Assembly: GCA_963751455.1 (NCBI GenBank)
Contig: CAVVUN010000015.1
Coordinates: forward strand, 1,280,001-1,344,000
DNA length: 64,000 nucleotides
DNA from: Nitrospirota bacterium
GTDB lineage: Bacteria; Nitrospirota; UBA9217
Reading direction: 5' to 3'
Shown: positions 1 through 64,000 of the stretch, in pieces
Numbering within the stretch: position 1 is the first letter of the stretch
How the letters are laid out: the number at the start of each line of letters is the position of its first letter
Program-made: the position numbers and the translations under genes
Notes under the pieces: model-generated
Told to the model about the DNA's origin: nothing
The model's input: the letters and a program-made list of their open reading frames with translations, nothing else
Database searches by the model: none

Positions 1-201
1 TTCCAGCCCTCCGAGTTTGGGCATATTTATGTCCATGATCACGATATCGGGCTGCAGCTTGCCGGTTTTTTCTATGGCTTCAATCCCGTCGGATGCCTCG
101 CCTACGACCTCAACCTCGTCGCACAGCTTCAGGAAGGCTGCGATTCCTTCGCGGACAAGGGCATGATCGTCGGCGATCAGAACTCTCATTTTATGCGTCA
201 T
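1..201 (-). CDS. NarL/LuxR-family response regulator, N-terminal part (runs off window)
   Basis: Not in ORF track. Manual translation [24 protein letters not shown]...VVGEASDG...[11 protein letters not shown] is a receiver domain; GGAGG RBS upstream; overlaps the stop of the kinase. Confidence 0.9.
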
Positions 202-2050
202 TTTCCACCTCCGTCTCATGCAGCGGAATGCGGATCCCGATCCTGGTGCCGATCCCCGGCTTTGAACAAATATCCAGATGTCCTCCGATCAGAAGTACCC
301 GCTCCTTCATGCCCAGGAAACCGAGGCCGCGGCGGTCGTCCGGAGAATCGGATTCTTTGTGATCATACAGCGATGCGAGATCGAAACCGACGCCGTCGTC
401 CTCGACCTCCGCAGAGACAGCATTGTTATCGCACTGGAAAATAACGATCACGTGTTCGGCCTCGGCGTGCCGGGCGATGTTGATGATCGCCTCCTGTAAC
501 ACCCTGAACAGGGTTGTTTCCACTTCGGGCCGAAACCGTCTGTCCTTGATTGCTGCGTCGTTCATGAAATATGTGGTGCCTCTTTGCCCGAGGTGGATAT
601 GGAGCAGAGATTTTACGGTTGCGGCGAGACCCAGGTCGTCAAGAAGAGAAGGTCTCAGGTTCTGCATGATCGAGAGGACCCCTTCCAGGCAGCCGAGCAC
701 GACTGTGCGGACGGAGTCTATCTTCTCCGGAGTTATCCCGGATGGCTGAAGTCTGCACATGTCGATCCCTATAAGGGCCGCAGAAAGCTCCTGAAGCGTG
801 CTGTCATGCAGTTCGCGGGCGATCCGTTTTCGTTCCTCTTCCTGGCTGGTAATCACTTTTTTCAGCAGCTCTTCCGCTCTTTGCTGGCTTTTATTGATCT
901 GGCGCGTTCGTTCTTCCACCCGGACTTCCAGTTCCTGCGCATGCTGCTGGATCTTTGCCATCGACTCCACGAGTTTCTCCCGCATGGTCTCGAAGCTCCG
1001 GCTCAGGATGCCGATCTCGTCACTGCCCTGCGGGGACACAGGCTTTGACAGCTCGCCCCGCGCTATCCGGTCTGCGCCGCGGATGAGTTCCTTGAGCGGA
1101 TTGACGATGCTGCGGTTGATGCCGATGGTGAGGATCAACGCAGTTTCTATGAAGATGATGCCGAGCACGATGAATTGATGCTTCAGGCTGGCCGCCGGCG
1201 CGAAAACGTCGTCCTTCAGCTCCTGTATGGACAGCCCCCAGGGCGCTGTTTCCAGGGGTACGAACGCCAGTACAGTGTTCTCTTTTTCCTGCCGGTTGCC
1301 GCTTTCATGGCAGACATGGCACGTCGCCACGCGCTCTTTCCGTTCCGAGATAATGGTTGTGAAAAAACTGTTGCGGTCGCACTGGGTATAAATCCGGGAA
1401 CGGCGGGATGAGGCAATGACCACCCCGTTTGAATCGACAATATCAATGAATTCGTTTTTCCCGATATCTACCAGGCCGAGTTTCTGCATCAGAAGAGGAC
1501 TGGTAGGGTCTATCTGTCCGCCCGCAACACCCACCGTAAGTCCATTCTTATCCTTGAGTGGAACAAGCACGTAAAGGACCTTTCTCATTGACGGCTCGAT
1601 CGTGTAAATGTTCGAAACCACCGGTTTGCCGAGCGAGAGCATCCTGTTTACCGGTTCTATGCTGAGTATGTTCAGCGAGACATCGTTCATTCTGGCGGGA
1701 TACGTCAAGAGTATGTTACCGCCGTTATCAAGCAGAAATATACCGTCCGTAAAAATGGAATAGCGGTATGCCGTTTTCATCGCCTCTTTCTCGGGCCGGA
1801 AATCGCTGTCGTTCAGATCGACCGCGCCCGAAAGGGAGATGTCGTACAGCCTGTTGATATTGTCCTTTATGATGTTGTCTATATTATTTCTGATCAGGCG
1901 CGACAGCGCGAGTTTTTTGGCGAGAAGGTCATTTATGTTTTTCTGAATTATGAAATGGCTTGTCACACCCAGGCTGATCAGAATGACGGAAATGCCTATC
2001 AGGATAAAGAGCGTTATTCTCTTCCGGAGACTCCCGGTGCGCTGGCTCAT
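191..2050 (-). CDS. Membrane sensor histidine kinase (Cache-like periplasmic domain with CxxCH, HAMP, HisKA_3, HATPase)
   Basis: Two TM helices; [13 protein letters not shown]-box; [11 protein letters not shown]-box; DDGVGF and [10 protein letters not shown]; CHVCH in the periplasmic region. Confidence 0.92.
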
Positions 2051-2132
2051 GGCTCAAAGTATAGCTCAACGATATAAAAACGGTAAAAAGGTTTATACGG
2101 GAGCGCACTCTTTTGCGACTTTAAGCAATTTT

Positions 2133-2840
2133 CTATGTCGGCATGGCTTTATTCTCAGCCTCTGTTGTCTTTTCAAGCTCGTTCGGATGCTCACTGAGCA
2201 TCCGCTCCTTCGATATATATCCGGTAAAAATTGTAGTGTCGAGGGGAAATACCTCCGGGCTGAATATCGAGTTGTAGACATGCCAGATGGATATGATGAG
2301 AAAGACGACGAGGGCTTCGTTCGTATGAAGCACTTTGGAGGCGGGTATGATTTCCCCCGGCAGGAACCCGGTCACGGCAACCGGAAACCACAGTATAATG
2401 CCGGTGAGCATCATGAGAAGAACCCCGGTAAGGATTCCCCAGTACTCGAACTTCTGTTTATAGGTATAGCGGGCCCCCCGTGCGGGCTCATCCTCCATAT
2501 TGAGGTAATAGCTTATGTCTGCAACCAGATCGGTGAAATCTTTTTTGGTAATGACCATGGAGGGCTGCCATCTTCCATGCACAATGCCGACGGCCGCAAC
2601 AACGAGGTGGACGATCACTTCCGCGGAAAAAAGCAGGCCTGCCAGACGATGGATCAACCGGACAGTGTCGATTCCGCCGAGATGCAGAATTATCCACTGA
2701 GAAGCATCGAGCAAAAAAAATTTTTGGGAAAGCCCGGTGCAGACGAGCACCATGAACGTGGCGACATGTATCCAGTGCTCGGCGATTCGTGCCCCCGAAA
2801 ACCTTTTTACATAACCGGTGAGAGCTTCTGCATTTTCCAT
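2133..2840 (-). CDS. Cytochrome b subunit (FdnI/Ni-hydrogenase b-type family)
   Basis: RFSGARIAEHW, IHR, YTYKQKFEYW, LHTNEA and IWHVYN: four TM helices with heme b His ligands. Confidence 0.88.
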   Translation of the reverse strand: MENAEALTGYVKRFSGARIAEHWIHVATFMVLVCTGLSQKFFLLDASQWIILHLGGIDTVRLIHRLAGLLFSAEVIVHLVVAAVGIVHGRWQPSMVITKKDFTDLVADISYYLNMEDEPARGARYTYKQKFEYWGILTGVLLMMLTGIILWFPVAVTGFLPGEIIPASKVLHTNEALVVFLIISIWHVYNSIFSPEVFPLDTTIFTGYISKERMLSEHPNELEKTTEAENKAMPT

Positions 2841-2855
2841 TGCCGCTCCTTTCCG

Positions 2856-4298
2856 TCACCTGTTGACGACATAACGCCATATATGCAGCAGGATCTGAAG
2901 GACCAGTCCGACAACCAGCACCGGTATGAAAATCCGATATATAACCGTCACGACATATACAAGGGGAGCGCGCTTGAAGTTCGGTTCGTAATGCGAAAGC
3001 CATGTATCGGGAAAATTTTTGGGAGCGCCTGCATGGCATTTTCGGCACCTTTTTTCGAGGTTCGCCTTCACGATGCTTGAGCGGGGGCCTATGGTTGTTG
3101 TAATGTTATGGCTGCCGTGACAATCAGTGCATACTGCCATGGCTTTTGCGGGCCGGTTCAGCGCATCCTTCTGCAGTTTGTAAAATTTGAGCGTCACTCC
3201 GTGAAAGTCGGCAAGATAGGTATCAACGACGCCGGTTGACAGCCCGTATTTACCGACGACCGACACATTAGCATGGCAGTTACTGCACATTTCAGGGATT
3301 CGTTCCCGGTAATTCAGCTTCCGGGGGTCTTCCATGGTGTGGGCCGTGTGACAATCGGCGCAGACCGGCACATCCTGATTATTTTCATTGAACAGCGCGC
3401 TTCCGTGAACGCTTTTTGCGTATATTTCGTAGATTTCCGGATGGCACCGCTGGCACCTCTTGGCGATGGACGCCCTTTCCTTGCCGGTACGTGAAATGCC
3501 GTGCGACCCATGGCAGTCGATGCAGACCGGCGCGGACGTATTGCCCTGGCTCAGCATGGTGTAATGTATGCTTTCCATGGTTTTGGTGTATTTGTCGAAG
3601 TGACACCGTCTGCAGTTGTCGGAAGAAGCCAGTGTGTAGTCCCTGCGCGTTGCGAAATTCCTGTTCGGGTGCTCTTCCGACGAAAAACCGTAATGACAGT
3701 CGGAACACGAGAGCTTGTTGTGGACCGAATTCAGAAGTTTGAGCCGGTCAATGGTCACGGACACGGTTTCGCCGTTTCTGAAGCGCATGGTACTGCGCCC
3801 GCTATGACATTTCATGCAGTATGCCTCTTCATTGGTGTATTTTGCGGTCCTTGTCACGCCCCTGATTTCATGAGAACCGTGACAGTTGGTGCACAGTATC
3901 GGTACACCCTTCTTTTCCTGCTCAAGAAGGGCGACATGAATTCCGCTCTTTTTTATCTCCGGATTCCTATGGCAGTGCCGGCAGGCGAGCGACGCTTTGG
4001 TCTGGTAATGGAGTTTGTTACGGAATTTTCTTTCCGGGTGGCGTCCTGACGCAAAGTCGGAATGGCAGCCGGAGCAGGAGAGCGAGTTATGGACCGATTT
4101 TCGAAAGGCATCCGCGTTGATATATGCTTCTATCGATTCATTGTTGTCGAAAACGACCTGGATCCCCGGTTTCGCGTGGCACGAAAGGCAGGACGCAGAT
4201 TCTTCAGAAAGACGGTTCTCGCTGCCGGCTGCCGAACGGGACAGGCACAGGGAGAAAAGCATCAAGACCAGGAGAATCGGAAACGCATCTCTCTTCAT
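2856..4298 (-). CDS. Membrane-anchored multiheme cytochrome c (13 CxxCH)
   Basis: Signal peptide from MKRDAF; 13 CxxCH motifs counted; C-terminal TM helix. Confidence 0.92.
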   Translation of the reverse strand: MKRDAFPILLVLMLFSLCLSRSAAGSENRLSEESASCLSCHAKPGIQVVFDNNESIEAYINADAFRKSVHNSLSCSGCHSDFASGRHPERKFRNKLHYQTKASLACRHCHRNPEIKKSGIHVALLEQEKKGVPILCTNCHGSHEIRGVTRTAKYTNEEAYCMKCHSGRSTMRFRNGETVSVTIDRLKLLNSVHNKLSCSDCHYGFSSEEHPNRNFATRRDYTLASSDNCRRCHFDKYTKTMESIHYTMLSQGNTSAPVCIDCHGSHGISRTGKERASIAKRCQRCHPEIYEIYAKSVHGSALFNENNQDVPVCADCHTAHTMEDPRKLNYRERIPEMCSNCHANVSVVGKYGLSTGVVDTYLADFHGVTLKFYKLQKDALNRPAKAMAVCTDCHGSHNITTTIGPRSSIVKANLEKRCRKCHAGAPKNFPDTWLSHYEPNFKRAPLVYVVTVIYRIFIPVLVVGLVLQILLHIWRYVVNR

Positions 4299-4428
4299 AT
4301 GTACCCCCGGCGCCAAATCCGAAAATCGGGAAAAAACGGCAGAGAATAACGCGAAAGCATTCTTGCAGCGCTTACGCTGTGTCGCCGTCGACCGTCATTC
4401 TCTGCACTCCTCAAACAGGAGAGAACTG

Positions 4429-5682
4429 TCAATGAGATTCTTTGTAGTCAGGATGCGCGTGCAGCACCGGCATACGGTTCAAAATCCACCGGAAAATCAA
4501 AATGTGAATCGTCGCGATTGTCAATACCGCCATGCTTTCCTTCCAGGGCGGAATAATGTGATGGAGATGCTCCGGAAGCTTCCAGTTCAGAGCGATTATC
4601 GAGACATTGATCCTGTTCACGATTATGCCGGCAACGGCGTAGAACGCTGCGAACCGGACTGCGGCGACGCTCTGTTTTTTAACCCCGTAGGTGAAAATAA
4701 GGGCCGGGGTTAGAACGAATCCCAGTACCTCGACAAGGTACCAGTAGCCATAGGGCGTGGTGAGATAGTGCCAGTTGCTGTCATGGGCTATGCCGATCAT
4801 CTTGAATACAAGATATACGTACATGCCGACTGCCGCTCCCTGCCCCAGTCCGAGGGTCAGATTGGGAAGGGTATGCAGGAATTCCTCGTCGCACCTCGCC
4901 TTGAGGAACCGCGCTGCAAGCGTGCTCACCATAATTACCATGGCAAGGGCCGCGTAGATGCTCGAACTGAGGAAAAATATCGGAATGTAAGAGCTGTACC
5001 ACAAGGGATGCAGTTTCCCGGGAACCAGCAGGTACATGGCGCCCAATGCAGACTGATGCAGCGTGGAGAGGATGATGCCGGCGATGGTCATTCCTATCGT
5101 CAGCAAAACGGCCCATCTCCTGACCCGCTGCGATTTCAGCCACTCGAGGATCGCCGGGCTGAATTCTATGAGTTGTACGGTCAGGTAAGTGGCAACATGC
5201 CATGCGACCAGGAACAGCACCGATTGCGTGCCGAACCCGATGATCATCGGATAATAGATGCGCCACGGTCTTCCCAGGTCCACAAGCAGATAGATGACTG
5301 CGAAGAGGTACCCGAGGAAGCCTGTCAGAACGCCGAGTCTCAACAGGGGATGGTATCTCCTGAACCCGAAAATGTAGTATGCCGTTGCCATGACAAACCC
5401 TGTTGCAGACAGCGGTACGCCTCCGAACAGTCCCCAGCCGAGGTACAGGCCCCAGGGATATACGTTAGAGGCATGGGTGGCGAAGGCAAGTCCGTAATAA
5501 AACCTGAGGGCCAATATAGGCAGCCCGATGCTCAGAATGATCGCCGCGACAATATTGAACGGCGTGATCAGGCTCTGGATATATTCGGGCCATGACATGC
5601 CCATCAGGAGCTTATTCATGAACCAGGAGCGAAAGTCTCCTGATCCTACCTCTGCGGGTTTGATAACGCCATTGGTGCTCAT
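4429..5682 (-). CDS. NrfD/PsrC-family membrane subunit (HybB/HmcC-like)
   Basis: YPWGL, VDLGRPWR, LSTLHQSALG and KLHPLWYS; about 10 TM helices. Confidence 0.9.
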   Translation of the reverse strand: MSTNGVIKPAEVGSGDFRSWFMNKLLMGMSWPEYIQSLITPFNIVAAIILSIGLPILALRFYYGLAFATHASNVYPWGLYLGWGLFGGVPLSATGFVMATAYYIFGFRRYHPLLRLGVLTGFLGYLFAVIYLLVDLGRPWRIYYPMIIGFGTQSVLFLVAWHVATYLTVQLIEFSPAILEWLKSQRVRRWAVLLTIGMTIAGIILSTLHQSALGAMYLLVPGKLHPLWYSSYIPIFFLSSSIYAALAMVIMVSTLAARFLKARCDEEFLHTLPNLTLGLGQGAAVGMYVYLVFKMIGIAHDSNWHYLTTPYGYWYLVEVLGFVLTPALIFTYGVKKQSVAAVRFAAFYAVAGIIVNRINVSIIALNWKLPEHLHHIIPPWKESMAVLTIATIHILIFRWILNRMPVLHAHPDYKESH

Positions 5683-6674
5683 TTTTTCACCTCCGCTTTT
5701 TTATCTGCGTCCTTTTTTTCCTCGTCGATGGCATCCCGATGCCGCAAAGCCGCATATATCGTCCCAAAGAGGGCGGGCCATGCCGTTAATACGACGGGCA
5801 CAGCCGAAAGGAACCCCTTGGTTTCTTCGATGAGCGGTTTGTTCGGGAGGTCCGTCGGCAGACCGACCTGATCGAAGGGGACGCCGGAGATATACATCCA
5901 GTTCGTACCGCCTACTTCATTCTCTCCGTAAATGTGATCTATATACCTGTCGGGATTGTCCGCGATTTTCTTCCTGGCCAGTTTGATCAGCTCTTCGCGC
6001 TTCCCGAATATCAGCGCTCCGGCCGGACATGCCTCCGCGCATGCCGTAACCTTGCCTTCCTGGATCCTGGATCGGCACATCGTGCATTTGCGGATCCGCG
6101 GCTCGAGCGCGCTCCAGTAATCGTAGGCCGGGACGTTAAAGGGGCAGGAAGTCATGCAGTACCGGCATCCGAAGCACAAGTCCGGATTATACTCGACCGC
6201 GCCTTCCGGCGTTTTTGAATATGCATGGATCGGGCAGGAAGTAAGGCAGGCAGGCTCCTTGCAGTGGTTGCACTGAATTTTTCGGTAGATCGGCTTGCTC
6301 TTGTCCTTGGGGTTTTCATACCGGTTTACCACCGTGTATGCCTTATGAGTCGGTGAACGCAGTTCTTCGAAAACGGAACCGTCGTCAAAAGGCTTGTCCG
6401 GCGAAGGGAAACCGTTTGCTTCATTGCACGCCTTCTCGCAGCTCCGGCAGCCGACGCACGCAGTCAGATCGGTCAGAACGCCGTAGCTGTTCGGATAACC
6501 TTCAAATTCTGTTGAAGCGAGGGCCTTTCCGGTGCGGCCGAGCAGCACTGTGCCGCCGATGGCGCTGACCGTTCCCAGAAAGACGCGTCTGTTCATGGCA
6601 AGGCCCGGTTCATTCTTCTGCTCTTTCTTCTCCTCAACGGGCCCGTTTGTCGGATTGAGCGGTTCTCTATCCAT
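5679..6674 (-). CDS. Tat-exported 4Fe-4S dicluster protein (HybA/HmcB-like)
   Basis: NRRVFL twin-arginine motif; CVGCRSC..C, CNHC..C..C, CFGCRYC..C and CTMC..C..C; C-terminal TM helix. Confidence 0.92.
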   Translation of the reverse strand: MDREPLNPTNGPVEEKKEQKNEPGLAMNRRVFLGTVSAIGGTVLLGRTGKALASTEFEGYPNSYGVLTDLTACVGCRSCEKACNEANGFPSPDKPFDDGSVFEELRSPTHKAYTVVNRYENPKDKSKPIYRKIQCNHCKEPACLTSCPIHAYSKTPEGAVEYNPDLCFGCRYCMTSCPFNVPAYDYWSALEPRIRKCTMCRSRIQEGKVTACAEACPAGALIFGKREELIKLARKKIADNPDRYIDHIYGENEVGGTNWMYISGVPFDQVGLPTDLPNKPLIEETKGFLSAVPVVLTAWPALFGTIYAALRHRDAIDEEKKDADKKAEVKK

Positions 6675-6725
6675 AAGAAGCCTCCTCAGTGGGTTCAGTC
6701 GTCCGAATCAATCGTTCGAGGACCA

Positions 6726-7205
6726 TCATTGAACCCTGGTTCCAGCGCTCTTCGTTTTTTTTGCGTGACACATTTCCGTGCAGCCCTTCGGATCCAAACC
6801 GATATTTCCCATTCCCCTGTGACACTCGAAACATTTCTTGTGATATGCGACCTTGAGCCCGGGCATTCCGGGGTTTTCCCGGTCAAACGAGCCGTGGCAG
6901 TTGGAACACGGCATGAACCCGTTTACGACCGAGTTTTTGAATTGGGCCGGGCTGAGGCCGTGGCAGCCTTTGCAGGACGAGGTGTCCCCGTTTCCATGGT
7001 GATGGCACGACGCGCAGCTCCCCGCAAGCGATACATGCTTCGCGTGATCGAAGGCGACCGGATCGTATTTATCGGAAATGTTGCCCAGCATGCGGACCCC
7101 TGGCAGTCGCTCGGCGGCAGCGGCCTGCTGAGCTCCCCCGAATGCGAGAGCTGCCAACAGTGCGCACAATGCGGAGCCGAGCACGATGCTTGCTTTCTTT
7201 TTCAT
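6726..7205 (-). CDS. Class III (c3-type) periplasmic cytochrome c
   Basis: Signal peptide from MKKKAS with GGAGGAG RBS; FDHAKH; four CxxCH plus one CTEMCH (CX3CH). Confidence 0.88.
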   Translation of the reverse strand: MKKKASIVLGSALCALLAALAFGGAQQAAAAERLPGVRMLGNISDKYDPVAFDHAKHVSLAGSCASCHHHGNGDTSSCKGCHGLSPAQFKNSVVNGFMPCSNCHGSFDRENPGMPGLKVAYHKKCFECHRGMGNIGLDPKGCTEMCHAKKTKSAGTRVQ

Positions 7206-7339
7206 CTTCTCCTCCCTTGCAATCATTGGTAAAGACTGATAGTTCTCGGCAGAGGGCGCCGGACCGGAACCCGGAGATCCTGCTTCTCATCTCCTTCCGT
7301 TTCAGCGCCTCTCCCACGGACGTGACGGGAAGATCTTCT

Positions 7340-7765
7340 CTAGTTGGGCTTCGCGGAACCGCCTTTTTTCCCCTTGGCGTCCGCTTTTTTCTTCTTACCT
7401 GCCAAATACGCCTCCATGGGTCTCCATTCGAACGTTACGCTCTTACCGGCGACGCTTGCGGTTGCTTTCGCGGCGAGGTTTACGATTGCGGCGGCCAGAG
7501 CCACGAAAAACCCGATCGGCAGCATTACGATATAAGCGAGCCCGATGAACGGCGCAGCAGCTATCTTGCCAGCGAATTTCATGAGGTGTGAAAATCCTCC
7601 GGATTGCTCGATGTAGCCGAGGTCGTCCTTCCCGGTCGCTACAACCGTTTTGAAAGGCCGCGGTTTCAAAATTTCCCAGAAAAGGAGAAATCCGGCGATG
7701 GCAAGGAGTGACATGATATACTCTATTCCCTTTACATGAGTGATAAAGTCTACGAGTGTGTACAT
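7340..7765 (-). CDS. Small membrane protein, HmcD-like N-terminus plus shared C-terminal domain
   Basis: MYTLVDFITHVKGIEYI resembles HmcD-type starts (recalled, not searched); C-terminus is shared with the two upstream paralogs; GGAGG RBS. Confidence 0.7.
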   Translation of the reverse strand: MYTLVDFITHVKGIEYIMSLLAIAGFLLFWEILKPRPFKTVVATGKDDLGYIEQSGGFSHLMKFAGKIAAAPFIGLAYIVMLPIGFFVALAAAIVNLAAKATASVAGKSVTFEWRPMEAYLAGKKKKADAKGKKGGSAKPN

Positions 7766-7829
7766 GGTGGTGCCTCCTCTCTTCGTTTTTTTTAACTCCT
7801 GGTGCTCACTAGTGCGAGCATGCATTTCG

Positions 7830-8183
7830 TTATTTGCGATCCTGCTTCTCTTTCTCCTGTTTTTTCTTTTTTCCGGACAGATAAGCGTTTCGGGGCCTCC
7901 ATCCGAAGGAGACCGTTTTTACGGCCAGGTTATACATGCCGGTGAAAAGGCCGCGCACGGCAAAGAGCACTACTGTTCCTATGCCGATTATCGGCATCAA
8001 GATTGCGTAGAGAAGCCCGATGACCGGCCCGGACAACAGCATGACGGCTACGGGCATCTTCAGATAGCTTGAAGCGCCATCACCGGGAAGAATATCCTCT
8101 TCTGCCACGTCTACCCTGAGTCCTTTGCGTAAATCCCAATAAGTGCCCCTGCCGACTCTGCTTCCGCCCTTGTATGTAAACAT
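7830..8183 (-). CDS. Small membrane protein (paralog 2)
   Basis: GGAGGTG RBS; YKGGSRVGRGTYWD...KTVSFGWRPRNAYLSGKKKK. Confidence 0.8.
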   Translation of the reverse strand: MFTYKGGSRVGRGTYWDLRKGLRVDVAEEDILPGDGASSYLKMPVAVMLLSGPVIGLLYAILMPIIGIGTVVLFAVRGLFTGMYNLAVKTVSFGWRPRNAYLSGKKKKQEKEKQDRK

Positions 8184-8352
8184 TGTCTTCACCTCCCTTT
8201 CCGTGAACCGGCAACCGTATTTGGTTCTAGCCTATCAGTTGCCGAAGAGAACCGGAATTGCAAGAAAGTCCTAATTTCAGCGGAAATATATCCTAGGAGC
8301 AAAATATCACAGTACGTTTCAAAACAGTGTTTTTCCGCAAGCTTCTATGGTC

Positions 8353-8694
8353 CTATTCCTTTTTCCCGCTCTTTTTCTTCTTCCCTGACAGATAAGCGTT
8401 TCTCGGTGTCCATCCGAATGATACGGTCTTGGCTGCCAGATTGTAGGCGCCGCCAACAATTCTGCCCACAGCCAGAGTCGCGGCAGTTGCAATGCCGAGC
8501 AGCGGCATTACCGCAGCGTAGACCAGCCCGATGACCGGTCCGGACAGAAGAACGACCGAGGGCCGCAGCCTCAGGTACGTCGCCCCGCCGCCTCCTGAAA
8601 GAATGGCATCACCCGGTACGTCGATTCTCCGTCCGCTCGAAAAATCCCAGTATGTTCCCTTTCCGACCCTGTTTCCGCCTTTGTAGATAATCAT
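8353..8694 (-). CDS. Small membrane protein (paralog 1)
   Basis: GGAGGTG RBS; YKGGNRVGKGTYWD...KTVSFGWTPRNAYLSGKKKK. Confidence 0.8.
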   Translation of the reverse strand: MIIYKGGNRVGKGTYWDFSSGRRIDVPGDAILSGGGGATYLRLRPSVVLLSGPVIGLVYAAVMPLLGIATAATLAVGRIVGGAYNLAAKTVSFGWTPRNAYLSGKKKKSGKKE

Positions 8695-8879
8695 GTTGTC
8701 CACCTCCTTTCGATTCGATTTGTTCTTTGTCTATAAATCTCCCCGTGGAACTGGTAAGCATCTTCTTTTCTTGTTGTATTTATAGCAAGCGACAGGAGCT
8801 TTGACTATTGGCGGATATTCCTATTCGAAAGGAATAATAGTCCTAATCAGAGGGCGTTTATTGAGGAAAAAGCGATAAA

Positions 8880-9055
8880 CCTAGAAAAAAGCATTTGGGA
8901 CGCAGAAAAATCGGATAAGCGCAGATAAGGTCGGATAAAAAAACGTTCTTGTATCGTAAAAGCAGTCACCCTGCGGATGAATTTTTTTCTCTAAAAATTC
9001 TTTTGTTTGATCTGCGGTTATCTGCGTTCATCTGCGTCCAACTGCCGTTTTCAGG
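8880..9055. repeat. About 176-bp MITE-like palindromic element, copy 1 (copy 2 at 26335-26510)
   Basis: Near-identical second copy; ends CCTAGAAAAAAGCATTTGGGACGCAG / CTGCGTCCAACTGCCGTTTTCAGG are imperfect inverted repeats. Confidence 0.85.
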
Positions 9056-9153
9056 ATAAAGAGGCACAAGTAAGACACAGAATTGGGGGGACGAGCTGAG
9101 AAGATGCTGTTAAAATAGGGATAAACTGCATGACTTCTAACTTCTGCTACCGG

Positions 9154-9678
9154 CTATCTCAGCATGCTGTCGGCGATCTTGATGAGCTCAAACGGAGCAG
9201 ATCTCATTGTAAGCGCTATGCGCGCTTCGGCCTCGGTCCAGGATATTCTGCTGCAGGTCTCGCTGCCGCAGGTTCCCACCTCCAGAACGGCATTTCTGTC
9301 TTTTAACCGGTACTGAACTTTTTCCCTGACCTGTGTGAGCGTTATAAAAGCATTGCCCGGAAAGGAATCCGAACCTGCCTGGGAAACGACGAGCGCAGGT
9401 TCACGGCTGCCTGCCCGGCTGAACACGATCAGCATTGCGGGAAACGGCTTTGACTGTGCCAGCACCTCGGATGGCGGCCAGAATATGGTCTGCGGGAAAT
9501 AGGTCGGGACCAGGACGTTCTTCAGGTTCAATTTTGCCCGCGCTTCTTCGATGCTGTCGTATTTTCTCAGGGTGTCCTTCTTCAGCGCGAGCGGAAGCCA
9601 GTTCAAAAGCAGCAAAGTGATAACGACCGCTGCAATGGTCGATAAGAAATAGAACAAGGCCTGTGTTCTGGAGCGCAT
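9154..9678 (-). CDS. Hypothetical membrane-anchored protein
   Basis: Likely start MRSRTQAL; one N-terminal TM helix; the ORF-track extension runs through repeat DNA. Confidence 0.7.
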   Translation of the reverse strand: MRSRTQALFYFLSTIAAVVITLLLLNWLPLALKKDTLRKYDSIEEARAKLNLKNVLVPTYFPQTIFWPPSEVLAQSKPFPAMLIVFSRAGSREPALVVSQAGSDSFPGNAFITLTQVREKVQYRLKDRNAVLEVGTCGSETCSRISWTEAEARIALTMRSAPFELIKIADSMLR

Positions 9679-9976
9679 GCTGTTACCCCCTAACCCGGAC
9701 AAGCCGGAACCAACCGTTAAACCGCCAAGGCGCAATGGTCGCGAGGAAGGCTCAAACCAAATACTGGTTTTTAATATCAAAAACGTTTCCCGGTTTCCTC
9801 GCGTCCCTCGCGTCTCTCGTGCCCAGCGTTTATGAGTGCTATAGCGCGAGTGCAGGGTATCGCGGTAAATATTTTCTTGCCTTTTTGAGAAGATTTTCAC
9901 TCGTAACTGACTATGCGTCGGCCGGGACTTCGCCCGGCAGACAAGGCCCTTCGGGCAGTTTGAATTTAACGCTTTT

Positions 9977-10035
9977 GTAGGGCGAGGCTTTAGCGCTGAT
10001 CACCGGGAAGCCGCAACCCTGAAGGGTTGCCCTAC
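9977..10035. repeat. GTAG-type REP doublet
   Basis: GTAGGGCGAGGCTTTAG...AACCCTGAAGGGTTGCCCTAC; related copy at 34334-34398. Confidence 0.75.
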
Positions 10036-10141
10036 AAACATCGACAAAAGATTGTCGATGTTATGGGCGTAAGCGCCTAATTAAAAAATTGCATATTTCA
10101 AATTGCAAATTGCAAAACGCACGTGAAAACTCAGGTCGCCG

Positions 10142-11128
10142 TCAAACAACAAAAAAGTTTATGGTCGTAATAACCGCGATAGTGATAATGAAGAGCGGCC
10201 ATCGGTTGCCGCTGTTCGGGTGCCCGCCTCCGGCCAGCCGCGCAATCCTGCTTTCGAGCTGCATCCTGTGGCTGTATTCTTCGAGCGGGACCGGCGCGAA
10301 CAAGGATTTTTTCCCGGCGTCAGGACCTGGAGCATCGGGCAATGGGACAAATTTTTTCAATGCCTCTATCAGGTGCTCCGGCTGCTTTGTAAATGAAAGC
10401 GCAATATCATCGCATATCTTCTCCTCGTTCCTGACCACGCGCCTGAATTCGACCAGTGATACCGGGTTAAAGAAGGTCAGCATTCGAAGGAGAAAGACGG
10501 CAAGAAGCACCGGCCTGCGGCTTCGGGCAATATGGGCCAGTTCGTGTGCGAGCGATGCCTGCAGCTGCCCGGGCGTGAGCTTTTCGGTAAGGCCGTCCGA
10601 TATGAAAACCGCTGGTTTTCTTCCCGTGGTCGAAAAGATCACAAGCTCTTCGTCTTCCATGATGACAATCTCGGGCGGCGCGATGGAAAGGGCGCGGCAG
10701 CACTCTTCCACGAAGGGGTCAGGCGCCCGCTCAATGCCTTCCTGCTCAAGGTTTCTCGATTGCACGGTATGGAACAAAATAGGGATCATTTCCTGGAAAA
10801 CAAAGACAAGCGAGGTGACGGCAAGCATCGCCAGGAAAAGCGCGCCGATGGAAACGACGCCCAAAATTTCAATATTCATCCAGCGGTTCGCATCCAGAAG
10901 AGAGACCAGCCTGAATTCGAGAGAACTCCTGCCCGGGACGAGTGCCTGGAAAAGAGGAAAGGAGAAAACCGGCACGAGAACAACGATAAGCCGGAAACGC
11001 TGCCGCACGATCGGGTTCCCGACATTCCACGCCCTGAGCGCCTGGTCGGAAATCACCGACGCGATCATCGAGTGGCAGAATGCCTGGGTCACGAACATCC
11101 CGACATAGGAATTAAAAAAATTGAACAT
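10142..11128 (-). CDS. M56/BlaR1-like membrane zinc metallopeptidase
   Basis: LAHELAHI zinc motif; FFNPV and EKICDD; multiple TM helices; start uncertain (11128 or 11134). Confidence 0.85.
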   Translation of the reverse strand: MFNFFNSYVGMFVTQAFCHSMIASVISDQALRAWNVGNPIVRQRFRLIVVLVPVFSFPLFQALVPGRSSLEFRLVSLLDANRWMNIEILGVVSIGALFLAMLAVTSLVFVFQEMIPILFHTVQSRNLEQEGIERAPDPFVEECCRALSIAPPEIVIMEDEELVIFSTTGRKPAVFISDGLTEKLTPGQLQASLAHELAHIARSRRPVLLAVFLLRMLTFFNPVSLVEFRRVVRNEEKICDDIALSFTKQPEHLIEALKKFVPLPDAPGPDAGKKSLFAPVPLEEYSHRMQLESRIARLAGGGHPNSGNRWPLFIITIAVITTINFFVV

Positions 11129-11416
11129 GATCATAAACGAGCTTGTCCTACTCCATCTCCCCTCAGTGGAAGAAGGCTGGAAGAGGGGACTCGCCGGGTG
11201 AGAGAAATTGGAGCAAATCGGGCATGTATTTTCGAGGCAATTATAGCGAAATCGGTGGTCCATTGCCAGAAAAAGTATATCAGGAACCCGGGTTTTGCCG
11301 CGTTTTGTTATATCTTCTTGATTTTTGCGTCTTTCTGTAATATCTTCATCCAGGACGTTCTATGCATTTATATTGAGATTTTAGCGTTCACGGTAAGTGT
11401 ATACAAATGAAGCGGG

Positions 11417-11572
11417 GTGCCGATGCAGCTTCCGAAAGAAATCTCCGAACTGATCGAACGCTTTGACCGGAACATCGAAGACTACAAGTCCGGAAAGTAC
11501 AATGAGATGCGGCTCCGGCAGGAATTTCTCAATCCGTTCTTCGAAACGCTCGGTTGGGACATGAACAACCGG
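11417..11572 (+). pseudogene. N-terminal remnant of a type IIG/HsdR_N-like restriction-modification protein, cut by a transposon
   Basis: LIERFDRNIEDYKSGKYNEMRLRQEFLNPFFETLGWD is a typical REase-MTase fusion start; stops at the TIR at 11573. Confidence 0.75.
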
Positions 11573-11598
11573 GAACCTTTAGGGTCAAGTCTTTTTCG

Positions 11599-11627
11599 TT
11601 GCATTTCATTCTGATTTCTGCTACAGT
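11599..11627 (+). promoter_or_regulatory. Putative sigma70 promoter for a leaderless transposase mRNA
   Basis: TTGCAT-17bp-TACAGT, 6 nt before the ATG; no SD; the -35 lies inside the TIR. Confidence 0.55.
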
Positions 11628-11633
11628 CGCCCC

Positions 11634-12503
11634 ATGGCCCGACCTCTAAGAATAGAATATGCCGGTGCGGTCTATCACGTAACATCCCGTGGCAACGAGA
11701 AAAAGCCCGTATTCAAAAACGACCAGGACCGCGAAAACTTTCTGAACACGGTCCAGCACGTCAACAAGCGGTACAATTGGATCTGTCATGCGTATTGCCT
11801 CATGACAAATCATTACCACCTTCTTATCGAGACCCCGGAAGGCAATCTTTCTCTCGGTATGCGCCAATTGAACGGCGTCTATACGCAACTTTTCAACAAG
11901 TATCACGGCAGGTCCGGGCATTTATTCCAGGGCCGGTATAAGGCTATCTTGATCCAGAAAGACAGTCATCTCCTTGAGGTCTGCCGATATGTGGTTCTAA
12001 ATCCGGTAAGAGCAAGGATTGTCGAAGCGCCGGAAGACTGGAAGTGGTCCAGTTACCTTGCGACGGCGGGTAAGGCAGAACCTCATCCCTGCCTCACAAA
12101 GGACTGGGTGCTCGGTCAATTCAGCAGAAAACGAGATAAGGCGGAAAAAGAGTATCGCCAGTTCGTTCAGTGGGGTATCGGAAAGAAGACGATCTGGACG
12201 GAAGTGCGAGGCCAAGCGCTTTTAGGTGAGGACGATTTTGTAGATAAACTTACGGATTATCTCAAAAAGCACAAGGACATTCCCGAAATTCCCCGGAGTC
12301 AGCGATATTCGACTCGACCGTCGCTTGCCGTTTTGCTGCCCGACTCAGTCATGAACAATCATCGCAAACTGATGAAAAAGGTGTCTGAGGCCGTGGAAAA
12401 ATACGGTTATCATCAGAGTGAACTAGCCCGTCATGTGGCTGTCCACTACTCGACGATCAGCCGCTGGCTTCGTGAATACGAAAATGCAACGAAAAAGACT
12501 TGA
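11634..12503 (+). CDS. Y1/HUH transposase (RAYT-like) with C-terminal HTH
   Basis: YHVTSRGN, AYCLMTNHYHLL (HUH), LFQGRYK, YVVLNPVRA, WSSY; HTH QSELARHVAVHYSTISR. Confidence 0.93.
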   Translation: MARPLRIEYAGAVYHVTSRGNEKKPVFKNDQDRENFLNTVQHVNKRYNWICHAYCLMTNHYHLLIETPEGNLSLGMRQLNGVYTQLFNKYHGRSGHLFQGRYKAILIQKDSHLLEVCRYVVLNPVRARIVEAPEDWKWSSYLATAGKAEPHPCLTKDWVLGQFSRKRDKAEKEYRQFVQWGIGKKTIWTEVRGQALLGEDDFVDKLTDYLKKHKDIPEIPRSQRYSTRPSLAVLLPDSVMNNHRKLMKKVSEAVEKYGYHQSELARHVAVHYSTISRWLREYENATKKT

Positions 12504-12552
12504 CCCTAAAGGTTCTCTTGACCCTAAAGGTTCTCTAAAGGTTCTAAAGGTT
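12499..12552 (+). repeat. Stuttered element-end repeats
   Basis: CTTGACCCTAAAGGTTCT x2, then CTAAAGGTT x2. Confidence 0.9.
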
Positions 12553-12656
12553 TTCACAACGAGCGATTGCCGACCACCTGGGTGTGCACTTCACGTACGT
12601 GAGTAGAATTTTACGGAATCGAAGGGAAAGGTAAACAGTATAGACCTGTATAACCC
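12553..12656 (+). pseudogene. 3' remnant of a type 2 RAYT-like element
   Basis: Encodes QRAIADHLGVHFTYVSRIL...R*, followed by AACAGTATAGACCTG, matching the type 2 right end. Confidence 0.8.
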
Positions 12657-13182
12657 TGTGAAGTTCCAAGACCATCGGCGGGGGACCGCACACGGATTTC
12701 GCCGAACACCCGTCACCCATTGCGCAGCCCCCCACTCCTGGTCTATTTACTATAACAAGGATTTCCAATTCATGAATAAAGTGTTTATGAGCTGTGCATT
12801 TGCAATGCGAGCCGCGGGAGCCATGCGACGGTCTTGCCTTTTCTCAAGAGCATTGCCGGCTGCATTCCTGTTGTCGCACGTCCGAGCACGCTGAAATTCT
12901 CCGGCCCCCAATTATATCTGGGAATGTAGAACGGATTTTCCGTATCGGCTTGCAGACCGGAAAGACCATTGGCGAGCAATGAATCGGTGTTGACTTCGAA
13001 TTTCCAGATGGGATAGGATGTTGCGGTACTCGTCGGCAGAGTACTGAGGTTTAACAGTGCCTGGAGCGCCCTAAAATCATAATCCTGATTCCCTTGGACG
13101 GCTGAGGGTCAAATCTCATTTGTCAACAATGAGAGCCGGCCGATCAGCCCTGAGTTAGAGGCTTTTGGGGTCGTTTTTTTAC

Positions 13183-13297
13183 AGGCTGTTGCCTGTGCTT
13201 CGACAGGTTCAGCGTGAACGGAAAAAGATAACGATTTCAAAGGTAATGCCGTTCGCCCTGAGTTTGTCGAAGGGTGAACGGGGTTTCGGCAACAGCC
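13183..13297. repeat. Nested palindromic repeat
   Basis: Outer GGCTGTTGCC/GGCAACAGCC; inner CTTCGACAGGTTCAGCGTGAACGG / CCGTTCGCCCTGAGTTTGTCGAAG. Confidence 0.75.
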
Positions 13298-13448
13298 CTT
13301 GACAGTTCTAACGGAAAGATATTTATATCGGTCCTTTTTTTGGGCCCGCCGGGTCCTCGTTCTGCAACGCCCTTGTCGTAATGCAGTTGACGTGCCTGCA
13401 TAAAATGTGTAAAATATGATTATCATATAATACGCAGAGGAGGGAACA

Positions 13449-13730
13449 ATGACGAAAACGATAACCGCAACCGAGGCTGTTCGGAAGTTTTCCGAGATAC
13501 TCAATTCCATAAAATACACGGGGAATGACTATACGATCATGCGGGGAGGCAAGCCGGTTGCGACGATCCGTCCGGCGGAAACCCACGCAAAGGAATTGAC
13601 CCTGGGCGATCTGCCGGGATTGGTGCGATCGCTTCCCGCGCTCGGCGATGAAGCGGAACGATTCAAAAAAGACATCAGGGAAGCCCGTAAGCATCAGCCC
13701 CATTTGCCGGAGAAAGACAAATGGGCGTAA
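13449..13730 (+). CDS. Phd/YefM-family antitoxin
   Basis: ITATEAVRKFSEILNSI...IMRGGKPVATI; overlaps the toxin. Confidence 0.88.
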   Translation: MTKTITATEAVRKFSEILNSIKYTGNDYTIMRGGKPVATIRPAETHAKELTLGDLPGLVRSLPALGDEAERFKKDIREARKHQPHLPEKDKWA

Positions 13731-14128
13731 TATTCGACACGAGCGTCCTGATCTCCCTTGAGCGCGGTTCGCACGGACTTGAGAGGCTCGCCTCAGGCAG
13801 GGAAAACGAGGCCTTCGGTATCAGCGTTGTCGCTGTTTCCGAGCTCTTGCATGGCGTTCATCGTGCGGACTCAGAGAAAAGGCGCCTCACGAGGGGAGCG
13901 TTCGTCGAAAAGATTATACAGACCTTCCCGCTCTATTCGTTTGACTTGAACGCAGCGAGAATCTATGCAAAACTTTGGGCCAATCTCGCAAAAAAGGGAG
14001 TGACCATAGGCGCTCACGACCTTATGATCGCTTCAACGGCAATTGCCCTCGGTTTCTCCGTGGTTACTACTGATGTGCGCGACTATGGCAAGGTTAAGGA
14101 AGTGACTGTCGAAAAGTTCCTCGTATGA
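13721..14128 (+). CDS. vapC: VapC/PIN-domain toxin
   Basis: IFDTSVLI, SELLHG, HDLMIASTA, VVTTD. Confidence 0.9.
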   Translation: MGVIFDTSVLISLERGSHGLERLASGRENEAFGISVVAVSELLHGVHRADSEKRRLTRGAFVEKIIQTFPLYSFDLNAARIYAKLWANLAKKGVTIGAHDLMIASTAIALGFSVVTTDVRDYGKVKEVTVEKFLV

Positions 14129-14264
14129 TTAGCCTCGGTCGTTCTCAGAGGAGAACTTTCGGGGCCAGGTTTTTAAATATCAGTTGGTAGATTTGAAACC
14201 CGCCCCGTTTTTTGACCGGACCCCCACCCGTCCTCGGATATCTCCTGATCTGAAAGGAAGCCCC

Positions 14265-14360
14265 ATGAAGAGGACCCAATTATATATAGAAGATGATGTT
14301 CTTAAAGTGCTCCGGCGAGTAAGCAAGGAAAAGGCGGTTTCAATATCCGCTCTGAAATAG
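14265..14360 (+). pseudogene. Truncated CopG/RHH antitoxin
   Basis: Manual translation MKRTQLYIEDDVLKVLRRVSKEKAVSISALK*; AAGGAAG RBS. Confidence 0.65.
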
Positions 14361-14388
14361 CGACAATATCTTTGCTTTTACCATTCGT

Positions 14389-14464
14389 CCAAAGTTTCTT
14401 TTTCATAATAAAGCCCGACGCCCTATCCAGCCCGCCCCTTCGCTGTTTTTGATTGAAACTTAAT
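14389..14464 (+). repeat. 76-bp direct repeat, copy 1
   Basis: Identical to 17573-17648. Confidence 0.9.
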
Positions 14465-14467
14465 TTG

Positions 14468-15415
14468 AACTTCTTAGGGTCAGGTCCATACTGTTGGACT
14501 TTTGTTTAAACTTCTGTTAAACTCCCCTTTATGGCTCGTCCATTACGCATAGAATACTCCGGTGCAGTTTATCACATCACCAACCGGGGCAACGATAAAA
14601 AAGCCGTATTCAAAGATGACCAGGACCGAGAGATATTTCTCAAAATCCTTGCCTTCGTCAACAAACGCTACCACTGGCTTTGTCACGCCTACTGTCTCAT
14701 GGACAATCATTACCACCTCATGATAGAAACGCCGGATGGAAACCTTTCCCTCGGCATGAGGCAGCTAAACGGTGTTTATACTCAGGCGCGGAACAAACGC
14801 CACAACAAGACCGGGCACCTTTTCCAGGGCAGGTACAAGGCCATCCTTATTCAAAAGGACACTCATCTTCTTGAAGTCTGCCGCTATGTGGTCCTTAATC
14901 CGGTCCGCGCTGGGATGGTCGAAAAGCCCGAAGACTGGAAATGGTCCAGCTACCGGGCCACAGGTGGGAAGGAAACAGCTCATCCCTGTCTCACAACGGA
15001 CTGGATACTAGGACAGTTCAGCCGAACGAGGGCCAAGGCAGAGAAAGAATATCGCCAATTTGTGAAATGGGGGATCGGCAAGGAAACCATCTGGAAGGAG
15101 GTCAAGGGCCAAGCCCTTCTCGGCGAAGATGACTTTGTTGACAGCCTTGCCGATCATCTCGGAAGGCATAAAGATATTCCCGAGATCCCAAAGAGCCAGC
15201 GCTACGCCAACAGGCCGGCACTTGAAAAAATATTCACTCAGAGTATACTGGACAACAAACTTACGCGGGACAGAAAAATTGCCGAGGCTGTCGAGAAGTA
15301 CGGATACACTCAGCGTTCAATTGCTGATCACCTCAGCGTGCACTCCACATACGTGAGCAGAATTCTGTGCGGACACTACAAAAGGTAAACAGTATGGACC
15401 TGACCCTAAGAAGTT
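14468..15415 (+). mobile_element. TIR-bounded Y1/HUH (RAYT-like) element, type 2 copy a
   Basis: Perfect 28-bp IR AACTTCTTAGGGTCAGGTCCATACTGTT at 14468-14495 and 15388-15415. Confidence 0.9.
14531..15388 (+). CDS. Y1/HUH transposase (RAYT-like), type 2
   Basis: Same motifs as 11634-12503 (MDNHYHL, LNPVRAG) with a diverged C-terminal HTH; TGGACT-17-TAAACT 7 nt upstream of the ATG. Confidence 0.93.
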   Translation: MARPLRIEYSGAVYHITNRGNDKKAVFKDDQDREIFLKILAFVNKRYHWLCHAYCLMDNHYHLMIETPDGNLSLGMRQLNGVYTQARNKRHNKTGHLFQGRYKAILIQKDTHLLEVCRYVVLNPVRAGMVEKPEDWKWSSYRATGGKETAHPCLTTDWILGQFSRTRAKAEKEYRQFVKWGIGKETIWKEVKGQALLGEDDFVDSLADHLGRHKDIPEIPKSQRYANRPALEKIFTQSILDNKLTRDRKIAEAVEKYGYTQRSIADHLSVHSTYVSRILCGHYKR

Positions 15416-15430
15416 TTCTGAGAAGTTTTG

Positions 15431-15717
15431 GTTGCCGAACACGGGGATGCGCTCCTCTGTGTTCGCTACAGATACGACGAGCAGAGCCGCACACGCTAAA
15501 AACCATAGAACTGATCATCGAATGAAAACCCTGGATGCCGACCTCACGCCGTTTCAACGATAATACACCGGTGCCTGTGCGAATTGAATATAGTGATAAG
15601 GCTTTGCGGGAAAAGGCAAAGGCGGCGCATGGAAAATGGGATCCGAAGACACGTGCATGGTATATTCAGTTCGGAAAAATCAAAGGAACCGAATTGGAAA
15701 AGTTTATAATATCATAA
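15431..15717 (+). pseudogene. Degraded small protein with a DUF5710-like C-terminus
   Basis: VAEHGDALLCVRYRYDEQSRTR*/KTIELIIE*KPW...KAKAAHGKWDPKTRAWYI, with stops and a frameshift; homologous remnant at 47620-47830. Confidence 0.7.
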
Positions 15718-15735
15718 ACCTGAGGCAACGAGAAA

Positions 15736-15849
15736 GCTTATGATACTATAAACAGCCAAAGCTTAGAATAGCATAAACCGGCTTATTCTATCATAAACTT
15801 GTTTGTCATATCATAAGCCGGTTTCCGAATAGAGATTAACTGGTTAACC
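15736..15849 (+). promoter_or_regulatory. Phased palindrome array ending in GTTAACC (attI-like)
   Basis: Units GCTTATGATACTATAAAC, GCTTAGAATAGCATAAAC, GCTTATTCTATCATAAAC and GTTTGTCATATCATAAGC (last three at 20-bp period); GTTAACC at 15843. Confidence 0.6.
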
Positions 15850-15859
15850 GGGGAAAATC

Positions 15860-16588
15860 ATGAGCACACCTCTCGAAGACAAATCGACATTAGAAGACAT
15901 ACGTAATCGATTTGACAACGATGTTGACCGTTTCTCAAGTCTCGAAACTGGCCAGGCAGCAACTATCGATGCTCCGCTCGCCTTGGAGTTGATTACCCGA
16001 GCTGCGATCTCGTGCACCGCAAACATTCGACGTGTACTTGATATCGGATGTGGTGCTGGCAACAGCACTCTCAAACTTCTTCAGTCTGTTTCTCCCTTTG
16101 ATTGTGACCTCATCGATTTGAGCCAACCCATGCTCGAAAGGGCACATGCCCGGATTGCTGCAGTTAATTCGGGTGCGATCAGAATCTTTCAAGGCGACTT
16201 TCGCACAATCAATTTACCCGACCAAGGATATGACGTCATCTTGGCTGCGGCTGTTTTACATCACTTGCGAGATGATCAAGACTGGGAAATAGCATTTCGC
16301 AAGATTTATAGGCTGACAGCCCCAGGTGGCAGCGCCTGGATAACGGATTTGGTGTCCCATGAAACTGCGGCGGTCCATAGCATGATGTGGGAGCGGTATG
16401 AAGTATATTTGCGCTCACTGGGCGGAGAAGAGTATAAGAATAAGGTCTTTGCGTACATCGACAAGGAAGACTCACCACGCCCGGTCACATATCAACTAGA
16501 TTTGCTTCGTCGTGTAGGATTCGAGCGCGTTGAGCTTTTACACAAAAATTCATGTTTTGCTGCCTTTGGAGCTGTAAAAAGTCATTAA
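15860..16588 (+). CDS. Class I SAM-dependent methyltransferase (cassette-like)
   Basis: VLDIGCGAG motif I; AVLHHL; starts 10 nt after GTTAACC. Confidence 0.9.
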   Translation: MSTPLEDKSTLEDIRNRFDNDVDRFSSLETGQAATIDAPLALELITRAAISCTANIRRVLDIGCGAGNSTLKLLQSVSPFDCDLIDLSQPMLERAHARIAAVNSGAIRIFQGDFRTINLPDQGYDVILAAAVLHHLRDDQDWEIAFRKIYRLTAPGGSAWITDLVSHETAAVHSMMWERYEVYLRSLGGEEYKNKVFAYIDKEDSPRPVTYQLDLLRRVGFERVELLHKNSCFAAFGAVKSH

Positions 16589-16612
16589 CCACTGGGTCCG
16601 CTGGCGAAAAAC

Positions 16613-16668
16613 GGTCAACGAATCGTCCCACGCCGACCGCTACGCGGCGTGTGAACTCGTCGTTGGAA
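16613..16668 (+). repeat. attC-like site
   Basis: GGTCAAC...CACGCCG accgctacg CGGCGTG...GTTGGAA hairpin just after the methyltransferase. Confidence 0.65.
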
Positions 16669-16956
16669 ACGCCGTGTCCATAGCAAACAATGAATTGGCC
16701 GCCAAAATAAAAAAATAAAGATTCTCTCGACAGGTGCTGAGGGCTGTCAAAGTGAAGTCTATGTCGTCCCATCTCAGAAGACGGAGCCGCTTGTCTATCA
16801 CTCGCCTAACGGAAAACGCCGTGTTCTACAGTTGTCTCGGATGAGGAGATATGGCAAACATTTCAAGGATGCATGGCATATGCTGAAATAAATCGTGGGC
16901 TTAAGGTCGGGACTGCAAATCATATTTCGGGGTGAGCCCGTCAAATCAGATAACAT

Positions 16957-17015
16957 ATTCAACGAGCGGATTGAGCGAGGGGCGGCGCAAAATGCCTGCC
17001 CCCCTCTGGTTATTC
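16957..17015 (+). repeat. Degenerate attC-like site
   Basis: ATTCAAC...GAGGGGCGGC..GCCTGCCCCCCTC..GTTATTC. Confidence 0.4.
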
Positions 17016-17150
17016 ACTTTATTCTTCAGATAGAAACAGTACGGGCGTTCCAGTACAAAATTTTCTGTCTTCTCGTGTCCGGCGCTATTGATTTTTTATG
17101 GCGAAATCTTACTGACATATGTTCCAATAGCATTATTGGAGGTTATGTAC

Positions 17151-17354
17151 ATGGCGCACCTCAAAGAAAAAGTTATCGAACTTATCAAATCTCTTCCCGA
17201 AGACGCGACCCTGGAAGATATTCACTATCATCTTTACGTTCGGGAAAAAGTTGAGCATGGCCTAAAAGCAATAGACGAAGGCCGCATTGTCTCACAGGAA
17301 GAAGCTGAAAAAAGGGTTGCGGAATGGTTAAAGTCAAGCCCTCGCGGTGCCTGA
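17151..17354 (+). CDS. Antitoxin of a RelE/ParE-type TA pair
   Basis: KEKVIELIKSLPEDATLEDIHYHLYVREKVEHGL..IDEGRIVSQEE; GGAGG RBS. Confidence 0.8.
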   Translation: MAHLKEKVIELIKSLPEDATLEDIHYHLYVREKVEHGLKAIDEGRIVSQEEAEKRVAEWLKSSPRGA

Positions 17355-17455
17355 ACAACGCGCAAAACGAATCGTTCAGCGTATACAAAAAAATCTTTAG
17401 CAATATACTCAAAGATGCTGTGAAGATCGTTCAGCGCTGGTTCTGTCCAGATGAC
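17324..17455. pseudogene. RelE/ParE toxin inactivated by an internal inversion
   Basis: MVKV on +, then IWTEPALNDLHSIFEYIAKD on the - strand; re-inverting 17333-17455 gives a continuous ParE N-terminus. Confidence 0.75.
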
Positions 17456-17572
17456 CAGGTTCGTCATCAGATCGACATTGTATTTGAAATAAACCTTCGC
17501 TTCGATACGAATGTCAGTACGCTTGTCGTGGACCGCAAATCGTGGGAAAGCCGCCTTTTTTCAGTGCTTCCG

Positions 17573-17648
17573 CCAAAGTTTCTTTTTCATAATAAAGCCC
17601 GACGCCCTATCCAGCCCGCCCCTTCGCTGTTTTTGATTGAAACTTAAT
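17573..17648 (+). repeat. 76-bp direct repeat, copy 2
   Basis: Identical to 14389-14464. Confidence 0.9.
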
Positions 17649-17729
17649 CCGATTTAATCGATAATATACCGATACCATGAAACGTGATCTGGAACACTCC
17701 CCGGTTTATATTTCACAAAGAGACAAACG

Positions 17730-18149
17730 ATGAGCAACCTGGACGTTCGTTGGAAACAACGCTTCAATCATTATCAAAAAGCGCTCCGGCAGCTTGCAGG
17801 ATCCGTGGAACTGGCGAGGCAGCTTCCCTTGTCAGAGCTTGAGAAACTAGGTCTCATTAAGGCCTTTGAATTCACGCATGAGCTGGCATGGAATGTGATG
17901 AAGGATTATTTTGAATACCAGGGCACGACCTCAATCATGGGTTCCCGCGACGCATCACGTGAAGCATTTCAAAAAGGACTTGTTGCTGACGGTGAAGGGT
18001 GGATGGAGATGCTCCAGAGCAGGAACCAGACGTCGCATACCTATAACCAAAATGTGGCAGACGAAATTGCCGGGAAAGTGACGACGCTGTATTGCAAGCT
18101 GTTCCTTGAGTTGGAAAAAAGTCTTTTGAAGATGAAAGACAGCGAGTGA
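17730..18149 (+). CDS. HEPN/HI0074-family nucleotidyltransferase substrate-binding protein (type VII TA toxin-like)
   Basis: RWKQRF, FEFTHELAW, and RNQTSHTY (Rx4H). Confidence 0.9.
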   Translation: MSNLDVRWKQRFNHYQKALRQLAGSVELARQLPLSELEKLGLIKAFEFTHELAWNVMKDYFEYQGTTSIMGSRDASREAFQKGLVADGEGWMEMLQSRNQTSHTYNQNVADEIAGKVTTLYCKLFLELEKSLLKMKDSE

Positions 18150-18493
18150 CGGTGCTGCCGATGAAATATGGCCTGAATGACAATATAATCGTAAAGATCA
18201 ACTCAATCTTTTCAAGATGGCCCGGTGTCGAGCAGGTCATTCTGTACGGATCACGCGCCAAGGGAAATTATCGTGACGGCTCGGACATAGACCTTACGAT
18301 AGTCGGTGAAACTGTAACGCAATCGGACATGCTGAAGATTGCAAACGAACTCGATGATTTGCTGTTGCCGTATAAAATCGATCTGTCACTGATGCGTCAA
18401 ATTGAGGATAAAGCGGTCATTGAGCACATAAAGCGGGTTGGTGTGGTTCTTTATGAAAGGGCATCGTATGCGCCATCGAGGACTGTTGAATGA
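18146..18493 (+). CDS. Minimal nucleotidyltransferase (MNT) antitoxin
   Basis: LYGSRAKG...SDIDL; LPYKIDL. Confidence 0.9.
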   Translation: MTVLPMKYGLNDNIIVKINSIFSRWPGVEQVILYGSRAKGNYRDGSDIDLTIVGETVTQSDMLKIANELDDLLLPYKIDLSLMRQIEDKAVIEHIKRVGVVLYERASYAPSRTVE

Positions 18494-18513
18494 TTGATCG
18501 ATGAGGAAGAGAC

Positions 18514-18583
18514 ATGACGGGCCAAAGCGAATTGACCGCAACGAGCCTAGCGGTCGTCCATCGGTTTCCAGGAGGATACTTTA
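18514..18583 (+). pseudogene. Original 5' end of the NUDIX gene, separated by IS1380
   Basis: MTGQSELTATSLAVVHRFPGGYF joins in frame to TELFDVLD at 20105 after removing the IS and one TTTA. Confidence 0.75.
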
Positions 18584-20101
18584 CCTTAACGTTGCATAAA
18601 AAATCGCTATGCGGCCCGTTGCAATCGGTCGAGATAATGCAACAACCCCTTTTTGACTCGTGGATTGGCGTTCATTGTCAGAGTTAGCTTGCCGCCGGGC
18701 TGTGTCAGGCGGCCGGCACGCTGTATAAGTGTTCTTCGCAGGGTATTGGGCTCCGTGAACTCCCAAAGAGCGGCCCGTTTTTCGGTGGTGCCCCGGTCGG
18801 GTTCATGCGCGACCATGTGAAGTTCCTTCAGGAGATTGTGCGAGATGATCGCCGACATCATGTATAGCTGATTTCCGTGCAATCTTCTCACAGCCACGTA
18901 ATCCATATTGCACTGGGACTTTAGCTCTCCAAGGATGTTTTCCTGAGAACCGCGGCCCTGATGGAAGTTCAGGACTTTCTTCACCGTCGTTGTTTTGTTT
19001 GTAACGATCACCTTGAAGTCAAACCCGTATTCGTGCGGCGTGAACATATCAAGCTGCACCGGCTCTTTTGACTGCTTTTTGGCTTTTTGACGAATAAAAA
19101 GAAAGCGGAACCGGCTGTCCCAGCTTTTCGGCTTCCAGGGTGTGTCGAGATAGGAAACAACGGAATCGTAACGCCTCCAGCGTTTTTTGGCTTCGATCAT
19201 GTGTTTGAGTTCGGAGAACCGCTCAAAGGGGACCGAGATGGTGAACTCAATTCCGTCGCGCTCCAGCGCGCCGACGATTTCATCGCTGAAGAAAGCGCTG
19301 TCCATGCGCACTTCGATGACGATATCCGAACAGGTTGCACGCACCTGTTCGATGCACGCAAGGATGAACGCCCGGGCGCCGTTGGAATCATGTACGTTAC
19401 CCGAACGGGGCAGGACGTCAAGGACCATGCCCAACTGAGCGATCATGCAGAAAAGCGGATAATAGCTTCTCTGCCCTTTTTTCTTTTTGTTGAAGCCTAC
19501 GGCGGCACCCTCAGCCCATCGGGAGGTCGAGAGCACAGAGCCGTCGAAATCAAGCGTCACGCGACGAAGCTTCAAACCCTGTATGCGGGAGAGCGACATT
19601 TCCCGGCAGAACCGACGAAGATTCAAAATGTCCTTTGCGTCGACCGTCATCAATGCCCGGCTGATCGTGGAAACGTCCGGCATTTTTCGGAGGCCCAGAA
19701 GACGAAGCGCCATAAGGTCGTCCTGATAGTATTCGATGTCGCGGAGTTTCCGATAACCCAGCATCAGATGCACGATCAGCACGAGCGTAATGACGTGATT
19801 GCCGAAGATGGCGCTCGACGGTAGATGATCAAAGCAGCTTTTCAAGCGGGCTTTCAGATTCAGCTTCGTGAAGAATGCCTGAATGATAGCAAGGCCCGCG
19901 TAGGAAGTGAGCTGTTGATCCTCGAACTTCAGTTCCGGTATTTTGTGAACGCGGCTTAGAACCTGTGCTTTACTGGACTTCACTTTCAGTGGCCTCCTGC
20001 TTGAGTGAAATAATGATATCGCAGGAGCACTATATCCAATAATGAAGCCTGTTTCCAGAGGTTTCTGCATATTTTCAAGAAATGTTTATGCAACTACAAG
20101 G
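18584..20101 (-). mobile_element. IS1380-family insertion sequence
   Basis: IRs CCTTAACGTTGCATAAA / TTTATGCAACTACAAGG; TTTA duplication at 18580-18583 and 20102-20105. Confidence 0.88.
18607..19983 (-). CDS. IS1380-family DDE transposase
   Basis: LTSYAGL, TLDFDGSV, SYYPL, VRMDSAF, RGSQEN..GELK; likely GTG start with GGAGG RBS. Confidence 0.9.
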   Translation of the reverse strand: MKSSKAQVLSRVHKIPELKFEDQQLTSYAGLAIIQAFFTKLNLKARLKSCFDHLPSSAIFGNHVITLVLIVHLMLGYRKLRDIEYYQDDLMALRLLGLRKMPDVSTISRALMTVDAKDILNLRRFCREMSLSRIQGLKLRRVTLDFDGSVLSTSRWAEGAAVGFNKKKKGQRSYYPLFCMIAQLGMVLDVLPRSGNVHDSNGARAFILACIEQVRATCSDIVIEVRMDSAFFSDEIVGALERDGIEFTISVPFERFSELKHMIEAKKRWRRYDSVVSYLDTPWKPKSWDSRFRFLFIRQKAKKQSKEPVQLDMFTPHEYGFDFKVIVTNKTTTVKKVLNFHQGRGSQENILGELKSQCNMDYVAVRRLHGNQLYMMSAIISHNLLKELHMVAHEPDRGTTEKRAALWEFTEPNTLRRTLIQRAGRLTQPGGKLTLTMNANPRVKKGLLHYLDRLQRAA

Positions 20102-20743
20102 TTTACGGAGCTGTTCGATGTATTAGATTGCCGGGGCGAGATGACCGGCGAAACTGTCGCGCGAGACGAGGCGCACCGGACAGGTGTGTGGCACGGAGCG
20201 TTTCATTGCCTCATCACGTACGAACGCGAGGGCAGGGGATATGCTCTTTTTCAGAGGCGTTCTTTGTCAAAAAAGATAGCGCCGGGCCGGTATGATGTCA
20301 CCGCCGGCGGTCATTATTCGGCAGGGGAGAGCGCAACCGACGCAGGCCCTCGCGAGCTCAGGGAGGAAATCGGCCTCGATGTGAAGTTTTCTGATCTTTT
20401 TCCGATCGGCCGCCGTGTGTTCGTGTACTGTTTCACACCCGGGGTGAAGGAATGCGAATTCCAGGATGTGTTCCTTCTGCCGCTGTCCGCTCAGCCGACC
20501 GGAATTACGTTGGAGAAAGAAGAGGTTGACGGAGTAATTGAAATGGAAGTGGATGCAGGCATCAGGCTCTTCGCACGCGAGGTTCCGTATGCCGAATGCC
20601 GCTTGTCGAAAGACGGTGAAAAAAACGACCTGGTCAGGGTTTCCGCAAACGATTTTGTAACCTGTCTCGACAATTACTACTTGAAACTGCTCCTGCTCGC
20701 AAAGCGGTATTTCAACGGTGAACGAAGGATTCTCTTTATATAG
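20042..20743 (+). CDS. NUDIX hydrolase (IDI-like), N-terminus displaced by the IS
   Basis: GHYSAGE..RELREEIG Nudix box; AHRTGVWH. Confidence 0.82.
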   Translation: MKPVSRGFCIFSRNVYATTRFTELFDVLDCRGEMTGETVARDEAHRTGVWHGAFHCLITYEREGRGYALFQRRSLSKKIAPGRYDVTAGGHYSAGESATDAGPRELREEIGLDVKFSDLFPIGRRVFVYCFTPGVKECEFQDVFLLPLSAQPTGITLEKEEVDGVIEMEVDAGIRLFAREVPYAECRLSKDGEKNDLVRVSANDFVTCLDNYYLKLLLLAKRYFNGERRILFI

Positions 20744-20770
20744 AGTGCGGGGATGGAGAGAATGGCGGAG

Positions 20771-21700
20771 TTACGAGGAACTGTTTTCCGCGACGGTCCT
20801 GATGCTCTCCTGTTGGACTGCAGGAGCTTTCTGAATTTTTCTAGACTTCCTTGCTCTCCGGTATTTTCCCTTATAGGCAGGGGCTTCGATAAAAGTGATC
20901 GGTTGAGGGTTCGCGGCGTAGTCAGCCAGGGTCAGGGTGCTTTTCCATAAGCCGTGCCGGGATGGGGCGCCGAGAACAGCCGTAAATATCATGCCGTTTC
21001 CGGTATCAAGGGCGCCTACAAAGCAGTGGCGCGCGCTGCTCGTAAACCCCGTTTTTCCGCCCACCATATTTTCCTTTTGCCAGAGCAGGCTGTCCGTGTT
21101 TTCCAGGTACAATTCTCTTCCTTCAGCTGTTGAAACAAGCCATTCTTTTTTGCCTATGATTTCCCTGATCAGCGGGTAGGTGATGGATTTTTTGAGAATA
21201 ATCGTCAGATCCCGGGCAGTCGTATATTGTCTTCCCTTCGGGAGGCCCGAGGCTGTCACGAAGTGCGTATCGTATGCACCGATTTCCCGGGCTTTCTGAT
21301 TCATCAGATCAACGAAATCCTGCTCTGAACCGGCAGAGGCTTCCGCCAGCGCGACCGCCGCAGAATTTGTGGAATTCATAAGGGCCAGGTGGAGAAGATC
21401 GGAAACGGTCACGTTATCGTCGGCAATAAGCCTTGGCTTCATCGTTCGGGTAGCAGCGGCATTTCTGCTCACGATTACCCTTACATCGGGGTCCAGATGA
21501 TCAAGCGCAACCATGGCGGTCATCAGCTTAACCGTGCTTGCGGGGGGCAGCTTTGCGGACGAATTTTTAGCGTATAGTATTGCATCATCCTCACCCATAA
21601 TGATGCATGCTTTTGCAGAAATCGACTGAGAAGAAAAAGCGGGTTGAACGGATAAAAAAACGAGTATAGGAAAACAAAAGTAATAAAAATACCGGTTCAC
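20771..21700 (-). CDS. D-alanyl-D-alanine carboxypeptidase (peptidase S11)
   Basis: PASTVK (SxxK), STN (SxN), GKTGFT. Confidence 0.92.
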   Translation of the reverse strand: MNRYFYYFCFPILVFLSVQPAFSSQSISAKACIIMGEDDAILYAKNSSAKLPPASTVKLMTAMVALDHLDPDVRVIVSRNAAATRTMKPRLIADDNVTVSDLLHLALMNSTNSAAVALAEASAGSEQDFVDLMNQKAREIGAYDTHFVTASGLPKGRQYTTARDLTIILKKSITYPLIREIIGKKEWLVSTAEGRELYLENTDSLLWQKENMVGGKTGFTSSARHCFVGALDTGNGMIFTAVLGAPSRHGLWKSTLTLADYAANPQPITFIEAPAYKGKYRRARKSRKIQKAPAVQQESIRTVAENSSS

Positions 21701-22012
21701 GTGATTCTCCGCATATAAGTATCAATAAAAACCTGGGTTGATTATATCAGACTGAGGGGAAAATTATTTGTGATTTCGATCACTTTTTTACGGCAAAATA
21801 AAATATGTTTCATCGTCCTTAAGGAGGACTTTATCACTCATTAAATGATTTTACAAGAGTTTTAATTATATTCGCTAAAAAAGTTAAAAAGCTATACGGA
21901 AGGACGGGCTTTAAGGGCGTCCACTGTGCTTGGCTTGATTGACTTGCTCTTACCTGGGTGGTACTTTCAATCACAAGGAACAGCGAGTCTGTCTTTCTTT
22001 GCGGATGGGGCC

Positions 22013-23623
22013 ATGGTTAACAGCCGGAGATATTGTGGCGGGATATTCCTCTCTTTGTTGGCGCTCCTTACCGTTATCTGGATAATCAGCAATCTGCTGA
22101 TCGATGTTGAACTTGAAGAACGATCCGGCGATAACCGCCTAGCTTCAGCCCCGGCGGAGTCCAGCCTCCGCGGCGTTTTTGACGGACTTCCCGCTGAAGG
22201 GTGCGGCCAAAGCCGTATTGAACTATTCAACGATAATTCCACGGCATGGGCTTCACGCTGGCGTCTGCTTGCCGATGCGCGCGAAAAAATAGAAGTGAGT
22301 TATTTTATCCTTGATTCGGACGTTTTCGGCATCTCCTTTCTCGGCCATCTTCTTCACAAAGCCGAAAAAGGAGTGCAGATTCGAATAATGCTCGACGCGA
22401 TCGGCACCAGACTCTCCCGCCAGATAAGCGGCAACGATTACCTGGACACTCTGGCTTCCAACGGGAACGTTCGGATTAAAATGTACCGGCCATTTTTGTT
22501 CAGGTTTCGGGACGCATTCCTGACGCTGAACCCGGCTGCACTGATTGCAAGTGAACATGACAAAATCATTATTGCAGACGGCCGCAGGGCATTGATAGGG
22601 GGAAGAAACATTGCCCGCGAGTATATGGCGCAACCGCAGGATTATCCGGGTGCTTTTCGGGACACGGACGTGTTGCTGGACGGTGCGGCGACCGCCGCCG
22701 CTTTGAAGGCTGTTTTTTATGCGGGCTTTGAGAGCAGCAAGGCGCACCAAGTGCGGCGCGAGATCGTCGACATAAAGGATTCCGCAGCGGAGTTGCTGCT
22801 TGCGTATGAAGCCATGGATGCCTGGGTCCGGGGAAGGCCTGTCTCAAAAGAAACCGCTTCAGCGATCCGGGAAAAAGGCCTGCCCTGGCTGGACGAGCTC
22901 GAAAAGCTGCCCCGGCTGAGGGGGTCCTTGAGAAAGAAACAACCGCCCGATATGAGAGCATATGTCCGCGTGCTCGACAGCCGGCCGCGTCTTTTCAGTC
23001 CGGATGATGCGATCAGCCGCAGCCTGGCCAGGCTCGTACGGGCCGCGCGTCACGATATATTCATTCAGAGCCCTTACCTCATTTTGTCCCGGCCCGCGGT
23101 TTCCGTGCTGGAGGAAGCCGCGGCCCGGGGCGTGCGGATCACGATACTTACCAATAGTCCTGTTTCCACGGATAATGCATTGAGTCAGGCGATTTTCCTG
23201 GAGCAATGGCCTGAGGTGATGGCTCGTGTACCGACTTTGCGGCTCTTTGCTGCCGGGGACACGCGAACCATACACTGCAAACTCGGCGCTGTTGACGGTC
23301 AACTGGGCTTGATCGGCACCTACAACCTGGACCCGATCAGTATGAGCCTGAATGGCGAACTGGTCGCAGCCGTATGGTCAACCGAATTTGTGGAGAGATT
23401 GCTGGCGGGGGCCCGAAACCTCATTGCAGACGGTCCCGTTTTTGAGTACCGTATTGTTCGGGACGCGAAAGGCCGGCCGAAACGCGATAGCAACGGCAGG
23501 GTTCTGGTTGCCTTCGGACCCGAGGACCACAGTAACCCGGATCAATGGAAGACAATTCAATGGTACCGAAAACTGGTGCGCCTTGCAGGAAAGCTGCCGG
23601 GTACCTCTAGTTTTTTCATGTGA
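22013..23623 (+). CDS. Phospholipase D family protein
   Basis: HKD motifs HDKIIIAD and HCKLGAVD; GGRNI; N-terminal TM helix. Confidence 0.9.
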   Translation: MVNSRRYCGGIFLSLLALLTVIWIISNLLIDVELEERSGDNRLASAPAESSLRGVFDGLPAEGCGQSRIELFNDNSTAWASRWRLLADAREKIEVSYFILDSDVFGISFLGHLLHKAEKGVQIRIMLDAIGTRLSRQISGNDYLDTLASNGNVRIKMYRPFLFRFRDAFLTLNPAALIASEHDKIIIADGRRALIGGRNIAREYMAQPQDYPGAFRDTDVLLDGAATAAALKAVFYAGFESSKAHQVRREIVDIKDSAAELLLAYEAMDAWVRGRPVSKETASAIREKGLPWLDELEKLPRLRGSLRKKQPPDMRAYVRVLDSRPRLFSPDDAISRSLARLVRAARHDIFIQSPYLILSRPAVSVLEEAAARGVRITILTNSPVSTDNALSQAIFLEQWPEVMARVPTLRLFAAGDTRTIHCKLGAVDGQLGLIGTYNLDPISMSLNGELVAAVWSTEFVERLLAGARNLIADGPVFEYRIVRDAKGRPKRDSNGRVLVAFGPEDHSNPDQWKTIQWYRKLVRLAGKLPGTSSFFM

Positions 23624-23640
23624 TAGACGGAGCAGAAAAA

Positions 23641-23667
23641 AGGCAACCGGTAGCGTACCGGCTGCCT
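23641..23667. terminator. Hairpin between convergent genes
   Basis: AGGCAACCGGTA gcg TACCGGCTGCCT with an A-tract on the left. Confidence 0.55.
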
Positions 23668-23698
23668 GTCAGATATTACAAATGGCGAATATGAAACA

Positions 23699-24301
23699 TT
23701 AATAACCAAACCCCCTGGTTTCCTTGCCGGACTGGTCCTGTACGCCGCCGGCTCCCTCGTCCTTGGACATGCCGCCTGCGCCTGACATTTCGTCGCTGCC
23801 GCCTGCACCGCGACCAGCAGCGGGCCTCTCAACGGCTGCTTTTTTGATGTCTTTATGGGCATCCGTCTCGACGTTGCCGACCTTGTCCGCAACATCTTCA
23901 AGATCGATCTTCAGGCTCTTGGCAATCTGGCCCCAGCCCGTCTTGCCTTCCCGCATCTTCACGATCCTATTGATATTGTCGTCAGTAACACCGCCTGACA
24001 TTTTGTCTGCAAAAGCAAGCACGGTTGCTACTTCACCATAGCCCAGGTTCCTGTCGTGCAGGGCTTTGATCCTGTCGTTCTTTAGATCGAATGCCTTGGT
24101 CAGCCGCTCCGTGACAACTTCTTCACCATACGGTAATTTGGCATCCGTGTCGATCATGGAAATTTCAATGTTCAACTTTTTTTCATGCCTGGCTTCTTTT
24201 GATGTATCCGCTGCCGTTCCAATTCCCGTCAAGAACAGGAATACGGCTGCAACAGCCGCTAATGACAAAGCGCTTACACCGTTCGCTGTAAACTTTTTCA
24301 T
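23699..24301 (-). CDS. Secreted hypothetical protein
   Basis: Signal peptide; LGYGEV and GWGQIAK motifs; Gly-rich tail; GGAGG RBS. Confidence 0.8.
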   Translation of the reverse strand: MKKFTANGVSALSLAAVAAVFLFLTGIGTAADTSKEARHEKKLNIEISMIDTDAKLPYGEEVVTERLTKAFDLKNDRIKALHDRNLGYGEVATVLAFADKMSGGVTDDNINRIVKMREGKTGWGQIAKSLKIDLEDVADKVGNVETDAHKDIKKAAVERPAAGRGAGGSDEMSGAGGMSKDEGAGGVQDQSGKETRGFGY

Positions 24302-24866
24302 GAAATAAACCCTCCTTTTTTGCTAACATTCCGGTTGTTCGCCATGCCTTCTACGCGCTCAAAACTGCTTATCGCTGAAGTCTCATACAATATCCTGCGG
24401 ATCGACTGCATGAGATCGGGTAGAGGTTACTTCAAAATATAGCACCATCATGCACATTGTCAAATAAGGGCAACGGCGGCGCGAAACCCGCACACGACCA
24501 AAGAAGTATTTGGTAATCCTTTTTCCCGTTTGACAATCATTGCAAAAAGAGGTTTAGTTTTTATAACGGATTTTTGGGATTACGAAAGAAGAAAGCAACA
24601 AGGCGGTATATGAATACGCGAGCAGCGATCAGTATGATTGCGATTTCTCTTGTGGTTCTTGGGGGTGTTACAGAGAAAACGTCCGGAGAGAGGATCCGTT
24701 TCGTGCCCTTCTCTCTGTCTGGAAGCTAAAGAGTAAATTGGACTACTCATTCCGGGGTTCCCGGAGCGCTGAAGGCCTTCCTTTCATTCATCAATTTCGC
24801 AGTTGGGAGTGATTTTAAAAAAACCAGGTGCGATATAATCTGAGGAATCTGCGTAAGCTGCGGATA

Positions 24867-25147
24867 CTAGTGCACTGTAAAACTAATTCTTGATTGTATT
24901 GCACCTTTAGCCGGGTCCAGTAGTCAGTTACAAATCGAATTCCTCTCAAAACGGCAGGAACATTTACCGCGAAGTCGCGAGGAACGCGAGGAAAGCGAAA
25001 TTCCCGTAATATGCCACAGGGATAGTATTGCCTTCCTGGCGACCTTTGCGCCCTCGCGGTTCAATCTTTTTAGTTCCGGCTTGTTGGCTTAAAGCACACC
25101 GTAATGACGTCGTGGAACTATTAACAACTAGGTTTACGTTGTACTAG
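24867..25147. repeat. Nested MITE-like palindrome
   Basis: Outer CTAGTGCACTGTAAAACTA / TAGGTTTACGTTGTACTAG; inner ACCGCGAAGTCGCGAGGAACGCGAGG / CCTGGCGACCTTTGCGCCCTCGCGGT. Confidence 0.65.
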
Positions 25148-25189
25148 AATGCACTGAGCAGTTGTTTTTTGAAAAGCAGGAGTAGACGA

Positions 25190-26176
25190 ATGAGAAGCGT
25201 TGCTTTCAGTCCCGACGGAAAATTGATTGCTTCAGGCGGACGGGATAAACAGGTTCGGCTTTGGCATGCATACACCCGGTCTCCTGTCCGGGATTTCAGG
25301 GGAAACGGTCACAGCGGACCGGTAAGCAGTGTTTCCTTCAGTCCTGATGGAAAACTGATAGCATCAGCAGGATATGACGATTCGGTCAGAGTGCGATACG
25401 CCGATACCGGTCATCCGGTAAGAGATTTCCGGGTTCGAAGAATGAACGGCTCACTGGATAGAGTTGTCTTTAGTCCCGACGGCCGGCTCCTGGCAGCCGG
25501 CAGCTGGGATTCAACGATTACCCTGATGGATGCGGTCACCGGCCGCATTATCGAACATTTCAAAGGGAAAGGTCACAGGGCCGCGATCCACTCTCTGGCG
25601 TTCAGCCCTGACGGCCGGTTCATTGTATCAGGAAGCCGAGACAACACGCTGCGCCTTTGGGACATCAACGAGGGGACGAGCATACGTGTTTTCCAGGGGC
25701 CGCATCTGGAACCGGTCAGTGCAGTGGACTTCAGCCCCGACGGGAAGTTTGTGGTTTCGGGCGGCCGGGACCAGGACCTTGTGCTCTGGGATGTGGATCA
25801 GGGGAAACCGGTCGAAGGGTTCGACGGAAAAGGTCATCAGGGGCATATCAAGGACGTCGCCGTAAGTCCTGACGGCTCCGCAATAGCTTCGGCGAGTGAC
25901 GATCACACGGTACGGATTTGGAACGTTAAAAACGGGAAATGCATCAGGGGAATCAATTACGGGACTCCGGTGGATTGCGTTGCCTACAGTCCTGACGGGA
26001 GATTCGTTGCGTCCGGCGGATGGGACGGCAAGCTCCGTGTATGGGACCTTGAAAACATTCTCAAATGGACCCGATCGGGGATTGAGATCGATATAGCCAA
26101 AGAAACATGTAAAAAATGCCGGTCTGTTCTCGGATTATTCGGACGGCTCTTCGGGATCGGCAATCCCGCGACTTAG
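25190..26176 (+). CDS. WD40 beta-propeller protein
   Basis: Seven SPDG-containing repeats, several with GH...WD. Confidence 0.92.
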   Translation: MRSVAFSPDGKLIASGGRDKQVRLWHAYTRSPVRDFRGNGHSGPVSSVSFSPDGKLIASAGYDDSVRVRYADTGHPVRDFRVRRMNGSLDRVVFSPDGRLLAAGSWDSTITLMDAVTGRIIEHFKGKGHRAAIHSLAFSPDGRFIVSGSRDNTLRLWDINEGTSIRVFQGPHLEPVSAVDFSPDGKFVVSGGRDQDLVLWDVDQGKPVEGFDGKGHQGHIKDVAVSPDGSAIASASDDHTVRIWNVKNGKCIRGINYGTPVDCVAYSPDGRFVASGGWDGKLRVWDLENILKWTRSGIEIDIAKETCKKCRSVLGLFGRLFGIGNPAT

Positions 26177-26334
26177 CATCCCCGGCTCCCGCCGGGGGTG
26201 GAAAGCGCTTACTCGCGCGTGGCTGGAACAAGCCACGCGAGCGCGAGTGCGCAGTCCCGGGAGTTCGCGTTATTTGAGGGAGCCTCCGGCTCCTGCCGGA
26301 TGGGCTCCACTGAAACAAAGACAGAATAATTAAT

Positions 26335-26510
26335 CCTAAAAAAAGCATTTGGGACGCAGAAAAATCGGATAAACGCAGATAAGGTCGGATAAAAAAAACG
26401 TTCTTGTATCGTAAAAGCAGTCACCCTGCGGGTGAATTTTTTTCTCTAAAAATCCTTTTGTTTGATCTGCGGTTATCTGCGTTCATCTGCGTCCAACTGC
26501 CGTTTTCAGG
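26335..26510. repeat. About 176-bp MITE-like element, copy 2
   Basis: Near-identical to 8880-9055. Confidence 0.85.
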
Positions 26511-26736
26511 TTAATGAGGCTTCGCCTCAGACCAATGAACAAACCAACACCCTTGAGGATGTTTTTCTTCAGTCAGGCTATAATAATACTCTCAGACAAG
26601 GGGAATATTACCTTTACATCATTTCCTATAGTCTTTCTTTATAAACATATCGCCAGACAGGTCGAGTTCCAGGTCTTCAACTTTTCAGCATGTGCGCCAG
26701 CCGGCCCACGTTGTATGGGGGTTAAGGAGGAAGACA

Positions 26737-26922
26737 ATGGTTACGTTCAGAATGATTTGTCCGGAATGCAGAGCAACCGTGATTACGTCATCTCGTCTGT
26801 CAGCGGTTCTCGAACTCTGTCCGTCATGCGGACATCATATCTGGGACTTGTATGATGCGCTTCTGGCGGATATTTATTCCCCCGGCAGAGATGCGGCTGC
26901 CAGTCATCGCGCATACGCCTGA
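26737..26922 (+). CDS. Small zinc-ribbon protein
   Basis: AAGGAGG RBS; CPEC...CPSC. Confidence 0.7.
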   Translation: MVTFRMICPECRATVITSSRLSAVLELCPSCGHHIWDLYDALLADIYSPGRDAAASHRAYA

Positions 26923-26953
26923 CACCTTGGGCAGCAAAAAACCTTGTTCCCAA

Positions 26954-27796
26954 TCATAGCCCGCTGGCCCTGTAGTGGCTCAGCGCTTCCTTCAATTCGC
27001 GGGCGTCCTCGTATCCCCACCGGATGATATCCGTCCTGTACTGCGTCATCGACAGGAGCGTGCCCTGGCAGATTCGTTCCTTCGGCGGCGGTTCTTTCAG
27101 CTCCTTCTGCACGCGGGTCAGGAGTTCCTGCATTATGCGGTCCGGAATGCGGTTTCTCTCGGAAGGATAAATAAACGTAAAGAGGAACAGGTGGCTCAGG
27201 AGGACATGCCAGAAGGCGCCGAAGCGGCGGAGGAGCCGGTCCCAGTCGAGCTTTTCAGCATGGGCACGGATGAGATGTGCTACATCGGCCCCGTCAAAAC
27301 GATCTCGATCCATTACGTAAGCCTTCGAACAGATCATCTCTTCGACCGGACAGAGCGCGAGGTCCATGCCGAGAATGGTCTGCCGTACCGACTTGTTAAA
27401 CCATTCATCGTCCACTTCGCTCACGCCGTTGGCCTGGGCAAAGATGATGTCGACGAAACTATCTCCCGAGCACGCCTTGGCCAGCCAGTGCGAGGCCGTC
27501 ACTTCCGTCTTGTATCCGGCCGATGACAATGTGTCCAGCGCACGCCCGGCGTCCGTGGTTCTTACGAATACGTCGAAGTCCTTGGTATAGCGTGAAATAC
27601 CGGTATAAAATTCGAATGCGAAGGCGCCGCCGACCAGCAGACGAATTCCCGCGGACTGCAGCGCCTGTAGTGCACTCAGGTAGAAGTCCCTGCTTTCGGG
27701 CTTGACCCGGTCCTCGATTTTCACACGTGATTCGAGGTCGGTTTCTTCCTGGGGTTCCGGGCCCGAACACGGCCTTTTATGGAAATGATTCGGCAT
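26954..27796 (-). CDS. Nucleotidyltransferase-family protein
   Basis: LVGGAFA...TKDFDVF; VDII; DGADVAHL. Confidence 0.85.
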   Translation of the reverse strand: MPNHFHKRPCSGPEPQEETDLESRVKIEDRVKPESRDFYLSALQALQSAGIRLLVGGAFAFEFYTGISRYTKDFDVFVRTTDAGRALDTLSSAGYKTEVTASHWLAKACSGDSFVDIIFAQANGVSEVDDEWFNKSVRQTILGMDLALCPVEEMICSKAYVMDRDRFDGADVAHLIRAHAEKLDWDRLLRRFGAFWHVLLSHLFLFTFIYPSERNRIPDRIMQELLTRVQKELKEPPPKERICQGTLLSMTQYRTDIIRWGYEDARELKEALSHYRASGL

Positions 27797-27831
27797 ACAT
27801 TCCTTTATAGATTCTTGTCGGCGACGCCACG

Positions 27832-28593
27832 TTAGGCCGCCGCGATGCGCGCACTTCTGACTTCAACCAGCCTGAAGGGCGCTTTTTCCGGGAAGGCCCG
27901 GCGAAGGACTGCCTGAGAGGCGTTATAAACCGTGACGCCGTCACCCGTCCTTCCCTCGGGATTGCCGCCGTGAGCGTGTCCGTGAAAAACGGCGACGGGT
28001 CTGAACCGGTTAATCGGCTCTTCAAGCCTGCTGGATCCCAGAAACGGAAATATCTCGATGTTTTCGCCTACCACCGTCGTGCGGATCGGGGAATAATGAA
28101 GCAATACCACCTTCCGGTCCGTGCTCAGCTTCATTAACGCGGATTCGAGTTTTGACGCCTCATTGACTGCCTCTTGTACGAAACGCTTTATGGCTTCCTC
28201 GCCCCAGGGCTGAAGCGCGACCCGCCCGAAACCGCCGGCAAAGCCCTTGACTCCTGCGAAGCCGATGCCTTTGATCTCGCACGACGTCCCATCCAGCACA
28301 TTTATCCCGGCGCCCCGCAATATATCTGTTACCTGTTCCTGGTTGCCGGTTTCAAAATCGTGGTTCCCGAGTACGGAGATCATCGGGATTTTCAGATACG
28401 TGGTCAGGTCCTTTACCAGGACTTCTGCCTCGTCCGGAAGACCGGCATCCGTCAAGTCGCCGCACATCAGGCATACATCAGCGCTCCGGGTGATTTGGGT
28501 GAATATGTCCTGCCACGCGCCGTGCGATTTTCCGGTATAATGAATGTCGGCAACGGCCGCAATCCTTACTACCGTATGGTTTGCTTCGGGCAT
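27832..28593 (-). CDS. Metallophosphoesterase
   Basis: DIH, GDLTD, GNHD and HGHAH motifs. Confidence 0.92.
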   Translation of the reverse strand: MPEANHTVVRIAAVADIHYTGKSHGAWQDIFTQITRSADVCLMCGDLTDAGLPDEAEVLVKDLTTYLKIPMISVLGNHDFETGNQEQVTDILRGAGINVLDGTSCEIKGIGFAGVKGFAGGFGRVALQPWGEEAIKRFVQEAVNEASKLESALMKLSTDRKVVLLHYSPIRTTVVGENIEIFPFLGSSRLEEPINRFRPVAVFHGHAHGGNPEGRTGDGVTVYNASQAVLRRAFPEKAPFRLVEVRSARIAAA

Positions 28594-28821
28594 ATTCCTC
28601 TATCTAAATGTGCACGTCTTCGGTTTTGTGTCTTTGCGTCTCTGTTAAATTCCCATATTTGAAACTTAGCATGATATGAATAGACCGTCAATCTTGCGAG
28701 CGAAGCAAGAGTGAATGGCCTGTGCCTGGATTACGTGAAACTATTGCATACTACTTTAGGCAGGGTTTTCGATTAGTGCGTTTCCCCCTGCGGGTGAAGG
28801 CTCCTGACGTCTGAGCGGAGT

Positions 28822-29361
28822 TCAATCAATCCGGACAAAAGGATATTGTTCCAATTTTTCCCTCGTGAACAGAGCAGTACCCGCCCAGGTACCGATTGTT
28901 TCCACGGCAATGATTGCATCCGGATTATCGAAATCAATGCGGCCTGGCGCCGAGATCTTATCGAGTTCCTGAAGGAGCAGCGTATCCAGCACACGCTCCT
29001 CGTCCGGACTCGAGATCCTGCCCCTGAATCCCCGGCGATGTATTCTCACATAAAAACGTTTGCCGGCGAGCTGATCGCGCCAGCCGAGTATGCTTTCCTT
29101 TGCCTTTGCATCAAATTCTTCGACTGAGTTGAAAATAAAGGCACGGTCTACCGGGACGAGGCGAGACAGGAACGAAAGGGATTGGGGCGCCCTGTGCGAC
29201 CTTTCACGAAGGGTTTCGAGCATGGCGTTCAGGTCCTCGGCCCGCATGACAAGAACATTGAAGAATTCAGTTCGTCTGACTTCTCCAAAATCTCCGAATA
29301 CATCTTGCGCGCGCTTGTACCCATGTTCATTTACGCATATGACTGCATTCCATTCCTGCAT
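28822..29361 (-). CDS. THUMP-domain protein
   Basis: FYVRIHRRG...IDFDNPDAIIAVET. Confidence 0.8.
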   Translation of the reverse strand: MQEWNAVICVNEHGYKRAQDVFGDFGEVRRTEFFNVLVMRAEDLNAMLETLRERSHRAPQSLSFLSRLVPVDRAFIFNSVEEFDAKAKESILGWRDQLAGKRFYVRIHRRGFRGRISSPDEERVLDTLLLQELDKISAPGRIDFDNPDAIIAVETIGTWAGTALFTREKLEQYPFVRID

Positions 29362-29639
29362 GATGTGCCTGCCTGCCGTTCCTGTGTTTCAAGTATAGCA
29401 GGGGCGTTCGTGAGTTCGATGGTTAACCCCGGCGTCCAAAAGGTTTATCGTGGAAGTGAGGGAGGCACAAGAAGGTGGTCCAAAATTTCAATGAAAAGCT
29501 TGACGAGGAAATACCCACTTAAAACACATTTATCCGCAGATTTCGCAGAGTGCGCAGATTATTTAAGAAAGAATAAATCAGGCCATGTATTTTTATCGGC
29601 GAAATCCGCGTAATCTGCGGCTATATGTCGACACTCGCG

Positions 29640-32450
29640 CTAAGCAAGAAGCGCGTTCACCGTGTCCCGCAGATCCTCGAAATTGTAGGGTTTGGCCAGA
29701 CAGCCGGAGAATCCGTAAGAACCGTAGTCGGCGATTACGGAGTCATCGGAGTACCCGCTCGATACGATTGCCTTGACGCCCGGATCGATATCGAGAAGAC
29801 GCTTGATGGTTTCTTTTCCTCCTATTCCTCCCCGGATCGTGAGGTCCAGGATGACTACGTCGAAAGGCGAGTCCGATTCCAACGAGGCGGTGTACTTCAG
29901 GATTGCCTCTTCTCCGTGTTCGGCGTAATCGACTTCATGGCCGATGGCTTTTATCTGCTCTCCTACGATATTGCGGATCAATTCCTCGTCGTCCATCACC
30001 AGTATCCTGCCCTTACGAACAGCCGGAGAAACGGCGCGGATCGCAGGCAAGTCGGCCTCGGCTTCGACTGTGGGAAGATATACGAAAAAAGTAGCGCCCT
30101 TGCCCGGCTCGGATACGACATCGATGGCCCCGCCATGGTTCTTGATGATGGAATAGGAGGTTGCCAGCCCCAGTCCGCTTCCCTTGTCCTTGGTGCTGAA
30201 GTAAGGATCGAAAATCTTATGGAGATATTGCTCGGGAATGCCGATGCCGCTGTCCTCAATCGAAATCTCGACGTATTTCTGTTCTTGTGCCGGCTGGATC
30301 AGTCCCTTGCGCGGGGTCGCCACGTTTTTCGCGGTAATCAGGATTGTGCCGCCCAGAGGCATTGCCTGGTCGGCGTTAAGAATAATGTTTTGGATCACCT
30401 GCCCGATCTGGCCTTCATCCGCCTCGACTGTCCGGAGCCGCTCGTCGAGCTCTATCCTGTAGCCGACGCGGGAACCGCTCAGGGCGAACTTCACGGAGTT
30501 CTCGATCACGGACCTCAACTGCATCTTCTTTTTGAGCGGTTTTCCGCCCTTTGAGAAGGTGAGGAGCTGTTTTGTAAGGTCAACGGACATGTGGAGCGCC
30601 TGCTCGGCCTGTTCGAGCATCGCCAGGGAGCGGTCCTTCGTTTCAAAGCAGGTCTTCGCCATCGAAATATAGCCGAATACTCCCTGCAGCAGATTGTTGA
30701 AATCGTGCGCGATACCGCCGGCCAGTATGCCTATGGCCTCGAGCTTCTGGGTCTTCAGACGCTCCTCTTCAAGGAGATGCTTTTCGGTTATGTTGTTGAC
30801 CGTCTCGATAACGGACATAACCGAATCGGAACGGTCTTTTATCGGGAAGGCCTTTGTCTCCACGTACAGAATAGAGCCCTTGCCGTCGGTGTGGCGGTGC
30901 AGCGCGGTATGCGGCTCGCCGGTCTCGAAGACGCGTCGGACCGCGCATTCCTCCCCGGCCTCGTAGCAGGGACGCTGGCTCCGGTGGGAGGTCGCGTAGC
31001 AGTGACGGCCGATTACGCGGTCGGATGCCTCTCCGACCTGGTCGCAGTACGCCTTGTTTGCGGTCAGGATGCGGAAATTTCTGTCGATGACGATGAAACC
31101 TTCATCCACGGTGTCGAGAATGTTGCGTATGAACCGTTCACTATCCCTCAGCGCCTGCTCGGCTCGTTTGCGGCCGGTAATGTCCCTGAAGATGCCCACG
31201 GAAAACCGATTTCCCCTGAGCGTTATCGAGGTAAAGCAGATATCCGCAAAAAATACAATGCCGTCCCTTCTCAGCACCGGTATGTCCACGGCGATAGTCT
31301 TTTCACCCCGCATCTGTTTTTCAAATTCTTCGATGACGCGGGAAACCTCCGCGGAAGGATGGATATCTTCTATTCCCAGGCGGGTGAGCTCCTCCTTGGT
31401 GCAGCGAAGCATGGTACAGATGCTCTTGTTTGCGTCGACAAACCGCCTGGCTGAGGCGTCCGCGATCAGGATGCCGTCTGTGGCGGAATCGAAAATATTT
31501 CTGAACTTCTCCTCGGAGTCCCGTAAGGTGTCCTCCGCATTTTTCTGGGTTGTGACGTCCTGGACCGTTCCGAGCATGCGCCGGGGTACGCCCGCTTCAT
31601 CTATCACCCGGCTGATCGTATGGATGACGGCTGAAGACCCGTCCCTCCGGAAGAAGGAATAGTCCATCTCGAACGGCCGCTTTCCCTTCAGGGCGGCGTC
31701 GATACCGGAGAGGAATTGGTCCCGGCTTGCAGGATGCATGGTTTTGAGGATTAAATCGTAATCGGGTTGGATCTCCCCGGGTTCGTAGCCGTATATCCGG
31801 TACAGTTCGTCGGACCAGCGGACCGCATGGGTTGCGACGTTCCACTCCCAATCGCCGATGTGGGCTATTTGCTGGGCAATGTTGAGTCTTGACTCGCTCG
31901 CGCGAAGCGAGTCCTCCATCTCGATGTGCGCGCTGATATCTCTGACGATGTCGAAAGAACCCGCATAGCGGCCGCTGTCGTGGATGCCTGAAGAGCTGAC
32001 CTCGATATTGAGCCAGCGGCCGCTTTTGGTGCGTAATTTTCCGCGAAACTTGTCATACTTACCCTCTTTGCGCAATCTAAGGAACTCCTCGGTTGTGCGG
32101 CTCTTCTGTTCTTCGGGAATGACATCGAAGACGCTCATCGACAACAGCTCCTCCCGGGAATACCCTATCAGATCAAGGGCCTTCTTGTTCGCATCCACGT
32201 AATTCTGGTGTTCGTCAACGACGAAGACGGCGTCATTGGCGTTTTCAAAAAGATCGCAGTACCGCTCACCGTTCCCGTTCATTGCCCTGATTGGGACAGT
32301 GTTGTACCGGTCAAGGCGCGATATGATATCCTTCACCTTCTCAGCCGCTGCGGTAAATGCCGGCTGGACGTATTCGATATCCTTGAGCTTCCGGTAAAGC
32401 AGGTCGACAAGGTCTCTCACTTCATTTTTTAGCGGGTCCTGGTCTTTCAT
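29640..32450 (-). CDS. Multi-PAS hybrid histidine kinase with receiver domain
   Basis: Four PAS/PAC repeats; AGGIAHDFNN; GSGLGL; ILVMDDE...LDL. Confidence 0.93.
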   Translation of the reverse strand: MKDQDPLKNEVRDLVDLLYRKLKDIEYVQPAFTAAAEKVKDIISRLDRYNTVPIRAMNGNGERYCDLFENANDAVFVVDEHQNYVDANKKALDLIGYSREELLSMSVFDVIPEEQKSRTTEEFLRLRKEGKYDKFRGKLRTKSGRWLNIEVSSSGIHDSGRYAGSFDIVRDISAHIEMEDSLRASESRLNIAQQIAHIGDWEWNVATHAVRWSDELYRIYGYEPGEIQPDYDLILKTMHPASRDQFLSGIDAALKGKRPFEMDYSFFRRDGSSAVIHTISRVIDEAGVPRRMLGTVQDVTTQKNAEDTLRDSEEKFRNIFDSATDGILIADASARRFVDANKSICTMLRCTKEELTRLGIEDIHPSAEVSRVIEEFEKQMRGEKTIAVDIPVLRRDGIVFFADICFTSITLRGNRFSVGIFRDITGRKRAEQALRDSERFIRNILDTVDEGFIVIDRNFRILTANKAYCDQVGEASDRVIGRHCYATSHRSQRPCYEAGEECAVRRVFETGEPHTALHRHTDGKGSILYVETKAFPIKDRSDSVMSVIETVNNITEKHLLEEERLKTQKLEAIGILAGGIAHDFNNLLQGVFGYISMAKTCFETKDRSLAMLEQAEQALHMSVDLTKQLLTFSKGGKPLKKKMQLRSVIENSVKFALSGSRVGYRIELDERLRTVEADEGQIGQVIQNIILNADQAMPLGGTILITAKNVATPRKGLIQPAQEQKYVEISIEDSGIGIPEQYLHKIFDPYFSTKDKGSGLGLATSYSIIKNHGGAIDVVSEPGKGATFFVYLPTVEAEADLPAIRAVSPAVRKGRILVMDDEELIRNIVGEQIKAIGHEVDYAEHGEEAILKYTASLESDSPFDVVILDLTIRGGIGGKETIKRLLDIDPGVKAIVSSGYSDDSVIADYGSYGFSGCLAKPYNFEDLRDTVNALLA

Positions 32451-32833
32451 GGCTTCATCCCGAATACGCTTGCCCTCTCTTTACAGAGCGGAAGCGTGGA
32501 TCCAAAAAAGAAATCGGCAGGTCAATACATGGAGGTACACGCAGGAGGCAGGGAAAAAAATGCGGCACGACGAACAGACCATCAACCCGATAGCCTGATG
32601 TAGCATACGATACCACCAACCCGGTCGTCTCGTCAGCGCTCCGCATGATAAAAGAGTACAACAAAGGGGCTATCCTGGCAAGGAAATAGTAGGTGCGAAA
32701 CACGGAATGTTGCAGAAAATAAATTATTTCTTGCGAATGGGCGCGTAAAAATGGTAAGCGTCAAGTGTAAAAAAGCCGGTTCAAAAAGCCATTATTGCGA
32801 TTTGAAATGAGTTCTTAGCAGCTGAGCGTCTCA

Positions 32834-34219
32834 TTACGCGGACTTGATCTGCCGACGCAGTGGTTCTGCTCCCACAGCCCCGCCTTTCCGAGTGCCGGTC
32901 ACAATATCCCTGAGCGTAAGGTCCTCAACAGCCTTTTCGATTGCTTCGTCAATAGTGGCCACGATCAGGTCCACCGGTTCCAGTGCGACCATTTTCTTCA
33001 TTCCCGGTCTTTCATGATGGACGGCGGGATTGCGGGCAACCTCGTAAATTTCCCGCAGCAGGATCGTTCCCAAATCCCTGGCCGGCAGATAGGATGGCGG
33101 GTCCGCGGCGGTTTCGATGATAAGACGCTGCTTCAGCAACTCGTCGACGATCTCTTCAACGGGTTCTATGTTGACACCGAGCCGGTGCACCAGTGACGAA
33201 AGGGTCCATGGTTTTCTGCCCAGGTAGAAATTGTCCCCGATCAGGAACATTATCGAAACGGCAATCTGTTCGATAAGCCTGGCATGCGCCATGCCTGCAT
33301 CCCTGCGCAGAGAGAGAAATTGGGGATTCTGATGATAAAAGGAGACTTCAGCGCCGATCAGCAGGATAAGCCAGCTGAGGTATAGCCACATCATGAACAG
33401 GATGACAATGGCGAAGCCGGAATAGATGGCCGCATAGCGCGTGGAGGTTACGATGAAAGACCCGAAGCCCCATCCCACGGTTTCCCAGAGTACGCCGCCG
33501 AAGACCCCGCCGACAAGCGCCGAGGTCAACCGCACTTTCGTGTTCGGAATAAAAATATACAAAAAGGTAAAGGCGGCGCAGATCAAGATGTAGGGAACGA
33601 ATTGGCCGGCGTAGTACATGAGCGTACCGATAACATCGATTGAAACGAGGCGGCGCATGATCGAGGTGCTCAAGATCGAAGCGGTCAGCGCCATTGCCGA
33701 AACAACGAGCACCGGGCCGATGACGATCACGCTGAGGTAATCGCTGAACCGTCGGGCAAGGCTTCGGGAAGTTCGCACCCGCCAGACCGCATTGAACGCC
33801 TGTTCGACTTTCTGGATGAGGGAAATGACCGTGTAGATCAAGGTCGCCAGTCCTACGAGGCCCAGAACGCCGACCTTCATGTTGTCGATAAACTGCACGA
33901 TTGTATATGTCATTTCGGTGCCTTTGGGGCCGAGCGGGGCAAGGAGACTGAAAAGGAACGGCTCTATTTTGTTGTGGACGCCGAAGGCCTTGAGCACGGA
34001 AAAGCCGACAGCGAGCAGCGGCACGAAAGACAAAAGGGTCGTGTACACGAAGCTCATGGCCCACAGCGGGAGCGAGCCATTAAGAATGTCATCGGCGATG
34101 ACCACGAGGAATCTCAGGACCACAACTAAAAAAGTGTGCGGCCCCCGCCGGGAAGTGGTGTCGATCGCCCAAAGGTCTTTGGTGAAAAAGGCGCCTGCTC
34201 TGTTCCATAGTTTTATCAT
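32834..34219 (-). CDS. YihY/BrkB family membrane protein with C-terminal HTH-like extension
   Basis: YTTLLSFVPL, EQAFNAVW, LWETVGWGF, WLYLSWLILLIGAE. Confidence 0.88.
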   Translation of the reverse strand: MIKLWNRAGAFFTKDLWAIDTTSRRGPHTFLVVVLRFLVVIADDILNGSLPLWAMSFVYTTLLSFVPLLAVGFSVLKAFGVHNKIEPFLFSLLAPLGPKGTEMTYTIVQFIDNMKVGVLGLVGLATLIYTVISLIQKVEQAFNAVWRVRTSRSLARRFSDYLSVIVIGPVLVVSAMALTASILSTSIMRRLVSIDVIGTLMYYAGQFVPYILICAAFTFLYIFIPNTKVRLTSALVGGVFGGVLWETVGWGFGSFIVTSTRYAAIYSGFAIVILFMMWLYLSWLILLIGAEVSFYHQNPQFLSLRRDAGMAHARLIEQIAVSIMFLIGDNFYLGRKPWTLSSLVHRLGVNIEPVEEIVDELLKQRLIIETAADPPSYLPARDLGTILLREIYEVARNPAVHHERPGMKKMVALEPVDLIVATIDEAIEKAVEDLTLRDIVTGTRKGGAVGAEPLRRQIKSA

Positions 34220-34268
34220 TTGGTCTACCTTCGCCGTGTTCAGTGAACAGACGGCGTCATTCCATGAA

Positions 34269-34486
34269 GCTAGTGTAGTGTCTCACAAACGACTGGTGTT
34301 ATCATAGCGCGGCAGTAGGCCGCAGCCAAACTTGTAGGGCAAGGCTTTAGCCTTGCTGAAAGCGCCGGAACAGCAGCAACCCTAAAGGGTCGCCCTACAA
34401 ATTCATCAGCAAACATTTACGCGAAGATAAGTTTTCGATGAGAAAGCATCATATAACACCGTCCATTTAAAAGACACTACACTAGC
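34269..34486. repeat. MITE-like element with a 15-bp TIR enclosing a GTAG REP doublet
   Basis: GCTAGTGTAGTGTCT / AGACACTACACTAGC; inner GTAGGGC...GCCCTAC at 34334-34398. Confidence 0.8.
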
Positions 34487-34499
34487 AGGTTGAGAGAAG

Positions 34500-35198
34500 T
34501 CACGTGCCTCCTCGAAATTTTCGCCATTTGCCACGGCGCGCATGCTTCCAAAAAACAGGAAGAAGCGCGAACAGAGCCATAAGTAAAAAGCCCACTAGTA
34601 CTTTTCCGGAAACAATATCGCCCGGCGTCTGAATAGTGCGCAGCTGTCTTCCTGCCAGCGAGTAGACGAATGCGCCCGGAAATATGCCGCAGAAGGTTGC
34701 CGCCGCAAAAAGCGGCGTTGAAATGCGGGTAAGGCCGGCGACATAATTGACCATAAAAGCCGGCATAAAAGGAATGATGCGCAACACGAAAAGATAATTC
34801 TGTCCATGTTGTGAGATCTCGTCGTTGAAGCGCTTCAAGTAAGGAGCGTACTGTTCCTGGATCCAGCTGCCGATTACGTAGCGCGACAGCAGGAAGGCCA
34901 TCGTAGCGCCCACGGTAGAAAAAACGGACGAATAAAATGCGCCGGGTACGATGCCGAACAGAAAACCGCCGGTCAGGGTCAGAATCAGAGCGCCGGGTAC
35001 CAGGAACGAGGTTGAGAGGATTGCGGCAGCGAACGTCAATACCGACAGCAGATAATGCATCTTGACGAATGCCGCAAGCTGTTCACTGTATATTTTGATT
35101 TTTTCAAAGCTCAGCTGTTCGCTCGCAGCCGACATGAGGAGAGCTGCGGCGAGCGCGATGAGAAACAGCAAAAGAATTCTTTTCCAGTACTTTTGCAT
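34500..35198 (-). CDS. TVP38/TMEM64 (VTT/DedA) membrane protein
   Basis: GGFLFG, LRIIPFMP..VNYVAG, GIFPG. Confidence 0.9.
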   Translation of the reverse strand: MQKYWKRILLLFLIALAAALLMSAASEQLSFEKIKIYSEQLAAFVKMHYLLSVLTFAAAILSTSFLVPGALILTLTGGFLFGIVPGAFYSSVFSTVGATMAFLLSRYVIGSWIQEQYAPYLKRFNDEISQHGQNYLFVLRIIPFMPAFMVNYVAGLTRISTPLFAAATFCGIFPGAFVYSLAGRQLRTIQTPGDIVSGKVLVGFLLMALFALLPVFWKHARRGKWRKFRGGT

Positions 35199-35371
35199 TG
35201 GCGCGGGTTAATGCTTTACAAAGTATCAAGTTCCGGAAATTGACGAAGTCAGCACCACGAAAAAAATCGGCTTTTTGGTCATTCGGTATAATTATATTAT
35301 AATCTGTCCATACAAGAACGAATTATAAATTAGGAAAGCGCAGCATGACCCGGCTGTTGCATATCTGAACC

Positions 35372-36112
35372 ATGCCCACAAGATTTTCCATCATGACCTA
35401 TAACGTTCACAGTTGCATCGGCAGCGATGGCGCTGCTTCACCGGCACGCATCGCCGAGGTCATAGCGTTGTACGGAGCTGATATAATATGCCTGCAAGAA
35501 CTCGACATACGCCTGCTGCGGTCGGGCAAGGAAGACCAGGCCAGGGAGATAGCGGACCGTCTGAAAATGGAATTCCATTTTCACCCGTCGCTTCGGTTTG
35601 AAGAGGAGGGAGAATACGGGAACGCGGTCCTGACGCGTTTTCCGCTGCGTGCGATAAAGGCTGGAGAGCTTCCGACCCTGGCCGGCAGACGCGATGTGGA
35701 GCAGAGAGGGGCGCTCTGGGTACGGGTGACCGTGGAGGGCCGGGATCTTAATATCATTACCACTCACCTCGGTCTTGCATGGAGAGAGCGCCTTGCCCAA
35801 ACCGAGGAGCTGCTGGGTCCCTCATGGACAGGGAGCGCGGAGTGCCGCCCTCCCGTTATCCTGTGCGGAGACTTGAATGCATTGCCTCTGTCAAATGTTT
35901 ACCGGAGGTTTGCGGCAGCGTTCGTTGACGCCTGCTGCGGCAGGACCTGGAAACCGGGAAACACATGGCACAGCCGTTTCCCGTTTATGCGGATCGACCA
36001 TGTATTCGTAAGCCACGATATCACTGTGGAGAAGCTGGTTGTTCCACGAACAAAGCTTACCCGGATCGCATCGGACCACCTGCCGGTTGTGGCAGTCGTA
36101 ACGGTTGACTAA
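35372..36112 (+). CDS. Endonuclease/exonuclease/phosphatase family protein
   Basis: TYNVH, LQE, GDLN, IDH and SDHLP. Confidence 0.92.
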   Translation: MPTRFSIMTYNVHSCIGSDGAASPARIAEVIALYGADIICLQELDIRLLRSGKEDQAREIADRLKMEFHFHPSLRFEEEGEYGNAVLTRFPLRAIKAGELPTLAGRRDVEQRGALWVRVTVEGRDLNIITTHLGLAWRERLAQTEELLGPSWTGSAECRPPVILCGDLNALPLSNVYRRFAAAFVDACCGRTWKPGNTWHSRFPFMRIDHVFVSHDITVEKLVVPRTKLTRIASDHLPVVAVVTVD

Positions 36113-36381
36113 CCGGACAACAAAATCATTTTAAACCACTGATGAACACAGCCTGCACGCGCGTTTCTACTCGTAAACGCCGGCCGCAGGCGGATGAATA
36201 CAGATAATAAAATCGTCACGGTTCAGGTCATTTTTATCCGCAGATTACGCCGATTTCGCAGATCGAGGCACATTCGAATTCGGGTTTTAAAATCTGCGAC
36301 CATCTGTGAAATCTGTGGAGCTAAGCTTTTTCTCAGATTCGGCTTGTTCCGTTTGAGAGAAGCTGAGTAATTACATATATC

Positions 36382-36525
36382 AAATTTGATGGTTTCGTAA
36401 AAAGTCGAAAATCGCCGAAAGACCGTCATTCCGGCTTGTCCGGAATCCTTCTTTATCAACATGTTGTATGGCGAAACGATTCCCGACAAGCGGGAATGAC
36501 GACTTTTTACGAGTTCATCAAATTT
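36382..36525. repeat. Nested palindromic repeat
   Basis: Outer AAATTTGATGGTTTCGTAAAAAGTC IR; inner CGTCATTCCGGCTTGTCCGGAATC / GATTCCCGACAAGCGGGAATGACG. Confidence 0.8.
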
Positions 36526-36574
36526 ACTTTGATTTCAATCCGTGTTAATCCGCGGCAAAAGGGTTTTTTACAGA

Positions 36575-38281
36575 ATGAACAAAATACTCGAACCCGGCAG
36601 AAACTGCCAGGGCATTTATGAGGTCGAAACCAGCGGTCTGCTGATCGACGGCCGGAATTATTACCGGGCTTTTTATGAGGCGGCTCTCCAGGCGAAACGA
36701 TACATTCTGATTGCGGGCTGGCAATTCGAGCGCAGCGTGAAACTACTCCGCGGACGAGACGAACGACAGGCGGGCGGGGATGTTCGACTGGGCATGTTTC
36801 TGAACAGTCTCTGTGAAAAAAAACCGCAGCTCGAAATATTCATCCTGATGTGGGATTTCAGCGCCTTTGTCTCCCTCGACAAGGAATGGTTCAACAAATG
36901 GGTCCTTGACTTGATGACAAGCAGCCGCATTTACTTCCGCTTCGACAGCAAGCACCCCGTGGGAGCGAGCCACCATCAAAAGCTGGTCGTCATCGACGGC
37001 GCTGTTGCCTTCGTGGGCGGACTTGATATTTGCGCCAGCAGCTGGGATGACCGGACTCATGCTTCAGAGAACCCGGACCGTTTCCTTGATGGAAAGCGCT
37101 TTGAGCCTTACCACGACGTCCAGTCCTTTCATACCGGTCCGGCTGCATGGGAAATGACACAGGTTTTCAAAAGACGCTGGATCCATGCGGGCGGCTCAGA
37201 CCTGCTTCTGCCTTCACCGGAGGAGGGCGAATGCCCGCGTATCGCGCGCTTTATTCGTATTGCCGGCCGCCGCGTCGCGATCAGCGAGACCAGGCCGCAG
37301 ACGGTTGTGCCGATGCTGAAGCCTGTCCGCCACATCCGCGAGCTGTATCGGGATGCGATTGCTTCGGCCGAGAAGCTGATCTACATTGAAAACCAGTATT
37401 TCAGTTCTCAGGCTGTTTACCAGGCCCTGAAGGACAGGATGACAGAGCAAAGCAGGCCTTGCCCGCAAATCGTGCTGATCCTTCCGAAACGCCTCCATAC
37501 CTTTGTTGAGGACGTTTCCTTGAGCGCGGTCCAGGCGAAAATGCTCAAGTCATTAACGGAAATCTCGGCACGGCACAACAAACCCTTCGGGGTCTATTAC
37601 ACAGCGGCGGCGGTCGATCAGGGAGCATCGGAGAAAGGCACCTACATTCATTCCAAACTGCTTCTCGTGGACGATCGTTTTCTGACCGTCGGTTCGGCGA
37701 ATACGACGAACAGGAGCATGGGGATGGATACGGAATTGAACGTGTCCTGGGAGGCTTCGCGCGACGAGCATGACCTTATAGCATCCATCCGGCGCGCGCG
37801 TGCAAGCCTGCTGGCCGAACACACGGGTATCCGGAAAGCATCCGGGCTCAGAAGACTCGCGTCTATGGACGGGCTGCACGAGTACCTCAACATGCTGGCG
37901 GACGATCCCGGGTGCCGTTTGCGGCATCATACGATGGGATCGTTTCTTGAAGAGGCAGGGTGGATCAAGTCGCTTATGCCTGATGAGCTGGCCATCGACC
38001 CGGAAAGCCCCGTGATCGAAGAGACGCTCTATGAATTGATTTCACGCGACAGAAACGGAGTGTTCGCGAAGGGCATCCTCTTTTTGAACGAACTCGCGCT
38101 TGAACAGTCAACAGAGCAGCGCGAAGCCGGTGAGCGGCACAAAGGGGAAGATGCCGCAGGAGATTCGGGGGCAACGATCGGAAACCTCGGTCATCGCGGC
38201 GTTCTCCGCTGGTATGTGCTGGCGGCAATCGGCATCATCGCCGCGATAGTTATCTGGCTGCTTTTGACGGTGAAGTCATGA
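36575..38281 (+). CDS. Phospholipase D family protein
   Basis: HHQKLVVID and HSKLLLVD HKD motifs; IENQYF; C-terminal TM helix. Confidence 0.92.
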   Translation: MNKILEPGRNCQGIYEVETSGLLIDGRNYYRAFYEAALQAKRYILIAGWQFERSVKLLRGRDERQAGGDVRLGMFLNSLCEKKPQLEIFILMWDFSAFVSLDKEWFNKWVLDLMTSSRIYFRFDSKHPVGASHHQKLVVIDGAVAFVGGLDICASSWDDRTHASENPDRFLDGKRFEPYHDVQSFHTGPAAWEMTQVFKRRWIHAGGSDLLLPSPEEGECPRIARFIRIAGRRVAISETRPQTVVPMLKPVRHIRELYRDAIASAEKLIYIENQYFSSQAVYQALKDRMTEQSRPCPQIVLILPKRLHTFVEDVSLSAVQAKMLKSLTEISARHNKPFGVYYTAAAVDQGASEKGTYIHSKLLLVDDRFLTVGSANTTNRSMGMDTELNVSWEASRDEHDLIASIRRARASLLAEHTGIRKASGLRRLASMDGLHEYLNMLADDPGCRLRHHTMGSFLEEAGWIKSLMPDELAIDPESPVIEETLYELISRDRNGVFAKGILFLNELALEQSTEQREAGERHKGEDAAGDSGATIGNLGHRGVLRWYVLAAIGIIAAIVIWLLLTVKS

Positions 38282-38351
38282 GGAAGATCAAGAGGGGATG
38301 AGTGGTCGTCTCCAAAGGAGGCGTCGGAGGCAGGAGCGTCCGGTTTATTCT

Positions 38352-38426
38352 CCTAACCGGGTGGCGATAATCACCGGCCTGTCCGGTTTTGGCAAGTCGT
38401 CGCTCGCTTTTGACACTCCCTATGCA
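38352..38426 (+). pseudogene. uvrA: uvrA N-terminal fragment
   Basis: IITGLSGFGKSSLAFDTPYA matches the UvrA Walker A region. Confidence 0.65.
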
Positions 38427-38435
38427 TTGCAGGCG

Positions 38436-40556
38436 TCACCGCATCAGGCTTCCCAGCACGGTCTGCAGATCCTCCAGGCTGAAGGGTTTCCGCAGAAATG
38501 CCCGGAACCCGTGCTCTGCGTAGTTCGAGACCAGGGCATTGTTGGAATATCCGCTCGACACGACCGCGACCACAGACGGATCGATTTCCTTGAGCAAGCG
38601 AATCGCTTCCTCCCCGCCCATGCCGCCCCTTACCGTCGCATCGAGAAGCACGACATCAAACCGCGAACCCTCAGACAGTGCCGTGCGATAGCAATGGACC
38701 GCGGCAGCGCCGTCTGAAGAGTACTCCACCTCCTGGCCGAGCGTATCCAACAGGGCGCCGACAGAATCACGTATCACCTCTTCATCGTCCATGATCAGGA
38801 TCCGTCCTTTCCTGATCGCGGCAGGCTGTGCTGATCGGACGGAGCTGTCCGCGAGCGGCCCGCCGGCAGGCAGCCAGACGGTGAACGAGCTTCCCTTGTT
38901 CACCCGCGAAGAGACCTCGATCATGCCGCCATGGTTCTTGACGATGGAGTAGGACGTTGCAAGCCCCAGTCCGCTCCCCGTCTTTTTTGTCGTGAAATAT
39001 GGTTCGAAGATGCGCTGCAGATCCTCTTCGGGAATCCCGCATCCCGTGTCCCGGACCACGATCTCGATCCATTGACCCGAGCCCGGAACGCGCGTGGTAT
39101 GCGCATCGCCGCGTTCGCGGTTCCTTGCCGTGACCGAAATTATGCCGCCCCCCGGCATCGCCTGATCGGCATTGATCGCGATATTATGGATCACTTGTGT
39201 CAGCTGTCCCTCATCCGCATCGGCGGGCCAGAGCTCGCTGCCGATGTCGAACCGGCAGGCCGAACGGGACCCGCTCAGGGCGAATCGCGTCGCGTTCTCG
39301 ATCACGGAACCGAGCACGATTGATTTTTTCACCGGTTTGCCGCCCTTCGAAAAGGTCAGGAGCTGGGTCGTCAGGTTCACCGACATTTGGAGCGCCTTGT
39401 CAGCCTTTTCGAGCATAAGAAGAACTTTGTCGCGCTGGTCCACTTTCCGTTTTGCTACCGTCAGGTAGCTGAACGCGGCCTGGAGCAGGTTGTTGAAATC
39501 GTGGGCGATGCCGCCCGCCAGTGCGCCGATCGCCTCGATCTTCTGTGTACGCAGCAGTTCCGCTTCGATCCGCTTTCGTTCCGTGATATCCCGGGCGACA
39601 GCGATTACGACACGATTGCGCCCGTACGTTGCGGGTACAAACCGCACCTCCTGGGGAAAGGTTGTTCCGTCGGAGCGGATGCCGTAGAACTCTATGAGTT
39701 GGGGTTCTCCCTCAAGGGCTTTTCTAATCGCCGCCGTTACGTCCGCAAAAACGCTCAAACCCGGCGCGGCGAGCATATCCGGAGTCTTACCCAGCATGGC
39801 GGCGCGGCCGCAGCCGTACATGGTCTCTGCGCCCTTGTTCACATCAAGCAGCTTGCCGTTTTCGTCGACTACGTAGATGGCGTCGTTGATGCTGTTGAAA
39901 AGATTCCGGTAACCGGCCTCTGATTCCCGCACCTCCCCCAGCAGCTTAACGTTCTCGAACCGGAGCGCGATGGACGAGATGATCGTTGCATGATTGTTGA
40001 GTGATAACCCGAGAAGGGCGACAAGATAAATGATGCTCAGAATGCCCATGACATTTTCGTGTTCGCTGCCCTCTATGAAGCACCGGATTGCGAAGGGCAG
40101 AAGAACGGGGGTCATCCAGGCCGCGGGCGCGAAGCGGAGGGATGAGTGTGACACGGTCGTTGCTGCGGATAAACCGGCGATCATGAGCAGGAACATGGAA
40201 ATGAGCCCGTGATCTCCGGCAGGGAAAATGAGCACCGATGCAAGGCCCCATAGGACGCCGGAAGCAAAGACCATCTGCAGATAGACATTCTTCCAGGCAG
40301 TGACATTAAACTGTTCGTTCCGCACCCTGGTAAAGCGGGCATAATAAACGATCCTGCCGGTGACGATGAACAGGATCATGAGGGTCCATGCGGCGATATT
40401 TTTTAACGGAACAACGGTGCGTACAGAGTAGGCAAGAAGGAGTGCAACGACAAAGGAGCCCAGCTGCATCAACGGGAGATGACGGAGGGCAAGACGGACC
40501 TGCTCCCTGCCTATCGCGGCTTGGATTTCTTTGCCTGATGATGGCTCATTCCGCAT
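38436..40556 (-). CDS. Membrane PAS hybrid histidine kinase
   Basis: About 5-6 TM helices; PAS; AGGIAHDFNN; receiver ILIMDDE. Confidence 0.92.
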   Translation of the reverse strand: MRNEPSSGKEIQAAIGREQVRLALRHLPLMQLGSFVVALLLAYSVRTVVPLKNIAAWTLMILFIVTGRIVYYARFTRVRNEQFNVTAWKNVYLQMVFASGVLWGLASVLIFPAGDHGLISMFLLMIAGLSAATTVSHSSLRFAPAAWMTPVLLPFAIRCFIEGSEHENVMGILSIIYLVALLGLSLNNHATIISSIALRFENVKLLGEVRESEAGYRNLFNSINDAIYVVDENGKLLDVNKGAETMYGCGRAAMLGKTPDMLAAPGLSVFADVTAAIRKALEGEPQLIEFYGIRSDGTTFPQEVRFVPATYGRNRVVIAVARDITERKRIEAELLRTQKIEAIGALAGGIAHDFNNLLQAAFSYLTVAKRKVDQRDKVLLMLEKADKALQMSVNLTTQLLTFSKGGKPVKKSIVLGSVIENATRFALSGSRSACRFDIGSELWPADADEGQLTQVIHNIAINADQAMPGGGIISVTARNRERGDAHTTRVPGSGQWIEIVVRDTGCGIPEEDLQRIFEPYFTTKKTGSGLGLATSYSIVKNHGGMIEVSSRVNKGSSFTVWLPAGGPLADSSVRSAQPAAIRKGRILIMDDEEVIRDSVGALLDTLGQEVEYSSDGAAAVHCYRTALSEGSRFDVVLLDATVRGGMGGEEAIRLLKEIDPSVVAVVSSGYSNNALVSNYAEHGFRAFLRKPFSLEDLQTVLGSLMR

Positions 40557-40889
40557 ATGCTGTTTTCGGGACCAGTGTCATGTGAATGATCCTTGTTGGT
40601 TCGATGAAGAAGGGATGCGACCTGAAACTTTGGGGCTGTTGTGGAGTCCCAAGTGTCAATAGAGATCACCCGGCTAACTTATTTGCCGTGCCGACGTTCT
40701 CTCGCCAGGATACAGATTTTGGAATTGGCAGATTGAATTTCTGCAACTTTAAGTCAAATCGAGTATATTTTACACTTTAAACCCTGTCAAGATAAAGTTG
40801 TATGGAATTTGAAAAATAGTCAAGGCGATTATATGGCTGATTTAATTGAAGATTAAGGGGGCAGGCGAGGGGATGGCCCGTCGGTCGGG

Positions 40890-41765
40890 CTACATGACTA
40901 ACAACTTCTTCATCTCCAGCGGGTATTTCAGCAGTTTGAGCGGATTTTGCAGAGAGCCTGCGAAGCAGCCGCAGTTGGAGCAATCAAGGCCGGTAAAGCA
41001 CCTTCTTTTTTCCCATGCTACATCATAATGGAGGGCCTCATCACCCCAGTGGCAGAAGCCTGTGTGATTGGGGAATTCGTACCAATTAATCATCGGCGCG
41101 GTTAAGAGAAAATAATCGGGATAGAGCTTCTTTACCCGTTTCAGTTCACTGATGATGGTTTTTCTATTTTCTGTTTTTATAAATAAAGCGTCTCTCTTTC
41201 CAACTGTGGGCGTATAGAGATTGCAAACAACGCCGCGTAGGCCCTCTTCCTTTGCGATCTTAACGATATTTTCAACTTCATTATAGTTTTCATTGGTGAC
41301 GGTTACGTTGAGGATGACTCTTGAATCCAGTGAATAATTGGATATTGCCCTTGAAAAAACACCATCGCCTCTGATGGAATCATTTCTCTCACGGCTGCCG
41401 TCCAGGGAAACAAACAGGAGATGATTAAACTCTGTAGGCACCTTTATGGTGCCGTTAGTTATTATGAATATAAATGGGAAAATTCCGTCTGCCAGCATAA
41501 GAATGTCACTCCTCAGGGCCGGCTCTCCGCCAACGAAAAGAACTATTCTCACCCCGGTCTTGTGAAGCTCTTCGAATCTTCTGCGCCAGACATTGAGAGG
41601 CAATTCCTTGTTATTCAACTCCTCCTTACCCTTGAAATGATAGCAGTGCGTGCATCGAAGATTGCAGTTATCGGTTATATCAATTTCCGCAAAATATCTT
41701 GTCTTGAAGATAAATCTTTTCAGCTCCAGGAAAACCAAATGCAGCAAGTTGATATATTTTTTCAT
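40890..41765 (-). CDS. Radical SAM protein
   Basis: CNLRCTHC; GGEP; C-terminal Cys cluster. Confidence 0.92.
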   Translation of the reverse strand: MKKYINLLHLVFLELKRFIFKTRYFAEIDITDNCNLRCTHCYHFKGKEELNNKELPLNVWRRRFEELHKTGVRIVLFVGGEPALRSDILMLADGIFPFIFIITNGTIKVPTEFNHLLFVSLDGSRERNDSIRGDGVFSRAISNYSLDSRVILNVTVTNENYNEVENIVKIAKEEGLRGVVCNLYTPTVGKRDALFIKTENRKTIISELKRVKKLYPDYFLLTAPMINWYEFPNHTGFCHWGDEALHYDVAWEKRRCFTGLDCSNCGCFAGSLQNPLKLLKYPLEMKKLLVM

Positions 41766-41939
41766 CCGACCGCCGTTTTACCGCTGGTCCATAAGAAAAG
41801 ATGTTGAACAAGCCTCATAAATAAGTCTCTGAACCAGTGTTAATATGTGCGTGAATGTATCATTGAGTTATTTGAAAGTCAATGGCGTATGAAGTACGAC
41901 TTCATATTACAGGAAATTTACCATCCGTTGCATGCGGGT

Positions 41940-42134
41940 TTACACACGGCAACATCCGGAAACTCTGAGAACATGGCCGAATCGCCATCCGCTCTTACCG
42001 GGTCCATCAGGGGGCGTCAATTCCTCTATGAGCTTGGCTACCTGCTTATGTTGAGGCATTACGTCATTGCCGGCCGCTTGTGAGGCAGAATTAAATGATA
42101 AAATCATCGATAGGAGCATCAATAATTGCTTCAT
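41940..42134 (-). pseudogene. Truncated secreted-protein cassette
   Basis: Signal peptide MKQLLMLLSMILSFNSASQA directly after an attC; appears to break near 42015. Confidence 0.45.
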
Positions 42135-42160
42135 CTATTATTATGGGTCCGTTTGAAATC

Positions 42161-42226
42161 TAATAACGCGCGGCTGAGGAGCCGGGCGGGCTTATCGCCC
42201 GGCCTCTTTCGAGCCGCTCGTTGGAA
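42161..42226 (-). repeat. attC-like site
   Basis: Minus strand TTCCAAC GAGCGGCTCGA..GCCGGGCG..CGCCCGGC..TCAGCCGCGC GTTATTA. Confidence 0.75.
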
Positions 42227-42287
42227 TCAATGTAAAAACCTGAAAAACCGGCTTGACTTACCAAAGTCCTTAGATTATAAATAAAGC

Positions 42288-42539
42288 ATGCAATTAACTC
42301 ATGAAGCAAAAACATCGCTTGAGCGAGAATATGCCCTTTGCTCAAGCGCCATCGCCTTCTATAAAAAGTCGCTCAAAGAGTTCGAGCGAAAATACAGACT
42401 TACGACTAGAATGTTTCTAAAGCGCTTTGAAGCCGGTGAAATCGGTGATGATAGCGATTACTTTGATTGGTATGCCTTTTCACGGCTTCTTGCTCAGTGG
42501 CAGAAAACTCAATCGGCTCTTCGTACAGCGATCCGATGA
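42288..42539 (+). CDS. Antitoxin (TumA-like), TA cassette in reverse orientation
   Basis: LKEFERKY...FLKRFEAGEIGDDSDYFDW; upstream TTGACT-17-TATAAA promoter-like sequence. Confidence 0.75.
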   Translation: MQLTHEAKTSLEREYALCSSAIAFYKKSLKEFERKYRLTTRMFLKRFEAGEIGDDSDYFDWYAFSRLLAQWQKTQSALRTAIR

Positions 42540-42922
42540 TTAAGCGATATCTCGACAACATCGAAAAAGTTATTGGATCACATCCCGCAGTTCTTTCCTC
42601 TACGCTTCAAAAACAAATCGGACCAGACAGCAAAACGATATACCTCAAAGGCGCAATTACCTTCGTTGACCTATCGGTTCTTGAATTATCTGTATTTGCC
42701 ATTTCACTCTCTAGCAGAGTTGTGCCGGAGAAATATCGATTTCAATACATGGACAAGAAGAGCCAAATTGTTTTCCGCTACGATAATGCCCCTCATCACA
42801 AGGAACTATCAACTTTCCCTCATCATAAGCATCTGACTGATAAAGTAATTCCTTCCGAAATGCCTACACTTGCCGATATTCTTGACGAGATCAGCACATT
42901 CATAATTGAGGAAATAAGCTAA
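42536..42922 (+). CDS. DUF6516/TumE-family toxin
   Basis: YRFQY...FRYDNAPHH...FPHHKH; ATGA overlap with the antitoxin. Confidence 0.8.
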   Translation: MIKRYLDNIEKVIGSHPAVLSSTLQKQIGPDSKTIYLKGAITFVDLSVLELSVFAISLSSRVVPEKYRFQYMDKKSQIVFRYDNAPHHKELSTFPHHKHLTDKVIPSEMPTLADILDEISTFIIEEIS

Positions 42923-42958
42923 TATTAGTGTGCTCTACACGATTGAGGAAATTATATC

Positions 42959-43413
42959 AGGGTCAGGTCCATACTCTTTACCTTTTGTAGTGTCCGCACA
43001 GAATTCTGCTCACGTATGTGGAGTGCACGCCGAGGTGATCAGCAATTGAACGCTGAGTGTATCCGTACTTCTCGACAGCCTCGGCAATTTTTCTGTCCCG
43101 CTTAGGTTTGTTGTCCAGTATACTCTGAGTGAATATTTTTTCAAGTGTTGGTCTGTTGGCGTAACGCTGGCTCTTTGGGATCTCGGGAATATCTTTATGC
43201 CTTCTGAGATGATCGGCCAGGCTGTCAACAAAATCATCTTCGCCGAGAAGGGCCTGGCCCTTAACCTCATTCCAGATGGTTTCCTTGCCGATCCCCCATT
43301 TCACAAATTGGCGATATTCTTTCTCTGCCTTGCCTCTTGTTCGGCTGAATTGTCCGAGTACCCAGTCTGTGGTAAGACAAGGGTGGGCCGGCTCTTTCCC
43401 CCCTGTGGCCCGG
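42959..43413 (-). pseudogene. 3' half of type 2 RAYT-like element, copy b
   Basis: Near-identical to the 3' half of 14531-15388; right end AGGGTCAGGTCCATAC. Confidence 0.9.
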
Positions 43414-44355
43414 GAACATTAGGGTCAAGTCTTTTTCGTTGCATTTTCGTATTCACGAAGCCAGCGGCTGATTGTAGAATAGTGGACAGCCACATGGCGG
43501 GCTAGTTCACTCTGATGATAACCGTATTTTTCCACGGCCTCGGACACCTTTTTCATCAGTTTGCGATGATTGTTCATGACTGAGTCGGGCAGCAAAACGG
43601 CAAGCGACGGTCGAGTCGAATATCGCTGACTCCGGGGAATTTCGGGAATGTCCTTGTGTTTTTTGAGATAATCTGTAAGTTTATCTACGAAATCGTCCTC
43701 ACCTAAGAGCGCTTGGCCTCGCACTTCCGTCCAGATCGTCTTCTTCCCGATCCCCCACTGAACGAACTGGCGATACTCTTTTTCCGCCTTATCTCGTTTT
43801 CTGCTGAATTGACCAAGCACCCAATCCGTTGCGAGGCAGGGATGAGATTCAGCCTTACCCGCCGTCGCAAGGTAACTGGACCACTTCCAGTCTTCCGGCG
43901 CTTCGACCATCCTTGCTCTTACCGGATTTAGAACCACATATCGGCAGACCTCAAGGAGATGACTGTCTTTCTGGATCAGGATAGCCTTATACCGGCCCTG
44001 GAATAAATGCCCGGACCTGCCGTGATACTTGTTGAAAAGTTGCGTATACACGCTGTTCAATTGGCGCATGCCTAGGGAAAGATTGCCCTCCGGGGTCTCG
44101 ATAAGAAGGTGGTAATGATTTGTCATGAGGCAATACGCATGACAGATCCAATTGTACCGCTTGTTGACGTGCTGGACCGTGTTCAGGAAGTTTTCGCGGT
44201 CCTGGTCGTTTTTGAATACGGGCTTCTTCTCATTGCCACGAGATGTTACGTGATAGACCGCACCGGCATATTCTATTCTTAGAGGTCGGGCCATGGGGCG
44301 ACTGTAGCAGAAATCAGAATAAACTGCAACGAAAAAGACTTGACCCTAAAGATTC
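43414..44355 (-). mobile_element. TIR-bounded type 1 RAYT-like element, copy b
   Basis: Ends GAACATTAGGGTCAAGTCTTTTTCGTTGCA / TGCAACGAAAAAGACTTGACCCTAAAGATTC. Confidence 0.9.
43425..44294 (-). CDS. Y1/HUH transposase type 1, copy b
   Basis: Five amino-acid differences from 11634-12503 by eye. Confidence 0.93.
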   Translation of the reverse strand: MARPLRIEYAGAVYHVTSRGNEKKPVFKNDQDRENFLNTVQHVNKRYNWICHAYCLMTNHYHLLIETPEGNLSLGMRQLNSVYTQLFNKYHGRSGHLFQGRYKAILIQKDSHLLEVCRYVVLNPVRARMVEAPEDWKWSSYLATAGKAESHPCLATDWVLGQFSRKRDKAEKEYRQFVQWGIGKKTIWTEVRGQALLGEDDFVDKLTDYLKKHKDIPEIPRSQRYSTRPSLAVLLPDSVMNNHRKLMKKVSEAVEKYGYHQSELARHVAVHYSTISRWLREYENATKKT

Positions 44356-44727
44356 CTCTTATACCGGCCCTGGAATAAATGCCCGGACCTTCCGTGATAC
44401 TTGTTGAAAAGTTGCGTATAGACGCTGTTCAATTGGCGCATACCGAGAGAAAGATTGCCTTCCGGGGTCTCGATAAGAAGATGGTAATGGTTTGTCATGA
44501 GGCAATACGCATGACAGATCCAATTGTACCGCTTGTTGACGTGCTGGACCGTGTTCAGGAAGTTTTCGCGGTCCTGGTCGTTTTTGAATACGGGCTTTTT
44601 CTCGTTGCCACGGGATGTTACGTGATAGACCGCACCGGCATATTCTATTCTTAGAGGTCGGGCCATGGGGCGACTGTAGCAGAAATCAGAATGAAATGCA
44701 ACGAAAAAGACTTGACCCTAAAGATTC
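44356..44727 (-). pseudogene. Truncated type 1 element, copy c
   Basis: Left end plus first 103 codons, cut at FQGRYK by the left end of copy b. Confidence 0.9.
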
Positions 44728-44729
44728 TC

Positions 44730-44860
44730 CTTCTATGCGTAATGGACGAGCCATAAAGGGGAGTTTAGCAGAAGTTTAAACAAAAGTCCAACAGTATGGA
44801 CCTGACCCTAAGTAGTTCTCGTTCTAAGTAGTTCCTAAGTAGTTCTGACCCTAAGTAGTT
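44730..44860 (-). mobile_element. 5' end of type 2 copy b plus stuttered end repeats
   Basis: Encodes MARPLRIE; carries the type 2 left end; CTAAGTAGTT x4, twice preceded by CTGACC. Confidence 0.88.
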
Positions 44861-45681
44861 CTACCATGAATATATTCGAAGTCAGTCTTTTTTAGGTCTT
44901 CTCTCTTCGCGTACTTATAGTAAAATTTCAATATAGAAGGTTCATCATACAGCATTGTGACTTGACCATTTGAATTCATCAGAAATGGTTTTAGCCAAAA
45001 TGGTCTGGACGGATTTTGCTTTTTTATGAATGTATTTAGTTGCGATTGAGGGCTATGTGGAAATAATTTACAAAAAGTCATCTGCATTATAAGACGCTGA
45101 TGCTCCTTGTCATATTTCTCGTATTTGTTTTTCTCCTCAATCGTGGTGAAAAAATCGGAAATCACTTTTCTATCTTTATTGGGGTAAATATATGTGGAGT
45201 ACTCTGACTCATTTTCGACGATAAAGGATATACAGATATTATTTTCTCTATCCTCCTTGGTGCCATAATTCCATGACGAAATAAGATCGAAAAAATTCCT
45301 CGCATATTCGAGAGACGCAAAAGCGCATCCGACGACATTTAGCATGTTTGCCTCTGATTCGGCAGGAGTTGCGAAAGCCATCCCTTTCCATTCAGATGGA
45401 TCATACGTAAAATTCGGCATAGGCTGAACATATATGGATGTGTATTCAAATACAGCCCTTTCAAGGAATTGTTGAAATAGGAATAATGCAACGGCAAGTG
45501 ATAACGATATGTACCATGTAGGAATTGAAATGATGCTTGTAGCAATGCCCACTGCTGTCAATATCCGTATCGACCATTTAATTGGTCTCTCATATTGTTC
45601 GTGAACAACTAATTTGGGTATCCCTTTACGGAATCTTATATCTACAAGGCTTCTGAGAGCTACTTTCCACTTTCCTTTCAT
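44851..45681 (-). CDS. Hypothetical membrane protein (AT-rich, cassette-like)
   Basis: Two N-terminal TM helices; AGGAG RBS; stop codon falls inside the element-end stutter. Confidence 0.75.
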   Translation of the reverse strand: MKGKWKVALRSLVDIRFRKGIPKLVVHEQYERPIKWSIRILTAVGIATSIISIPTWYISLSLAVALFLFQQFLERAVFEYTSIYVQPMPNFTYDPSEWKGMAFATPAESEANMLNVVGCAFASLEYARNFFDLISSWNYGTKEDRENNICISFIVENESEYSTYIYPNKDRKVISDFFTTIEEKNKYEKYDKEHQRLIMQMTFCKLFPHSPQSQLNTFIKKQNPSRPFWLKPFLMNSNGQVTMLYDEPSILKFYYKYAKREDLKKTDFEYIHGRTT

Positions 45682-45725
45682 TATTGGTCTCCTACTGATC
45701 TACATTTTCCACGTTGGTCGGAAAT

Positions 45726-46502
45726 TTATAGCCGACGAATAGCTGTTTCAATATAGTCGTCATTAAGGTAACCATTAATGATGCTAAACATCCCCAAAAC
45801 TTCAAAAACGTACTGGCCGATGTACTTCACTGGATCTCCCGAGTACATGTCGAGATTTTTCAAGAGATAAGGTCTTTGGCCAACACGTGTTAGGATAGCC
45901 AGCGCCTTGGTATCCTCAGTTTGAATCGTTCCCAATGCGTAATTTACCTGCTGTGCAAAAAGGTCGCTAACAACAAGAATGTCTTCGAGAAACTGTTCAT
46001 TAGACTGAAGTCCATTTAGAACATCGTACCATCGCTGCTTATTGTCTCCAGCAAAATATTCCCGAAATCGTTTGAAATTAACTAGTTCTTCCTCAAGTTT
46101 TGAGTCTGTTGAGTAGCCACCATTCATGCCCCTTAAGCACGCGCTAACAAGATCGCGCCTCCACTCATGATACTGCGCGCGAAGGTGTGCCCGTAGGGTT
46201 TCTTTCCTTCGGAACTCCTTATCTTCGTTGCTCTGACGGGCTACCGCATTGAGGAAAAGACCTATTGTCACAATACCAAAAACTGCTTCAAGAGCAGCGA
46301 GTATTCTGGCCGGCTCTGTTTGGGGTGCAATGTCGCCGTATCCTAATGTGGTGATTGTTACAACACTAAAATAAACGCTCTGTATGATCGTGAGAGGTTC
46401 TTTCCAAAAAGAAGGCTTAAGATAATAGATAACGCCAAACGCCGGTATCAACAGCAGATAGAAAAAACCTATGGCAACCGGGCTATGAAGTAATTTCTTC
46501 AA
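45726..46502 (-). CDS. Potassium channel pore-domain protein (cassette-like)
   Basis: YFSVVTITTLGYGDIAP selectivity filter. Confidence 0.88.
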   Translation of the reverse strand: MKKLLHSPVAIGFFYLLLIPAFGVIYYLKPSFWKEPLTIIQSVYFSVVTITTLGYGDIAPQTEPARILAALEAVFGIVTIGLFLNAVARQSNEDKEFRRKETLRAHLRAQYHEWRRDLVSACLRGMNGGYSTDSKLEEELVNFKRFREYFAGDNKQRWYDVLNGLQSNEQFLEDILVVSDLFAQQVNYALGTIQTEDTKALAILTRVGQRPYLLKNLDMYSGDPVKYIGQYVFEVLGMFSIINGYLNDDYIETAIRRL

Positions 46503-46515
46503 GATGACTCCAATT

Positions 46516-46575
46516 GAATAACACGAGGGTGAGGGGCGCGTTTGTCAGCGACCCGCTCGACCCTTATCGTTAGAA
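46516..46575 (-). repeat. attC-like site
   Basis: Minus strand TTCTAAC GATAAGGGTCGAGCGGG...CCCCTCACCCTCGT GTTATTC. Confidence 0.7.
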
Positions 46576-46593
46576 TCACTGTTTTCTATCGAG

Positions 46594-47031
46594 TTATTTA
46601 CTGAACGCATTCCAGAGACTAGCTATTGCCGCTATAGAACTGAGCAGCAAAGTGGCCCAGGGCAATATTACTGAATGTCTATCTTTCAACTCTGCCCTTA
46701 CGCACTTTCTGATTTCATTAAAACCTTTTTCCGTTAGAACATCTTGATCATTGTAAATGCTCTTTTTCCAAGCGTCCTTATCTGTGACTGGTGGGATAGG
46801 TATAGACTCGATATCAGCCTTCAAAAGAATATGTTTAGTTTTTAACTTTTCGATATCATCAAGAGTGTCAAAATAATCAGGTGAGAACTCCTGACGCAGG
46901 TTGTCCAATGCCTCAGCTTTGAGGCCTTTCTTCCTTCCTTTTTTAACCGCTTTTTCAGCTTTATAGTCAATCCAAAAGAGTTTCCATCTCAGCTTCTTCA
47001 TTTTAATGCGGAACAATAGATCATTGATCAT
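46594..47031 (-). CDS. Hypothetical protein with C-terminal TM helix (cassette-like)
   Basis: AT-rich ORF with AGGAG RBS. Confidence 0.7.
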   Translation of the reverse strand: MINDLLFRIKMKKLRWKLFWIDYKAEKAVKKGRKKGLKAEALDNLRQEFSPDYFDTLDDIEKLKTKHILLKADIESIPIPPVTDKDAWKKSIYNDQDVLTEKGFNEIRKCVRAELKDRHSVILPWATLLLSSIAAIASLWNAFSK

Positions 47032-47119
47032 AATATGCTCCTAAGAATTATGAACAACAAAGCAATAAAACCGTGATAATTGCAGGTGGACTATCCGAGT
47101 CAATGCTGAGTGTCCAGCA

Positions 47120-47503
47120 TTATTTTTTATAATCAATGCTAATCGTATAATCAAAGTGAACCCAGCAAGGATGACCACGGACTTTGTTTTGGCAGATTAT
47201 CTGGCCAGAGAATGAAGACGTGTTGTTCAGGATGAGTTCGTTGATTCTATTCCCAAGGTCAAAAGAACCCAAACAATCGACATGCGGACAGTCGTATTCG
47301 AATATTGCCGTGCTATCAACGTCGTACTTGTGCGGACCGCCACGCTTTTCTTTCCAACCACCAGTTTCATTCAAGGAAGTCACATATGAAACACTAATAG
47401 TCGCGACATTCGGATATATTTCCTTTATGGTTTTAGAATAAGTCATCATGAGATGCTTTCTTTCAGCACGTGATTGCTCGGGCGTCATCTTCTTTTTTCT
47501 CAT
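47120..47503 (-). CDS. Hypothetical Cys-containing protein (first cassette)
   Basis: CPHVDC...C...C; starts shortly after GTTAACC. Confidence 0.7.
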   Translation of the reverse strand: MRKKKMTPEQSRAERKHLMMTYSKTIKEIYPNVATISVSYVTSLNETGGWKEKRGGPHKYDVDSTAIFEYDCPHVDCLGSFDLGNRINELILNNTSSFSGQIICQNKVRGHPCWVHFDYTISIDYKK

Positions 47504-47520
47504 TTATAGTTTTTCCTGAA

Positions 47521-47608
47521 GGTTAACAAGTTATTGACTATAAGCAAATGGTTTATGTTAGCATAAACAAGTTTATGATAGCATAAACCGGTTAATGGTA
47601 TCATAAAC
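47521..47608 (-). promoter_or_regulatory. Phased palindrome array ending in GTTAACC (attI-like)
   Basis: GTTTATG-N4-CATAAAC-type units at 47551, 47571 and 47591; GGTTAAC at 47521. Confidence 0.65.
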
Positions 47609-47619
47609 TTGTTTGGGTT

Positions 47620-47830
47620 TTATGATATAATAAATTTTTCCAATTCTGTATTCCTGATTTTTCCAAATTCGATATACAGGCGCGAGTCTTAGGATTCCAC
47701 CTCCCCTGTACAGCCTTGGCCTTTCCCTCAAGTCCTTGTCGCTATACCCTATTCGGACCGGCACCGGACGCTGAGCGGCCGGAACCCACGGAGTTCTTTC
47801 GATGATCCGTTCCACCGTCTTGAGCTGAGT
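47620..47830 (-). pseudogene. Second degraded copy of the DUF5710-like gene
   Basis: LKTVERIIERTPW...PVPVRIGYSDKDLRE, with frameshifts; homologous to 15431-15717. Confidence 0.7.
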
Positions 47831-47909
47831 CCGGCTTGGATATCAAACAGCCACTCAGCATTAATGCAAACGATGTTATTTTTTCCACATCTTTTACTCC
47901 CCGAGCATC

Positions 47910-48890
47910 TTAAGGATGCGCCAGAAATATCGTGTACAGTTGCGTATAGGTCAGCACCGGAACCGGGCGGGGATCGTTATATTTCCATTCCTCTTGACTG
48001 TATTCAGGCAGGTAGTTAAGCCATTCGGCGGCTGGCGGCGACAAAATGAATGAAGCCTGCTGCACATTACCGAAGTAAGAATTTATCATGAGAGCATCAT
48101 ATGGATGACCGAACCAGATACGCAGAATTTGTCGATCATTGACATTGGTCGATGGATGGCTTGTTTCGGCTGCCTGCAGCCAGCTCGCATACCCGCTGTA
48201 ACCAAAACTGACAGCTTGCCATTGATCGTTCCTTCTTTCGACCTTCATCATGCACCGGTATTCGTTGTTCACTACTATAGGGAATGTCCATTCACTCCTA
48301 GAAATGGTTATCTGGCTGCTCTCTCCTGGATTATATATTGCGAAAACATGATATGGCGCGCCCAACTTCGCGGAAATAAGTTCGTCCTGATCCGCAAAGT
48401 GGCATGCTGCCGTTTCAGTCCCGACCTTAGCCATTTCTAGAAATGCGCTCAAACCGGACTGCGCGGCTTCCGTAATCTGGACGCTATATTCTGGATCCAC
48501 TGGTGTGCTGTCGATGGGTGGTTCAGTGCCTGACGACCCGCTCGTGAGGGTGAGCTGTATATTAAGAATGACTGTTGTTCCTTTGTAAATTGTAACAGTG
48601 TCCGTGTATGTGTTATACTCTGCTTTACTGGCTGTGATCGTTCTGCTACCCACTGTTAAGGTCTGTAACGTGAAAACCCCACTAATACCTGTAGTATTCG
48701 ACTTATCTCCAATCTGAACAGTTACTCCCAAAATAGCGTTACCGGTGGCCGAATCCGTAACTGTTCCTTCAACGTCGCCTACATCCGTTACAGTTACGCT
48801 TGTTCCGGAGGATATAGAATCACACCCGGCTATCATAAATACAATTGCCAGAGCAAATAAGGAATTAACAGTTGTGGGCTTATTAATCAT
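47910..48890 (-). CDS. Lipoprotein with carboxypeptidase-regulatory-like domain
   Basis: Lipobox IAGC; GTVTDSATGNAI.GVTV. Confidence 0.8.
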   Translation of the reverse strand: MINKPTTVNSLFALAIVFMIAGCDSISSGTSVTVTDVGDVEGTVTDSATGNAILGVTVQIGDKSNTTGISGVFTLQTLTVGSRTITASKAEYNTYTDTVTIYKGTTVILNIQLTLTSGSSGTEPPIDSTPVDPEYSVQITEAAQSGLSAFLEMAKVGTETAACHFADQDELISAKLGAPYHVFAIYNPGESSQITISRSEWTFPIVVNNEYRCMMKVERRNDQWQAVSFGYSGYASWLQAAETSHPSTNVNDRQILRIWFGHPYDALMINSYFGNVQQASFILSPPAAEWLNYLPEYSQEEWKYNDPRPVPVLTYTQLYTIFLAHP

Positions 48891-49130
48891 GATAAACTCT
48901 CTCTGAAGATGATTGTTAAAGTATAAGCGGGCCTATGTGTTAAGTTAAACAGCCGCTATCATACGCAGCATGGTATTGTCGTGAGTGAAAAATCTTCGGG
49001 GAGGATTTCGGCGAGGCGGGAAAACTTCTCATGTTGTTCTCCCGATAATGAGAGTACTATACTTTAACGAAAGGGGCAAGAGAAAATATGAGGTCTGTGG
49101 CAGAGACTCTTTCAACACGATGTTTGTTAA

Positions 49131-52100
49131 TTACCGCGGCACAACCTTTTTAAAATAACGCAGAGCATGTTTGAACACAGGCAGCATGTCATCCGCCTTC
49201 ATGCTTCCGGTGTGGCGGAAGTGTGAAATCAGAAGGCCTCTTAACCGTTCAACGTCCTCGCTTTTCTGAACCCGTTCTATTTTTACGTATAATGCATTGA
49301 TCCTCCTGTCGAGACGATCATCCGGGTCCAGCACATAAATCTCTCCGCCGGTCATGCCCGCTCCGATATTATAGCCTGCTTCGCCGAGCACGACGACAAT
49401 GCCTTTCGTCATATACTCGCAAAGATGCTGACCGGCCCCCTCGATGACCGCCACAGCGCCGCTGTTCCGGACCGCAAAACGTTCCCCGGCCATGCCGGCC
49501 GCATAGAATTCTCCGCCGATTGCTCCGTACAGCACGGTATTGCCGACTATCACGTGCTTATGGGGCTCATCCTCGATGTCCGACGGGACGATCGCAATTC
49601 TGCCTCCGAACATCCCCTTGCCGGCATAATCGTTCGCGTCGCCGTACAGCGTGAGCGACACGCCGCGGTGGTTGAAGGCGCCGAAGCTCTGGCCCGCGGT
49701 CCCCGTGAAGGTGAGCCGTATGGTATCGTCAGGGAGTCCGGCCTCTCCGTATTTCCTGGCGATCAGGTGGCTCAGTTTTATTGGAACGCTGCGGTCGATA
49801 TTTCTTATTTCGTACCGGCGGGTCATTGCCGTTCCGCGCTCGATCGCGGGCAGCAGGTCAGCGGCGAGCCGGTCGTTCATAGAGGGCAACGGGTTATCGT
49901 TGCGCTCGATTGTGCAGTATCTGGCCGCATGCTCCGGATACCTCCGCGTAAGAACCCCGAGCTTAATCCGGAACGAACCGGGCGCCTTCTCAGAAGGCGA
50001 GGGGACCAGCAGGTCGGGCCTGCCGATGAGCTCCGCCAGGCTTCTTACTCCCATTTCGGCCATGATTTCCCTTACCTCGCGCGCGAGCGCCGAGAAGTAG
50101 GACATGACGCCCTGCGTCGTGCCGCGAAAGCGCTTCCGGAGTTTTTCATCCTGGGTGGCGATTCCCGTGGGACAGGTATTCATATGGCATTGCCGCGCCA
50201 TTACGCAGCCGGCTGATATCATTGTCGCCGTTCCGAACCCGAACTCTTCGGCCCCGAGCAGCGCCGCGATAATAACGTCGCGGCCTGTCCTTAGCCCTCC
50301 GTCGACGCGCAGGCGCACGCGTTCGCGAAGCCCGTTCTCCATGAGAACGCGCGCTGTCTCCGCGAGCCCGAGCTCCCAGTGGCTGCCCGCATTCTTGATG
50401 GAAGTAACCGCGGCGGCGCCCGTGCCGCCCTCGCACCCGCTGATCTGCACGATGTCCCCGTACGCTTTCGCGACCCCTGCCGCCACTGTCCCGACTCCGG
50501 TTTCAGCGACCAGCTTGACGCAGACATGCGCTTTCGGGTTCGCCTGCTTGAGATCATGGATCAGCTGGGCCAGGTCCTCGATCGAGTAGATATCATGGTG
50601 GGGCGGGGGAGAGATGAGCGGGATGCCGGGCTTGCAGTGGCGCAGCCGTCCGATATACGGCGTGACCTTGATGCCGGGGAGATGGCCCCCTTCGCCGGGT
50701 TTCGCGCCCTGAGCGATCTTGATCTCGAGGTCCTCTGCAGAAGTGAGGTATGCGGGGGTGACCCCGAACCTGCCGGATGCGATCTGTTTGATTGCGCTGC
50801 CTTTGATGGTGAAGTACCGGGCCGGGTCTTCTCCGCCCTCTCCGCTGTTGCTCTTGATGCCGAGCCTGTTGCAGGCTTCCGCGATGGTCTCGTGGGCCTC
50901 CGGCGAGAGGGCGCCCACTGACATGGCGCCGGAAAAGAAGCGCTTCAGTATGACGGCCTCCGGCTCTACCTCCTCGACCGCGACGGGATTTTTCTTTTTA
51001 TAGTCGAATAGCTGCTTGATGGACGTCGGATACTCATCCGCGATCCGGGAAAAATCCTTGTACAGGGCGTAGTCTCCGTTTTTCATGAACGTGTTGAGCG
51101 CCTGCACCGCCTGCAGAGACCAGCCGTGCCGTTCCCCGCCTTTACGCTGCTTGAGCGCCCCCCCGTATTCGAGCGCAGGCGCCGGTTTTTCATAGGCCGC
51201 ACGGTGCCTGGCAAGGAGCGAGGCCTCTATTTCCGCGAGCCCGTCGGACTCGAGCTGCGCCGGCGTTCCCGTGAAGAACTCCTCGATGAAATCCCTGTTC
51301 AGGCAGATGCTGTCGAACAGGCGGGCGCCATGATACGAAGCTACTGTGGAGATGCCCATGCGGGCAATCACCTTGAGAATTCCGTCTTCCAGGGCCCGAA
51401 CGTACCGGCGGCAGGCTTCCGGATAGGCCAGTGTTACGGCCGCAGTCCTGCAGAGCTCTCCCACGGTCCGGAAGGCAAGCCATGGGTATACTGCCGAGGC
51501 GCCGTACCCGATAAGGCAGGCTGTCTGGTGCACGTCGCGCGCTTCGCCGGTTGCCGCGATAATGCTCGCGCGGTTCGAAAGCCTCCGGTCGATCAGTGTC
51601 TTGAAACAGGCCGACACCGCGAGCAGGCTGGGGATCGCGGCCTTGTTGGCAGAGACGTCCCTGTCGGAGAGGATTATTATTTCGGCGCCACGCGTAACGG
51701 CCTTTACGACATGTTCCTGCAGCGAGCGGACGGCATCGGCCAGGTCACTCTCAGTCCACAGGTACGTAATCGGAATCGTCTCCGTGATGAAGATCTGCTG
51801 GTGCTCGATTTCCTTCAACTGGCCTTGGGTAATGACCGGCGAACGAAGCCCCAGGCGCCGGGCGTGGTCCGGCGTCCGGGTCAGGAAATTCCGTTTGTAT
51901 CCGAGGTTCATTCGCAGCGACATGGCCATGCGTTCACGGATGGGATCGATCGCTGGATTGGTCACCTGCGAAAACCGCTGCTTGAAATAACGAAACAGCA
52001 GCTGCGGTTTCTCCGAGAGCGGGGGGAGCGGGGCATCGTCTCCCATGGAAAAGACGAGCTCGCTGCCTGTTGACGCCATTTCCCTCAGCTGCAGCGATAT

Positions 52101-53453
52101 CTCCTCGGAGGTATATCCGAAGGCCGTCTGGGTGCTGGTGATGCCGGCGTCCGCTTCAGGGTCCCGCTCCGGCCGCGGCGGCACCTCGAGACGATGCTTT
52201 TCGAGCCAGATCCGGTACGGCTTTCTCGACGCGAGATAGCGCACGATATCAGCCGTGGTCCGCACAACGCCGGTTTTCAGATGCACAGAGACGATTTCAC
52301 CGGGCCCGAGCCGTCCTTTTTCGCGAACGCGCCTTTGGCCGAGGTCGACCATGCCCGTTTCCGACCCGAGTATAAGAAGCCCATCTTTGGTCAGGATATA
52401 TCTGAGCGGCCTCAATCCGTTCCGGTCCAGGTGGGCGCCGATTATATCGCCGTCCGTGAAGACGACGGCAGCGGGCCCGTCCCAGGCCCGCATGAGCAGC
52501 GAGTGAAACTCGAAGAACGCCTGTTCGTCCGGCTCGAGCTCGGACTGCTCCCATATCGGCGGAATGCAGGTCATTACCGCGTGTTCCGGCGAGTAGCCTG
52601 AAAGAACGAGTAATTCCACGATGCGGTCGAGCGAGGCCGAGTCGCTTTCATCCGGATCGATCAGGGGCCTGAGGGTATCGGCCTGCTCTCCGAATATCTC
52701 ATGCTGTATTTCGTGCTCCAACGCAGCCATCGCGTTTCGGTTGCCCTGGAGCGTGTTTATTTCGCCGTTGTGCGCCAGCACGCGGAAGGGCTGCGCCAGG
52801 GTCCAATCGGGCGCTGTATTGGTCGAAAATCTTTCATGGAATATGCAGAAGGCGGATTCGAAGGATTCATCCGCGAGGTCGGGAAAGCATGAGGCGAGAT
52901 GACGGGCGGTAACCATTCCTTTATAAACCATGGTGCGCGATGAAAGGGAACACACGTATATGCTTCGGCCGAGCTGCTTTTCCAGAGCCCTTCTGACAAG
53001 GTACAGAAGGGGTTCTTTTCCGGCTTCGGCTATCCCGTCCGTGTCTATCAGCAGTTGTCTGATCCTCGGCCGCGACCTGAGCGCGAGGGAACCGAGAGCG
53101 TCTTCATTGACCGGCACATCCCTCCAGCCGACCGGCTCCACGTTGAATCTGGCGATTGTCCGTTCGATGTTGGTTTCAACGTTGTCATACAGGAAAACGA
53201 ACGCGGCAGCGAGGTTTCCGGGCTTGGGGACGGCATAGCCGAGGGTGGTCATCTGCCGTTCCAGAAATATGCGCGGAAGCTGTGTGAGTATCCCGGCGCC
53301 GTCCCCGCTTTTCCCGTCGGCACTGACCGCGCCCCGGTGTGTTAGATTAGCGGCCGCTTCAAGACCCATTGACACGATCTGATGGCTGGCCGTTCCCGTT
53401 GTATCGCAGACGAGGCCTACACCGCATGAGGCTGATGAGTTGAAGTAGGGCAT
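49131..53453 (-). CDS. gltB: Glutamate synthase large subunit
   Basis: CGVG N-terminus; HNGEINT; QIASGRFGV; GAKPGEGG; CVMARQCHMNTC; GERFAVRNSG. Confidence 0.97.
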   Translation of the reverse strand: MPYFNSSASCGVGLVCDTTGTASHQIVSMGLEAAANLTHRGAVSADGKSGDGAGILTQLPRIFLERQMTTLGYAVPKPGNLAAAFVFLYDNVETNIERTIARFNVEPVGWRDVPVNEDALGSLALRSRPRIRQLLIDTDGIAEAGKEPLLYLVRRALEKQLGRSIYVCSLSSRTMVYKGMVTARHLASCFPDLADESFESAFCIFHERFSTNTAPDWTLAQPFRVLAHNGEINTLQGNRNAMAALEHEIQHEIFGEQADTLRPLIDPDESDSASLDRIVELLVLSGYSPEHAVMTCIPPIWEQSELEPDEQAFFEFHSLLMRAWDGPAAVVFTDGDIIGAHLDRNGLRPLRYILTKDGLLILGSETGMVDLGQRRVREKGRLGPGEIVSVHLKTGVVRTTADIVRYLASRKPYRIWLEKHRLEVPPRPERDPEADAGITSTQTAFGYTSEEISLQLREMASTGSELVFSMGDDAPLPPLSEKPQLLFRYFKQRFSQVTNPAIDPIRERMAMSLRMNLGYKRNFLTRTPDHARRLGLRSPVITQGQLKEIEHQQIFITETIPITYLWTESDLADAVRSLQEHVVKAVTRGAEIIILSDRDVSANKAAIPSLLAVSACFKTLIDRRLSNRASIIAATGEARDVHQTACLIGYGASAVYPWLAFRTVGELCRTAAVTLAYPEACRRYVRALEDGILKVIARMGISTVASYHGARLFDSICLNRDFIEEFFTGTPAQLESDGLAEIEASLLARHRAAYEKPAPALEYGGALKQRKGGERHGWSLQAVQALNTFMKNGDYALYKDFSRIADEYPTSIKQLFDYKKKNPVAVEEVEPEAVILKRFFSGAMSVGALSPEAHETIAEACNRLGIKSNSGEGGEDPARYFTIKGSAIKQIASGRFGVTPAYLTSAEDLEIKIAQGAKPGEGGHLPGIKVTPYIGRLRHCKPGIPLISPPPHHDIYSIEDLAQLIHDLKQANPKAHVCVKLVAETGVGTVAAGVAKAYGDIVQISGCEGGTGAAAVTSIKNAGSHWELGLAETARVLMENGLRERVRLRVDGGLRTGRDVIIAALLGAEEFGFGTATMISAGCVMARQCHMNTCPTGIATQDEKLRKRFRGTTQGVMSYFSALAREVREIMAEMGVRSLAELIGRPDLLVPSPSEKAPGSFRIKLGVLTRRYPEHAARYCTIERNDNPLPSMNDRLAADLLPAIERGTAMTRRYEIRNIDRSVPIKLSHLIARKYGEAGLPDDTIRLTFTGTAGQSFGAFNHRGVSLTLYGDANDYAGKGMFGGRIAIVPSDIEDEPHKHVIVGNTVLYGAIGGEFYAAGMAGERFAVRNSGAVAVIEGAGQHLCEYMTKGIVVVLGEAGYNIGAGMTGGEIYVLDPDDRLDRRINALYVKIERVQKSEDVERLRGLLISHFRHTGSMKADDMLPVFKHALRYFKKVVPR

Positions 53454-53508
53454 GACACCTCGAAATTCATGGGGGATTCAAAAAAGCTAAACCTGAAGCT
53501 TAAATAGC

Positions 53509-53620
53509 TATCCGCAGATTTCGCAGATTTACGCAGATATATTTACTCGAGTCAAATCAATTAGCCGCGAAAGAACGCAAGGAACGCAGAGAATCTGTAA
53601 AATCTGCGCAATCTGCGGAT
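53509..53620. repeat. CGCAGAT/ATCTGCG short-tandem palindromic repeat (family also at 29531-29620, 36236-36320, 54588-54672, 58287-58566, 61484-61566)
   Basis: ATCCGCAGATTTCGCAGATTTACGCAGAT ... ATCTGCGCAATCTGCGGAT. Confidence 0.85.
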
Positions 53621-53625
53621 CACAA

Positions 53626-54540
53626 TCAGAATTCAAACAGCCGCTTATTGATGTCTATCGCGGCAACTGCGCCCTCACCGGCTGCTATGATTGCCTGGTC
53701 GTTCCCGGTGTTGAGCGGACCCACTATGTACAAGCCGTTCAGGGATGATTCATACGCCTGGTTTACCACGAACTTGAACCCCTTTACATCCCGCTGCAGG
53801 CCGAGGTCCTTCAGAAACTGATCGTTCAGTTTGTAACCGAAATTCGAAAACACCGCGTTGCACGGGATCACGGTCCCGTTCTTCATCTCGATTGCCTCGA
53901 TGGCGTCTCCGCCGGAGATCTTTCTTGGCTCGCCCTTGACCAGCCGGATGCCTTCGCCTCGCAGCTCTTCCTTATAATCATCGGGAGGGTCGTAGAAATA
54001 CAGAAGCAGGGTTATGTCCCGGGTATAGCGTTCCTTTATGAAAAAGGCGAGCCGAACCGATTCTATGGTATTGCCTATGATCACGAGCTTTTTGCCGATT
54101 GTCTTGTAACCGTCGCAGTCAACGCACGTAAAGAACGAGCTCCCCAGGTATGTGTGGATGTTCTGTATGGGCGGAAAATTATCCCGGACGCCGGAGGAAA
54201 CGATTACGAATTTTGACCGATGAAGCCTGTCATTGGCCGTAATCTGGAAATGCCCTTTTTTTGCAATGGAGGTGACCAGCCCATGCTCGATCCGTACATT
54301 AAAGCTTTTTGCCTGCTGCAGTCCGACTTCAACAAGTTGCCCGCCGGATATGGCTTTCTGCGTAAGGAAGTTTTCTATTGATCTGGCGTGCGCGGTCCTG
54401 CCTCCGCCGCGGTCGATCAGCAGAACCGAGCGGTTGAAACGTCCGAGGTATATGGCTGCCTGGAGGCCGCCCGGGCCCGCGCCTATGATTAAGCAGTCGT
54501 ACAGGACATCGTCTTGTGATTTCGGTTGGCTGTTTGTCAT
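53626..54540 (-). CDS. Thioredoxin-reductase-like FAD oxidoreductase
   Basis: IIGAGPGG FAD motif; CVDC; AAGEGAVAA. Confidence 0.88.
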   Translation of the reverse strand: MTNSQPKSQDDVLYDCLIIGAGPGGLQAAIYLGRFNRSVLLIDRGGGRTAHARSIENFLTQKAISGGQLVEVGLQQAKSFNVRIEHGLVTSIAKKGHFQITANDRLHRSKFVIVSSGVRDNFPPIQNIHTYLGSSFFTCVDCDGYKTIGKKLVIIGNTIESVRLAFFIKERYTRDITLLLYFYDPPDDYKEELRGEGIRLVKGEPRKISGGDAIEAIEMKNGTVIPCNAVFSNFGYKLNDQFLKDLGLQRDVKGFKFVVNQAYESSLNGLYIVGPLNTGNDQAIIAAGEGAVAAIDINKRLFEF

Positions 54541-54684
54541 CGGATTATTGGCATTATGGAAAAAATCTTAACGCTTGAACCGTTTTTTATCCGCAGATTA
54601 CACAGATTTCGCAGACACAACCAGACCCGAATCCAGGTTTTAAAATCTGCCGTCATCTGCGAAATCTGCGGGGAGAAGCGTTTT

Positions 54685-55296
54685 TCAGCTGTTCATCAGG
54701 AAAGCGCATAGCCTTCGCTCGAAATCGTCATATGTCGTGTAATGGATCGTATGCAGACCCGCGCTTTTTGCCCGTCCGACGTGGTCAATATTGTCGTCTA
54801 TGAAAAGCGCTTCCCCTGTTGTTATTCCGAGATGGCCGCACACCTCCGCGAATATGGATGGGTCACGTTTGCTTTTGTGATACGTGAACGAATTGAAGAC
54901 CCGGTCAAAATGCCTGAACAGCAGCATGGAGCGGTCAAGTTCCTCTAGCCAGTTCGTCTGGTCGCTCAACAGCGCGACCGTCAGCGCTCTGGACCTCAGT
55001 ATATCAGCATAGGCGATGAGCGCCGGCCTCGGAACGAACCGTTTTAGTATTTCATCCCGAAGTTCTCGGTCCGTGCCGGTAACTCCCGTGCGTGCTCTCA
55101 GCAACTTCCAGTACTCGGGCTCTTCGTTCATCCCGCTCAGATACCCGCTTTCGAAAATCAGTGAATCCGCGGTTGCGTAAAAACTGTCCGGATCGAGCCG
55201 GTTCTTTTCGGCGATCGCCTTCAGGCCTTCCCGGAACCCCTCTTCGGCCAGAACGCCGCCGAAATCAAAAAGAACTGCTTTTATTTTGTACGGCAT
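54685..55296 (-). CDS. HAD-family phosphatase
   Basis: LFDFGGVL; LSD; K; FIDD. Confidence 0.9.
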   Translation of the reverse strand: MPYKIKAVLFDFGGVLAEEGFREGLKAIAEKNRLDPDSFYATADSLIFESGYLSGMNEEPEYWKLLRARTGVTGTDRELRDEILKRFVPRPALIAYADILRSRALTVALLSDQTNWLEELDRSMLLFRHFDRVFNSFTYHKSKRDPSIFAEVCGHLGITTGEALFIDDNIDHVGRAKSAGLHTIHYTTYDDFERRLCAFLMNS

Positions 55297-55493
55297 CCAT
55301 CGCCCCCGATTCCCGTATTCGGCGGATAACTTCCTACATATAATTATAGCGGCTAATCTTGAGGCTCAGGACGACAAACGAACTAGGAAAGGAAGGTATT
55401 TTATTGGGGCGTTTCCGCGGTATGGGCAGAACAATATACGTTGTTTTTGGTTTTTCGGTTGTGGTAGAATGGGTCACGAAAAAAGGAGGACAG

Positions 55494-56156
55494 GTGAGAC
55501 GGCATTCCGAATTTGCGGTTGTATTGATTTTGGCTGTTGCCGCCCTTCTGGCAATGGGGGCGTCCCCGCGGATTACGCTTTCGCCCTACGCCGAGGCGGT
55601 TGCAAAGATTATCAAGTTCGATCGGAAGGTCATGATCATCATGAAGCAAGAGTCGGGGGCCACCATTCAGCGGCTCATCGGGTACGATGAAGATGATTAT
55701 CAGATAATCGCTGACGGCGTTTGCGTGGCCGTTCCTGATGACCGGACCGACATAATTCTGGACGTGCTGCGGAAAAAATTGACGCCTCTCAAGTACATGC
55801 CCTTTGTTGTCGAAATGAACGCAGGGATTAAGACGGACAAGATCGGGGTCCTCAAGGGGACCGACCAGTATGAAATATTGAGGATCATGCACACTGACGG
55901 CGAGGAGTATGACATTTCGAATGAGGATGTGATTGACCGGTTGAAGGAATGGGAAAAAATATCATCCTTCGACATAATCGGCGCGGATTATGACTGGGTA
56001 GAGATAGAGTTTAAAAAACTTCCCAAAGACTTGAAGGCGTTTTCCGAAGAGGTATATGATTTCTGCCCGGATGCCGTGGACCAGGGGCAGGGAACCCCTG
56101 CCGGGCTTGCAAAAGAGATCCAGCAGACAAAGAAGCTGTTTCTCTGGTGGGATTAA
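55494..56156 (+). CDS. DUF4253-like secreted protein
   Basis: GTG start after AGGAGG; FCPDAVDQG...LFLWWD C-terminus. Confidence 0.82.
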   Translation: MRRHSEFAVVLILAVAALLAMGASPRITLSPYAEAVAKIIKFDRKVMIIMKQESGATIQRLIGYDEDDYQIIADGVCVAVPDDRTDIILDVLRKKLTPLKYMPFVVEMNAGIKTDKIGVLKGTDQYEILRIMHTDGEEYDISNEDVIDRLKEWEKISSFDIIGADYDWVEIEFKKLPKDLKAFSEEVYDFCPDAVDQGQGTPAGLAKEIQQTKKLFLWWD

Positions 56157-56181
56157 GGATGCGGTAACGCGCGAAGATAAA

Positions 56182-56209
56182 AAACCAGGCGGCAGATGCC
56201 GCCTGGTTT
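56182..56209. terminator. Bidirectional rho-independent terminator
   Basis: AAACCAGGCGGCA g a TGCCGCCTGGTTT with A/T tracts on both sides, between convergent genes. Confidence 0.85.
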
Positions 56210-56280
56210 AATTTTTTATTGTTGCTTACAGGAAAACTTATTTCCGCTTTGTATAAAATGAATTAGCGGTATGGAAAAAA

Positions 56281-56478
56281 CTACTTTGTTGCCGTAGGTG
56301 CAGAAGCTGTATCTTCTTTTGCGGCTTTCTTTGCTTTCTTTGCCTTCTTTTTCTTCGCCTTCTTGGCCGGAGCAGCCTTCTCAGTCCCGGTCGGGGCTGT
56401 TGCCTGGTCCGCGGCAAACGCTACGCCGAGGGTCAATGCAAATATTGCTGCCGTGAAAAGAGCTATTAATTTCTTCAT
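56281..56478 (-). CDS. Small secreted Lys/Ala-rich protein
   Basis: Signal peptide ending AFA; KKAKKKKAKK; GGAGGTG RBS. Confidence 0.8.
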   Translation of the reverse strand: MKKLIALFTAAIFALTLGVAFAADQATAPTGTEKAAPAKKAKKKKAKKAKKAAKEDTASAPTATK

Positions 56479-56700
56479 TTTTGTTCACCTCCTTCCTGCT
56501 TTGGAATGACATCAAGTTAACAAATCTGCATCTTGATGTCAAGTTTCAAATGATGAGATCGATTATCCGAATCCGGGCAAGGCGTTGTGCCGGCGAGCGG
56601 TCCTCGGGAACCGGGAGATTTAAATAAAATGAGCAAAAACAGACATTTCCTTGACAAATAATTGCTGGTCGGTTAAAGTACCGCGCTAGGGGGGTGTTCC

Positions 56701-57099
56701 ATGAATCGTTATCCCATTCTGATTATAGCTGTTTTGTTTGCCGCCTTGATTACAGGGGCATGCTCAAAAGGATATGAATCGCAAAAAACAGTAAATGATC
56801 TCAGAATAACTCTTTCGGTCGACCGCTATCCGCTTGTGAAAGGCGACAATGTACTGAAAATAAAGACAGCGGACGCCTCGGGGAAGGCCTTCACTGATGC
56901 GGTCATCAGCGCACGCTACTATATGCCTCCGATGGCGGGCATGGCGCCCATGGATTTCAATACTCAGGCAATCCTTCAGGGCGACCACTATGCGTTCTCT
57001 GCAGATATCCCTATGGAAGGCGGATGGAAAGTTGAAGTGTCGATTGCCCGGGCGGGGAACGCCTCATCGCCGGTCACCTTCAATCTTGATGCACGATAG
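56701..57099 (+). CDS. YtkA/FixH-family lipoprotein
   Basis: Lipobox TGAC; MPPMAGMAPM; MEGGW. Confidence 0.82.
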   Translation: MNRYPILIIAVLFAALITGACSKGYESQKTVNDLRITLSVDRYPLVKGDNVLKIKTADASGKAFTDAVISARYYMPPMAGMAPMDFNTQAILQGDHYAFSADIPMEGGWKVEVSIARAGNASSPVTFNLDAR

Positions 57100-57165
57100 T
57101 GGGCAGGAGCCTTTTCTATCGATCTGCGCAGGGATTGCAAATTCGATAGGGTATGCATATAGACC

Positions 57166-58272
57166 ATGAAGACATACCGGTTCAGCGGCTTTAAAGGCAT
57201 CAGGGCGGTCATTTTGGCCGGCCTTTTGACGCTTGTTACGTTTATTCATTACCTCGCAGGCGGCGCGCAGGCGGGCATGCTGCACAGCCTTCTCGGTCAT
57301 CTGTATATCGTGCCCATCATTATGGGCGCATACTGGTACGGAATCAAGGGAGGAGTCAGCGTTTCCATAGCTTCCACAGCGCTGTTCTCGCCGCATCTGT
57401 TTCTGCACTGGCATGATCCTTTTTTAGACGTATACAACTACATTGAAATTTTCCTTTTTCTGCTGCTTGGCGGTGTTACCGGCGTTTTGAGCCAGATGGA
57501 GCGGAATCAACGGCTGCGCCATGAGGATGCGCTTGTAAAGCTCGATGAGTCGCATAGAAAATTAAAAGAGCAGACGGATATCCTGTTCCAGACCGAGGAG
57601 CAGCTGAGGAGGGCGGACCGGCTGTCCGCGCTGGGCGAGCTTTCCGCCGGTATGGCGCATGAAATACGGAACCCGCTTGGATCGATCAAAGGCGCGGTCG
57701 AAATTTTAAAGGACGATTATTCGCCTGACGAGGCGAAGTACGAGTTCATACAGATTCTCCTGAAGGAAACGGACCGCTTGAATAACATCCTGCAGGAATT
57801 CCTCAGTTTTGCCAAGCCGAAGCAGCCGGAGCTTCAACGCGCTGATTTGAATGATTCGGTCGAGTCAGTGCTTACCTTGACGACGCAGCAGGCGAGGAAG
57901 GCGGGTGTCCGGGTTGAAAAAAAGCTCGATCCCGCAATCGGCGAGCAAAGCCTTGACGCGGGCCTGCTCAAGCAGGCCTTGCTGAACCTGATCTTGAACG
58001 CGATACAGGCCATGCCGGGCGGCGGTGTTTTGTCCGTTGAAACGCGCCGGCAGGCAGGTGCAGTAGAGATCAGGGTCGCGGACACCGGGACGGGCATACC
58101 AGAAGAAAACCGGAAAAAGCTTTTCAGCCCTTTTTTCACGACCAGAAAGAACGGCACCGGCCTGGGCCTCGCCATTACGTACCGGATAATCGAGAACCAT
58201 CACGGCAAGATAGACGTTGCCAGCGAGCCGGGAAAAGGCACTACGTTCACGATTACGATACCGATTCAATAA
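57166..58272 (+). CDS. NtrB-like membrane histidine kinase
   Basis: MAHEIRNPL; GTGLGL; His-rich TM region. Confidence 0.92.
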   Translation: MKTYRFSGFKGIRAVILAGLLTLVTFIHYLAGGAQAGMLHSLLGHLYIVPIIMGAYWYGIKGGVSVSIASTALFSPHLFLHWHDPFLDVYNYIEIFLFLLLGGVTGVLSQMERNQRLRHEDALVKLDESHRKLKEQTDILFQTEEQLRRADRLSALGELSAGMAHEIRNPLGSIKGAVEILKDDYSPDEAKYEFIQILLKETDRLNNILQEFLSFAKPKQPELQRADLNDSVESVLTLTTQQARKAGVRVEKKLDPAIGEQSLDAGLLKQALLNLILNAIQAMPGGGVLSVETRRQAGAVEIRVADTGTGIPEENRKKLFSPFFTTRKNGTGLGLAITYRIIENHHGKIDVASEPGKGTTFTITIPIQ

Positions 58273-58286
58273 AAGAGGAAACCTCT

Positions 58287-58566
58287 ATCCGCAGATTACA
58301 CAGATAGACGCAGATTTAAAAGATTTAAGTTTGATGCATTCGTAAGAAGTCAGAAAACACCCGATTTCGTCATACCGGCGAACGCCGGTATCCAGTCTTT
58401 TCAATAAGTTCGATAACCACTGGACCCCGGTTTTCACCGGGGAGACGACTTTTTACGAGATCTTTAAGTTTTTCCAAGATATAATCTCTGAATAATAGAT
58501 TACCTCAGAAGAAATGAAACCGGAGTTCTAGTCTATGTCTCTGCGAAATCTGCGCAATCTGCGGAT
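58287..58566. repeat. Three-layer nested palindrome inside a two-component operon
   Basis: Outer ATCCGCAGAT/ATCTGCGGAT; middle TCGTAAGAAGTC/GACTTTTTACGA; inner CGTCATACCGGCGAACGCCGGTATCCAG / CTGGACCCCGGTTTTCACCGGGGAGACG. Confidence 0.8.
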
Positions 58567-58578
58567 TGAGAACTTGAC

Positions 58579-59931
58579 ATGAAAAAGCAATCAATACTTC
58601 TCATAGACGATGACGACAGCCTGCGACGGGTAATGGAGTTCAGCCTGACCGAGGCGGGGTACACGGTGCGCGCTGCCGCAAACGGCGAGGAGGGCCTCCG
58701 TCTCTTCGATCAGGACTCGTTTAATGCGGTCATCACCGACATTACGATGCCGGGCATGAGCGGCATGGACGTGCTTGCGAAGATCAGAAAACTGAATGAG
58801 CTGGTTCCCGTTATTGTCATTACCGCTTACGGGACTATCGAAAGCGCTGTGGATGCGATGAAGAAGGGGGCCTTCGATTATATTACCAAGCCGTTCAACC
58901 GCGATGAGCTGAGGCTTACGCTGGAAAAGGCCCTCAAAATGCGGCGACTCGAAAAGGAAAACGTTGAGCTTCGCGCGCAGGTCACCGAGCGGTACCGCTT
59001 CGAAAGCATCATCGGCGCCGGCCAAAGGATCAAAGACGTGCTGGATATGGCCGGACGGGTGGCTGTGAGCGACGCGAGCGTGCTGATTACGGGAGAAAGC
59101 GGGACCGGCAAGGAACTCCTGGCAAAAGGCATTCATTTTAACAGCCGCCGCACAGACGGCCCGTTTGTCGCGATCAACTGCGCGGCAATTCCGGAAAACC
59201 TCATTGAGAGCGAACTCTTCGGACATGTGAAGGGCTCTTTCACAGGGGCTGTCAAGGACCGGGAAGGCAAATTCGAGCAGGCCGACGGGGGCACCCTGTT
59301 CCTCGATGAGATCGGCGAGCTCCGTGTCGAGCTGCAGGCCAAGATCCTGCGGGCCCTCCAGGAGCGGCAGGTGGACCGGGTGGGCGGGACCCGGCCGATA
59401 GACGTGGACGTCCGCGTGATTGCAGCAACAAACAAGGATGTGGACCGGGCGGTCAAGGAGGGAAGCTTCCGCGAAGATCTTTATTACCGGCTGAGCGTGG
59501 TTACTCTCCAGATGCCGCCTCTCAGAGAACGGAGAGAGGACATACCGCTGCTGGTCAATTATTTTTTGAAAAAATTCAACCGGGACGAGGACGTAAGGCT
59601 CGATCCCGAAGCCTTGTCGGTTATGAAAGGATACGGCTGGCCGGGAAACGTGCGAGAGCTTGAGAATGTGATTGAACGGGCATCGGTGCTGAGGCGCAGC
59701 GCAGTGATTACAGGGTCTGATCTGCCTGACAAGCTGAAAAAGGAAAAAACAGACGTTTTACAGGTCATCCTCAATCTTCCGGACGAGGGCATCTCTCTGG
59801 AAGAGCTTGAGAAGAGCCTTATTATGAAAGCCCTCGATACGCACCACGGCAACCAGACGCGGGCCGCAGAATATCTGGGCATTACCAGGCCCACTCTCAT
59901 ATACCGCATGGAAAAGTACGGGATCAAGTAG
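58579..59931 (+). CDS. Sigma54-dependent response regulator (NtrC family)
   Basis: Receiver; GESGTGKE; GSFTGA; Fis HTH. Confidence 0.95.
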   Translation: MKKQSILLIDDDDSLRRVMEFSLTEAGYTVRAAANGEEGLRLFDQDSFNAVITDITMPGMSGMDVLAKIRKLNELVPVIVITAYGTIESAVDAMKKGAFDYITKPFNRDELRLTLEKALKMRRLEKENVELRAQVTERYRFESIIGAGQRIKDVLDMAGRVAVSDASVLITGESGTGKELLAKGIHFNSRRTDGPFVAINCAAIPENLIESELFGHVKGSFTGAVKDREGKFEQADGGTLFLDEIGELRVELQAKILRALQERQVDRVGGTRPIDVDVRVIAATNKDVDRAVKEGSFREDLYYRLSVVTLQMPPLRERREDIPLLVNYFLKKFNRDEDVRLDPEALSVMKGYGWPGNVRELENVIERASVLRRSAVITGSDLPDKLKKEKTDVLQVILNLPDEGISLEELEKSLIMKALDTHHGNQTRAAEYLGITRPTLIYRMEKYGIK

Positions 59932-60031
59932 ATCAGTAGCCAGGAGTCAGGAGGACTTCGGCGAGCTCAGCCGAGCCGCAGGAGTCAGAAACAGAAGACA
60001 GAAGCTTATTTCATTGAATGGAGGAATTTTC

Positions 60032-60238
60032 ATGGCGAATGTAACAATCAAAGTTCAGGGAATGACTTGCAATCACTGCTCCATGCGGGTGGCAAAGGCG
60101 CTCAAGGCCGTTCCCGGCGTTCAGGATGCGAAAGTAGACCTGCAAAAAGGGGAAGCAGCAGTAACTTACGATGAGGGTAAGGTCACTTTGGAAAAGCTTT
60201 CCTCGGCAATTGTGGACGCAGGATACAAAGTGTTGTAG
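60032..60238 (+). CDS. copZ: Copper chaperone (HMA domain)
   Basis: GMTCNHC; GGAGG RBS. Confidence 0.88.
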   Translation: MANVTIKVQGMTCNHCSMRVAKALKAVPGVQDAKVDLQKGEAAVTYDEGKVTLEKLSSAIVDAGYKVL

Positions 60239-60358
60239 TTTTTGTGGTGCAGTTTTCCCGGCCCGCTTGCTTGACAAGCGGCGGGGCTGTCAGTATAATT
60301 CTGGTGCTGAAAAGCACCCATTCCGTTATTTCTAAAAAAATAAACTATGGAGGTTACA

Positions 60359-61435
60359 ATGGCCAGGAATCTTCAGGATCTCATGCCGGCAAATGCGAGG
60401 AAAAAACTGGGAGGCGCGACAAAACTGAATGTTATTTCCTCCCATGACGTTTTCAGGTGTTTGAAAGAAGACAAGGTCATCATCATGGCGTGCAATACGA
60501 GGATCAAGCATGTCATACCGGGCATCATGCGGGCGGCAGAAGACCTCGACGCAATTGTATGCTTCGAGCTTGCAAAGAGCGAAAGCAATCTCAAGGGGGG
60601 GTATACGGGAATGACCCCCGCACAGTACGCGGACACCGTTTTCGGATATGCGCAGGCCATAAAATTCACGAAGCCGTTTTTTATCCATGGCGACCACGTA
60701 ACGACGAAAAGCCCTGATGCGGCCGTCGTAGCGGATTCACGTGACTTGATCAAGGCGCAGCTCGACGCGGGCTACACTTCGGTCGCAATCGACGCTTCTT
60801 TTAATGAAACAGACGATAATATCAAGGTAAGCTCTGAACTGGGCCGCATGGTGCTGGATGCTGGCGCCGGGCTCGAGGCGGAAGTAGGCGAGATCAAATC
60901 CACGAAAGAGGGCGGCGAGATTACAACGGTGGAAGAGGCGGTGGAGTTCATCGAGGGAATGGAGAAAGCCAAGGTGCATATGGACCTTCTCGCGATAAAC
61001 AACGGGTCAAAGCACGGCAACTACAAACCCGGAGAAGAAGTCCATATCGAACTCAACCGGACCGGAGACATTTACAATTCCATCAAGAAGTGGGGCGTCT
61101 GCATTGCGCAGCACGGCATTACCGGAACCCCGCTGGACCTCGTGGGCCAGTTTGCGGATTACGGCATCAGGAAGGGCAACGTGGGAACGAACTGGCAGAA
61201 TATCGCCCATGACTGTCTGCCCGTTGACCTCATGAACAGCATGCGCGAGTGGTGCAAAAAAGAGAACAAGGACATCAAGTTCGCGACCAAGCAGTTCCTG
61301 TCCGACATCAACTCGTTGCCTGCGGCCTGCGTAAAGCAGATAGAAGAAGCGTCGTATAAGTCAGCCCGCGACTTTATCACCGCCTTCCGGGCCAAAGGCA
61401 CGGCGTCACTGGTTGCGGCACGGCTCTGCAAATAG
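60359..61435 (+). CDS. fba: Class II fructose-bisphosphate aldolase
   Basis: HGDH; EAEVG; GSKHG; HGITG; KGNVGT. Confidence 0.88.
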   Translation: MARNLQDLMPANARKKLGGATKLNVISSHDVFRCLKEDKVIIMACNTRIKHVIPGIMRAAEDLDAIVCFELAKSESNLKGGYTGMTPAQYADTVFGYAQAIKFTKPFFIHGDHVTTKSPDAAVVADSRDLIKAQLDAGYTSVAIDASFNETDDNIKVSSELGRMVLDAGAGLEAEVGEIKSTKEGGEITTVEEAVEFIEGMEKAKVHMDLLAINNGSKHGNYKPGEEVHIELNRTGDIYNSIKKWGVCIAQHGITGTPLDLVGQFADYGIRKGNVGTNWQNIAHDCLPVDLMNSMREWCKKENKDIKFATKQFLSDINSLPAACVKQIEEASYKSARDFITAFRAKGTASLVAARLCK

Positions 61436-61593
61436 GACTTACTCAGATTGAAGAAGTAAAACCGGATTATTGATAAAGGCATTTATCCGCAGATTAACGC
61501 AGATTTTGCCGATTAAAAAGAAACTTGAATCTTTTAAATCTGCGTTAATCTGCGTAATCTGCGGATGTGTTTACGGATAACGAAAGGCGGCAG

Positions 61594-62349
61594 ATGGAAC
61601 CGAATTCCAAGTGGACCTTTATCCTTGCCCGCTTTCCGAAGCGAAAGCAGCTTGTTCTTGATGTCGAACACTGCTCGCCGATCGCCCTCCGCAGCATAAT
61701 CCTCGATGTTCGCACCCCGGACAGCATCCTCGAACGGATCGCTCAGGCCTATTTCGATAATGAAGATATCCTGAAGGACCTCGTTCGCTGCCCGAACCTC
61801 TCGGAAACGACACTGGCCTTCATCGCGCTCACGGCCTCCGACGCAGTCAAGAACTTCATCTCAGGGACCCGGGTCGTGGACGTTGTTATGGGCGACGCGG
61901 CCGGCGGACAGGAACAGGGAGACAAAAAGAAACTGAATGTAACGCAGATCATCCACAGGATGACGCCTTCGCAGAAAATCAAGCTCGCCCTGACCGGGGC
62001 CAAGGACGCCCGCGGCATCCTCATCCGCGAGTCGAGCAAGATAATCGCGCTGGGCGTGCTCGCAAATCCCCGCATCACGATCGGTGAAGTGGAGTTCTTC
62101 GCGAAATCGACCAACCTGAACGAAGACGTGATCCGGAAGATCGGGACGAATTCAGAGTGGTCCAAGAAATATTCGGTCGCCTCGGCGCTCGTGAATAACC
62201 CGAAGACCCCGGTCGGTATTTCTCTCGGTTTTGTAAACCGGATGACAGACCGGGACCTCGGCTTTCTGGAAAAGAGCCGAAGCGTTCCGGAGGCGTTGCG
62301 GTCAGCGGCCAGGCAGCTCGTGATCAAAAGAAAAATGGGCAAGGGATGA
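61594..62349 (+). CDS. Conserved hypothetical helical-repeat protein
   Basis: KIKLALTG..DAR.ILIR; NPRIT; NPKTP repeats. Confidence 0.8.
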   Translation: MEPNSKWTFILARFPKRKQLVLDVEHCSPIALRSIILDVRTPDSILERIAQAYFDNEDILKDLVRCPNLSETTLAFIALTASDAVKNFISGTRVVDVVMGDAAGGQEQGDKKKLNVTQIIHRMTPSQKIKLALTGAKDARGILIRESSKIIALGVLANPRITIGEVEFFAKSTNLNEDVIRKIGTNSEWSKKYSVASALVNNPKTPVGISLGFVNRMTDRDLGFLEKSRSVPEALRSAARQLVIKRKMGKG

Positions 62350-62438
62350 AAAGCCCTGAATTTTAAGGTCTCTCATTACATAATCACTTTTCCCCCGTTT
62401 TACCAGCCGGACCCCATCAGTCAACTCGAGGTACTTTC

Positions 62439-63440
62439 ATGAAGCGTTCTCCAATTCTTGTTTTTATCGTTGTTTTGATGGTGTCTGCATGCTCCCGGAC
62501 CGCGTCCAGGACCATGCAGAGAGCAGAGTCAATCATGGGTACGGAAGTCACTGTAACGGTCGTGGCAAAAAGCACGGCTGAAGGGGACTCCGCCCTCGAA
62601 GCCGCAATGACGGAGATAAAGCGCTTCGATCAAATGATGTCGCTGTACAAGGACGACAGCGAGCTCACGAAAGTGAACCTGGCCGCGGGAAAACAGCCTG
62701 TCGCGGTTTCTCCGGAAATGATCGAGGTTGTGGAAATAGCGGCCCGGGTGTCTCGTCTTACGAACGGAGCATTCGATGTAACCATCGGGCCACTCGTCGT
62801 GCTGTGGCAGATGCGGCTGAAAGAGGGCAGGCCGCCGACAGACGGGGAGATTGCGCACGTTCTTCCCCGGATCGACTACCGTGCAGTTATAATCGATAAA
62901 AAATCATCGACACTGTTCCTTGCGAAGCCGAACATGATCATGGATTTCGGCGGCATCGCGAAAGGTTATGCGGCCGATAAGGCGGCGGAGTTGCTCAGGA
63001 AGCGCGGTATTGAAAATGCCGTTGTCGCTATCGCGGGCGACATCCGCGTGCTGGGCCGCCGCGAGGACGGCTTGCCCTGGCGCATCGGCGTTCAGCACCC
63101 CAGGGAAAAGGACAAGCTGCTTACCGTTCTCGACCTCTCCGACAAGTACATATCAACTTCCGGAGATTACGAGCGGTTCAAGATGATAGGGAAAAAACGC
63201 TATCACCATATCCTCGACCCCCGCACCGGAAAGCCGTCCAAAGGGATGGCCTCGGTAACCCTGATCTGCGACCGCGGCTCCCTGGGCGACCCGCTGACCA
63301 CGGCCCTTTTTGTCCTTGGCACGGATAAGGGGATGAAGATAGTAAAATCGCTCGGCTATGAAGCGATTTTCGAGGATGATCGGGGAAACGTGGTCATGAC
63401 AGACGGGGTCAGGATAAGGGAGTACCTGTCATCCCGTTGA
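62439..63440 (+). CDS. apbE: FAD:protein FMN transferase (lipoprotein)
   Basis: Lipobox VSAC; MGT; FDVT; GGIAKG; STSGDYER; HILDPRTG. Confidence 0.95.
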   Translation: MKRSPILVFIVVLMVSACSRTASRTMQRAESIMGTEVTVTVVAKSTAEGDSALEAAMTEIKRFDQMMSLYKDDSELTKVNLAAGKQPVAVSPEMIEVVEIAARVSRLTNGAFDVTIGPLVVLWQMRLKEGRPPTDGEIAHVLPRIDYRAVIIDKKSSTLFLAKPNMIMDFGGIAKGYAADKAAELLRKRGIENAVVAIAGDIRVLGRREDGLPWRIGVQHPREKDKLLTVLDLSDKYISTSGDYERFKMIGKKRYHHILDPRTGKPSKGMASVTLICDRGSLGDPLTTALFVLGTDKGMKIVKSLGYEAIFEDDRGNVVMTDGVRIREYLSSR

Positions 63441-63792
63441 AATTTTAACTTGCAATCCCCCGCAGCTTGCTGGGGGGAGGTTCATTATTTGCTGCCGAGG
63501 AGTTCTAAGGCAGTTTTCCTTATCCAAAAAATTTGAAATACCAGCTTCCCTTCATTTCATATTTTTCTTCTCCGTTTTGAACTCAACTCAAACATCCTGC
63601 CTCGGAATTCGCCATGCCGTCATGCGTTATATCAAGTTGAAAATTGATTCGCTTAAGACAAGAATTCTTAAAAAGCGCTATATTTCTAAAAGCAGGATTT
63701 CACCAATTGATGCTGCAGGCTTTTATTCAGCAGGACGGAACATGACGGCAGCTGTTTCGATCGAGGGTTGACCCATGCTTTATGAAAAAACC

Positions 63793-64000
63793 ATGATGGG
63801 GGTAAGAATGCTTGCGCTGAAGGATGCAGTCGGTCAGGTGCTTGCGCACGATATAACCGAGATCAGGCCCGGAGAGTTCAAAGGCAGGGCATTCAAGAAG
63901 GGTCACATGATACGGGAAGAAGATGTATGCCGCCTCCAAACTCTCGGGAAGGAGCATCTTTTCATTCTCGATATCGGCGAAGACGAGATGCATGAGGACG
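63793..64000 (+). CDS. Molybdopterin-binding (MoeA-like) protein, 5' part
   Basis: Manual translation DAVGQVLAHDITEIRPGEFKGRAFKKGH...GKEHL...MHED. Confidence 0.8.
   Translation, partial: MMGVRMLALKDAVGQVLAHDITEIRPGEFKGRAFKKGHMIREEDVCRLQTLGKEHLFILDIGEDEMHED

Follow-up and report, generated by a model that had tools for sequence, protein, structure and literature searches.

Apparently mobile, multi-copy TIRtrons in a Nitrospirota genome, with a recognition helix that varies with the inner terminal repeat

The window analysed here, a stretch of 64,000 nucleotides from a Nitrospirota bacterium (genome G000), carries two elements that on sequence grounds are TIRtrons, the TIRYT/TIRtron family being the same as TnpA-Y1 subclass 2.1 and RAYT group 1. 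What is new is an apparently mobile TIRtron present in several copies, a code linking residue 272 of its protein to base +11 of its terminal inverted repeat (TIR), and footprints at its junctions. The reading we favour, with moderate confidence, is that TIRtrons, elements of about 945 bp with one HUH/Y1 gene between conserved repeats of about 24 bp, are autonomous, that a C-terminal HTH binds the inner repeat and that the HUH domain nicks outside it and joins a nearby 3' end. From the patterns described below we infer the binding, the position and strand of the nick, the intermediate and the autonomy.

Anatomy and family of the two elements

The complete type 1 TIRtron occupies 11573..12515 on the forward strand. 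Its left TIR (11573..11606, forward) consists of a tip of 8-9 nt and a conserved core beginning at about 11581, its TIRYT ORF (11634..12503, forward) encodes 289 aa, and its right TIR (12482..12515, reverse) overlaps the stop codon. The complete type 2 TIRtron (14468..15415, forward) has TIRs at 14468-14495 and 15388-15415 and a TIRYT ORF (14531..15388, forward) of 285 aa, which shares 72% identity with type 1 and has the helix HSTYVSRI. The initial annotation had described perfect inverted repeats of 34 bp for type 1 and 28 bp for type 2 and had placed the type 1 stop inside the right TIR, and these points are borne out by the sequence: the type 1 TGA is at 12501-12503, and type 2 matches at 35/38 positions over a longer arm, whose right copy likewise includes the TAA stop. 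The proposal of a shared GAA(C/T) outer core stands only in part. The outer 8 bp (GAAC..) form an element-specific tip, GAAC is not present at all ends (the type 2 right end has AAAC), and it is an inner TIR of about 24 bp that is conserved. We set these limits because identity between left and right ends of 113 relatives, numbered with the first G of GGGTCA as position 0, is about 30% at -9..-4, 81% at -1 and above 90% at 0..+12. TIR core sites exceed chance in the genome, since 79 were found and 18 expected, and the core-motif search placed an orphan degenerate site at 13106..13130 (forward). At the inner end of the type 1 left TIR there is a weak -35-like hexamer (8/12, below the threshold of the promoter scan), so a promoter element in this TIR is a prediction only; the scan of the window did not have a type 1 promoter among its predictions. 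Family-wide, a promoter score of at least 9 was reached by 39/113 left ends versus 12/113 right ends.

Both TIRYT proteins have the HYH and YxxxNP motifs and exceed the cut-offs of PF01797 and NF047646, with 93-95 bits against a cut-off of 80 for the latter, a profile of RAYT-like Y1 transposases; the IS200-type profile NF033573 gave 15.8 bits, below its threshold of 55. In type 1 the HUH motif corresponds to H60-Y61-H62 and the predicted catalytic tyrosine to Y119 within YxxxNP, and H60, H62 and Y119 are invariant across 39 aligned proteins. The motifs NHYH, FQ, YVVLNP and SS are found in both types, the consensus Y[IV]HLNP having H where V stands here. Fold comparison ranked TnpA-REP (4ER8) best, with an E value of 8e-7, followed by the TnpAs of ISDra2, IS200 and IS608. 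The HTH_28 cut-off was passed by type 1 alone, type 2 giving a weak HTH match. The type 1 recognition helix begins at H271-Y272, and the structural model has helices at 261-268 and 272-287.

The initial annotation had taken the system to be under-described, and an earlier definition of the family with these ends, which it had listed as a refutation, does exist. TIRYTs and TIRtrons were named by Di Nocera, De Gregorio and Rocco in 2013 (PMC3733652), and the TIR end motif given there, GGGGWSAS, is matched at 6/8 positions in type 1, at 7/8 in type 2 and in full (GGGGTCAG) in many relatives. The expectation that homologs carry TIRs was confirmed in 148/199 relatives with enough flank, and 51/199 had no detectable TIR pair.

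Co-variation between the recognition helix and the inner repeat

In 62/62 elements residue 272 predicts base +11 at both ends, where Y, V, A or P goes with T, L or R with C, and F or S with A. Among 3,920 residue-base pairs the corrected MI for 272/+11 had a z score of 12.7, the next being 5.5. Predictions fixed before the held-out sequences were examined were right in 81/83 cases (51/51, then 30/32), 70 of the 81 right calls being the common Y-to-T state, and were right in 11/12 of the cases with a residue other than Tyr; L254 and L265 (L-numbers denote individual relatives' loci) are exceptions to the code. Three phylogenetically independent pairs stand on well-supported branches and all are concordant (p 0.25, an underpowered comparison). 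When the protein was scanned against the TIR in 272 windows, with core distance corrected, the HTH windows ranked top. The co-variation of HTH and inner TIR foreseen in the initial annotation is therefore present among homologs, in the form of a recognition helix that varies with the inner TIR, and on this sequence evidence the C-terminal HTH likely binds the inner TIR. A second candidate pair, N271 with C at +6, was rejected as weak, its three cases coming from one small group and L178 combining H with C.

Dispersed copies and junction footprints

Copies about 30 kb from the two elements, in different contexts, had been reported and are real; they are inverted in orientation. The second type 1 copy (43412..44355, reverse; 96.6% identity over 937 nt) has an intact ORF of 98.3% aa identity and an altered right tip, and a third, the 5' 370 nt (44358..44727, reverse; 98.4%), lies head to tail with it. 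Type 2 is present there in two parts, 5' 87 nt (44731..44818, reverse; 97.7%), with left-tip re-copies at about 44819-44862, and 3' 455 nt (42959..43413, reverse; 93.2%), about 400 nt of the middle being gone where the type 1 copies sit. Type 1 occupies 7 loci in G000, with 95.8-98.0% identity among the four aligned, and the flanks of the copies are unique except for shared end re-copies and neighbouring TIRtrons. Another TIRtron-bearing genome, G011, has its own element in five copies (96.7-98.9%). In every pair except L201/L204 their similarity goes no further than the tips; the 1.4 kb of flank common to L201 and L204 counts against independent mobility. Five contigs of public run X3 part from the window just before 14467. 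Near-identical type 1 copies stand at unrelated sites, and self-mobility is therefore likely; taken together, the sequences make it likely that TIRtrons move as autonomous units. Copy divergence gives no support to current type 1 activity: the dispersed type 1 copies all differ from one another, and a 1.52-kb IS in G000 has copies of 99.8-100% identity.

The absence of a target-site duplication was upheld, the end of the left flank and the start of the right flank matching over 0-1 nt in 10/11 copies, and the single 4-nt match belongs to a truncated copy adjoining another element. Junctions that coincide with the tip sever an integrase gene and genes of other TIRtrons. At the type 1 left junction a severed gene leaves a 5' stub at 11420..11572 (forward) whose remainder is absent from the right flank, and the two sides of resolved targets never join up. 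The left flank of type 2 (14384..14464, forward) has a twin at 17568-17648 which lacks the element and sets the left junction, with 2 extra bases. A search for two-sided empty sites, using the flanks of 124 elements by blastn and tblastx against all loci and G000, a small set without a same-species genome that resolved only one-sided junctions, gave 0/124, its few adjacent-flank matches being neighbouring TIRtron copies; inspection of flank ORFs gave no two-sided empty site either, and no same-genus relative of G000 was present among the genomes searched. A fixed target motif was rejected, as resolved target ends differ among junctions; two type 2 stubs nonetheless break at the same base, 87. 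We also rejected a composite transposon spanning 11573-15415 around a Phd/PIN pair, as the two elements belong to different subfamilies and the 9.5-kb stretch is single in G000.

It is improbable, in our judgement, that TIRYT is a RAYT-like enzyme acting on TIRs locally, giving re-copies, deletions and orphan TIRs, with the gene copies having come in through several rounds of horizontal uptake or through recombination in genomic islands. Separate arrivals would also account for a copy divergence of 2-4% that is mostly synonymous (24:5, 14:4 and 28:7 synonymous to non-synonymous codon differences among type 1 copies), the copies sit among other mobile DNA, TIRtrons are rare on plasmids (1/72,556 matched at E <= 1e-40), and only 6.3% of RAYT group 1 have a near-identical copy (Bertels 2017, PMC5581495). 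Against it, in two genomes the copies resemble one another only as far as the element tips, and the integrase and TIRtron genes mentioned above are cut precisely there. Viral contigs gave two matches, partial and distant, and nothing in E. coli genomes matched the DNA of one relative.

Tandem re-copies beyond the right ends of both elements, and what is left of a third-subfamily element, had escaped the initial annotation. The type 1 right end is followed by three re-copies (12516..12554; 18, 11 and about 10 nt) and adjoined by the 3' remnant (12555..12665, forward), whose helix reads HFTYVSRI and whose right TIR has gained 4 nt and has A at +11; the type 2 right tip has a single re-copy at 15416..15429. 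Such junction re-copies occur at 65/223 ends versus 35/6,389 controls (44/119 ends versus 27/4,977 flank controls in a first set, 21/104 versus 8/1,412 in a second). They start at -13..-6 in 62/65 cases, with ends spread from -3 to +33, and a start 6-13 nt outside the core fits nicking, extension and rejoining. Long re-copies preserve the outer end, as in an exact one of 902 bp, one of 114 bp and a 419-nt return to 11573 in run X1. The outer 21 nt of 12516..12554 are common to the type 1 copy at G000:C1:545582-546524, and this shared array implies that ends can travel from about -30, beyond -6..-13. At L062 an adjacent partial copy has the opposite polarity, which counts against the favoured reading.

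Microhomology of 1-3 nt is seen at the junctions of many re-copies, which could be products of replication slippage. They would be so under single-stranded peel-and-paste as in IS200/IS605, with a TIR panhandle and a circular or linear strand excised and reinserted, an explanation that we consider unlikely. The HUH fold is that of the IS608 and ISDra2 TnpAs, and left and right tips are alike in 9/111 elements versus 2.9 in shuffled pairs (p 0.02 and 0.004 within clades), an excess that fill-in of a panhandle would produce. However, resolvable junctions have no fixed target tetranucleotide, targets show deletions instead of clean interruptions, and slippage leaves unexplained both the starts fixed at -13..-6 and the re-copies of 114-902 bp that start at the same place. 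That copies, tandem pieces and re-copies are artefacts of assembly or strain mixing is very improbable. G000 is flagged as 5.37% contaminated, and none of the public sequencing runs searched was found to hold the window, five runs sharing only 5-7% of its words and the contigs from four of those being elements of other organisms; yet the copies differ from one another and have unique flanks, the junction pattern recurs at 65 ends in many independent assemblies and in contigs of public runs, and a 10-copy IS of the same assembly has a tandem at just 1/20 ends.

A proposed mechanism and its relation to known systems

In the mechanism that we favour, the inner repeat would be bound by the C-terminal HTH and the HUH domain would introduce a nick some 6-13 nt beyond the core of the repeat, after which the protein-linked 5' end would be joined to any free 3' end nearby. 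If host polymerase has just lengthened the flank and its terminus is the 3' end used, the product would be a tandem end re-copy of 7 to 900 nt; with a 3' end from another place, the element would be inserted with no duplication of the target, in many cases deleting part of it and in many cases landing in or next to another TIRtron. We consider it quite possible, if tentative, that TIRtrons form a class of their own among autonomous HUH transposons and differ from IS200/IS605 and IS91 in that an HTH reads two symmetrical double-stranded ends by a residue-base code, nicks are made outside them and 5' ends are pasted to any 3' end; re-copies, deletions and nested stacks would then replace target duplications. 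If the code holds, one residue change alters end specificity, and co-resident subfamilies, of which G000 has several, can avoid cross-mobilisation. Confirmation would mean that part of a large "domesticated" family is a transposon class that recognises and joins its ends by a chemistry of its own, and that TIRtrons delete DNA and truncate genes in accessory regions. Among Y1 HUH proteins, subclass 2.1 ranks second in size, being present in 14.9% of species (PMC6006769), and that study leaves unsettled whether its genes move and whether the HTH reads the TIR. Our literature search, mostly of papers outside subscription, found no later study of these two points and no biochemical test of TIRtrons.

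The elements agree with the TIRtrons of PMC3733652 in having a RAYT-like tyrosine transposase gene between long TIRs, a fixed distance from TIR to gene, some TIRs that overlap the 3' end of the gene, and orphan TIRs in the genome. They differ in that TIRYTs were viewed there as enzymes that might generate families of TIR repeats; the main text of that paper does not mention duplication, target site, helix or C-terminus, and a link between HTH and TIR, end re-copies and multi-copy whole elements were not found in it. Quentin 2018 (PMC6006769) ties TIRtrons to subclass 2.1 with a C-terminal HTH, and our proteins share with 2.1 and 2.1.2 the motifs NH[YF]H, FQ, Y..LNP and SS, the long protein and the lack of REPs, and with 2.1.2 a C-terminal HTH_23/HTH_28-like domain. 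That survey reported no sign of mobility for subclass 2.1, whereas the copies described above share 96-98% identity and a single helix residue follows a single TIR base. REPtrons provide the closest solved fold (PDB 4ER8) and, by family membership, the 5'-phosphotyrosine chemistry would be shared; nicking, extension and rejoining have been proposed for them as a model of tandem BIME growth (PMC3333891). As described, REPtrons are immobile as a unit and recognise GTAG-footed hairpins without an HTH (PMC3333891, PMC8266576). The elements studied here have, in contrast, non-palindromic TIRs, an HTH and whole-element copies, and GTAG-footed palindromic REPs are absent beside their genes, the flanks consisting of TIRs and tip re-copies. 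With IS200/IS605 elements such as IS608 and ISDra2 they share the HUH/Y1 fold, the lack of target duplication and the organisation as a small, probably autonomous element with a single gene. IS200/IS605 Y1 elements, however, have subterminal hairpins rather than TIRs, with a YxxxQ motif and guide-selected cleavage, whereas the TIRtrons of the window combine YxxxNP with TIRs.

Two transposase elements and their copies

Sequence analysis of the window identified two TIRtrons, in which an HUH/Y1 transposase gene (TIRYT) lies between terminal inverted repeats (TIRs): type 1 (11573-12515), whose perfect inverted repeat measures 34 bp and whose 289-aa ORF ends in a stop codon inside the right arm of that repeat, and type 2 (14468-15415), whose perfect repeat measures 28 bp and whose ORF encodes 285 aa. 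These repeats and the position of the stop agree with the initial annotation. The two proteins are 72% identical; in profile searches both exceeded the PF01797 and NF047646 cut-offs and neither gave an above-cut-off match to the IS200 model. The AlphaFold model (pLDDT 88) comprises an HUH core and a C-terminal helix-turn-helix (HTH; helices 261-268 and 272-287), and its top solved structural match was TnpA-REP (4ER8), followed by the ISDra2, IS200 and IS608 TnpAs. The nearest relatives come from records titled Nitrospirota. Between the two elements, 13449-14128 carries a Phd/YefM-like antitoxin and PIN-domain gene pair with the usual type II toxin-antitoxin anatomy.

The window's own genome (G000) contains seven type 1 sites, three with an intact ORF. 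One copy is broken by an element of ~615 bp whose tnpA was judged by eye to be of the IS200 type (G000:C1:505645-506258), so that both Y1 classes occur at one locus. A short derivative, an internally deleted type 1 element of ~215 bp, carries a group II intron (G000:C3:359909-361796) that sits directly inside the right TIR and encodes a reverse-transcriptase-like ORF, as judged by eye from ends and motifs. A 95-bp deletion was found in one copy, and another of the seven sites is a 370-nt stub. The four aligned copies are 95.8-98.0% identical, and most of the codons that differ do so synonymously (24:5, 14:4 and 28:7 synonymous to non-synonymous), which indicates past selection for function in the type 1 lineage. 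Near-identical copies had been reported in different contexts, and type 1 flanks are indeed unique in G000, apart from neighbouring TIRtrons and shared re-copies (tandem repeats of the element end placed outside the TIR, across the junction). Another subfamily, in genome G011, has five copies that are 96.7-98.9% identical and whose similarity stops at the tips, except at two loci (L201 and L204) with 1.4 kb of flank in common. Matches at E <= 1e-60 occur in 35 of the 64 genomes of the host's family. We consider it likely that the TIRtron moves as a unit. Two observations count against recent activity: G000 has ten copies, 99.8-100% identical, of a 1.52-kb IS whose terminal repeats are imperfect (one copy at 18583-20103 of the window), and a relative turned up on only 1 of 72,556 plasmids. 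One copy of this IS adjoins a TIRtron left end (G000:C1:186135).

Covariation of the HTH and the TIR

TIRs also bound most of the relatives retrieved with their flanks, as expected from the initial annotation. The first set comprised 93 distinct near-full ORFs out of 118 loci; a core-anchored search found TIR pairs in 60 of the 82 ORFs with 150-nt flanks, and a motif-free search had recovered the same core before it served as anchor. Pairs were likewise found in 53 of 62 metagenome ORFs (80 loci less 18 that were partial, short-flanked, broken or duplicate) and in 35 of 55 ORFs from a further set of 79 loci. Numbering from the first G of the core GGGTCA as 0, with minus positions outward, left/right identity was above 90% across 0 to +12 and at background level outside -3. 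The family TIR is thus ~24 bp long, and part of the 34-bp perfect repeat is a tip specific to the element; left/right tip matches were weakly above chance. Sigma-70 promoter-like sequences were found at 39 of 113 left ends versus 12 of 113 right ends, so binding at the left TIR may also repress the transposase gene.

Across 62 elements, TIR distance followed the HTH (partial correlations 0.32 and 0.28) more closely than the core domain of the protein (0.18 and 0.13), and HTH windows took the top of a 272-window scan. Residue 272 of the recognition helix predicted the inner TIR base +11 at both ends in all 62 elements: T with Y (37), V (2), A (1) or P (3), C with L (9) or R (5), and A with F (4) or S (1). 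The corrected mutual information of this pair had a z of 12.7, the runner-up 5.5. Overlap of codon 272 with the TIR was ruled out as the cause, since the nearest TIR is ~40 nt away. Predictions fixed before new loci were fetched held in most of them: Y with T in 48/48 and F with A in 3/3 metagenome loci, then Y with T in 22/23, F with A in 4/4, L with C in 3/4 and R with C in 1/1 of the further set, for which some of the queries carried R or F, so that kin of earlier rows are included. In both exceptions residue 273 is different, and this may contribute. A remnant at 12555-12665 pairs F with A, as in the code. As to shared descent, core-domain trees gave only three independent pairs on well-supported branches, all concordant (p 0.25, significance being unreachable), and F needs four changes on the 62-row tree. 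The helix-base code is strong, short of formal proof of freedom from shared descent, and the HTH probably reads the TIR.

Junctions and re-copies

In line with the initial annotation, no target duplication was seen: in 10 of 11 copies the flanks match over 0-1 nt. Three places allowed one side of the junction to be resolved. The copy at C1:555310 interrupts an integrase gene after the codons for His-Ser-Phe, as judged against two intact homologues in G000; the sequence to the left of type 2 recurs without an element at 17568-17648, and the junction there has 2 extra bases; and at 42959-44818 a type 2 copy without ~400 nt encloses two type 1 copies, the left junctions carrying 2-3 additional purines. 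Nowhere among these three do left and right flanks rejoin into a single target, and two-sided empty sites were found for 0 of 124 related elements, a weak result from a set without same-species genomes. Type 2 left-end stubs at 44731-44818 and G000:C15:787232-787317 both break at base 87, and after each comes a TIR end from another subfamily; base 87 is a possible hot spot.

Junction-spanning tandem repeats were detected at 44 of 119 ends, versus 27/4,977 outward and 8/2,880 inward controls; in the held-out set the figures were 21 of 104 ends versus 8/1,412 controls. Re-copies start within -13 to -6 in 62 of 65 cases, with a detector that admitted starts much further out, and end anywhere from -3 to +33. 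Longer re-copies (an exact 902-bp duplication in G000; 114 bp at L209; 38-359 bp in 4 of 113 elements) retain the outer end and sit outside the full copy, with one opposite case (L062). In contigs from public runs, a 419-nt piece comes back precisely to 11573, where two bases are added, another that begins at 14730 comes back to 14467, and five contigs diverge ahead of 14467. Re-copies mark 10 of 79 core sites in G000 (~18 of these sites would themselves be expected by chance) versus 1 of 20 IS ends. As a complication, 21 nt of re-copies outside the TIR are common to the window type 1 copy and C1:545582, so the role of the end can fall to an outer re-copy. The TIRtron at L215 (G044:C4:101400-104979) carries four re-copies in a ladder at the right end, and more partial left ends lie upstream.

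Cleavage by HUH enzymes produces a 5'-phosphotyrosine and a 3'-OH. TnpA-REP is described as linking the 5'-phosphotyrosine end to an added 3'-OH (PMC8266576), and a nick, extend and rejoin route has been proposed for BIME growth (PMC3333891). In TIRtrons, the enzyme would be anchored on the inner TIR by its HTH and would nick 6-13 nt outside the TIR core. Re-copies would result from rejoining with the strand that was extended locally, and insertion without duplication, often with deletion, from joining with a 3' end at another place. We judge the chances of this nick-extend-rejoin chemistry to be even.

Other repeats were observed. A ~90-bp MITE-like pair (G000:C12:213382-213475) has TIR ends of two different subfamilies and a re-copy at one end; C12:214967-215238 and 243924-244238 hold pairs of a similar kind. 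Orphan TIR ends stand in same-direction rows amid accessory DNA (G000:C15:192880-193620 and 1424300-1434150), and in TIRYT genes that have decayed, ~100-nt palindromic-looking insertions lie close to the FQGR motif (G000:C15:213095-213190 and 214690-214800). The window also contains REP-like dispersed repeats of ~27-34 nt around ATCCGCAGATT (24830-61566), in both orientations and some doubled, a short palindromic repeat common to many unrelated contigs with loose ends on either side (13239-13281), and a ~180-nt direct duplicate of 97-98% identity (8885-9065 and 26339-26520).

Relation to TIRYTs and RAYTs

The initial annotation took the family to be undefined, which proved incorrect. Quentin et al. 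2018 (PMC6006769) assign proteins of this sort to subclass 2.1, which they equate with RAYT group 1 and regard as probably the TIRYTs of Di Nocera et al. 2013, whose TIRs are described as having GGGGWSAS in common (PMC3733652). The TIR cores of the window elements are AGGGTCAA and AGGGTCAG, and that of many relatives is GGGGTCAG. Both the family and its ends were thus already described. Our literature search found no later study of TIRtrons or TIRYTs; supplements and figures could still mention copies or ends. The locus provides evidence on two questions open in 2018, namely whether the genes move and whether the HTH reads the TIR. Bertels et al. 2017 (PMC5581495) give near-identical copies for 6.3% of RAYT group 1, the top figure among true RAYTs, and the window elements are almost certainly members of the TIRtrons.

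Follow-up and report, generated by a model that had tools for sequence, protein, structure and literature searches.

The window examined here, a 64-kb stretch of a Nitrospirota genome (contig C15:1280001-1344000), carries at 15431-17015 a compact block (site 1) in which the remnant of a small gene is followed by an array of palindromes, an integron attI site, a methyltransferase cassette and, probably, a second cassette in decay (Table 1). The small gene has lost about 15 N-terminal codons at the border of a Y1 transposase element, and its frame is further broken by a frameshift near 15495 and a TGA at 15523-15525. Over gene, array and attI the block retains 81% identity (337/418 nt) to an intact homologue, and this identity stops directly after GTTA. 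Of the sequence-only reading of this block, the decay of the gene holds, whereas its likeness to DUF5710 turned out to be weak, confined to the C-terminal half and below the cut-off. The palindromes hold as well, but they number five rather than four; their spacings are 34-25-20-20, so that the proposed 20-bp phasing is found only in the last three units. The first unit overlaps the stop codon of the small gene, and 24 bp separate the last one from the crossover, written here as G↓TT. With up to three mismatches allowed in 14 positions, the palindrome consensus has 12 matches in the 64-kb window, nine in its two arrays and three isolated.

Table 1. Features of the two platform copies and the adjoining Y1 element (window coordinates).
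Feature	Position	Strand	Basis
Y1 (HUH, PF01797) transposase element, gene 14531-15388	14470..15413	+	perfect 18-bp inverted repeat at both ends (14470; 15396-15413)
Companion small-protein pseudogene, gene 15431..15717	15431..15717	+	comparison with intact homologues
Palindrome array, five 18-bp units starting at 15702, 15736, 15761, 15781, 15801	15702..15818		GTTTATG half-sites around 4 variable bases
attI simple site (crossover G↓TT with G at 15843; L box degenerate, spacer 5 bp)	15819..15849	+	core matrix, alignments
Cassette 1: SAM-dependent methyltransferase gene 15860-16588 (242 aa) + attC	15844..16662	+	Pfam, covariance model, contig ends
attC of cassette 1, 56 bp, 30.4 bits, E 2.9e-6	16613..16668	+	covariance model
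Probable decayed cassette 2: frameshifted ORF, then broken attC (~16957-17015)	16663..17015	+	sequence reading, covariance model
Second platform copy (site 2): small-gene remnant, more decayed; four palindromes 47635-47551; attI core G 47527	47503..47830	-	alignment, core matrix
Site 2 attC, 41.2 bits	46516..46575	-	covariance model
Further site 2 attC, 50.6 bits	42161..42226	-	covariance model, structural heuristic

The methyltransferase gene had been read as followed by an attC-like hairpin, and this hairpin was accepted by the covariance model; it shows the R''/L''/L'/R' organisation of an attC (about 55-140 bp, extrahelical bases, after a single ORF), and its R'' is the reverse complement of the attI-core 7-mer at 6/7 positions. 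A second hairpin at about 16957-17015 gave no match to the model and lacks the L' arm. Rfam returned 0 matches for the 64-kb window. No IntI match was obtained within the window either, and site 1 has no adjoining intI. Promoter-like sites at site 1 are at the chance level (3 against 2.5 expected), the region 5' of the small gene having been replaced by the Y1 element.

The Y1 gene scores 50.4 bits against PF01797 (cut-off 23), and the element abuts the truncated 5' end of the small gene. The suggestion that it sits where intI might have been survives in part: the closest homologues have intI about 300 bp upstream, starting 310 bp upstream in locus L045, and a related Y1 element cuts intI on contig C1, which makes displacement of intI at site 1 plausible. 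As a part of the platform, however, the element was rejected; it is a passing mobile element, and site 2 has none. Y1 (HUH) elements with GGGTCA(A/G)GTC-type terminal inverted repeats lie in the window at 14470-15413, 11579-12503 and 43419-44810 and at C1:555316-556138. The genome has 29 ends of this type; one of the elements interrupts intI, and several others are situated in cassette arrays. IS200-like elements do not usually have terminal inverted repeats. The block formed by Y1, platform and cassettes is itself flanked by a ~77-bp direct repeat (14389-14465 and 17573-17649). Around the platform there are also a Phd/PIN pair (13449-14128), an antitoxin-like ORF without a Pfam match (17151-17330), a nucleotidyltransferase/substrate-binding pair (17730-18493) and a DDE_Tnp_1_4 transposase (18607-20070).

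The same architecture had been claimed on the minus strand at 47.5-47.8 kb, and it is real: site 2 is 72% identical to site 1 over 233 nt and has four units, an attI core and two attC sites. Both window copies are relics, with the small gene broken in each. A CALIN is defined, in the available text of PMC4889954, by at least two attC and no nearby intI; with no intI near either site, site 1 has one significant attC and one broken, and site 2 has two. Five array-type platforms occur in this genome, none of them beside intI, together with at least seven attI sites of another type. No intact intI was found in the genome, its three near-full intI genes all being interrupted. Scoring 150 of 2,165 candidates gave 73 attC matches at E<=1, of which 68 have E<0.001. 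Both intact small genes of the genome head arrays of the G/CCATATA type, so the GTTTATG arrays of the window probably have no cognate protein left. Platforms C1:5706 and C2:651942 share an insertion of about 125 bp in the array, and their first cassettes differ. The second attI type (C1:553556, C1:612400, C1:397387, C2:446637, C3:358557, C15:273850 and C15:1070391) has no small gene; a long inverted repeat of about 30 bp ends there some 24 bp before G↓TT, at the place where the last array unit ends in array-type platforms. A remnant of the promoter region that precedes this second type is present on the minus strand of the window at 40700-40800, with no intI adjoining.

That the window site is an integron attI can be regarded as nearly certain. 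A core matrix was built from loci other than those of the window, and when every GTT on both strands was ranked with it, the window sites came first and second, at 26.6 (site 2) and 25.0 bits (site 1), the next candidate reaching 13.5. The matrix located the core in 68/91 loci, where conservation drops after GTTR. At site 1 a 5-bp spacer separates the GTT core from an inverted, degenerate L box upstream, in keeping with the 4-5 bp given for attI in the available text of PMC12614218. Identity of at least 80% in the 100 bp that precede G↓TT is shared by 42 locus pairs; in 38 of these the sequences beyond it are unrelated, and the other four are duplicates. The R'' of the first attC agrees with the attI 7-mer in 36 matches over 15 loci, against 20.1±3.7 when permuted (0/10,000 permutations); one further locus, with its first attC 3.7 kb away, was left out. 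Contigs of sequencing runs are informative at site 1 itself: in two other runs the methyltransferase cassette follows a different sequence and begins precisely at 15843, and in a third run two contigs depart from the platform after 15845 into other sequence. No run contained half of the sequence words searched for, and no RNA run was among those listed.

Around homologous loci, a structural heuristic counted 21 cassette-strand attC sites over 167,965 bp of downstream sequence, against 0 over the 241,632 bp upstream (12 and 2, respectively, on the other strand); it is insensitive, matching in only 12/43 loci with at least 1.5 kb downstream, and the attC at 16613-16668 is one of its two sites in the 64-kb window. 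The covariance model, home-made from 19 attC sites outside the window (three of them from this genome) and distinct from the model of IntegronFinder, matches the window at 16613-16668, 46575-46516 and 42226-42161. In metagenome loci all 12 of its matches are downstream on the cassette strand; they come from 9/80 mostly short loci, and two pairs are duplicates. The sole close homologue of the methyltransferase among 300 other genomes has no attC after it. Unrelated platforms (L048, L050, L076, L113, L115, L131 and L219) carry the same sequence after G↓TT (GTTGAACTAA), in some cases followed by a short hairpin, and this start is possibly a recurrent gene-less cassette.

In the homologues of the small gene a module is conserved in the order small gene, array, attI, cassettes. 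The small protein was found in 37/301 genomes of the phylum (this one included), in 32 of the 63 others of the family and, at E<=1e-15, in 8/301 genomes of Geobacter's phylum; its family comprises 2,697 clusters at 50% identity. The homologous loci closest to the window are labelled Nitrospirota. The gene had no match in plasmids, searched with the distant query L042, or in phages, and viral contigs yielded one partial locus. Of the best 80 of 421 genome loci, 75 include 1.5 kb upstream; there, a divergent intI within 2.5 kb occurs in 33, a lexA-like gene in 17 (both in 5) and neither in 30. Distant relatives identified 574 metagenome loci, and among the best 80 of these intI adjoins in 32, divergent in 15 and in tandem in 17 (25/53 among loci with 800 bp upstream). 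In L180, L181, L202, L212, L224 and L227 the tandem intI ends 22-29 bp before the small gene, so that intI, small gene, attI and cassettes all point in the same direction. The lexA-like gene upstream of the module, present at C2:654568-655152 and in the 17/75 genome loci, is often separated from it by toxin-antitoxin or GxxExxY genes; this position may be a preferred chromosomal location.

Arrays of at least three units accompany 127/159 loci, against 2/477 shuffles and 1/145 upstream controls, and their unit spacings peak at 20 (187), 25 (82), 45 (47) and 24 and 35 (24 each). They are present in 29/38 genome loci without intI and in 29/31 with it. The intact locus L045 has the half-site GTTTATG, and a GCATCTA type occurs as well. 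The distance from the last unit to GTT is 23-24 bp in 53/68 genome loci and 21-24 bp in 39/56 metagenome loci. The earlier proposal of an attI type with a palindrome array and a dedicated accessory gene is thus upheld as regards linkage of small-gene homologues to intI, to arrays and to attC sites downstream on the cassette strand, with protein binding suggested by covariation. The module is not required for an integron, as most integrons of the family have attI without it. In gene-less intI loci of the family attI typically lies 170-260 bp from the start codon, and an array was found within the first <=345 bp in 0/17 of them, 20 having been tested and three set aside with the gene further out. 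Mapped on a quick IntI tree, the module requires four changes and occurs in two deep clades. In L148, whose integrase groups within those of module-bearing loci, gene and array are both missing, and the same array motif accompanies integrases about 41% identical, in both orientations. L045 and other Nitrospirota/Geobacteraceae intI genes encode a ~160-aa N-terminal extension ahead of the usual IntI, both with and without an array. Dependence of the array on this extension was ruled out, since arrays accompany short integrases too.

The small protein, about 115 aa long, is basic (median pI 9.9 over 121 proteins), and its gene ends about 125 bp before the crossover. Its model shows two small alpha/beta domains (pLDDT 95, pTM 0.61), with residues 2-7 in the first strand. 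Foldseek gave no match to the model at E<=0.001, and the best VIA-align result (Z 4.2, rmsd 2.9, 54 aligned) is no clear fold match; the fold searches used two models, of which the first was of low quality (pLDDT 72). Arm-DNA-bind_5 is matched by 2/94 members (best E 0.016), and PHROGs returned two weak single-member matches. DUF5710 (PF18974) is approached by the two intact copies of this genome with 20.9 and 21.6 bits against a cut-off of 26.5 (E 2-3e-4), in the C-terminal part only, and is matched at E<=0.1 by 40/94 relatives, again in the C-terminal half only. The available text of PMC11233732 describes DUF5710 in a Rep_3 fusion in Acinetobacter.

Covariation between protein and DNA makes it probable that the small protein binds the array. 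Across 23 loci with all parts present, the attI core follows IntI (partial rho 0.65, against 0.24 for the small protein) and the array motif follows the small protein (0.44, against 0.12 for IntI), a double dissociation in which the core tracks IntI although it lies further from intI than the array does. The core was taken as the 20 bp before G↓TT, with one core (L046) mis-picked, and the motif comparison excluded the unit that overlaps coding sequence together with the residues encoded by it. Gene and array adjoin, so linkage contributes to the correlation of motif and protein. Among the long integrases, which form one clade, the motif correlates with IntI as well (partial 0.39, p 0.005-0.006), and kin are not independent of each other.

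The covariation resolves to single residues and bases among 99 proteins less than 85% identical. Lys or Arg at residue 12 goes with G at position 1 of the motif in 74/75 cases, His, Pro, Asp or Ala with non-G in 19/22, and Asp with C in 5/5; Leu5 goes with A at position 3 in 80/83, against 0/9 for non-Leu, and Arg7 with G at position 2 in 3/3. Pairings of Arg or Lys with G and of Asp with C are classical protein-DNA contacts. Disjoint nearest-neighbour contrasts point the same way, 22:0 with one tie and 8:0, and position 1 shifts by 0.66 on average. The residue-12 contrasts also shift positions 2 (19:3) and 5 (16:6), so part of the signal is general or inherited. An independent-pairs test on well-supported branches offers only two pairs, with which significance is unreachable, and the best tree needs 16 and 17 changes. 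The junk motifs of L102 and L232 were kept in the dissociation, residue-base and pairs tests and dropped in the contrasts and the arm-pairing test.

The reading that accounts best for these observations, which we put at close to an even chance, is that the integrase-less attI of the window belongs to a widespread add-on module, present here in decayed form, whose small basic protein binds the phased palindromes and organises attI for recombination with incoming cassettes. Each 18-bp dyad would be bound on double-stranded DNA by a dimer of the small protein, with bases read through the first strand and a loop (residues 5, 7 and 12). About five dimers would cover a stretch of some 120 bp up to 21-24 bp short of the crossover and would bend or hold the site, a coat that may do the job performed at other attI sites by DR1/DR2 and host factors. 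A promoter probably lies upstream of the small gene, which would place gene, array, attI and cassettes on one transcript. Integrase-less copies would be served by IntI in trans, although loss of intI may instead postdate the last capture. An architectural role at attI is suggested by the fixed distance to the crossover across distant integrases and by the positions of the last two units, -42 to -25 and -62 to -45, which correspond to those of DR1 (-32 to -26) and DR2 (-51 to -45) as read from the attI1 7-mers of L246, although this match may be coincidence. Further arguments are the lack of cassette-strand promoter-like sites within arrays and published proposals, in the text available, that accessory factors are necessary for attI x attC recombination at sites without DRs.

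The strongest competitor of the architectural role is transcriptional control, although we consider it rather unlikely. The array-bound protein would then act as a roadblock or loop 3' of its own stop codon, limiting read-through into the cassettes as well as its own level. The array does lie in the path of the transcript, its first unit overlapping or following the stop codon; cassette-strand sigma-70 matches are found upstream of the small gene in 18/68 loci; and all the covariation between protein and motif fits this explanation equally well. Such matches overlap the array in 0/69 loci, however, and a roadblock requires neither a fixed 21-24 bp to the crossover nor a 25-20-20 pattern. Improbable, in turn, is a gatekeeper function in which the bound protein, as long as it is not displaced, denies IntI access to attI or determines the direction of recombination. 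It draws on the same covariation, on the last unit lying about 12 bp from the L box and on the module being dispensable in sister integrons, as a brake would be; yet cassette turnover is high at module-bearing platforms, as the 38/42 differing pairs indicate, and the tandem order of intI and small gene in 17/80 metagenome loci, at a distance of 22-29 bp in six of them, points to joint expression with the integrase.

Less probable still is that IntI itself binds the palindromes as extended DR1/DR2, with the small gene hitch-hiking. One common half-site, read outwards, does resemble the GTTRRRY box, the units occupy DR1/DR2-like positions, and in one clade the motif partly tracks IntI. The units are dyads, though, whose least conserved positions are those that would correspond to G and T in GTT, and the half-site of the window type does not fit GTTRRRY. 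The array is absent from all 17 gene-less intI loci, close relatives included, and the motif tracks the small protein, as in L045 and L064, where the integrases are 83% identical, the small proteins 58% identical and the array motifs different. We give very little weight to the module being a selfish or neutral passenger, or the palindromes being sites of a host regulator such as the LexA-like protein often encoded upstream: many copies are solo or decayed and lexA-like genes do precede 17/75 genome loci, but two motif types in one genome each match their own small-gene type, the motif changes with residues of the small protein, and its placement with respect to G↓TT is kept in loci with distantly related integrases. 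Least probable of all is a role of the palindromes as hairpins of RNA or single-stranded DNA, such as antitermination signals recognised by the protein. In the leader transcript a 7-bp stem closed by a 4-base loop could form from each unit, but the arms form fewer Watson-Crick pairs (3220 of 4116) than with shuffled partners (3287±12.5), top-strand G-U pairs, at 185 against 170.5±5, being only slightly raised, and left and right arms have near-identical base profiles. This lack of pairing beyond shuffled level speaks against selection for RNA hairpins and fits double-stranded dyad sites.

Small DNA-binding proteins at phased sites near a crossover core are familiar as accessory factors of tyrosine recombinases, such as lambda Xis, P2 Cox and ArgR/PepA at cer. 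No clear sequence or fold match to these, or to arm-binding, RHH or HTH folds, was found for the small protein, and the sites here are palindromic. A close parallel is attI1 of class 1 integrons, which likewise combines a G↓TT simple site and a degenerate L box with accessory sites upstream (PMC3146285, PMC8946536, PMC8191803, in the text available). There DR1 and DR2, described in these sources as topological filters, end at -26 and -45, and the last two palindromes here end at -25 and -45. The accessory sites of attI1, however, are two direct GTTRRRY repeats, in contrast to the four to seven dyads found here, which covary with a separate protein encoded by a gene for about 115 aa between intI and attI. 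attI1 also has ORF-11 or ORF-17 between Pc and the first cassette; in the accessible part of PMC8876359 these are peptides of 11-18 aa acting in translational coupling, whereas a folded two-domain protein is predicted here. For the attIA of Vibrio cholerae, where DRs are missing, attI x attC recombination has been proposed to need accessory proteins, the host factor being left unidentified in the available text (PMC8191803, PMC8946536); here a candidate factor is encoded in the platform itself, together with an ordered array. Sedentary chromosomal integrons and CALINs similarly have promoterless cassettes bounded by attC, no nearby intI and many arrays per genome (PMC4889954, 10.1101/2022.02.06.479319, as far as available), but the integrase-less arrays described here keep a recognisable attI and a platform gene of their own, and site 1 has only one significant attC.

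The integron platform as described in the available literature consists of intI, Pc and attI, and according to the accessible text on IntegronFinder attI is not searchable in most integrons (PMC4889954). A description of the module for integrons was not found in the full-text literature; subscription journals were mostly outside this coverage, and an earlier description is possible. Somewhat short of an even chance, in our estimate, is the wider proposal that in a large class of environmental integrons the platform has a fourth component, a self-encoded DNA-binding protein of unmatched fold that uses a residue-to-base code, coats a phased array at attI and controls capture, with the modules acting as integrase-free satellite sites served in trans. 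If true, attI x attC recombination would for the first time have an accessory factor encoded by the integron itself. The copy in the window is only a relic, and the module to which it belongs is a concrete and widespread candidate for such a factor, with a testable code in which one residue swap should switch one base. The module also provides a marker for attI sites, and it suggests that some CALINs are live satellite platforms.

Follow-up and report, generated by a model that had tools for sequence, protein, structure and literature searches.

Integron platforms are usually described as a set of three parts, intI, Pc and attI. In the best-described recombination site, attI1, the repeats DR1 and DR2 are core-like direct repeats bound by IntI (PMC8946536, PMC3146285), and ORF-11 and ORF-17 encode short peptides that work via translation coupling (PMC8876359). 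Some chromosomal integrases have been argued to need yet-unnamed accessory proteins for insertion at attI (review PMC8946536). Cassettes also occur away from the integrase gene, as in CALINs (Cury et al. 2016, PMC4889954) and in SALIN/attG insertions, where attG stands for chance genomic sites (bioRxiv 10.1101/2022.09.11.507474); IntegronFinder cannot search for attI in most integrons (PMC4889954). Here and below, these sources are cited as far as their accessible text goes.

We examined a 64-kb window (the whole stretch of DNA that was analysed) in which a first-pass annotation had marked two integrase-less cassette platforms. Platform 2 is an array headed by a decayed gene, here called gene X, four palindromes and an attI-type GTT, with no adjacent integrase gene. 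The reading that we favour on balance is that this array is likely frozen, that the palindromes are likely binding sites of the X protein, and that X would control cassette insertion. The features of the two heads are as follows.

47620..47900, minus strand: gene X pseudogene (HMM match, E 0.006; DNA alignment with an intact relative)
47618..47635: palindrome 1, a degenerate copy that overlaps the final codons of gene X (at the place where 77 of 80 related loci have their anchored first palindrome)
47591..47608: palindrome 2 (motif match; alignment with relatives)
47571..47588: palindrome 3, with perfect arms (motif match)
47551..47568: palindrome 4, with perfect arms, ending 23 bp before the GTT
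47521..47550, minus strand: attI-type core, predicted crossover between G and TT at 47527 (genome-wide rank under a core matrix; family-level crossover test)
15428..15849, plus strand: head of platform 1, for comparison; an X remnant interrupted by a RAYT element, with five palindromes and a GTT at 15843
16613-16668, belonging to the plus-strand head: weak attC of platform 1 (attC model)

The three GTTTATG-N4-CATAAAC palindromes first reported for platform 2 start at 47551, 47571 and 47591, with 0, 0 and 1 mismatches and an exact 20-bp period. The window holds six matches to this motif with at most two mismatches, versus 0.18 expected, and six were reached in 0 of 100 shuffles. A fourth, degenerate palindrome at 47618-47635, absent from the earlier description, overlaps the end of the gene X pseudogene; the 27-bp gap between it and palindrome 2 suggests that one site of the usual five was deleted. 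The motif TAACTTGTTAACC, likewise recorded at first pass, was located on the minus strand at 47533-47521. When the 164,063 GTT sites of the genome were ranked with a matrix built from 54 foreign modules, the platform 2 core came 6th and the other core of the window 2nd, while the four intI-adjacent attI sites of this genome ranked 27th, 41st, 46th and 211th. An attI-type crossover between G and TT, a mark of the complete integron, is present at the head of the array.

What had been noted as the same pseudogene at both platforms is a broken member of a large gene family that normally lies between intI and attI. The platform 2 copy shares 72% DNA identity with the platform 1 copy over 233 bp and differs from it by one 15-bp deletion and two 1-bp deletions; clear homology runs from 47836 to the stop at 47620, and the 5' third is decayed. 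The X family is widespread, unnamed and under purifying selection, with a median dN/dS of 0.10 for genes without an adjacent intI (44 computable of 55 pairs). Its product has about 115 residues and a predicted two-domain fold, and the stop codon lies about 100-130 bp ahead of the crossover. Compared with solved folds, the structure model (pLDDT 93.9, pTM 0.60) gave no Foldseek match at E ≤ 0.001 and no clear match to a DNA-binding fold, ribbon-helix-helix and three-stranded beta-sheet binders included (best Z 4.0); modelled from its sequence alone, the N-terminal domain came out poorly (pLDDT 73, pTM 0.41) and at odds with the alignment-based model. The closest named family is DUF5710 (PF18974), an annotation that many X homologues carry. 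The C-terminal half of X matches it weakly, at 21 bits (20.8 and 21.6, under the Pfam cut-off of 26.5), DUF5710 models of a viral fold library gave a best E of 0.04, and an Atlas search returned unnamed clusters and DUF5710 only; the match leaves out the N-terminal domain, which carries residue 8, discussed below. The literature searched, which lay mostly outside the subscription journals, gave no description of the X and palindrome module.

The geometry of the module is conserved in relatives. Of the 68 related genome loci with 2.5 kb of flank or more, 38 have a divergent intI-like gene upstream; in a test of 19 of 57 listed ORFs, all 17 upstream integrases passed TIGR02249 and two downstream recombinases failed it. 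Of 184 inner palindrome gaps, 111 are 20 bp. In 55 of 61 related loci the last palindrome is separated from the GTT by 23-24 bp and, in 48 of 60 distant ones, from the crossover by 21-24 bp. At least three palindromes were present at 60 of 70 loci of distant metagenome homologues, compared to 0 of 44 control windows. Between the four bases after the module GTT and the left end of the first attC downstream, 2.43 of 4 positions were complementary, compared to 1.44 when shuffled and 1.5 in the control (n = 14, p 5e-5), with only 1 of 4 bases complementary at platform 2 itself. Among 10 distinct close modules with sequence beyond the GTT, duplicates set aside, the DNA that follows is unrelated, which agrees with the reading of these loci as cassette platforms; none of the fetched relatives carries the module beside the immediate flanking genes of platform 2. 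Altogether, cassettes are shown at the family level to enter at the module GTT, and the platform 2 head is a real attI-type module.

Downstream of the crossover, the array comprises the following features.

47120..47503, minus strand: ORF1, 127 aa, without a family match; no attC of its own detected
46594..47031, minus strand: ORF2, 145 aa, without a family match
46516..46575, minus strand: attC site 1 (HMM E 1.3e-7; covariance model 57 bits; bottom-strand folding z -2.3)
45726..46502, minus strand: ORF3, 258 aa, with a two-helix pore domain of K+-channel type at residues 15-89 (PF07885, 66 bits)
44851..45681, minus strand: ORF4, 276 aa, no family match above cut-off
42960..44811, minus strand: nested RAYT (Y1) elements, in which one full type-A element (43419-44349) and one partial type-A element interrupt a type-B element, bounded by terminal inverted repeats
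42536..42922, plus strand: TumE-like toxin of a reversed TA cassette (PF20126, 85 bits; NF045777, 86.8 versus a cut-off of 90)
42288..42539, plus strand: TumA-like antitoxin (NF045776, E 4e-6, below cut-off; PADLOC PDC-M44A)
42253..42281, plus strand: promoter-like motif of the TA pair, TTGACT-N17-TATAAA, read from the sequence
42161..42226, minus strand: attC site 2 (HMM E 2.2e-6; covariance model 54 bits; bottom-strand folding z -3.9)
41940..42134, minus strand: short ORF of 64 codons after attC site 2, read from the sequence

The four co-oriented ORFs are AT-rich, as first described, at 40.4% GC versus 53.4% between the platforms. The K+ channel noted among them is ORF3, which has the Ion_trans_2 domain and a TxGYGD filter motif in its translation and scores under the cut-offs of full-length channel models. 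Downstream of another gene X module (L110) there is a weak homologue of ORF2. Both attC-like sites, near 46516 and 42161, were recovered by an HMM trained solely on sites outside the window and by a covariance model of 35 outside sites; these profile models were used instead of a strict heuristic finder, which missed the two. Both are co-oriented with the cassette ORFs, with a bottom strand that folds, and the scan found only these two for about six genes, with none after ORF1, ORF3 or ORF4. The reversed pair matches PDC-M44A/B, in keeping with its description as a TA cassette; TumE passes Pfam and falls narrowly under NCBIfam, and TumA falls well under the NCBIfam cut-off. Of the promoter ascribed to this pair, the motif is visible at 42253, although the consensus scan did not return it. 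The Y1 elements said to invade the array belong to the RAYT family (NF047646, 94.5 versus a cut-off of 80), and their terminal inverted repeats are seen. The short ORF beyond attC site 2 is likely a truncated last cassette.

The absence of an integrase gene was borne out: no intI remnant was detected in the window (best E 0.5) and none within 4 kb of the platform, and every intI copy found in the assembly is truncated or interrupted. As to a cassette promoter Pc ahead of attI, the TTGAC-N17-TAAAAT promoter of the family was not detected upstream of the platform 2 X remnant, where only weak 9-of-12 matches occur. It had been proposed that the array depends on an integrase in trans or is now fixed. 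Because all intI genes of the assembly are broken, the second option is the better one; the platform 2 array is probably frozen, and this copy of the module is a relic.

We then asked whether the palindromes belong to X or to the integrase. Of 29 loci chosen by their intI, the 17 with at least 900 bp of flank carry neither X nor palindromes, the single locus with X has four palindromes, and for 11 the flank was too short; the palindromes go along with gene X, not with intI. At residue 8 of X, leucine was found in all 105 proteins whose half-sites are of a non-TT kind and in 1 of the 21 whose half-sites are TT, making this the best of 105 columns for tracking palindrome type; after four rows were added, agreement was 129 of 130 proteins. 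Of 13 new loci, 4 passed automated palindrome calling, two of them in the wrong register. This link is post hoc and not formally significant, with 5-6 changes on the tree and two well-supported independent pairs. A covariation of residue 9 with base 8 was dropped, since it looks like one clade. Because the sites co-occur with X and residue 8 tracks their type, the X protein is likely what binds them.

Two observations complicate this assignment. The first palindrome overlaps the coding end of X, and therefore linkage alone ties X to the palindromes. At platform 2, moreover, three sites and the core retain 83-90% identity to relatives (intact pairs, 84-96%), whereas the X remnant retains 69-74% (intact pairs, 80-87%); as the genome's two X copies of this type are both broken, the better conservation of the sites is hard to explain with the cognate X as their only ligand. 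The palindromes could then serve IntI, or a host factor such as LexA, as accessory sites, with X a linked passenger, and attI1 does carry IntI-bound accessory repeats at a similar position (accessible text of PMC8946536). We regard this as improbable, given that the sites are missing from all 17 intI loci without X, that one and the same palindrome is found with two widely differing IntI groups, divergent and co-oriented, that modules without intI retain both X and sites, and that residue 8 covaries with site type. The LexA-box reading was rejected, as no site of at least 15 bits lies at the starts of three lexA-like genes (all 18 Leu-type and 16 TT-type matrix hits). We take the junction of neighbouring palindromes to resemble a dif core; a Xer/dif reading was also set aside, because it is the 18-mer that is homologous throughout the family and the letters at the junction vary with site type.

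If X is the ligand, its role might still lie in transcription, as a roadblock or repressor of read-through into the cassettes and of its own gene, with no part in recombination. Everything that ties the sites to X, residue 8 included, fits this equally well. In many relatives X lies downstream of a TTGAC-N17-TAAAAT-type promoter, so that cassette transcripts must cross the palindrome array, and promoter-like hexamers on both strands at 47575-47604, inside the palindromes, could explain why the sites outlasted X. Those promoter-scan matches reach only 9 of 12, however, with 27 hits in the region versus 14.5 expected. The fixed spacing is to the crossover, not to a promoter, and it is unusual for an operator to lie several hundred bases downstream of a promoter. 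We consider a purely transcriptional role unlikely.

Searching the genome for further palindrome arrays, as had been suggested, placed clusters only at five X heads, none with an intI remnant within 4 kb. This, together with the absence of an upstream intI from all 14 loci of the group nearest P0001 and the occurrence of the module divergent to intI, co-oriented with it or without it, might suggest that X, palindromes and core form a small mobile unit of their own that spreads attI sites, X acting in movement, instead of being left over from whole integrons. Against this, domain and fold searches of X returned neither a recombinase nor a transposase domain, inspection by eye showed no conserved left end upstream of X, a close relative (L224) has intI upstream, and only one viral and one plasmid record match; X-less canonical heads in the genome are orphaned as well (4 of 8), so orphaning needs no X. 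A mobile unit of this kind is very improbable. Nor is X required for attI, because attI sites without X also adjoin IntIs of the same family and at L267 a module-type core stands without X and without palindromes.

The heads of platforms 1 and 2, 31.7 kb apart, had been read as a convergent, mirror-image pair. The pair looks incidental, because the genome has at least 15 attI-type heads; a given pair would fall within 32 kb by chance with a frequency of about 1%, and some pair among 15 heads with one of about 70%. The last 85 bp of platform 2 share 90% identity with three foreign modules and only 76% with platform 1, and a recent duplication of one platform from the other is therefore ruled out. 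It remains mildly unexplained why the two heads of this type, the only ones, should be neighbours.

To return to X as a binder that controls insertion, an IntI, adjacent at first or acting in trans, would have inserted cassettes between G and TT at 47527; intI and its promoter would then have been lost, X would have decayed, and RAYT elements and attC loss would have eroded the array. In the intact module, X dimers would bind the palindromes, which the 20-bp period would set on one helix face, and the last palindrome, 23-24 bp from the crossover, would adjoin the place where IntI must bind, so that X would give shape to the attI x attC synapse or gate it. We lean toward X as an architectural helper of insertion. 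A stronger proposal, possible though we would not yet count on it, is that X is a dedicated, sequence-specific integron accessory protein, a fourth part beside intI, Pc and attI, whose N-terminal strand would read the palindromes, with residue 8 setting the type, and which would license insertion; X heads without intI would then be satellite docking sites for any integrase of the cell in trans. A platform-encoded protein with phased sites beside the crossover would be a directly testable candidate accessory factor, one that concerns integrons of anaerobes and soil bacteria without bench study, and the X module offers a sequence handle for attI sites.

As far as the accessible text of the cited sources describes them, the known systems each share part of this arrangement. 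The X module has in common with attI1 a GTT core with accessory repeats directly upstream, which could favour attI x attC recombination, and the X sites would occupy the position that IntI-bound DR1/DR2 hold there; unlike attI1, it has four to seven 18-bp palindromes that do not resemble the core and co-occur with a separate gene of about 115 codons. ORF-11/ORF-17 likewise place a reading frame between Pc and the first cassette (PMC8876359), whereas X is predicted to be a folded two-domain protein and is under purifying selection. SALIN/attG insertions, too, put cassettes away from the integrase gene, whereas the platform 2 head is a conserved module that shares homology with attI regions adjacent to intI. 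Like a CALIN, platform 2 carries two or more attC sites along with cassette-like ORFs, with no intI nearby (PMC4889954); its attC sites lie 4.3 kb apart because of the RAYT insertions, just above the 4-kb clustering threshold, and the default could split them. It differs from a CALIN in retaining a recognisable attI core and the module upstream of it, and what this means is that some CALINs retain a real docking site.

The features of platform 2, the integrase-less cassette array on the minus strand of the window, were located where the first-pass annotation had placed them, including three near-perfect palindromes and the GTT that follows them:

41940-47830, minus strand: platform 2
47551, 47571 and 47591: starts of the three GTTTATG-N4-CATAAAC palindromes
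47527, minus strand: GTT, 23 bp beyond the end of the last palindrome

At up to two mismatches, this motif occurs 6 times in the window compared to 0.18 expected, with the remaining 3 copies belonging to platform 1; platform 2 has a fourth, degenerate copy overlapping the end of its pseudogene. As proposed, the cassette open reading frames are AT rich (GC content of 40.4% versus 53.4% between the platforms), and both attC sites were recovered with models whose training sites all came from outside the window (HMM E values of 1.3e-7 and 2.2e-6; covariance model scores of 57 and 54 bits). The bottom strands of both sites fold, and the profile-model scan found no attC after ORF1, ORF3 or ORF4. The reversed toxin-antitoxin cassette is a TumA/TumE-like pair, and the Y1 genes are RAYTs.

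The pseudogene belongs to a large family, here called gene X (homologues, 502 of 514 candidates; 2,365 clusters at 50% identity), and the source genome, G000, carries two intact paralogues; downstream of each come palindromes, an AACT(T/G)GTT core, and attC cassettes. In one sample, X was present in 16 of the 36 genomes from the same family and in none of the 24 from other families; two phylum samples had it in 28 of 300 genomes and in 9 of 401, and one viral and one plasmid record also matched. Titled relatives are from Nitrospirota and Geobacteraceae. The sole family match was DUF5710, below threshold, and structural searches using a model that is confident per domain (pLDDT 93.9, pTM 0.60) gave no clear match.

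X, its palindromes, and the core constitute an attI region. Of 587 genome matches, the 80 best were analyzed: the first palindrome could be anchored at 77 loci, the commonest array had five sites with gaps of 45/25/20/20, and 20 bp accounted for 111 of 184 inner gaps. A GTT was located at 61 of these loci, lying 23-24 bp beyond the last palindrome in 55 of them. In the same set, 68 loci had upstream DNA of 2.5 kb or more, and a divergent intI-like gene, partial in some cases, was found at 38 of these but at none of the 14 loci closest to P0001, an intact gene X module; L224, a further close relative, does have intI upstream. The integron-integrase cut-off was passed by all 17 upstream integrases tested and failed by two downstream recombinases. 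Distant metagenome matches numbered at least 596; among the best 80, three or more palindromes were detected in 60 of 70 loci with enough flank compared to 0 of 44 control windows, and a co-oriented intI-like gene lay upstream in 16 of 59. At L130, L139, L154, L184, L195, and L196, a co-oriented integron integrase ends approximately 20-75 bp before X in an operon-like arrangement.

A core matrix built from 54 foreign modules ranked the window sites 6th and 2nd of 164,063 GTT sites, and the same matrix detected the intI-adjacent attI sites of G000 (ranks 27, 41, 46, and 211). Fourteen distinct modules, a set whose filters both window platforms failed, had a first attC that could be scored; in these, the bases after GTT complemented the left end of that attC at 2.43 of 4 positions versus 1.44 when shuffled (p 5e-5); scored by hand, platform 2 matched at 1/4 and platform 1 at 3/4. 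Such complementarity is the signature of cassette insertion. No similarity of the DNA beyond GTT was found among distinct close modules.

Three lines of evidence point to X as the putative binder of the palindromes. Of 29 loci selected through their intI, 11 were too short to score; 17 had sufficient flank and carried neither X nor palindromes, and the single X-bearing locus had four palindromes. Where intI is absent, X is under purifying selection, with a median dN/dS of 0.10 (44 of 55 pairs, 11 genes). All 105 proteins with non-TT-type half-sites have Leu at residue 8 of X, which lies in the N-terminal strand; of the 21 with TT-type half-sites, 1 has Leu and the others have V, S, A, or I. 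The residue was absent from 3 rows, and the consensus decided the class of one borderline row. TT-type sites are spread over separate branches of the tree; the link is post hoc, with 5-6 changes on the tree and only 2 well-supported independent pairs, so its formal support is weak. New loci inspected by eye were in agreement: those with GTT-type sites had C, T, and C (L211, L212, and L218) or I and V (L249 and L045) at this position, five Leu proteins had GCAT-type sites, and L219 was irregular. Readings of the palindromes as LexA or dif sites were not supported.

The X remnant of platform 2 has fallen to 69-74% identity with relatives versus 83-90% for the last three sites and core, so conservation of the docking end continued after X loss. 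This conservation may come from continued use by an integrase or from promoter activity. The main rival account, that X and the palindromes serve transcriptional control, is unlikely in our estimate. The data establish the anatomy, the attC sites, the family's placement next to intI, cassette entry at the GTT, and the joint occurrence of palindromes and X. Beyond this, with moderate confidence, we favor a role in recombination: X dimers would sit on phased sites, the last of which ends some two helical turns short of the crossover, and their occupancy would shape the IntI synapse or gate it. An attI can do without X, because related integrases use heads without it.

Most of the nearest relatives of platform 2's site type have intI upstream; no intI remnant was found in the window. 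Because every intI in the G000 assembly is truncated or interrupted, the platform-2 array is probably frozen, barring assembly error. The integrases at C1:553957-555285, C2:446969-448669, and C3:356533-358123 have a long N-terminal extension (intact relatives, ~450-500 amino acids) and are broken by a RAYT element, multicopy short insertions (present in 11 and 7 copies), and a 10-bp deletion.

The two platforms had been proposed to form a convergent mirror-image pair. We do not take this arrangement as a unit, because G000 contains at least 15 attI-type heads and platform 2 is closer in identity to foreign modules than to platform 1. Five of these heads have gene X, eight have a second leader type with other palindromes, and two have the core only; five retain intI remnants, and none has an intact intI. 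The whole genome has 66 attC matches at E<0.05. The same ~150-bp insertion lies within the palindrome arrays of two modules (C1:5400-5706 and C2:651942-652216), parting the final palindrome and the core from the other palindromes. In the window, a canonical G000 attI leader fragment at 40764-40791 (minus strand; similarity over ~40710-40801, 85% identical over 95 bp) has a promoter-like motif and palindrome without the core, upstream of a histidine kinase gene (38436-40556). A perfect 76-bp direct repeat (14389-14464 and 17573-17648) lies on either side of platform 1, whose array is closed by a DDE transposase (DDE_Tnp_1_4, 18607-20070). The zone <5 kb from an attC makes up 5.8% of the G000 genome and contains four of its six RAYT loci, which may reflect targeting of integron DNA; the window's other RAYT locus interrupts gene X of platform 1. 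A lexA-like gene (C2:654571-655110) is ~2 kb upstream of the intact C2 gene X module, and recA gave no match over the cut-off (best E 6e-7) despite a stated completeness of 100%; an assembly gap is possible.

Earlier studies bearing on these findings define CALIN and state that attI is unknown for most integrons (PMC4889954), that action in trans on CALIN cassettes is possible (PMC9668308), and that direct repeats are absent from most environmental attI (PMC3146285); others describe ORF-11/17 (PMC8876359), DR1/DR2 as well as missing accessory proteins (PMC8946536), and SALIN and attG (bioRxiv 10.1101/2022.09.11.507474). No published description of the X/palindrome module was found in the literature searched. 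Altogether, platform 2 is genuine, though decayed, and represents a novel integron platform variant. It works like an integron platform, falls outside the definition of a complete integron, and qualifies as a CALIN.

Follow-up and report, generated by a model that had tools for sequence, protein, structure and literature searches.

Same-Orientation Stacking of TIRtron Ends in a Nitrospirota Genome

Introduction

TIRtrons and their transposases, TIRYTs, were introduced by Di Nocera, De Gregorio, and Rocco in 2013 (PMC3733652). The enzymes correspond to TnpA-Y1 subclass 2.1 of Quentin et al. 2018 (PMC6006769), which was recorded in 14.9% of the species sampled there and equals RAYT group 1 of PMC5581495, the group with the top duplication rate among true RAYTs. 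According to the sections of these three papers drawn on here, a RAYT-like HUH/tyrosine gene whose product has a C-terminal helix-turn-helix (HTH) lies between terminal inverted repeats with a GGGGWSAS-like core start; REP hairpins are absent, the repeats also occur alone and grouped, and a genome holds several divergent paralogues. Apart from the core motif, to which its repeats come close, the locus described below shares these features.

In the sections of PMC3333891 and PMC8266576 used here, activity is demonstrated for TnpA-REP and IS608-type enzymes alone. TnpA-REP cleaves with low specificity near a bound REP, and a sequence of nick, extension, and rejoining has been proposed to add tandem units during BIME amplification (PMC3333891, Fig. 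7B); formation of a 5'-phosphotyrosine and attack by a 3'-OH were confirmed in PMC8266576. No publication testing the mode of movement of TnpA-Y1 subclass 2.1 was found. In the portions of the TIRtron descriptions covered, we found no nested or end-anchored stacks, variable 8-10 nt tip, flank deletions, or mechanism, and the wider literature searched (figures, supplements, and subscription journals lay outside the search) likewise held no description of TIRtron stacking, variable tips, or flank deletion. A word search of the available text of the founding paper (PMC3733652) returned no occurrence of "nested," "truncated," or "target site duplication."

Here, we analyzed a 64,000-nucleotide stretch of a Nitrospirota genome (the window; G000:C15:1280001-1344000, where G000 is the label of the source genome), in which an initial annotation had noticed a stack of related transposase genes. 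The element belongs to a known family; its stacking, quantified here and undescribed in the literature searched, makes the mechanism of the family directly testable.

Results

The stacked elements are TIRtrons, a named but functionally untested kind of about 930 bp with a RAYT-like HUH transposase, a C-terminal HTH, and terminal inverted repeats. The 289-aa type 1 protein contains a Y1_Tnp domain with the motifs NHYH, HLFQGRY, and YVVLNP, and residues N59, H60, Y61, H62, Y119, N123, and P124 were invariant in 52 aligned sequences. It scored 94.5 bits against the NF047646 profile (cut-off 80) and, at its C-terminus, 25.5 bits against HTH_28 (cut-off 25), where the predicted model has three helices at 243-287; the type 2 protein gave no HTH match at E<=0.001. 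An alignment-based model of the type 1 protein reached a pLDDT of 86.6 (35 from the single sequence). The nearest structure to this model was TnpA-REP 4ER8 (E 2e-7), followed by IS608 and ISDra2, and a sequence search of solved structures recovered 4ER8 at just E=0.12. The predicted fold and the motifs fit HUH Y1 chemistry, in which a nick would leave a 5'-phosphotyrosine and a 3'-OH would carry out strand transfer. The closest named relatives were from Nitrospirota, and a match at 1e-40 was present in 43 of the 64 genomes of the order.

The gene lies between inverted repeats of 34 bp (100% identity) in the type 1 copy at 11.6 kb, 36 bp (89%) in the type 1 copy of the stack, and 38 bp (92%) in the type 2 copy at 14.5 kb. 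The GGGGWSAS motif was matched at 7/8 positions in the type 2 repeat and 6/8 in the type 1 repeat, with other same-type ends in the genome reaching 8/8. Unlike the TIRtrons in the published sections cited above, the copies here are 96-98% identical and clearly mobile, and their core starts with AGGG, not GGGG. REP-type hairpins were not detected at the gene: all five end sequences folded no better than shuffles (z -1.05 to +1.32), and this test rejected a terminal hairpin or REP-like structure. Membership in the REPtrons (RAYT groups 2/3) was discarded because the gene is not accompanied by GTAG-tagged stem-loop REPs, and membership in IS200/IS605 because of a Y---NP rather than Y---Q motif, a length of 289 aa rather than that of a short core-only TnpA, and the absence of a subterminal hairpin.

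The REPtron/TnpA-REP and REP-BIME system nevertheless has the closest fold (PDB 4ER8), and its low-specificity cleavage near a bound site, strand transfer, and nick-extend-rejoin model for adding tandem units, as set out in parts of PMC3333891 and PMC8266576, resemble what is proposed below. In REPtrons, as those parts present them, the gene stays put and GTAG-tagged hairpins spread, whereas here the whole gene-bearing unit moves; the ends show no foldback beyond that of shuffled sequences and no GTAG tag, and the protein has an HTH tail. IS200/IS605 elements (IS608, ISDra2) share the Y1 HUH fold and possibly a replication-strand bias. They differ in having subterminal hairpins and Y---Q, in inserting precisely on the 3' side of a fixed 4-5 nt target, and in occurring as near-identical copies; the elements here have inverted repeats and Y---NP, with deletions frequent and no fixed target observed.

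The stack was dissected by BLAST against the intact type 1 copy at 11.6 kb and the intact type 2 copy at 14.5 kb. Read on the minus strand, positions 44818-42959 consist of four TIRtron pieces, all in the same orientation: type 2 nt 1-87 (97.7% identity), a 3-nt linker, type 1 nt 1-370 (98.4%), a 2-nt linker, a full type 1 copy (nt 1-937, 96.6%), and type 2 nt 486-940 (93.2%). The type 2 5' stub (44731..44818) comprises a 9-nt tip, the left inverted repeat with its core from 44809, the leader, and the first eight codons (MARPLRIE). On its outer side (44819..44861, minus strand), BLAST and coordinate comparison identified a head-to-tail array of partial type 2 left ends, each unit being an end prefix of 2-16 nt. 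The 3-nt linker (44728..44730) is absent from both parents at that position. The type 1 stub (44358..44727) is anchored at the left and consists of the tip GAATCTTT, the left inverted repeat, and codons 1-103. Beyond the 2-nt linker (44356..44357) stands a complete type 1 TIRtron (43414..44355), whose left tip, GAATCTTT, and shortened right tip, GAACATT, are both variants. Its intact 289-aa TIRYT gene (43425..44294) encodes Y1_Tnp at 12-120 with the HUH motif NHYH and the Y motif YVVLNP, and the C-terminal HTH. The last piece (42959..43413) is the type 2 3' half with the right inverted-repeat core, its outer tip unlike that of the intact copy.

This layout agrees with the initial annotation, which had described a type 2 copy broken after MARPLRIE with about 130 codons gone (we found 398 nt, or about 133 codons, missing) and, inside it, a truncated and a complete type 1 copy in one orientation. 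Register is lost at the joints, which link type 1 nt 1 to type 2 nt 87 and type 1 nt 937 to type 2 nt 486 with 0-3 extra nt. Beyond the stack, at 42288-42922, lies a module of two genes, a TumE-family toxin gene (PF20126) and an 83-aa ORF, which probably form a toxin-antitoxin pair; further such likely pairs occur at 13449-14128 and near 17088-18493.

We then considered whether the stack is real. The type 1 stub and the adjacent full copy differ at 13 of 362 positions, with 11 silent codons and no amino-acid changes, indicating that they are different alleles, which argues against misassembly. Differences that are silent only imply that the stub is a separately arrived functional allele or that one side was later replaced by recombination, and they rule out the stub as a recent local duplicate or a decayed copy of its neighbor. 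The full copy was also considered as a simple crossover hybrid of two alleles, and no clean hybrid pattern was evident. The best of 22 public runs contained 9% of the region's words; among the contig pieces listed from four runs (85% threshold) there were relatives only, none spanning the locus, and these were uninformative on the assembly. Contigs of relatives continue unbroken over both type 2 breakpoints (43413 and 44731). An assembly artefact, in which repeats of co-occurring strains were stacked into a single contig, could draw on a genome contamination of 5.4% and on the fact that no spanning reads were found for the locus. However, the pieces are distinct alleles with private variants, all three type 1 ends of the stack carry tips that are present on 0/9 other type 1 ends, the contig is 1.7 Mb long, and like architecture occurs in independent assemblies, so that we regard this explanation as very improbable.

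Three further copies or remnants were found in the window, all on the plus strand. An intact type 1 copy (11573..12515) has perfect 34-bp inverted repeats; an Eco57I-like gene is cut short by its left tip, with about 50 codons preserved. Adjoining its right end (12516..12665) is an array of partial right ends, followed by a 3' remnant in the same orientation. This end had been annotated as abutting a type 2 3' remnant; a same-orientation remnant of about 95 nt does follow after about 50 nt of partial-end repeats, but its identity is no more than 74.5% to type 2, against 79.8% to another relative, and it thus derives from a type 2-like sister subfamily rather than from type 2 itself. The intact type 2 reference copy (14468..15415) has a 285-aa gene and 38-bp inverted repeats. 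An 81-nt direct repeat (98%) occurs at 14384-14464 and 17568-17648, one copy stopping at the left tip of the intact type 2 element, which suggests an element-linked duplication or deletion. Related tandem/palindromic repeats with a 20-nt period lie at 15759-15825, just downstream of the intact type 2 copy, and at 47549-47615, about 2.7 kb from the stack.

To characterize the ends, we collected those linked to genes with 60% or higher identity to type 1, which gave 151 hits and, after removal of flank duplicates, 114 distinct ends; ends missed by the core pattern were left out, the genomes are related, and the loci were picked by protein similarity. A conserved core, AGGGTCA, is bordered on its outer side by about 8-10 nt of loosely conserved tip. 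Comparison with paralogous unoccupied sites and with self-junctions puts the join 8-13 nt outward of the core, and this is where every incoming end begins; the tip is therefore foreign to the target, and the candidate origin of the tip from the immediate target was rejected. Tips are highly variable: 13/13 other-sample ends with an identical 23-nt core had different tips, and two relatives with a common flank (L025 and L107) also differ in their tips. Within this genome the tips were identical in 8/12 type 1 ends, indicating that tips also travel with the element.

Head-to-tail arrays of own-end prefixes were present at 33 of the 111 ends with enough flank. They comprised 61 units, 57 of which end <=10 nt from the core start, and the shuffle control gave arrays at a mean of 0.05 ends and a maximum of 1. 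In distant phyla, a count made without a shuffle control found arrays at 13/56 ends, these ends coming from the 29 of 58 loci that yielded a repeat pair. No target-site duplication was evident by eye in 37 flank pairs. Non-autonomous elements of about 75-90 bp with two type 1-like inverted repeats, some with tip arrays, were also observed (C12:204450, 213392, and 215164; L015, L018, L020, and L022).

Y1-family DNA lay within about 75 nt of the core at 15/108 flanks, and strict abutment (<=25 nt, or via an array) was seen at 13/108. The partners of these 13 ends were self in two cases, allelic in two, a sister subfamily in five, and a family about 35% identical in protein in four; nine are thus cross-subfamily. 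Outside this genome, cross-subfamily abutment was found at 6/84 ends, with a binomial p of 1e-6 at a background of 0.4%, 2e-4 at 1%, and 7e-3 at 2%; the Y1-family share of this genome is 0.36%. Within it, 5/24 ends abut Y1-family DNA (three cross-subfamily, at two loci), whereas 2/158 ends of other multicopy repeats lay <=75 nt from such DNA (Fisher p 5e-4 for the five ends and 0.018 for the three cross-subfamily ends, with the control total miscounted as 156). This control covers this genome alone and leaves out single-copy invaders (IS200, group II intron).

The proposal that type 1 prefers related transposase genes therefore stands in part. Ends abut Y1-family DNA far above chance, and tabulating the insertion sites confirmed the enrichment of family neighbors in this genome, but the behavior is neither exclusive nor special to type 1, as a like pattern was found in other subfamilies and phyla. 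The preference is only partial, since 95/108 ends overall, and 8/12 of the type 1 ends of this genome, are in unrelated DNA.

The neighboring fragment retains its own outer end in all checkable cases. Distant-family neighbors (Y1_Tnp plus a weak Bac_DnaA_C) keep their own GGGGACGT-type left ends in 3/3 checkable cases, two of them with arrays of their own, and the fourth is cut by a contig end. At a gammaproteobacterial locus (L096; G080:C5:2631746-2633432), seven left ends, belonging to six stubs and one full gene, are stacked; no exact match occurs outside this locus in that genome (G080), where two diverged ends lie elsewhere. This stack contains several alleles and body-identical stubs with different tips, and its full gene seemingly lacks a right repeat. 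Stacked copies in L011 differ by 6 silent and no amino-acid changes, and additional end stacks are present in the genome studied here.

All 11 close-family neighbors are in the same orientation, as are 7/7 close cross-subfamily pairs. GC skew indicated a leading-strand bias at 14/16 loci, three of them with weak skew, and given this bias the 7/7 pairs are unremarkable (p about 0.18). The two exceptions are this stack and the stack at C15:787k. Another break after RIE, this time with a different incoming subfamily, lies at C15:787k, and 0/63 relatives show one, so that the pattern is confined to one of 64 genomes and a universal hot spot is rejected; the recurrence may reflect shared history or local preference. 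Among 10 long junctions, the skew of the breaks toward the retained end was not significant against a uniform distribution (KS p=0.14).

Other mobile elements were found in 2/7 type 1 copies, implying that insertion tolerance there contributes. One is an IS200-like element inserted near codon 17 (C1:505645-506258), and the other is a group II intron (Rfam RF02005) that has a type 1 5' stub on one side and another repeat end on the other, with the gene remainder missing (C3:359909-361800; L231). A third subfamily forms a 100% identical tandem at C1:184296-186126, in which a full copy is followed by a copy minus its left end only.

The initial annotation had also proposed that adjacent DNA is deleted, and this was borne out by the 398 nt lost here and by truncated restriction-modification and integron integrase genes elsewhere. 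Among 37 end pairs, the target could be reconstituted only at this stack, minus 398 nt. A clean two-sided insertion or empty site was seen in 0/37 end pairs, a weak test because 10-14 pairs had homologues on both sides. The Eco57I-like gene at 11420-11572 is cut by the 11.6-kb copy, and its remaining approximately 1000 codons are absent from the assembly. In two relatives (L174 and L175), the Eco57I-like restriction-modification gene is likewise cut by TIRtron ends, and stacks of end stubs replace most of it. At C1:554132-556200 (L226), the integron integrase gene runs into a type 1 right-end array and lacks its final codons. The type 1 copy at this site has an in-frame 96-nt internal deletion, and its other flank lies inside a dispersed repeat, which we take to resemble an attC site. 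Separately, across the loci compared, which include L179 and L180, several other relatives have short or internally deleted Eco57I-like versions with no recognizable end.

Discussion

The junctions follow a common grammar of flank, end-anchored fragment of any length, and new tip, and the short arrays follow it likewise. The partners span self, alleles, sister subfamilies, and the 35%-identical family. We consider it rather probable that the stack arose from several one-ended joins, in each of which a tip would be nicked and transferred to a break near a family inverted repeat with loss of the intervening DNA. By Y1/HUH chemistry, the transposase would nick the element at its outer tip, at a putative site and with a putative polarity that would attach the element 5' end to the catalytic tyrosine and expose a 3'-OH on the flank. 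A host polymerase could extend this 3'-OH, and rejoining to the same end would then yield a prefix array; a 3'-OH made at or near another bound repeat could capture the end and yield a stack. The C-terminal HTH may bind the shared GGGTCA/GGGGACG-type repeats and gather the ends, by analogy with IS26, and if it held ends together in this way the preference would be protein-guided. Two ends acting independently would produce deletions, and either a second one-ended join or, where the alleles are close, host recombination may account for the missing half of the resident copy. The partners and junctions seen here would be explained best by proximity to a family end under the guidance of the protein.

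As a rival account, the elements could have inserted by both ends in the ordinary way, into hot regions held in common or sites that tolerate insertion, with adjacent deletions and direct-repeat recombination coming later; stacks would survive because landing in another element carries no cost. The elements are concentrated in regions resembling islands, type 1 copies have also received an IS200 and a group II intron, any insertion model leaves the outer end of the resident fragment in place, and leading-strand bias could yield the shared orientation. We nevertheless judge it unlikely: other repeat ends lie near Y1 DNA in just 2/158 cases, no end pair shows a clean two-sided insertion (the weak test above), and the sole colinear case, this stack, is short of 398 nt. 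Moreover, 57/61 array units stop close to the core start, the stack runs against the majority strand, and G080 has seven ends at a single locus.

The initial annotation had suggested homology- or protein-guided targeting or competition between subfamilies. In homology-guided targeting, the incoming strand would pair with related transposase DNA, by host recombination or guide-like pairing, and replace part of it. The uniform orientation of the 11 close-family neighbors and mosaic variant patterns among copies are in keeping with such pairing, but joints that are out of register with 0-3 extra nt and four partners only about 35% identical in protein, two of them in opposite orientation, make it quite improbable. 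Selected competition, with type 1 adapted to knock out type 2 transposase genes, would account for the broken type 2 or type 2-like neighbor at 2/6 type 1 loci. It is hardly to be expected, however, where 4/13 stacks are self or allelic, type 2-like ends also stack with other subfamilies, and an intact type 2 copy survives 2 kb from a type 1 copy, and we give it very little probability.

If one-ended joining is correct, the junctions predict a nick 8-10 nt outside the core, ends acting singly, and resident repeats attracting new ends. IS26 uses a DDE enzyme and joins like ends with precision, and IS91 is a Y2 rolling-circle element without inverted repeats; unlike in both, the tips here join variable internal positions across subfamilies. 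Partial parallels are the targeted conservative mode of IS26, with its transposase-driven preference for a resident copy via a repeat-binding HTH (PMC8477213), and the one-ended HUH events reported for IS91 (PMC13181058).

A wider proposition, which we put forward tentatively as possible rather than probable, is that TIRtrons form a prokaryotic HUH class that moves one end at a time. Their repeats would serve as nick-primed origins, resident family repeats, down to those of 35% identical subfamilies, would be protein-recognized landing pads, and the 8-10 nt tip would be rewritten in joining. A single reaction could then account for products that range from 2-nt stutters and 30-nt arrays to stacks of whole genes and the deletion of kilobases of defence and integron genes. 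Were this true, a common family would have a new mode of transposition and self-targeting, and its activity would give rise to deletions in defence and integron genes. TIRtrons would also be an IS-like missing link to REP/BIME array formation and a model for the origin of those tandem arrays.

Other repeats accompany TIRYT genes or share the window with them. A family of short repeats, tandem and inverted, has TCTGCG..AATC as its unit, is dispersed over 24830-61566, and is unrelated to the TIRtron ends. At C15:211886-219138, there are three to four degenerate TIRYT genes with no right ends; related palindromic repeats, each about 80-100 bp long, repeatedly interrupt them at almost identical codon positions (after ILIQKD).
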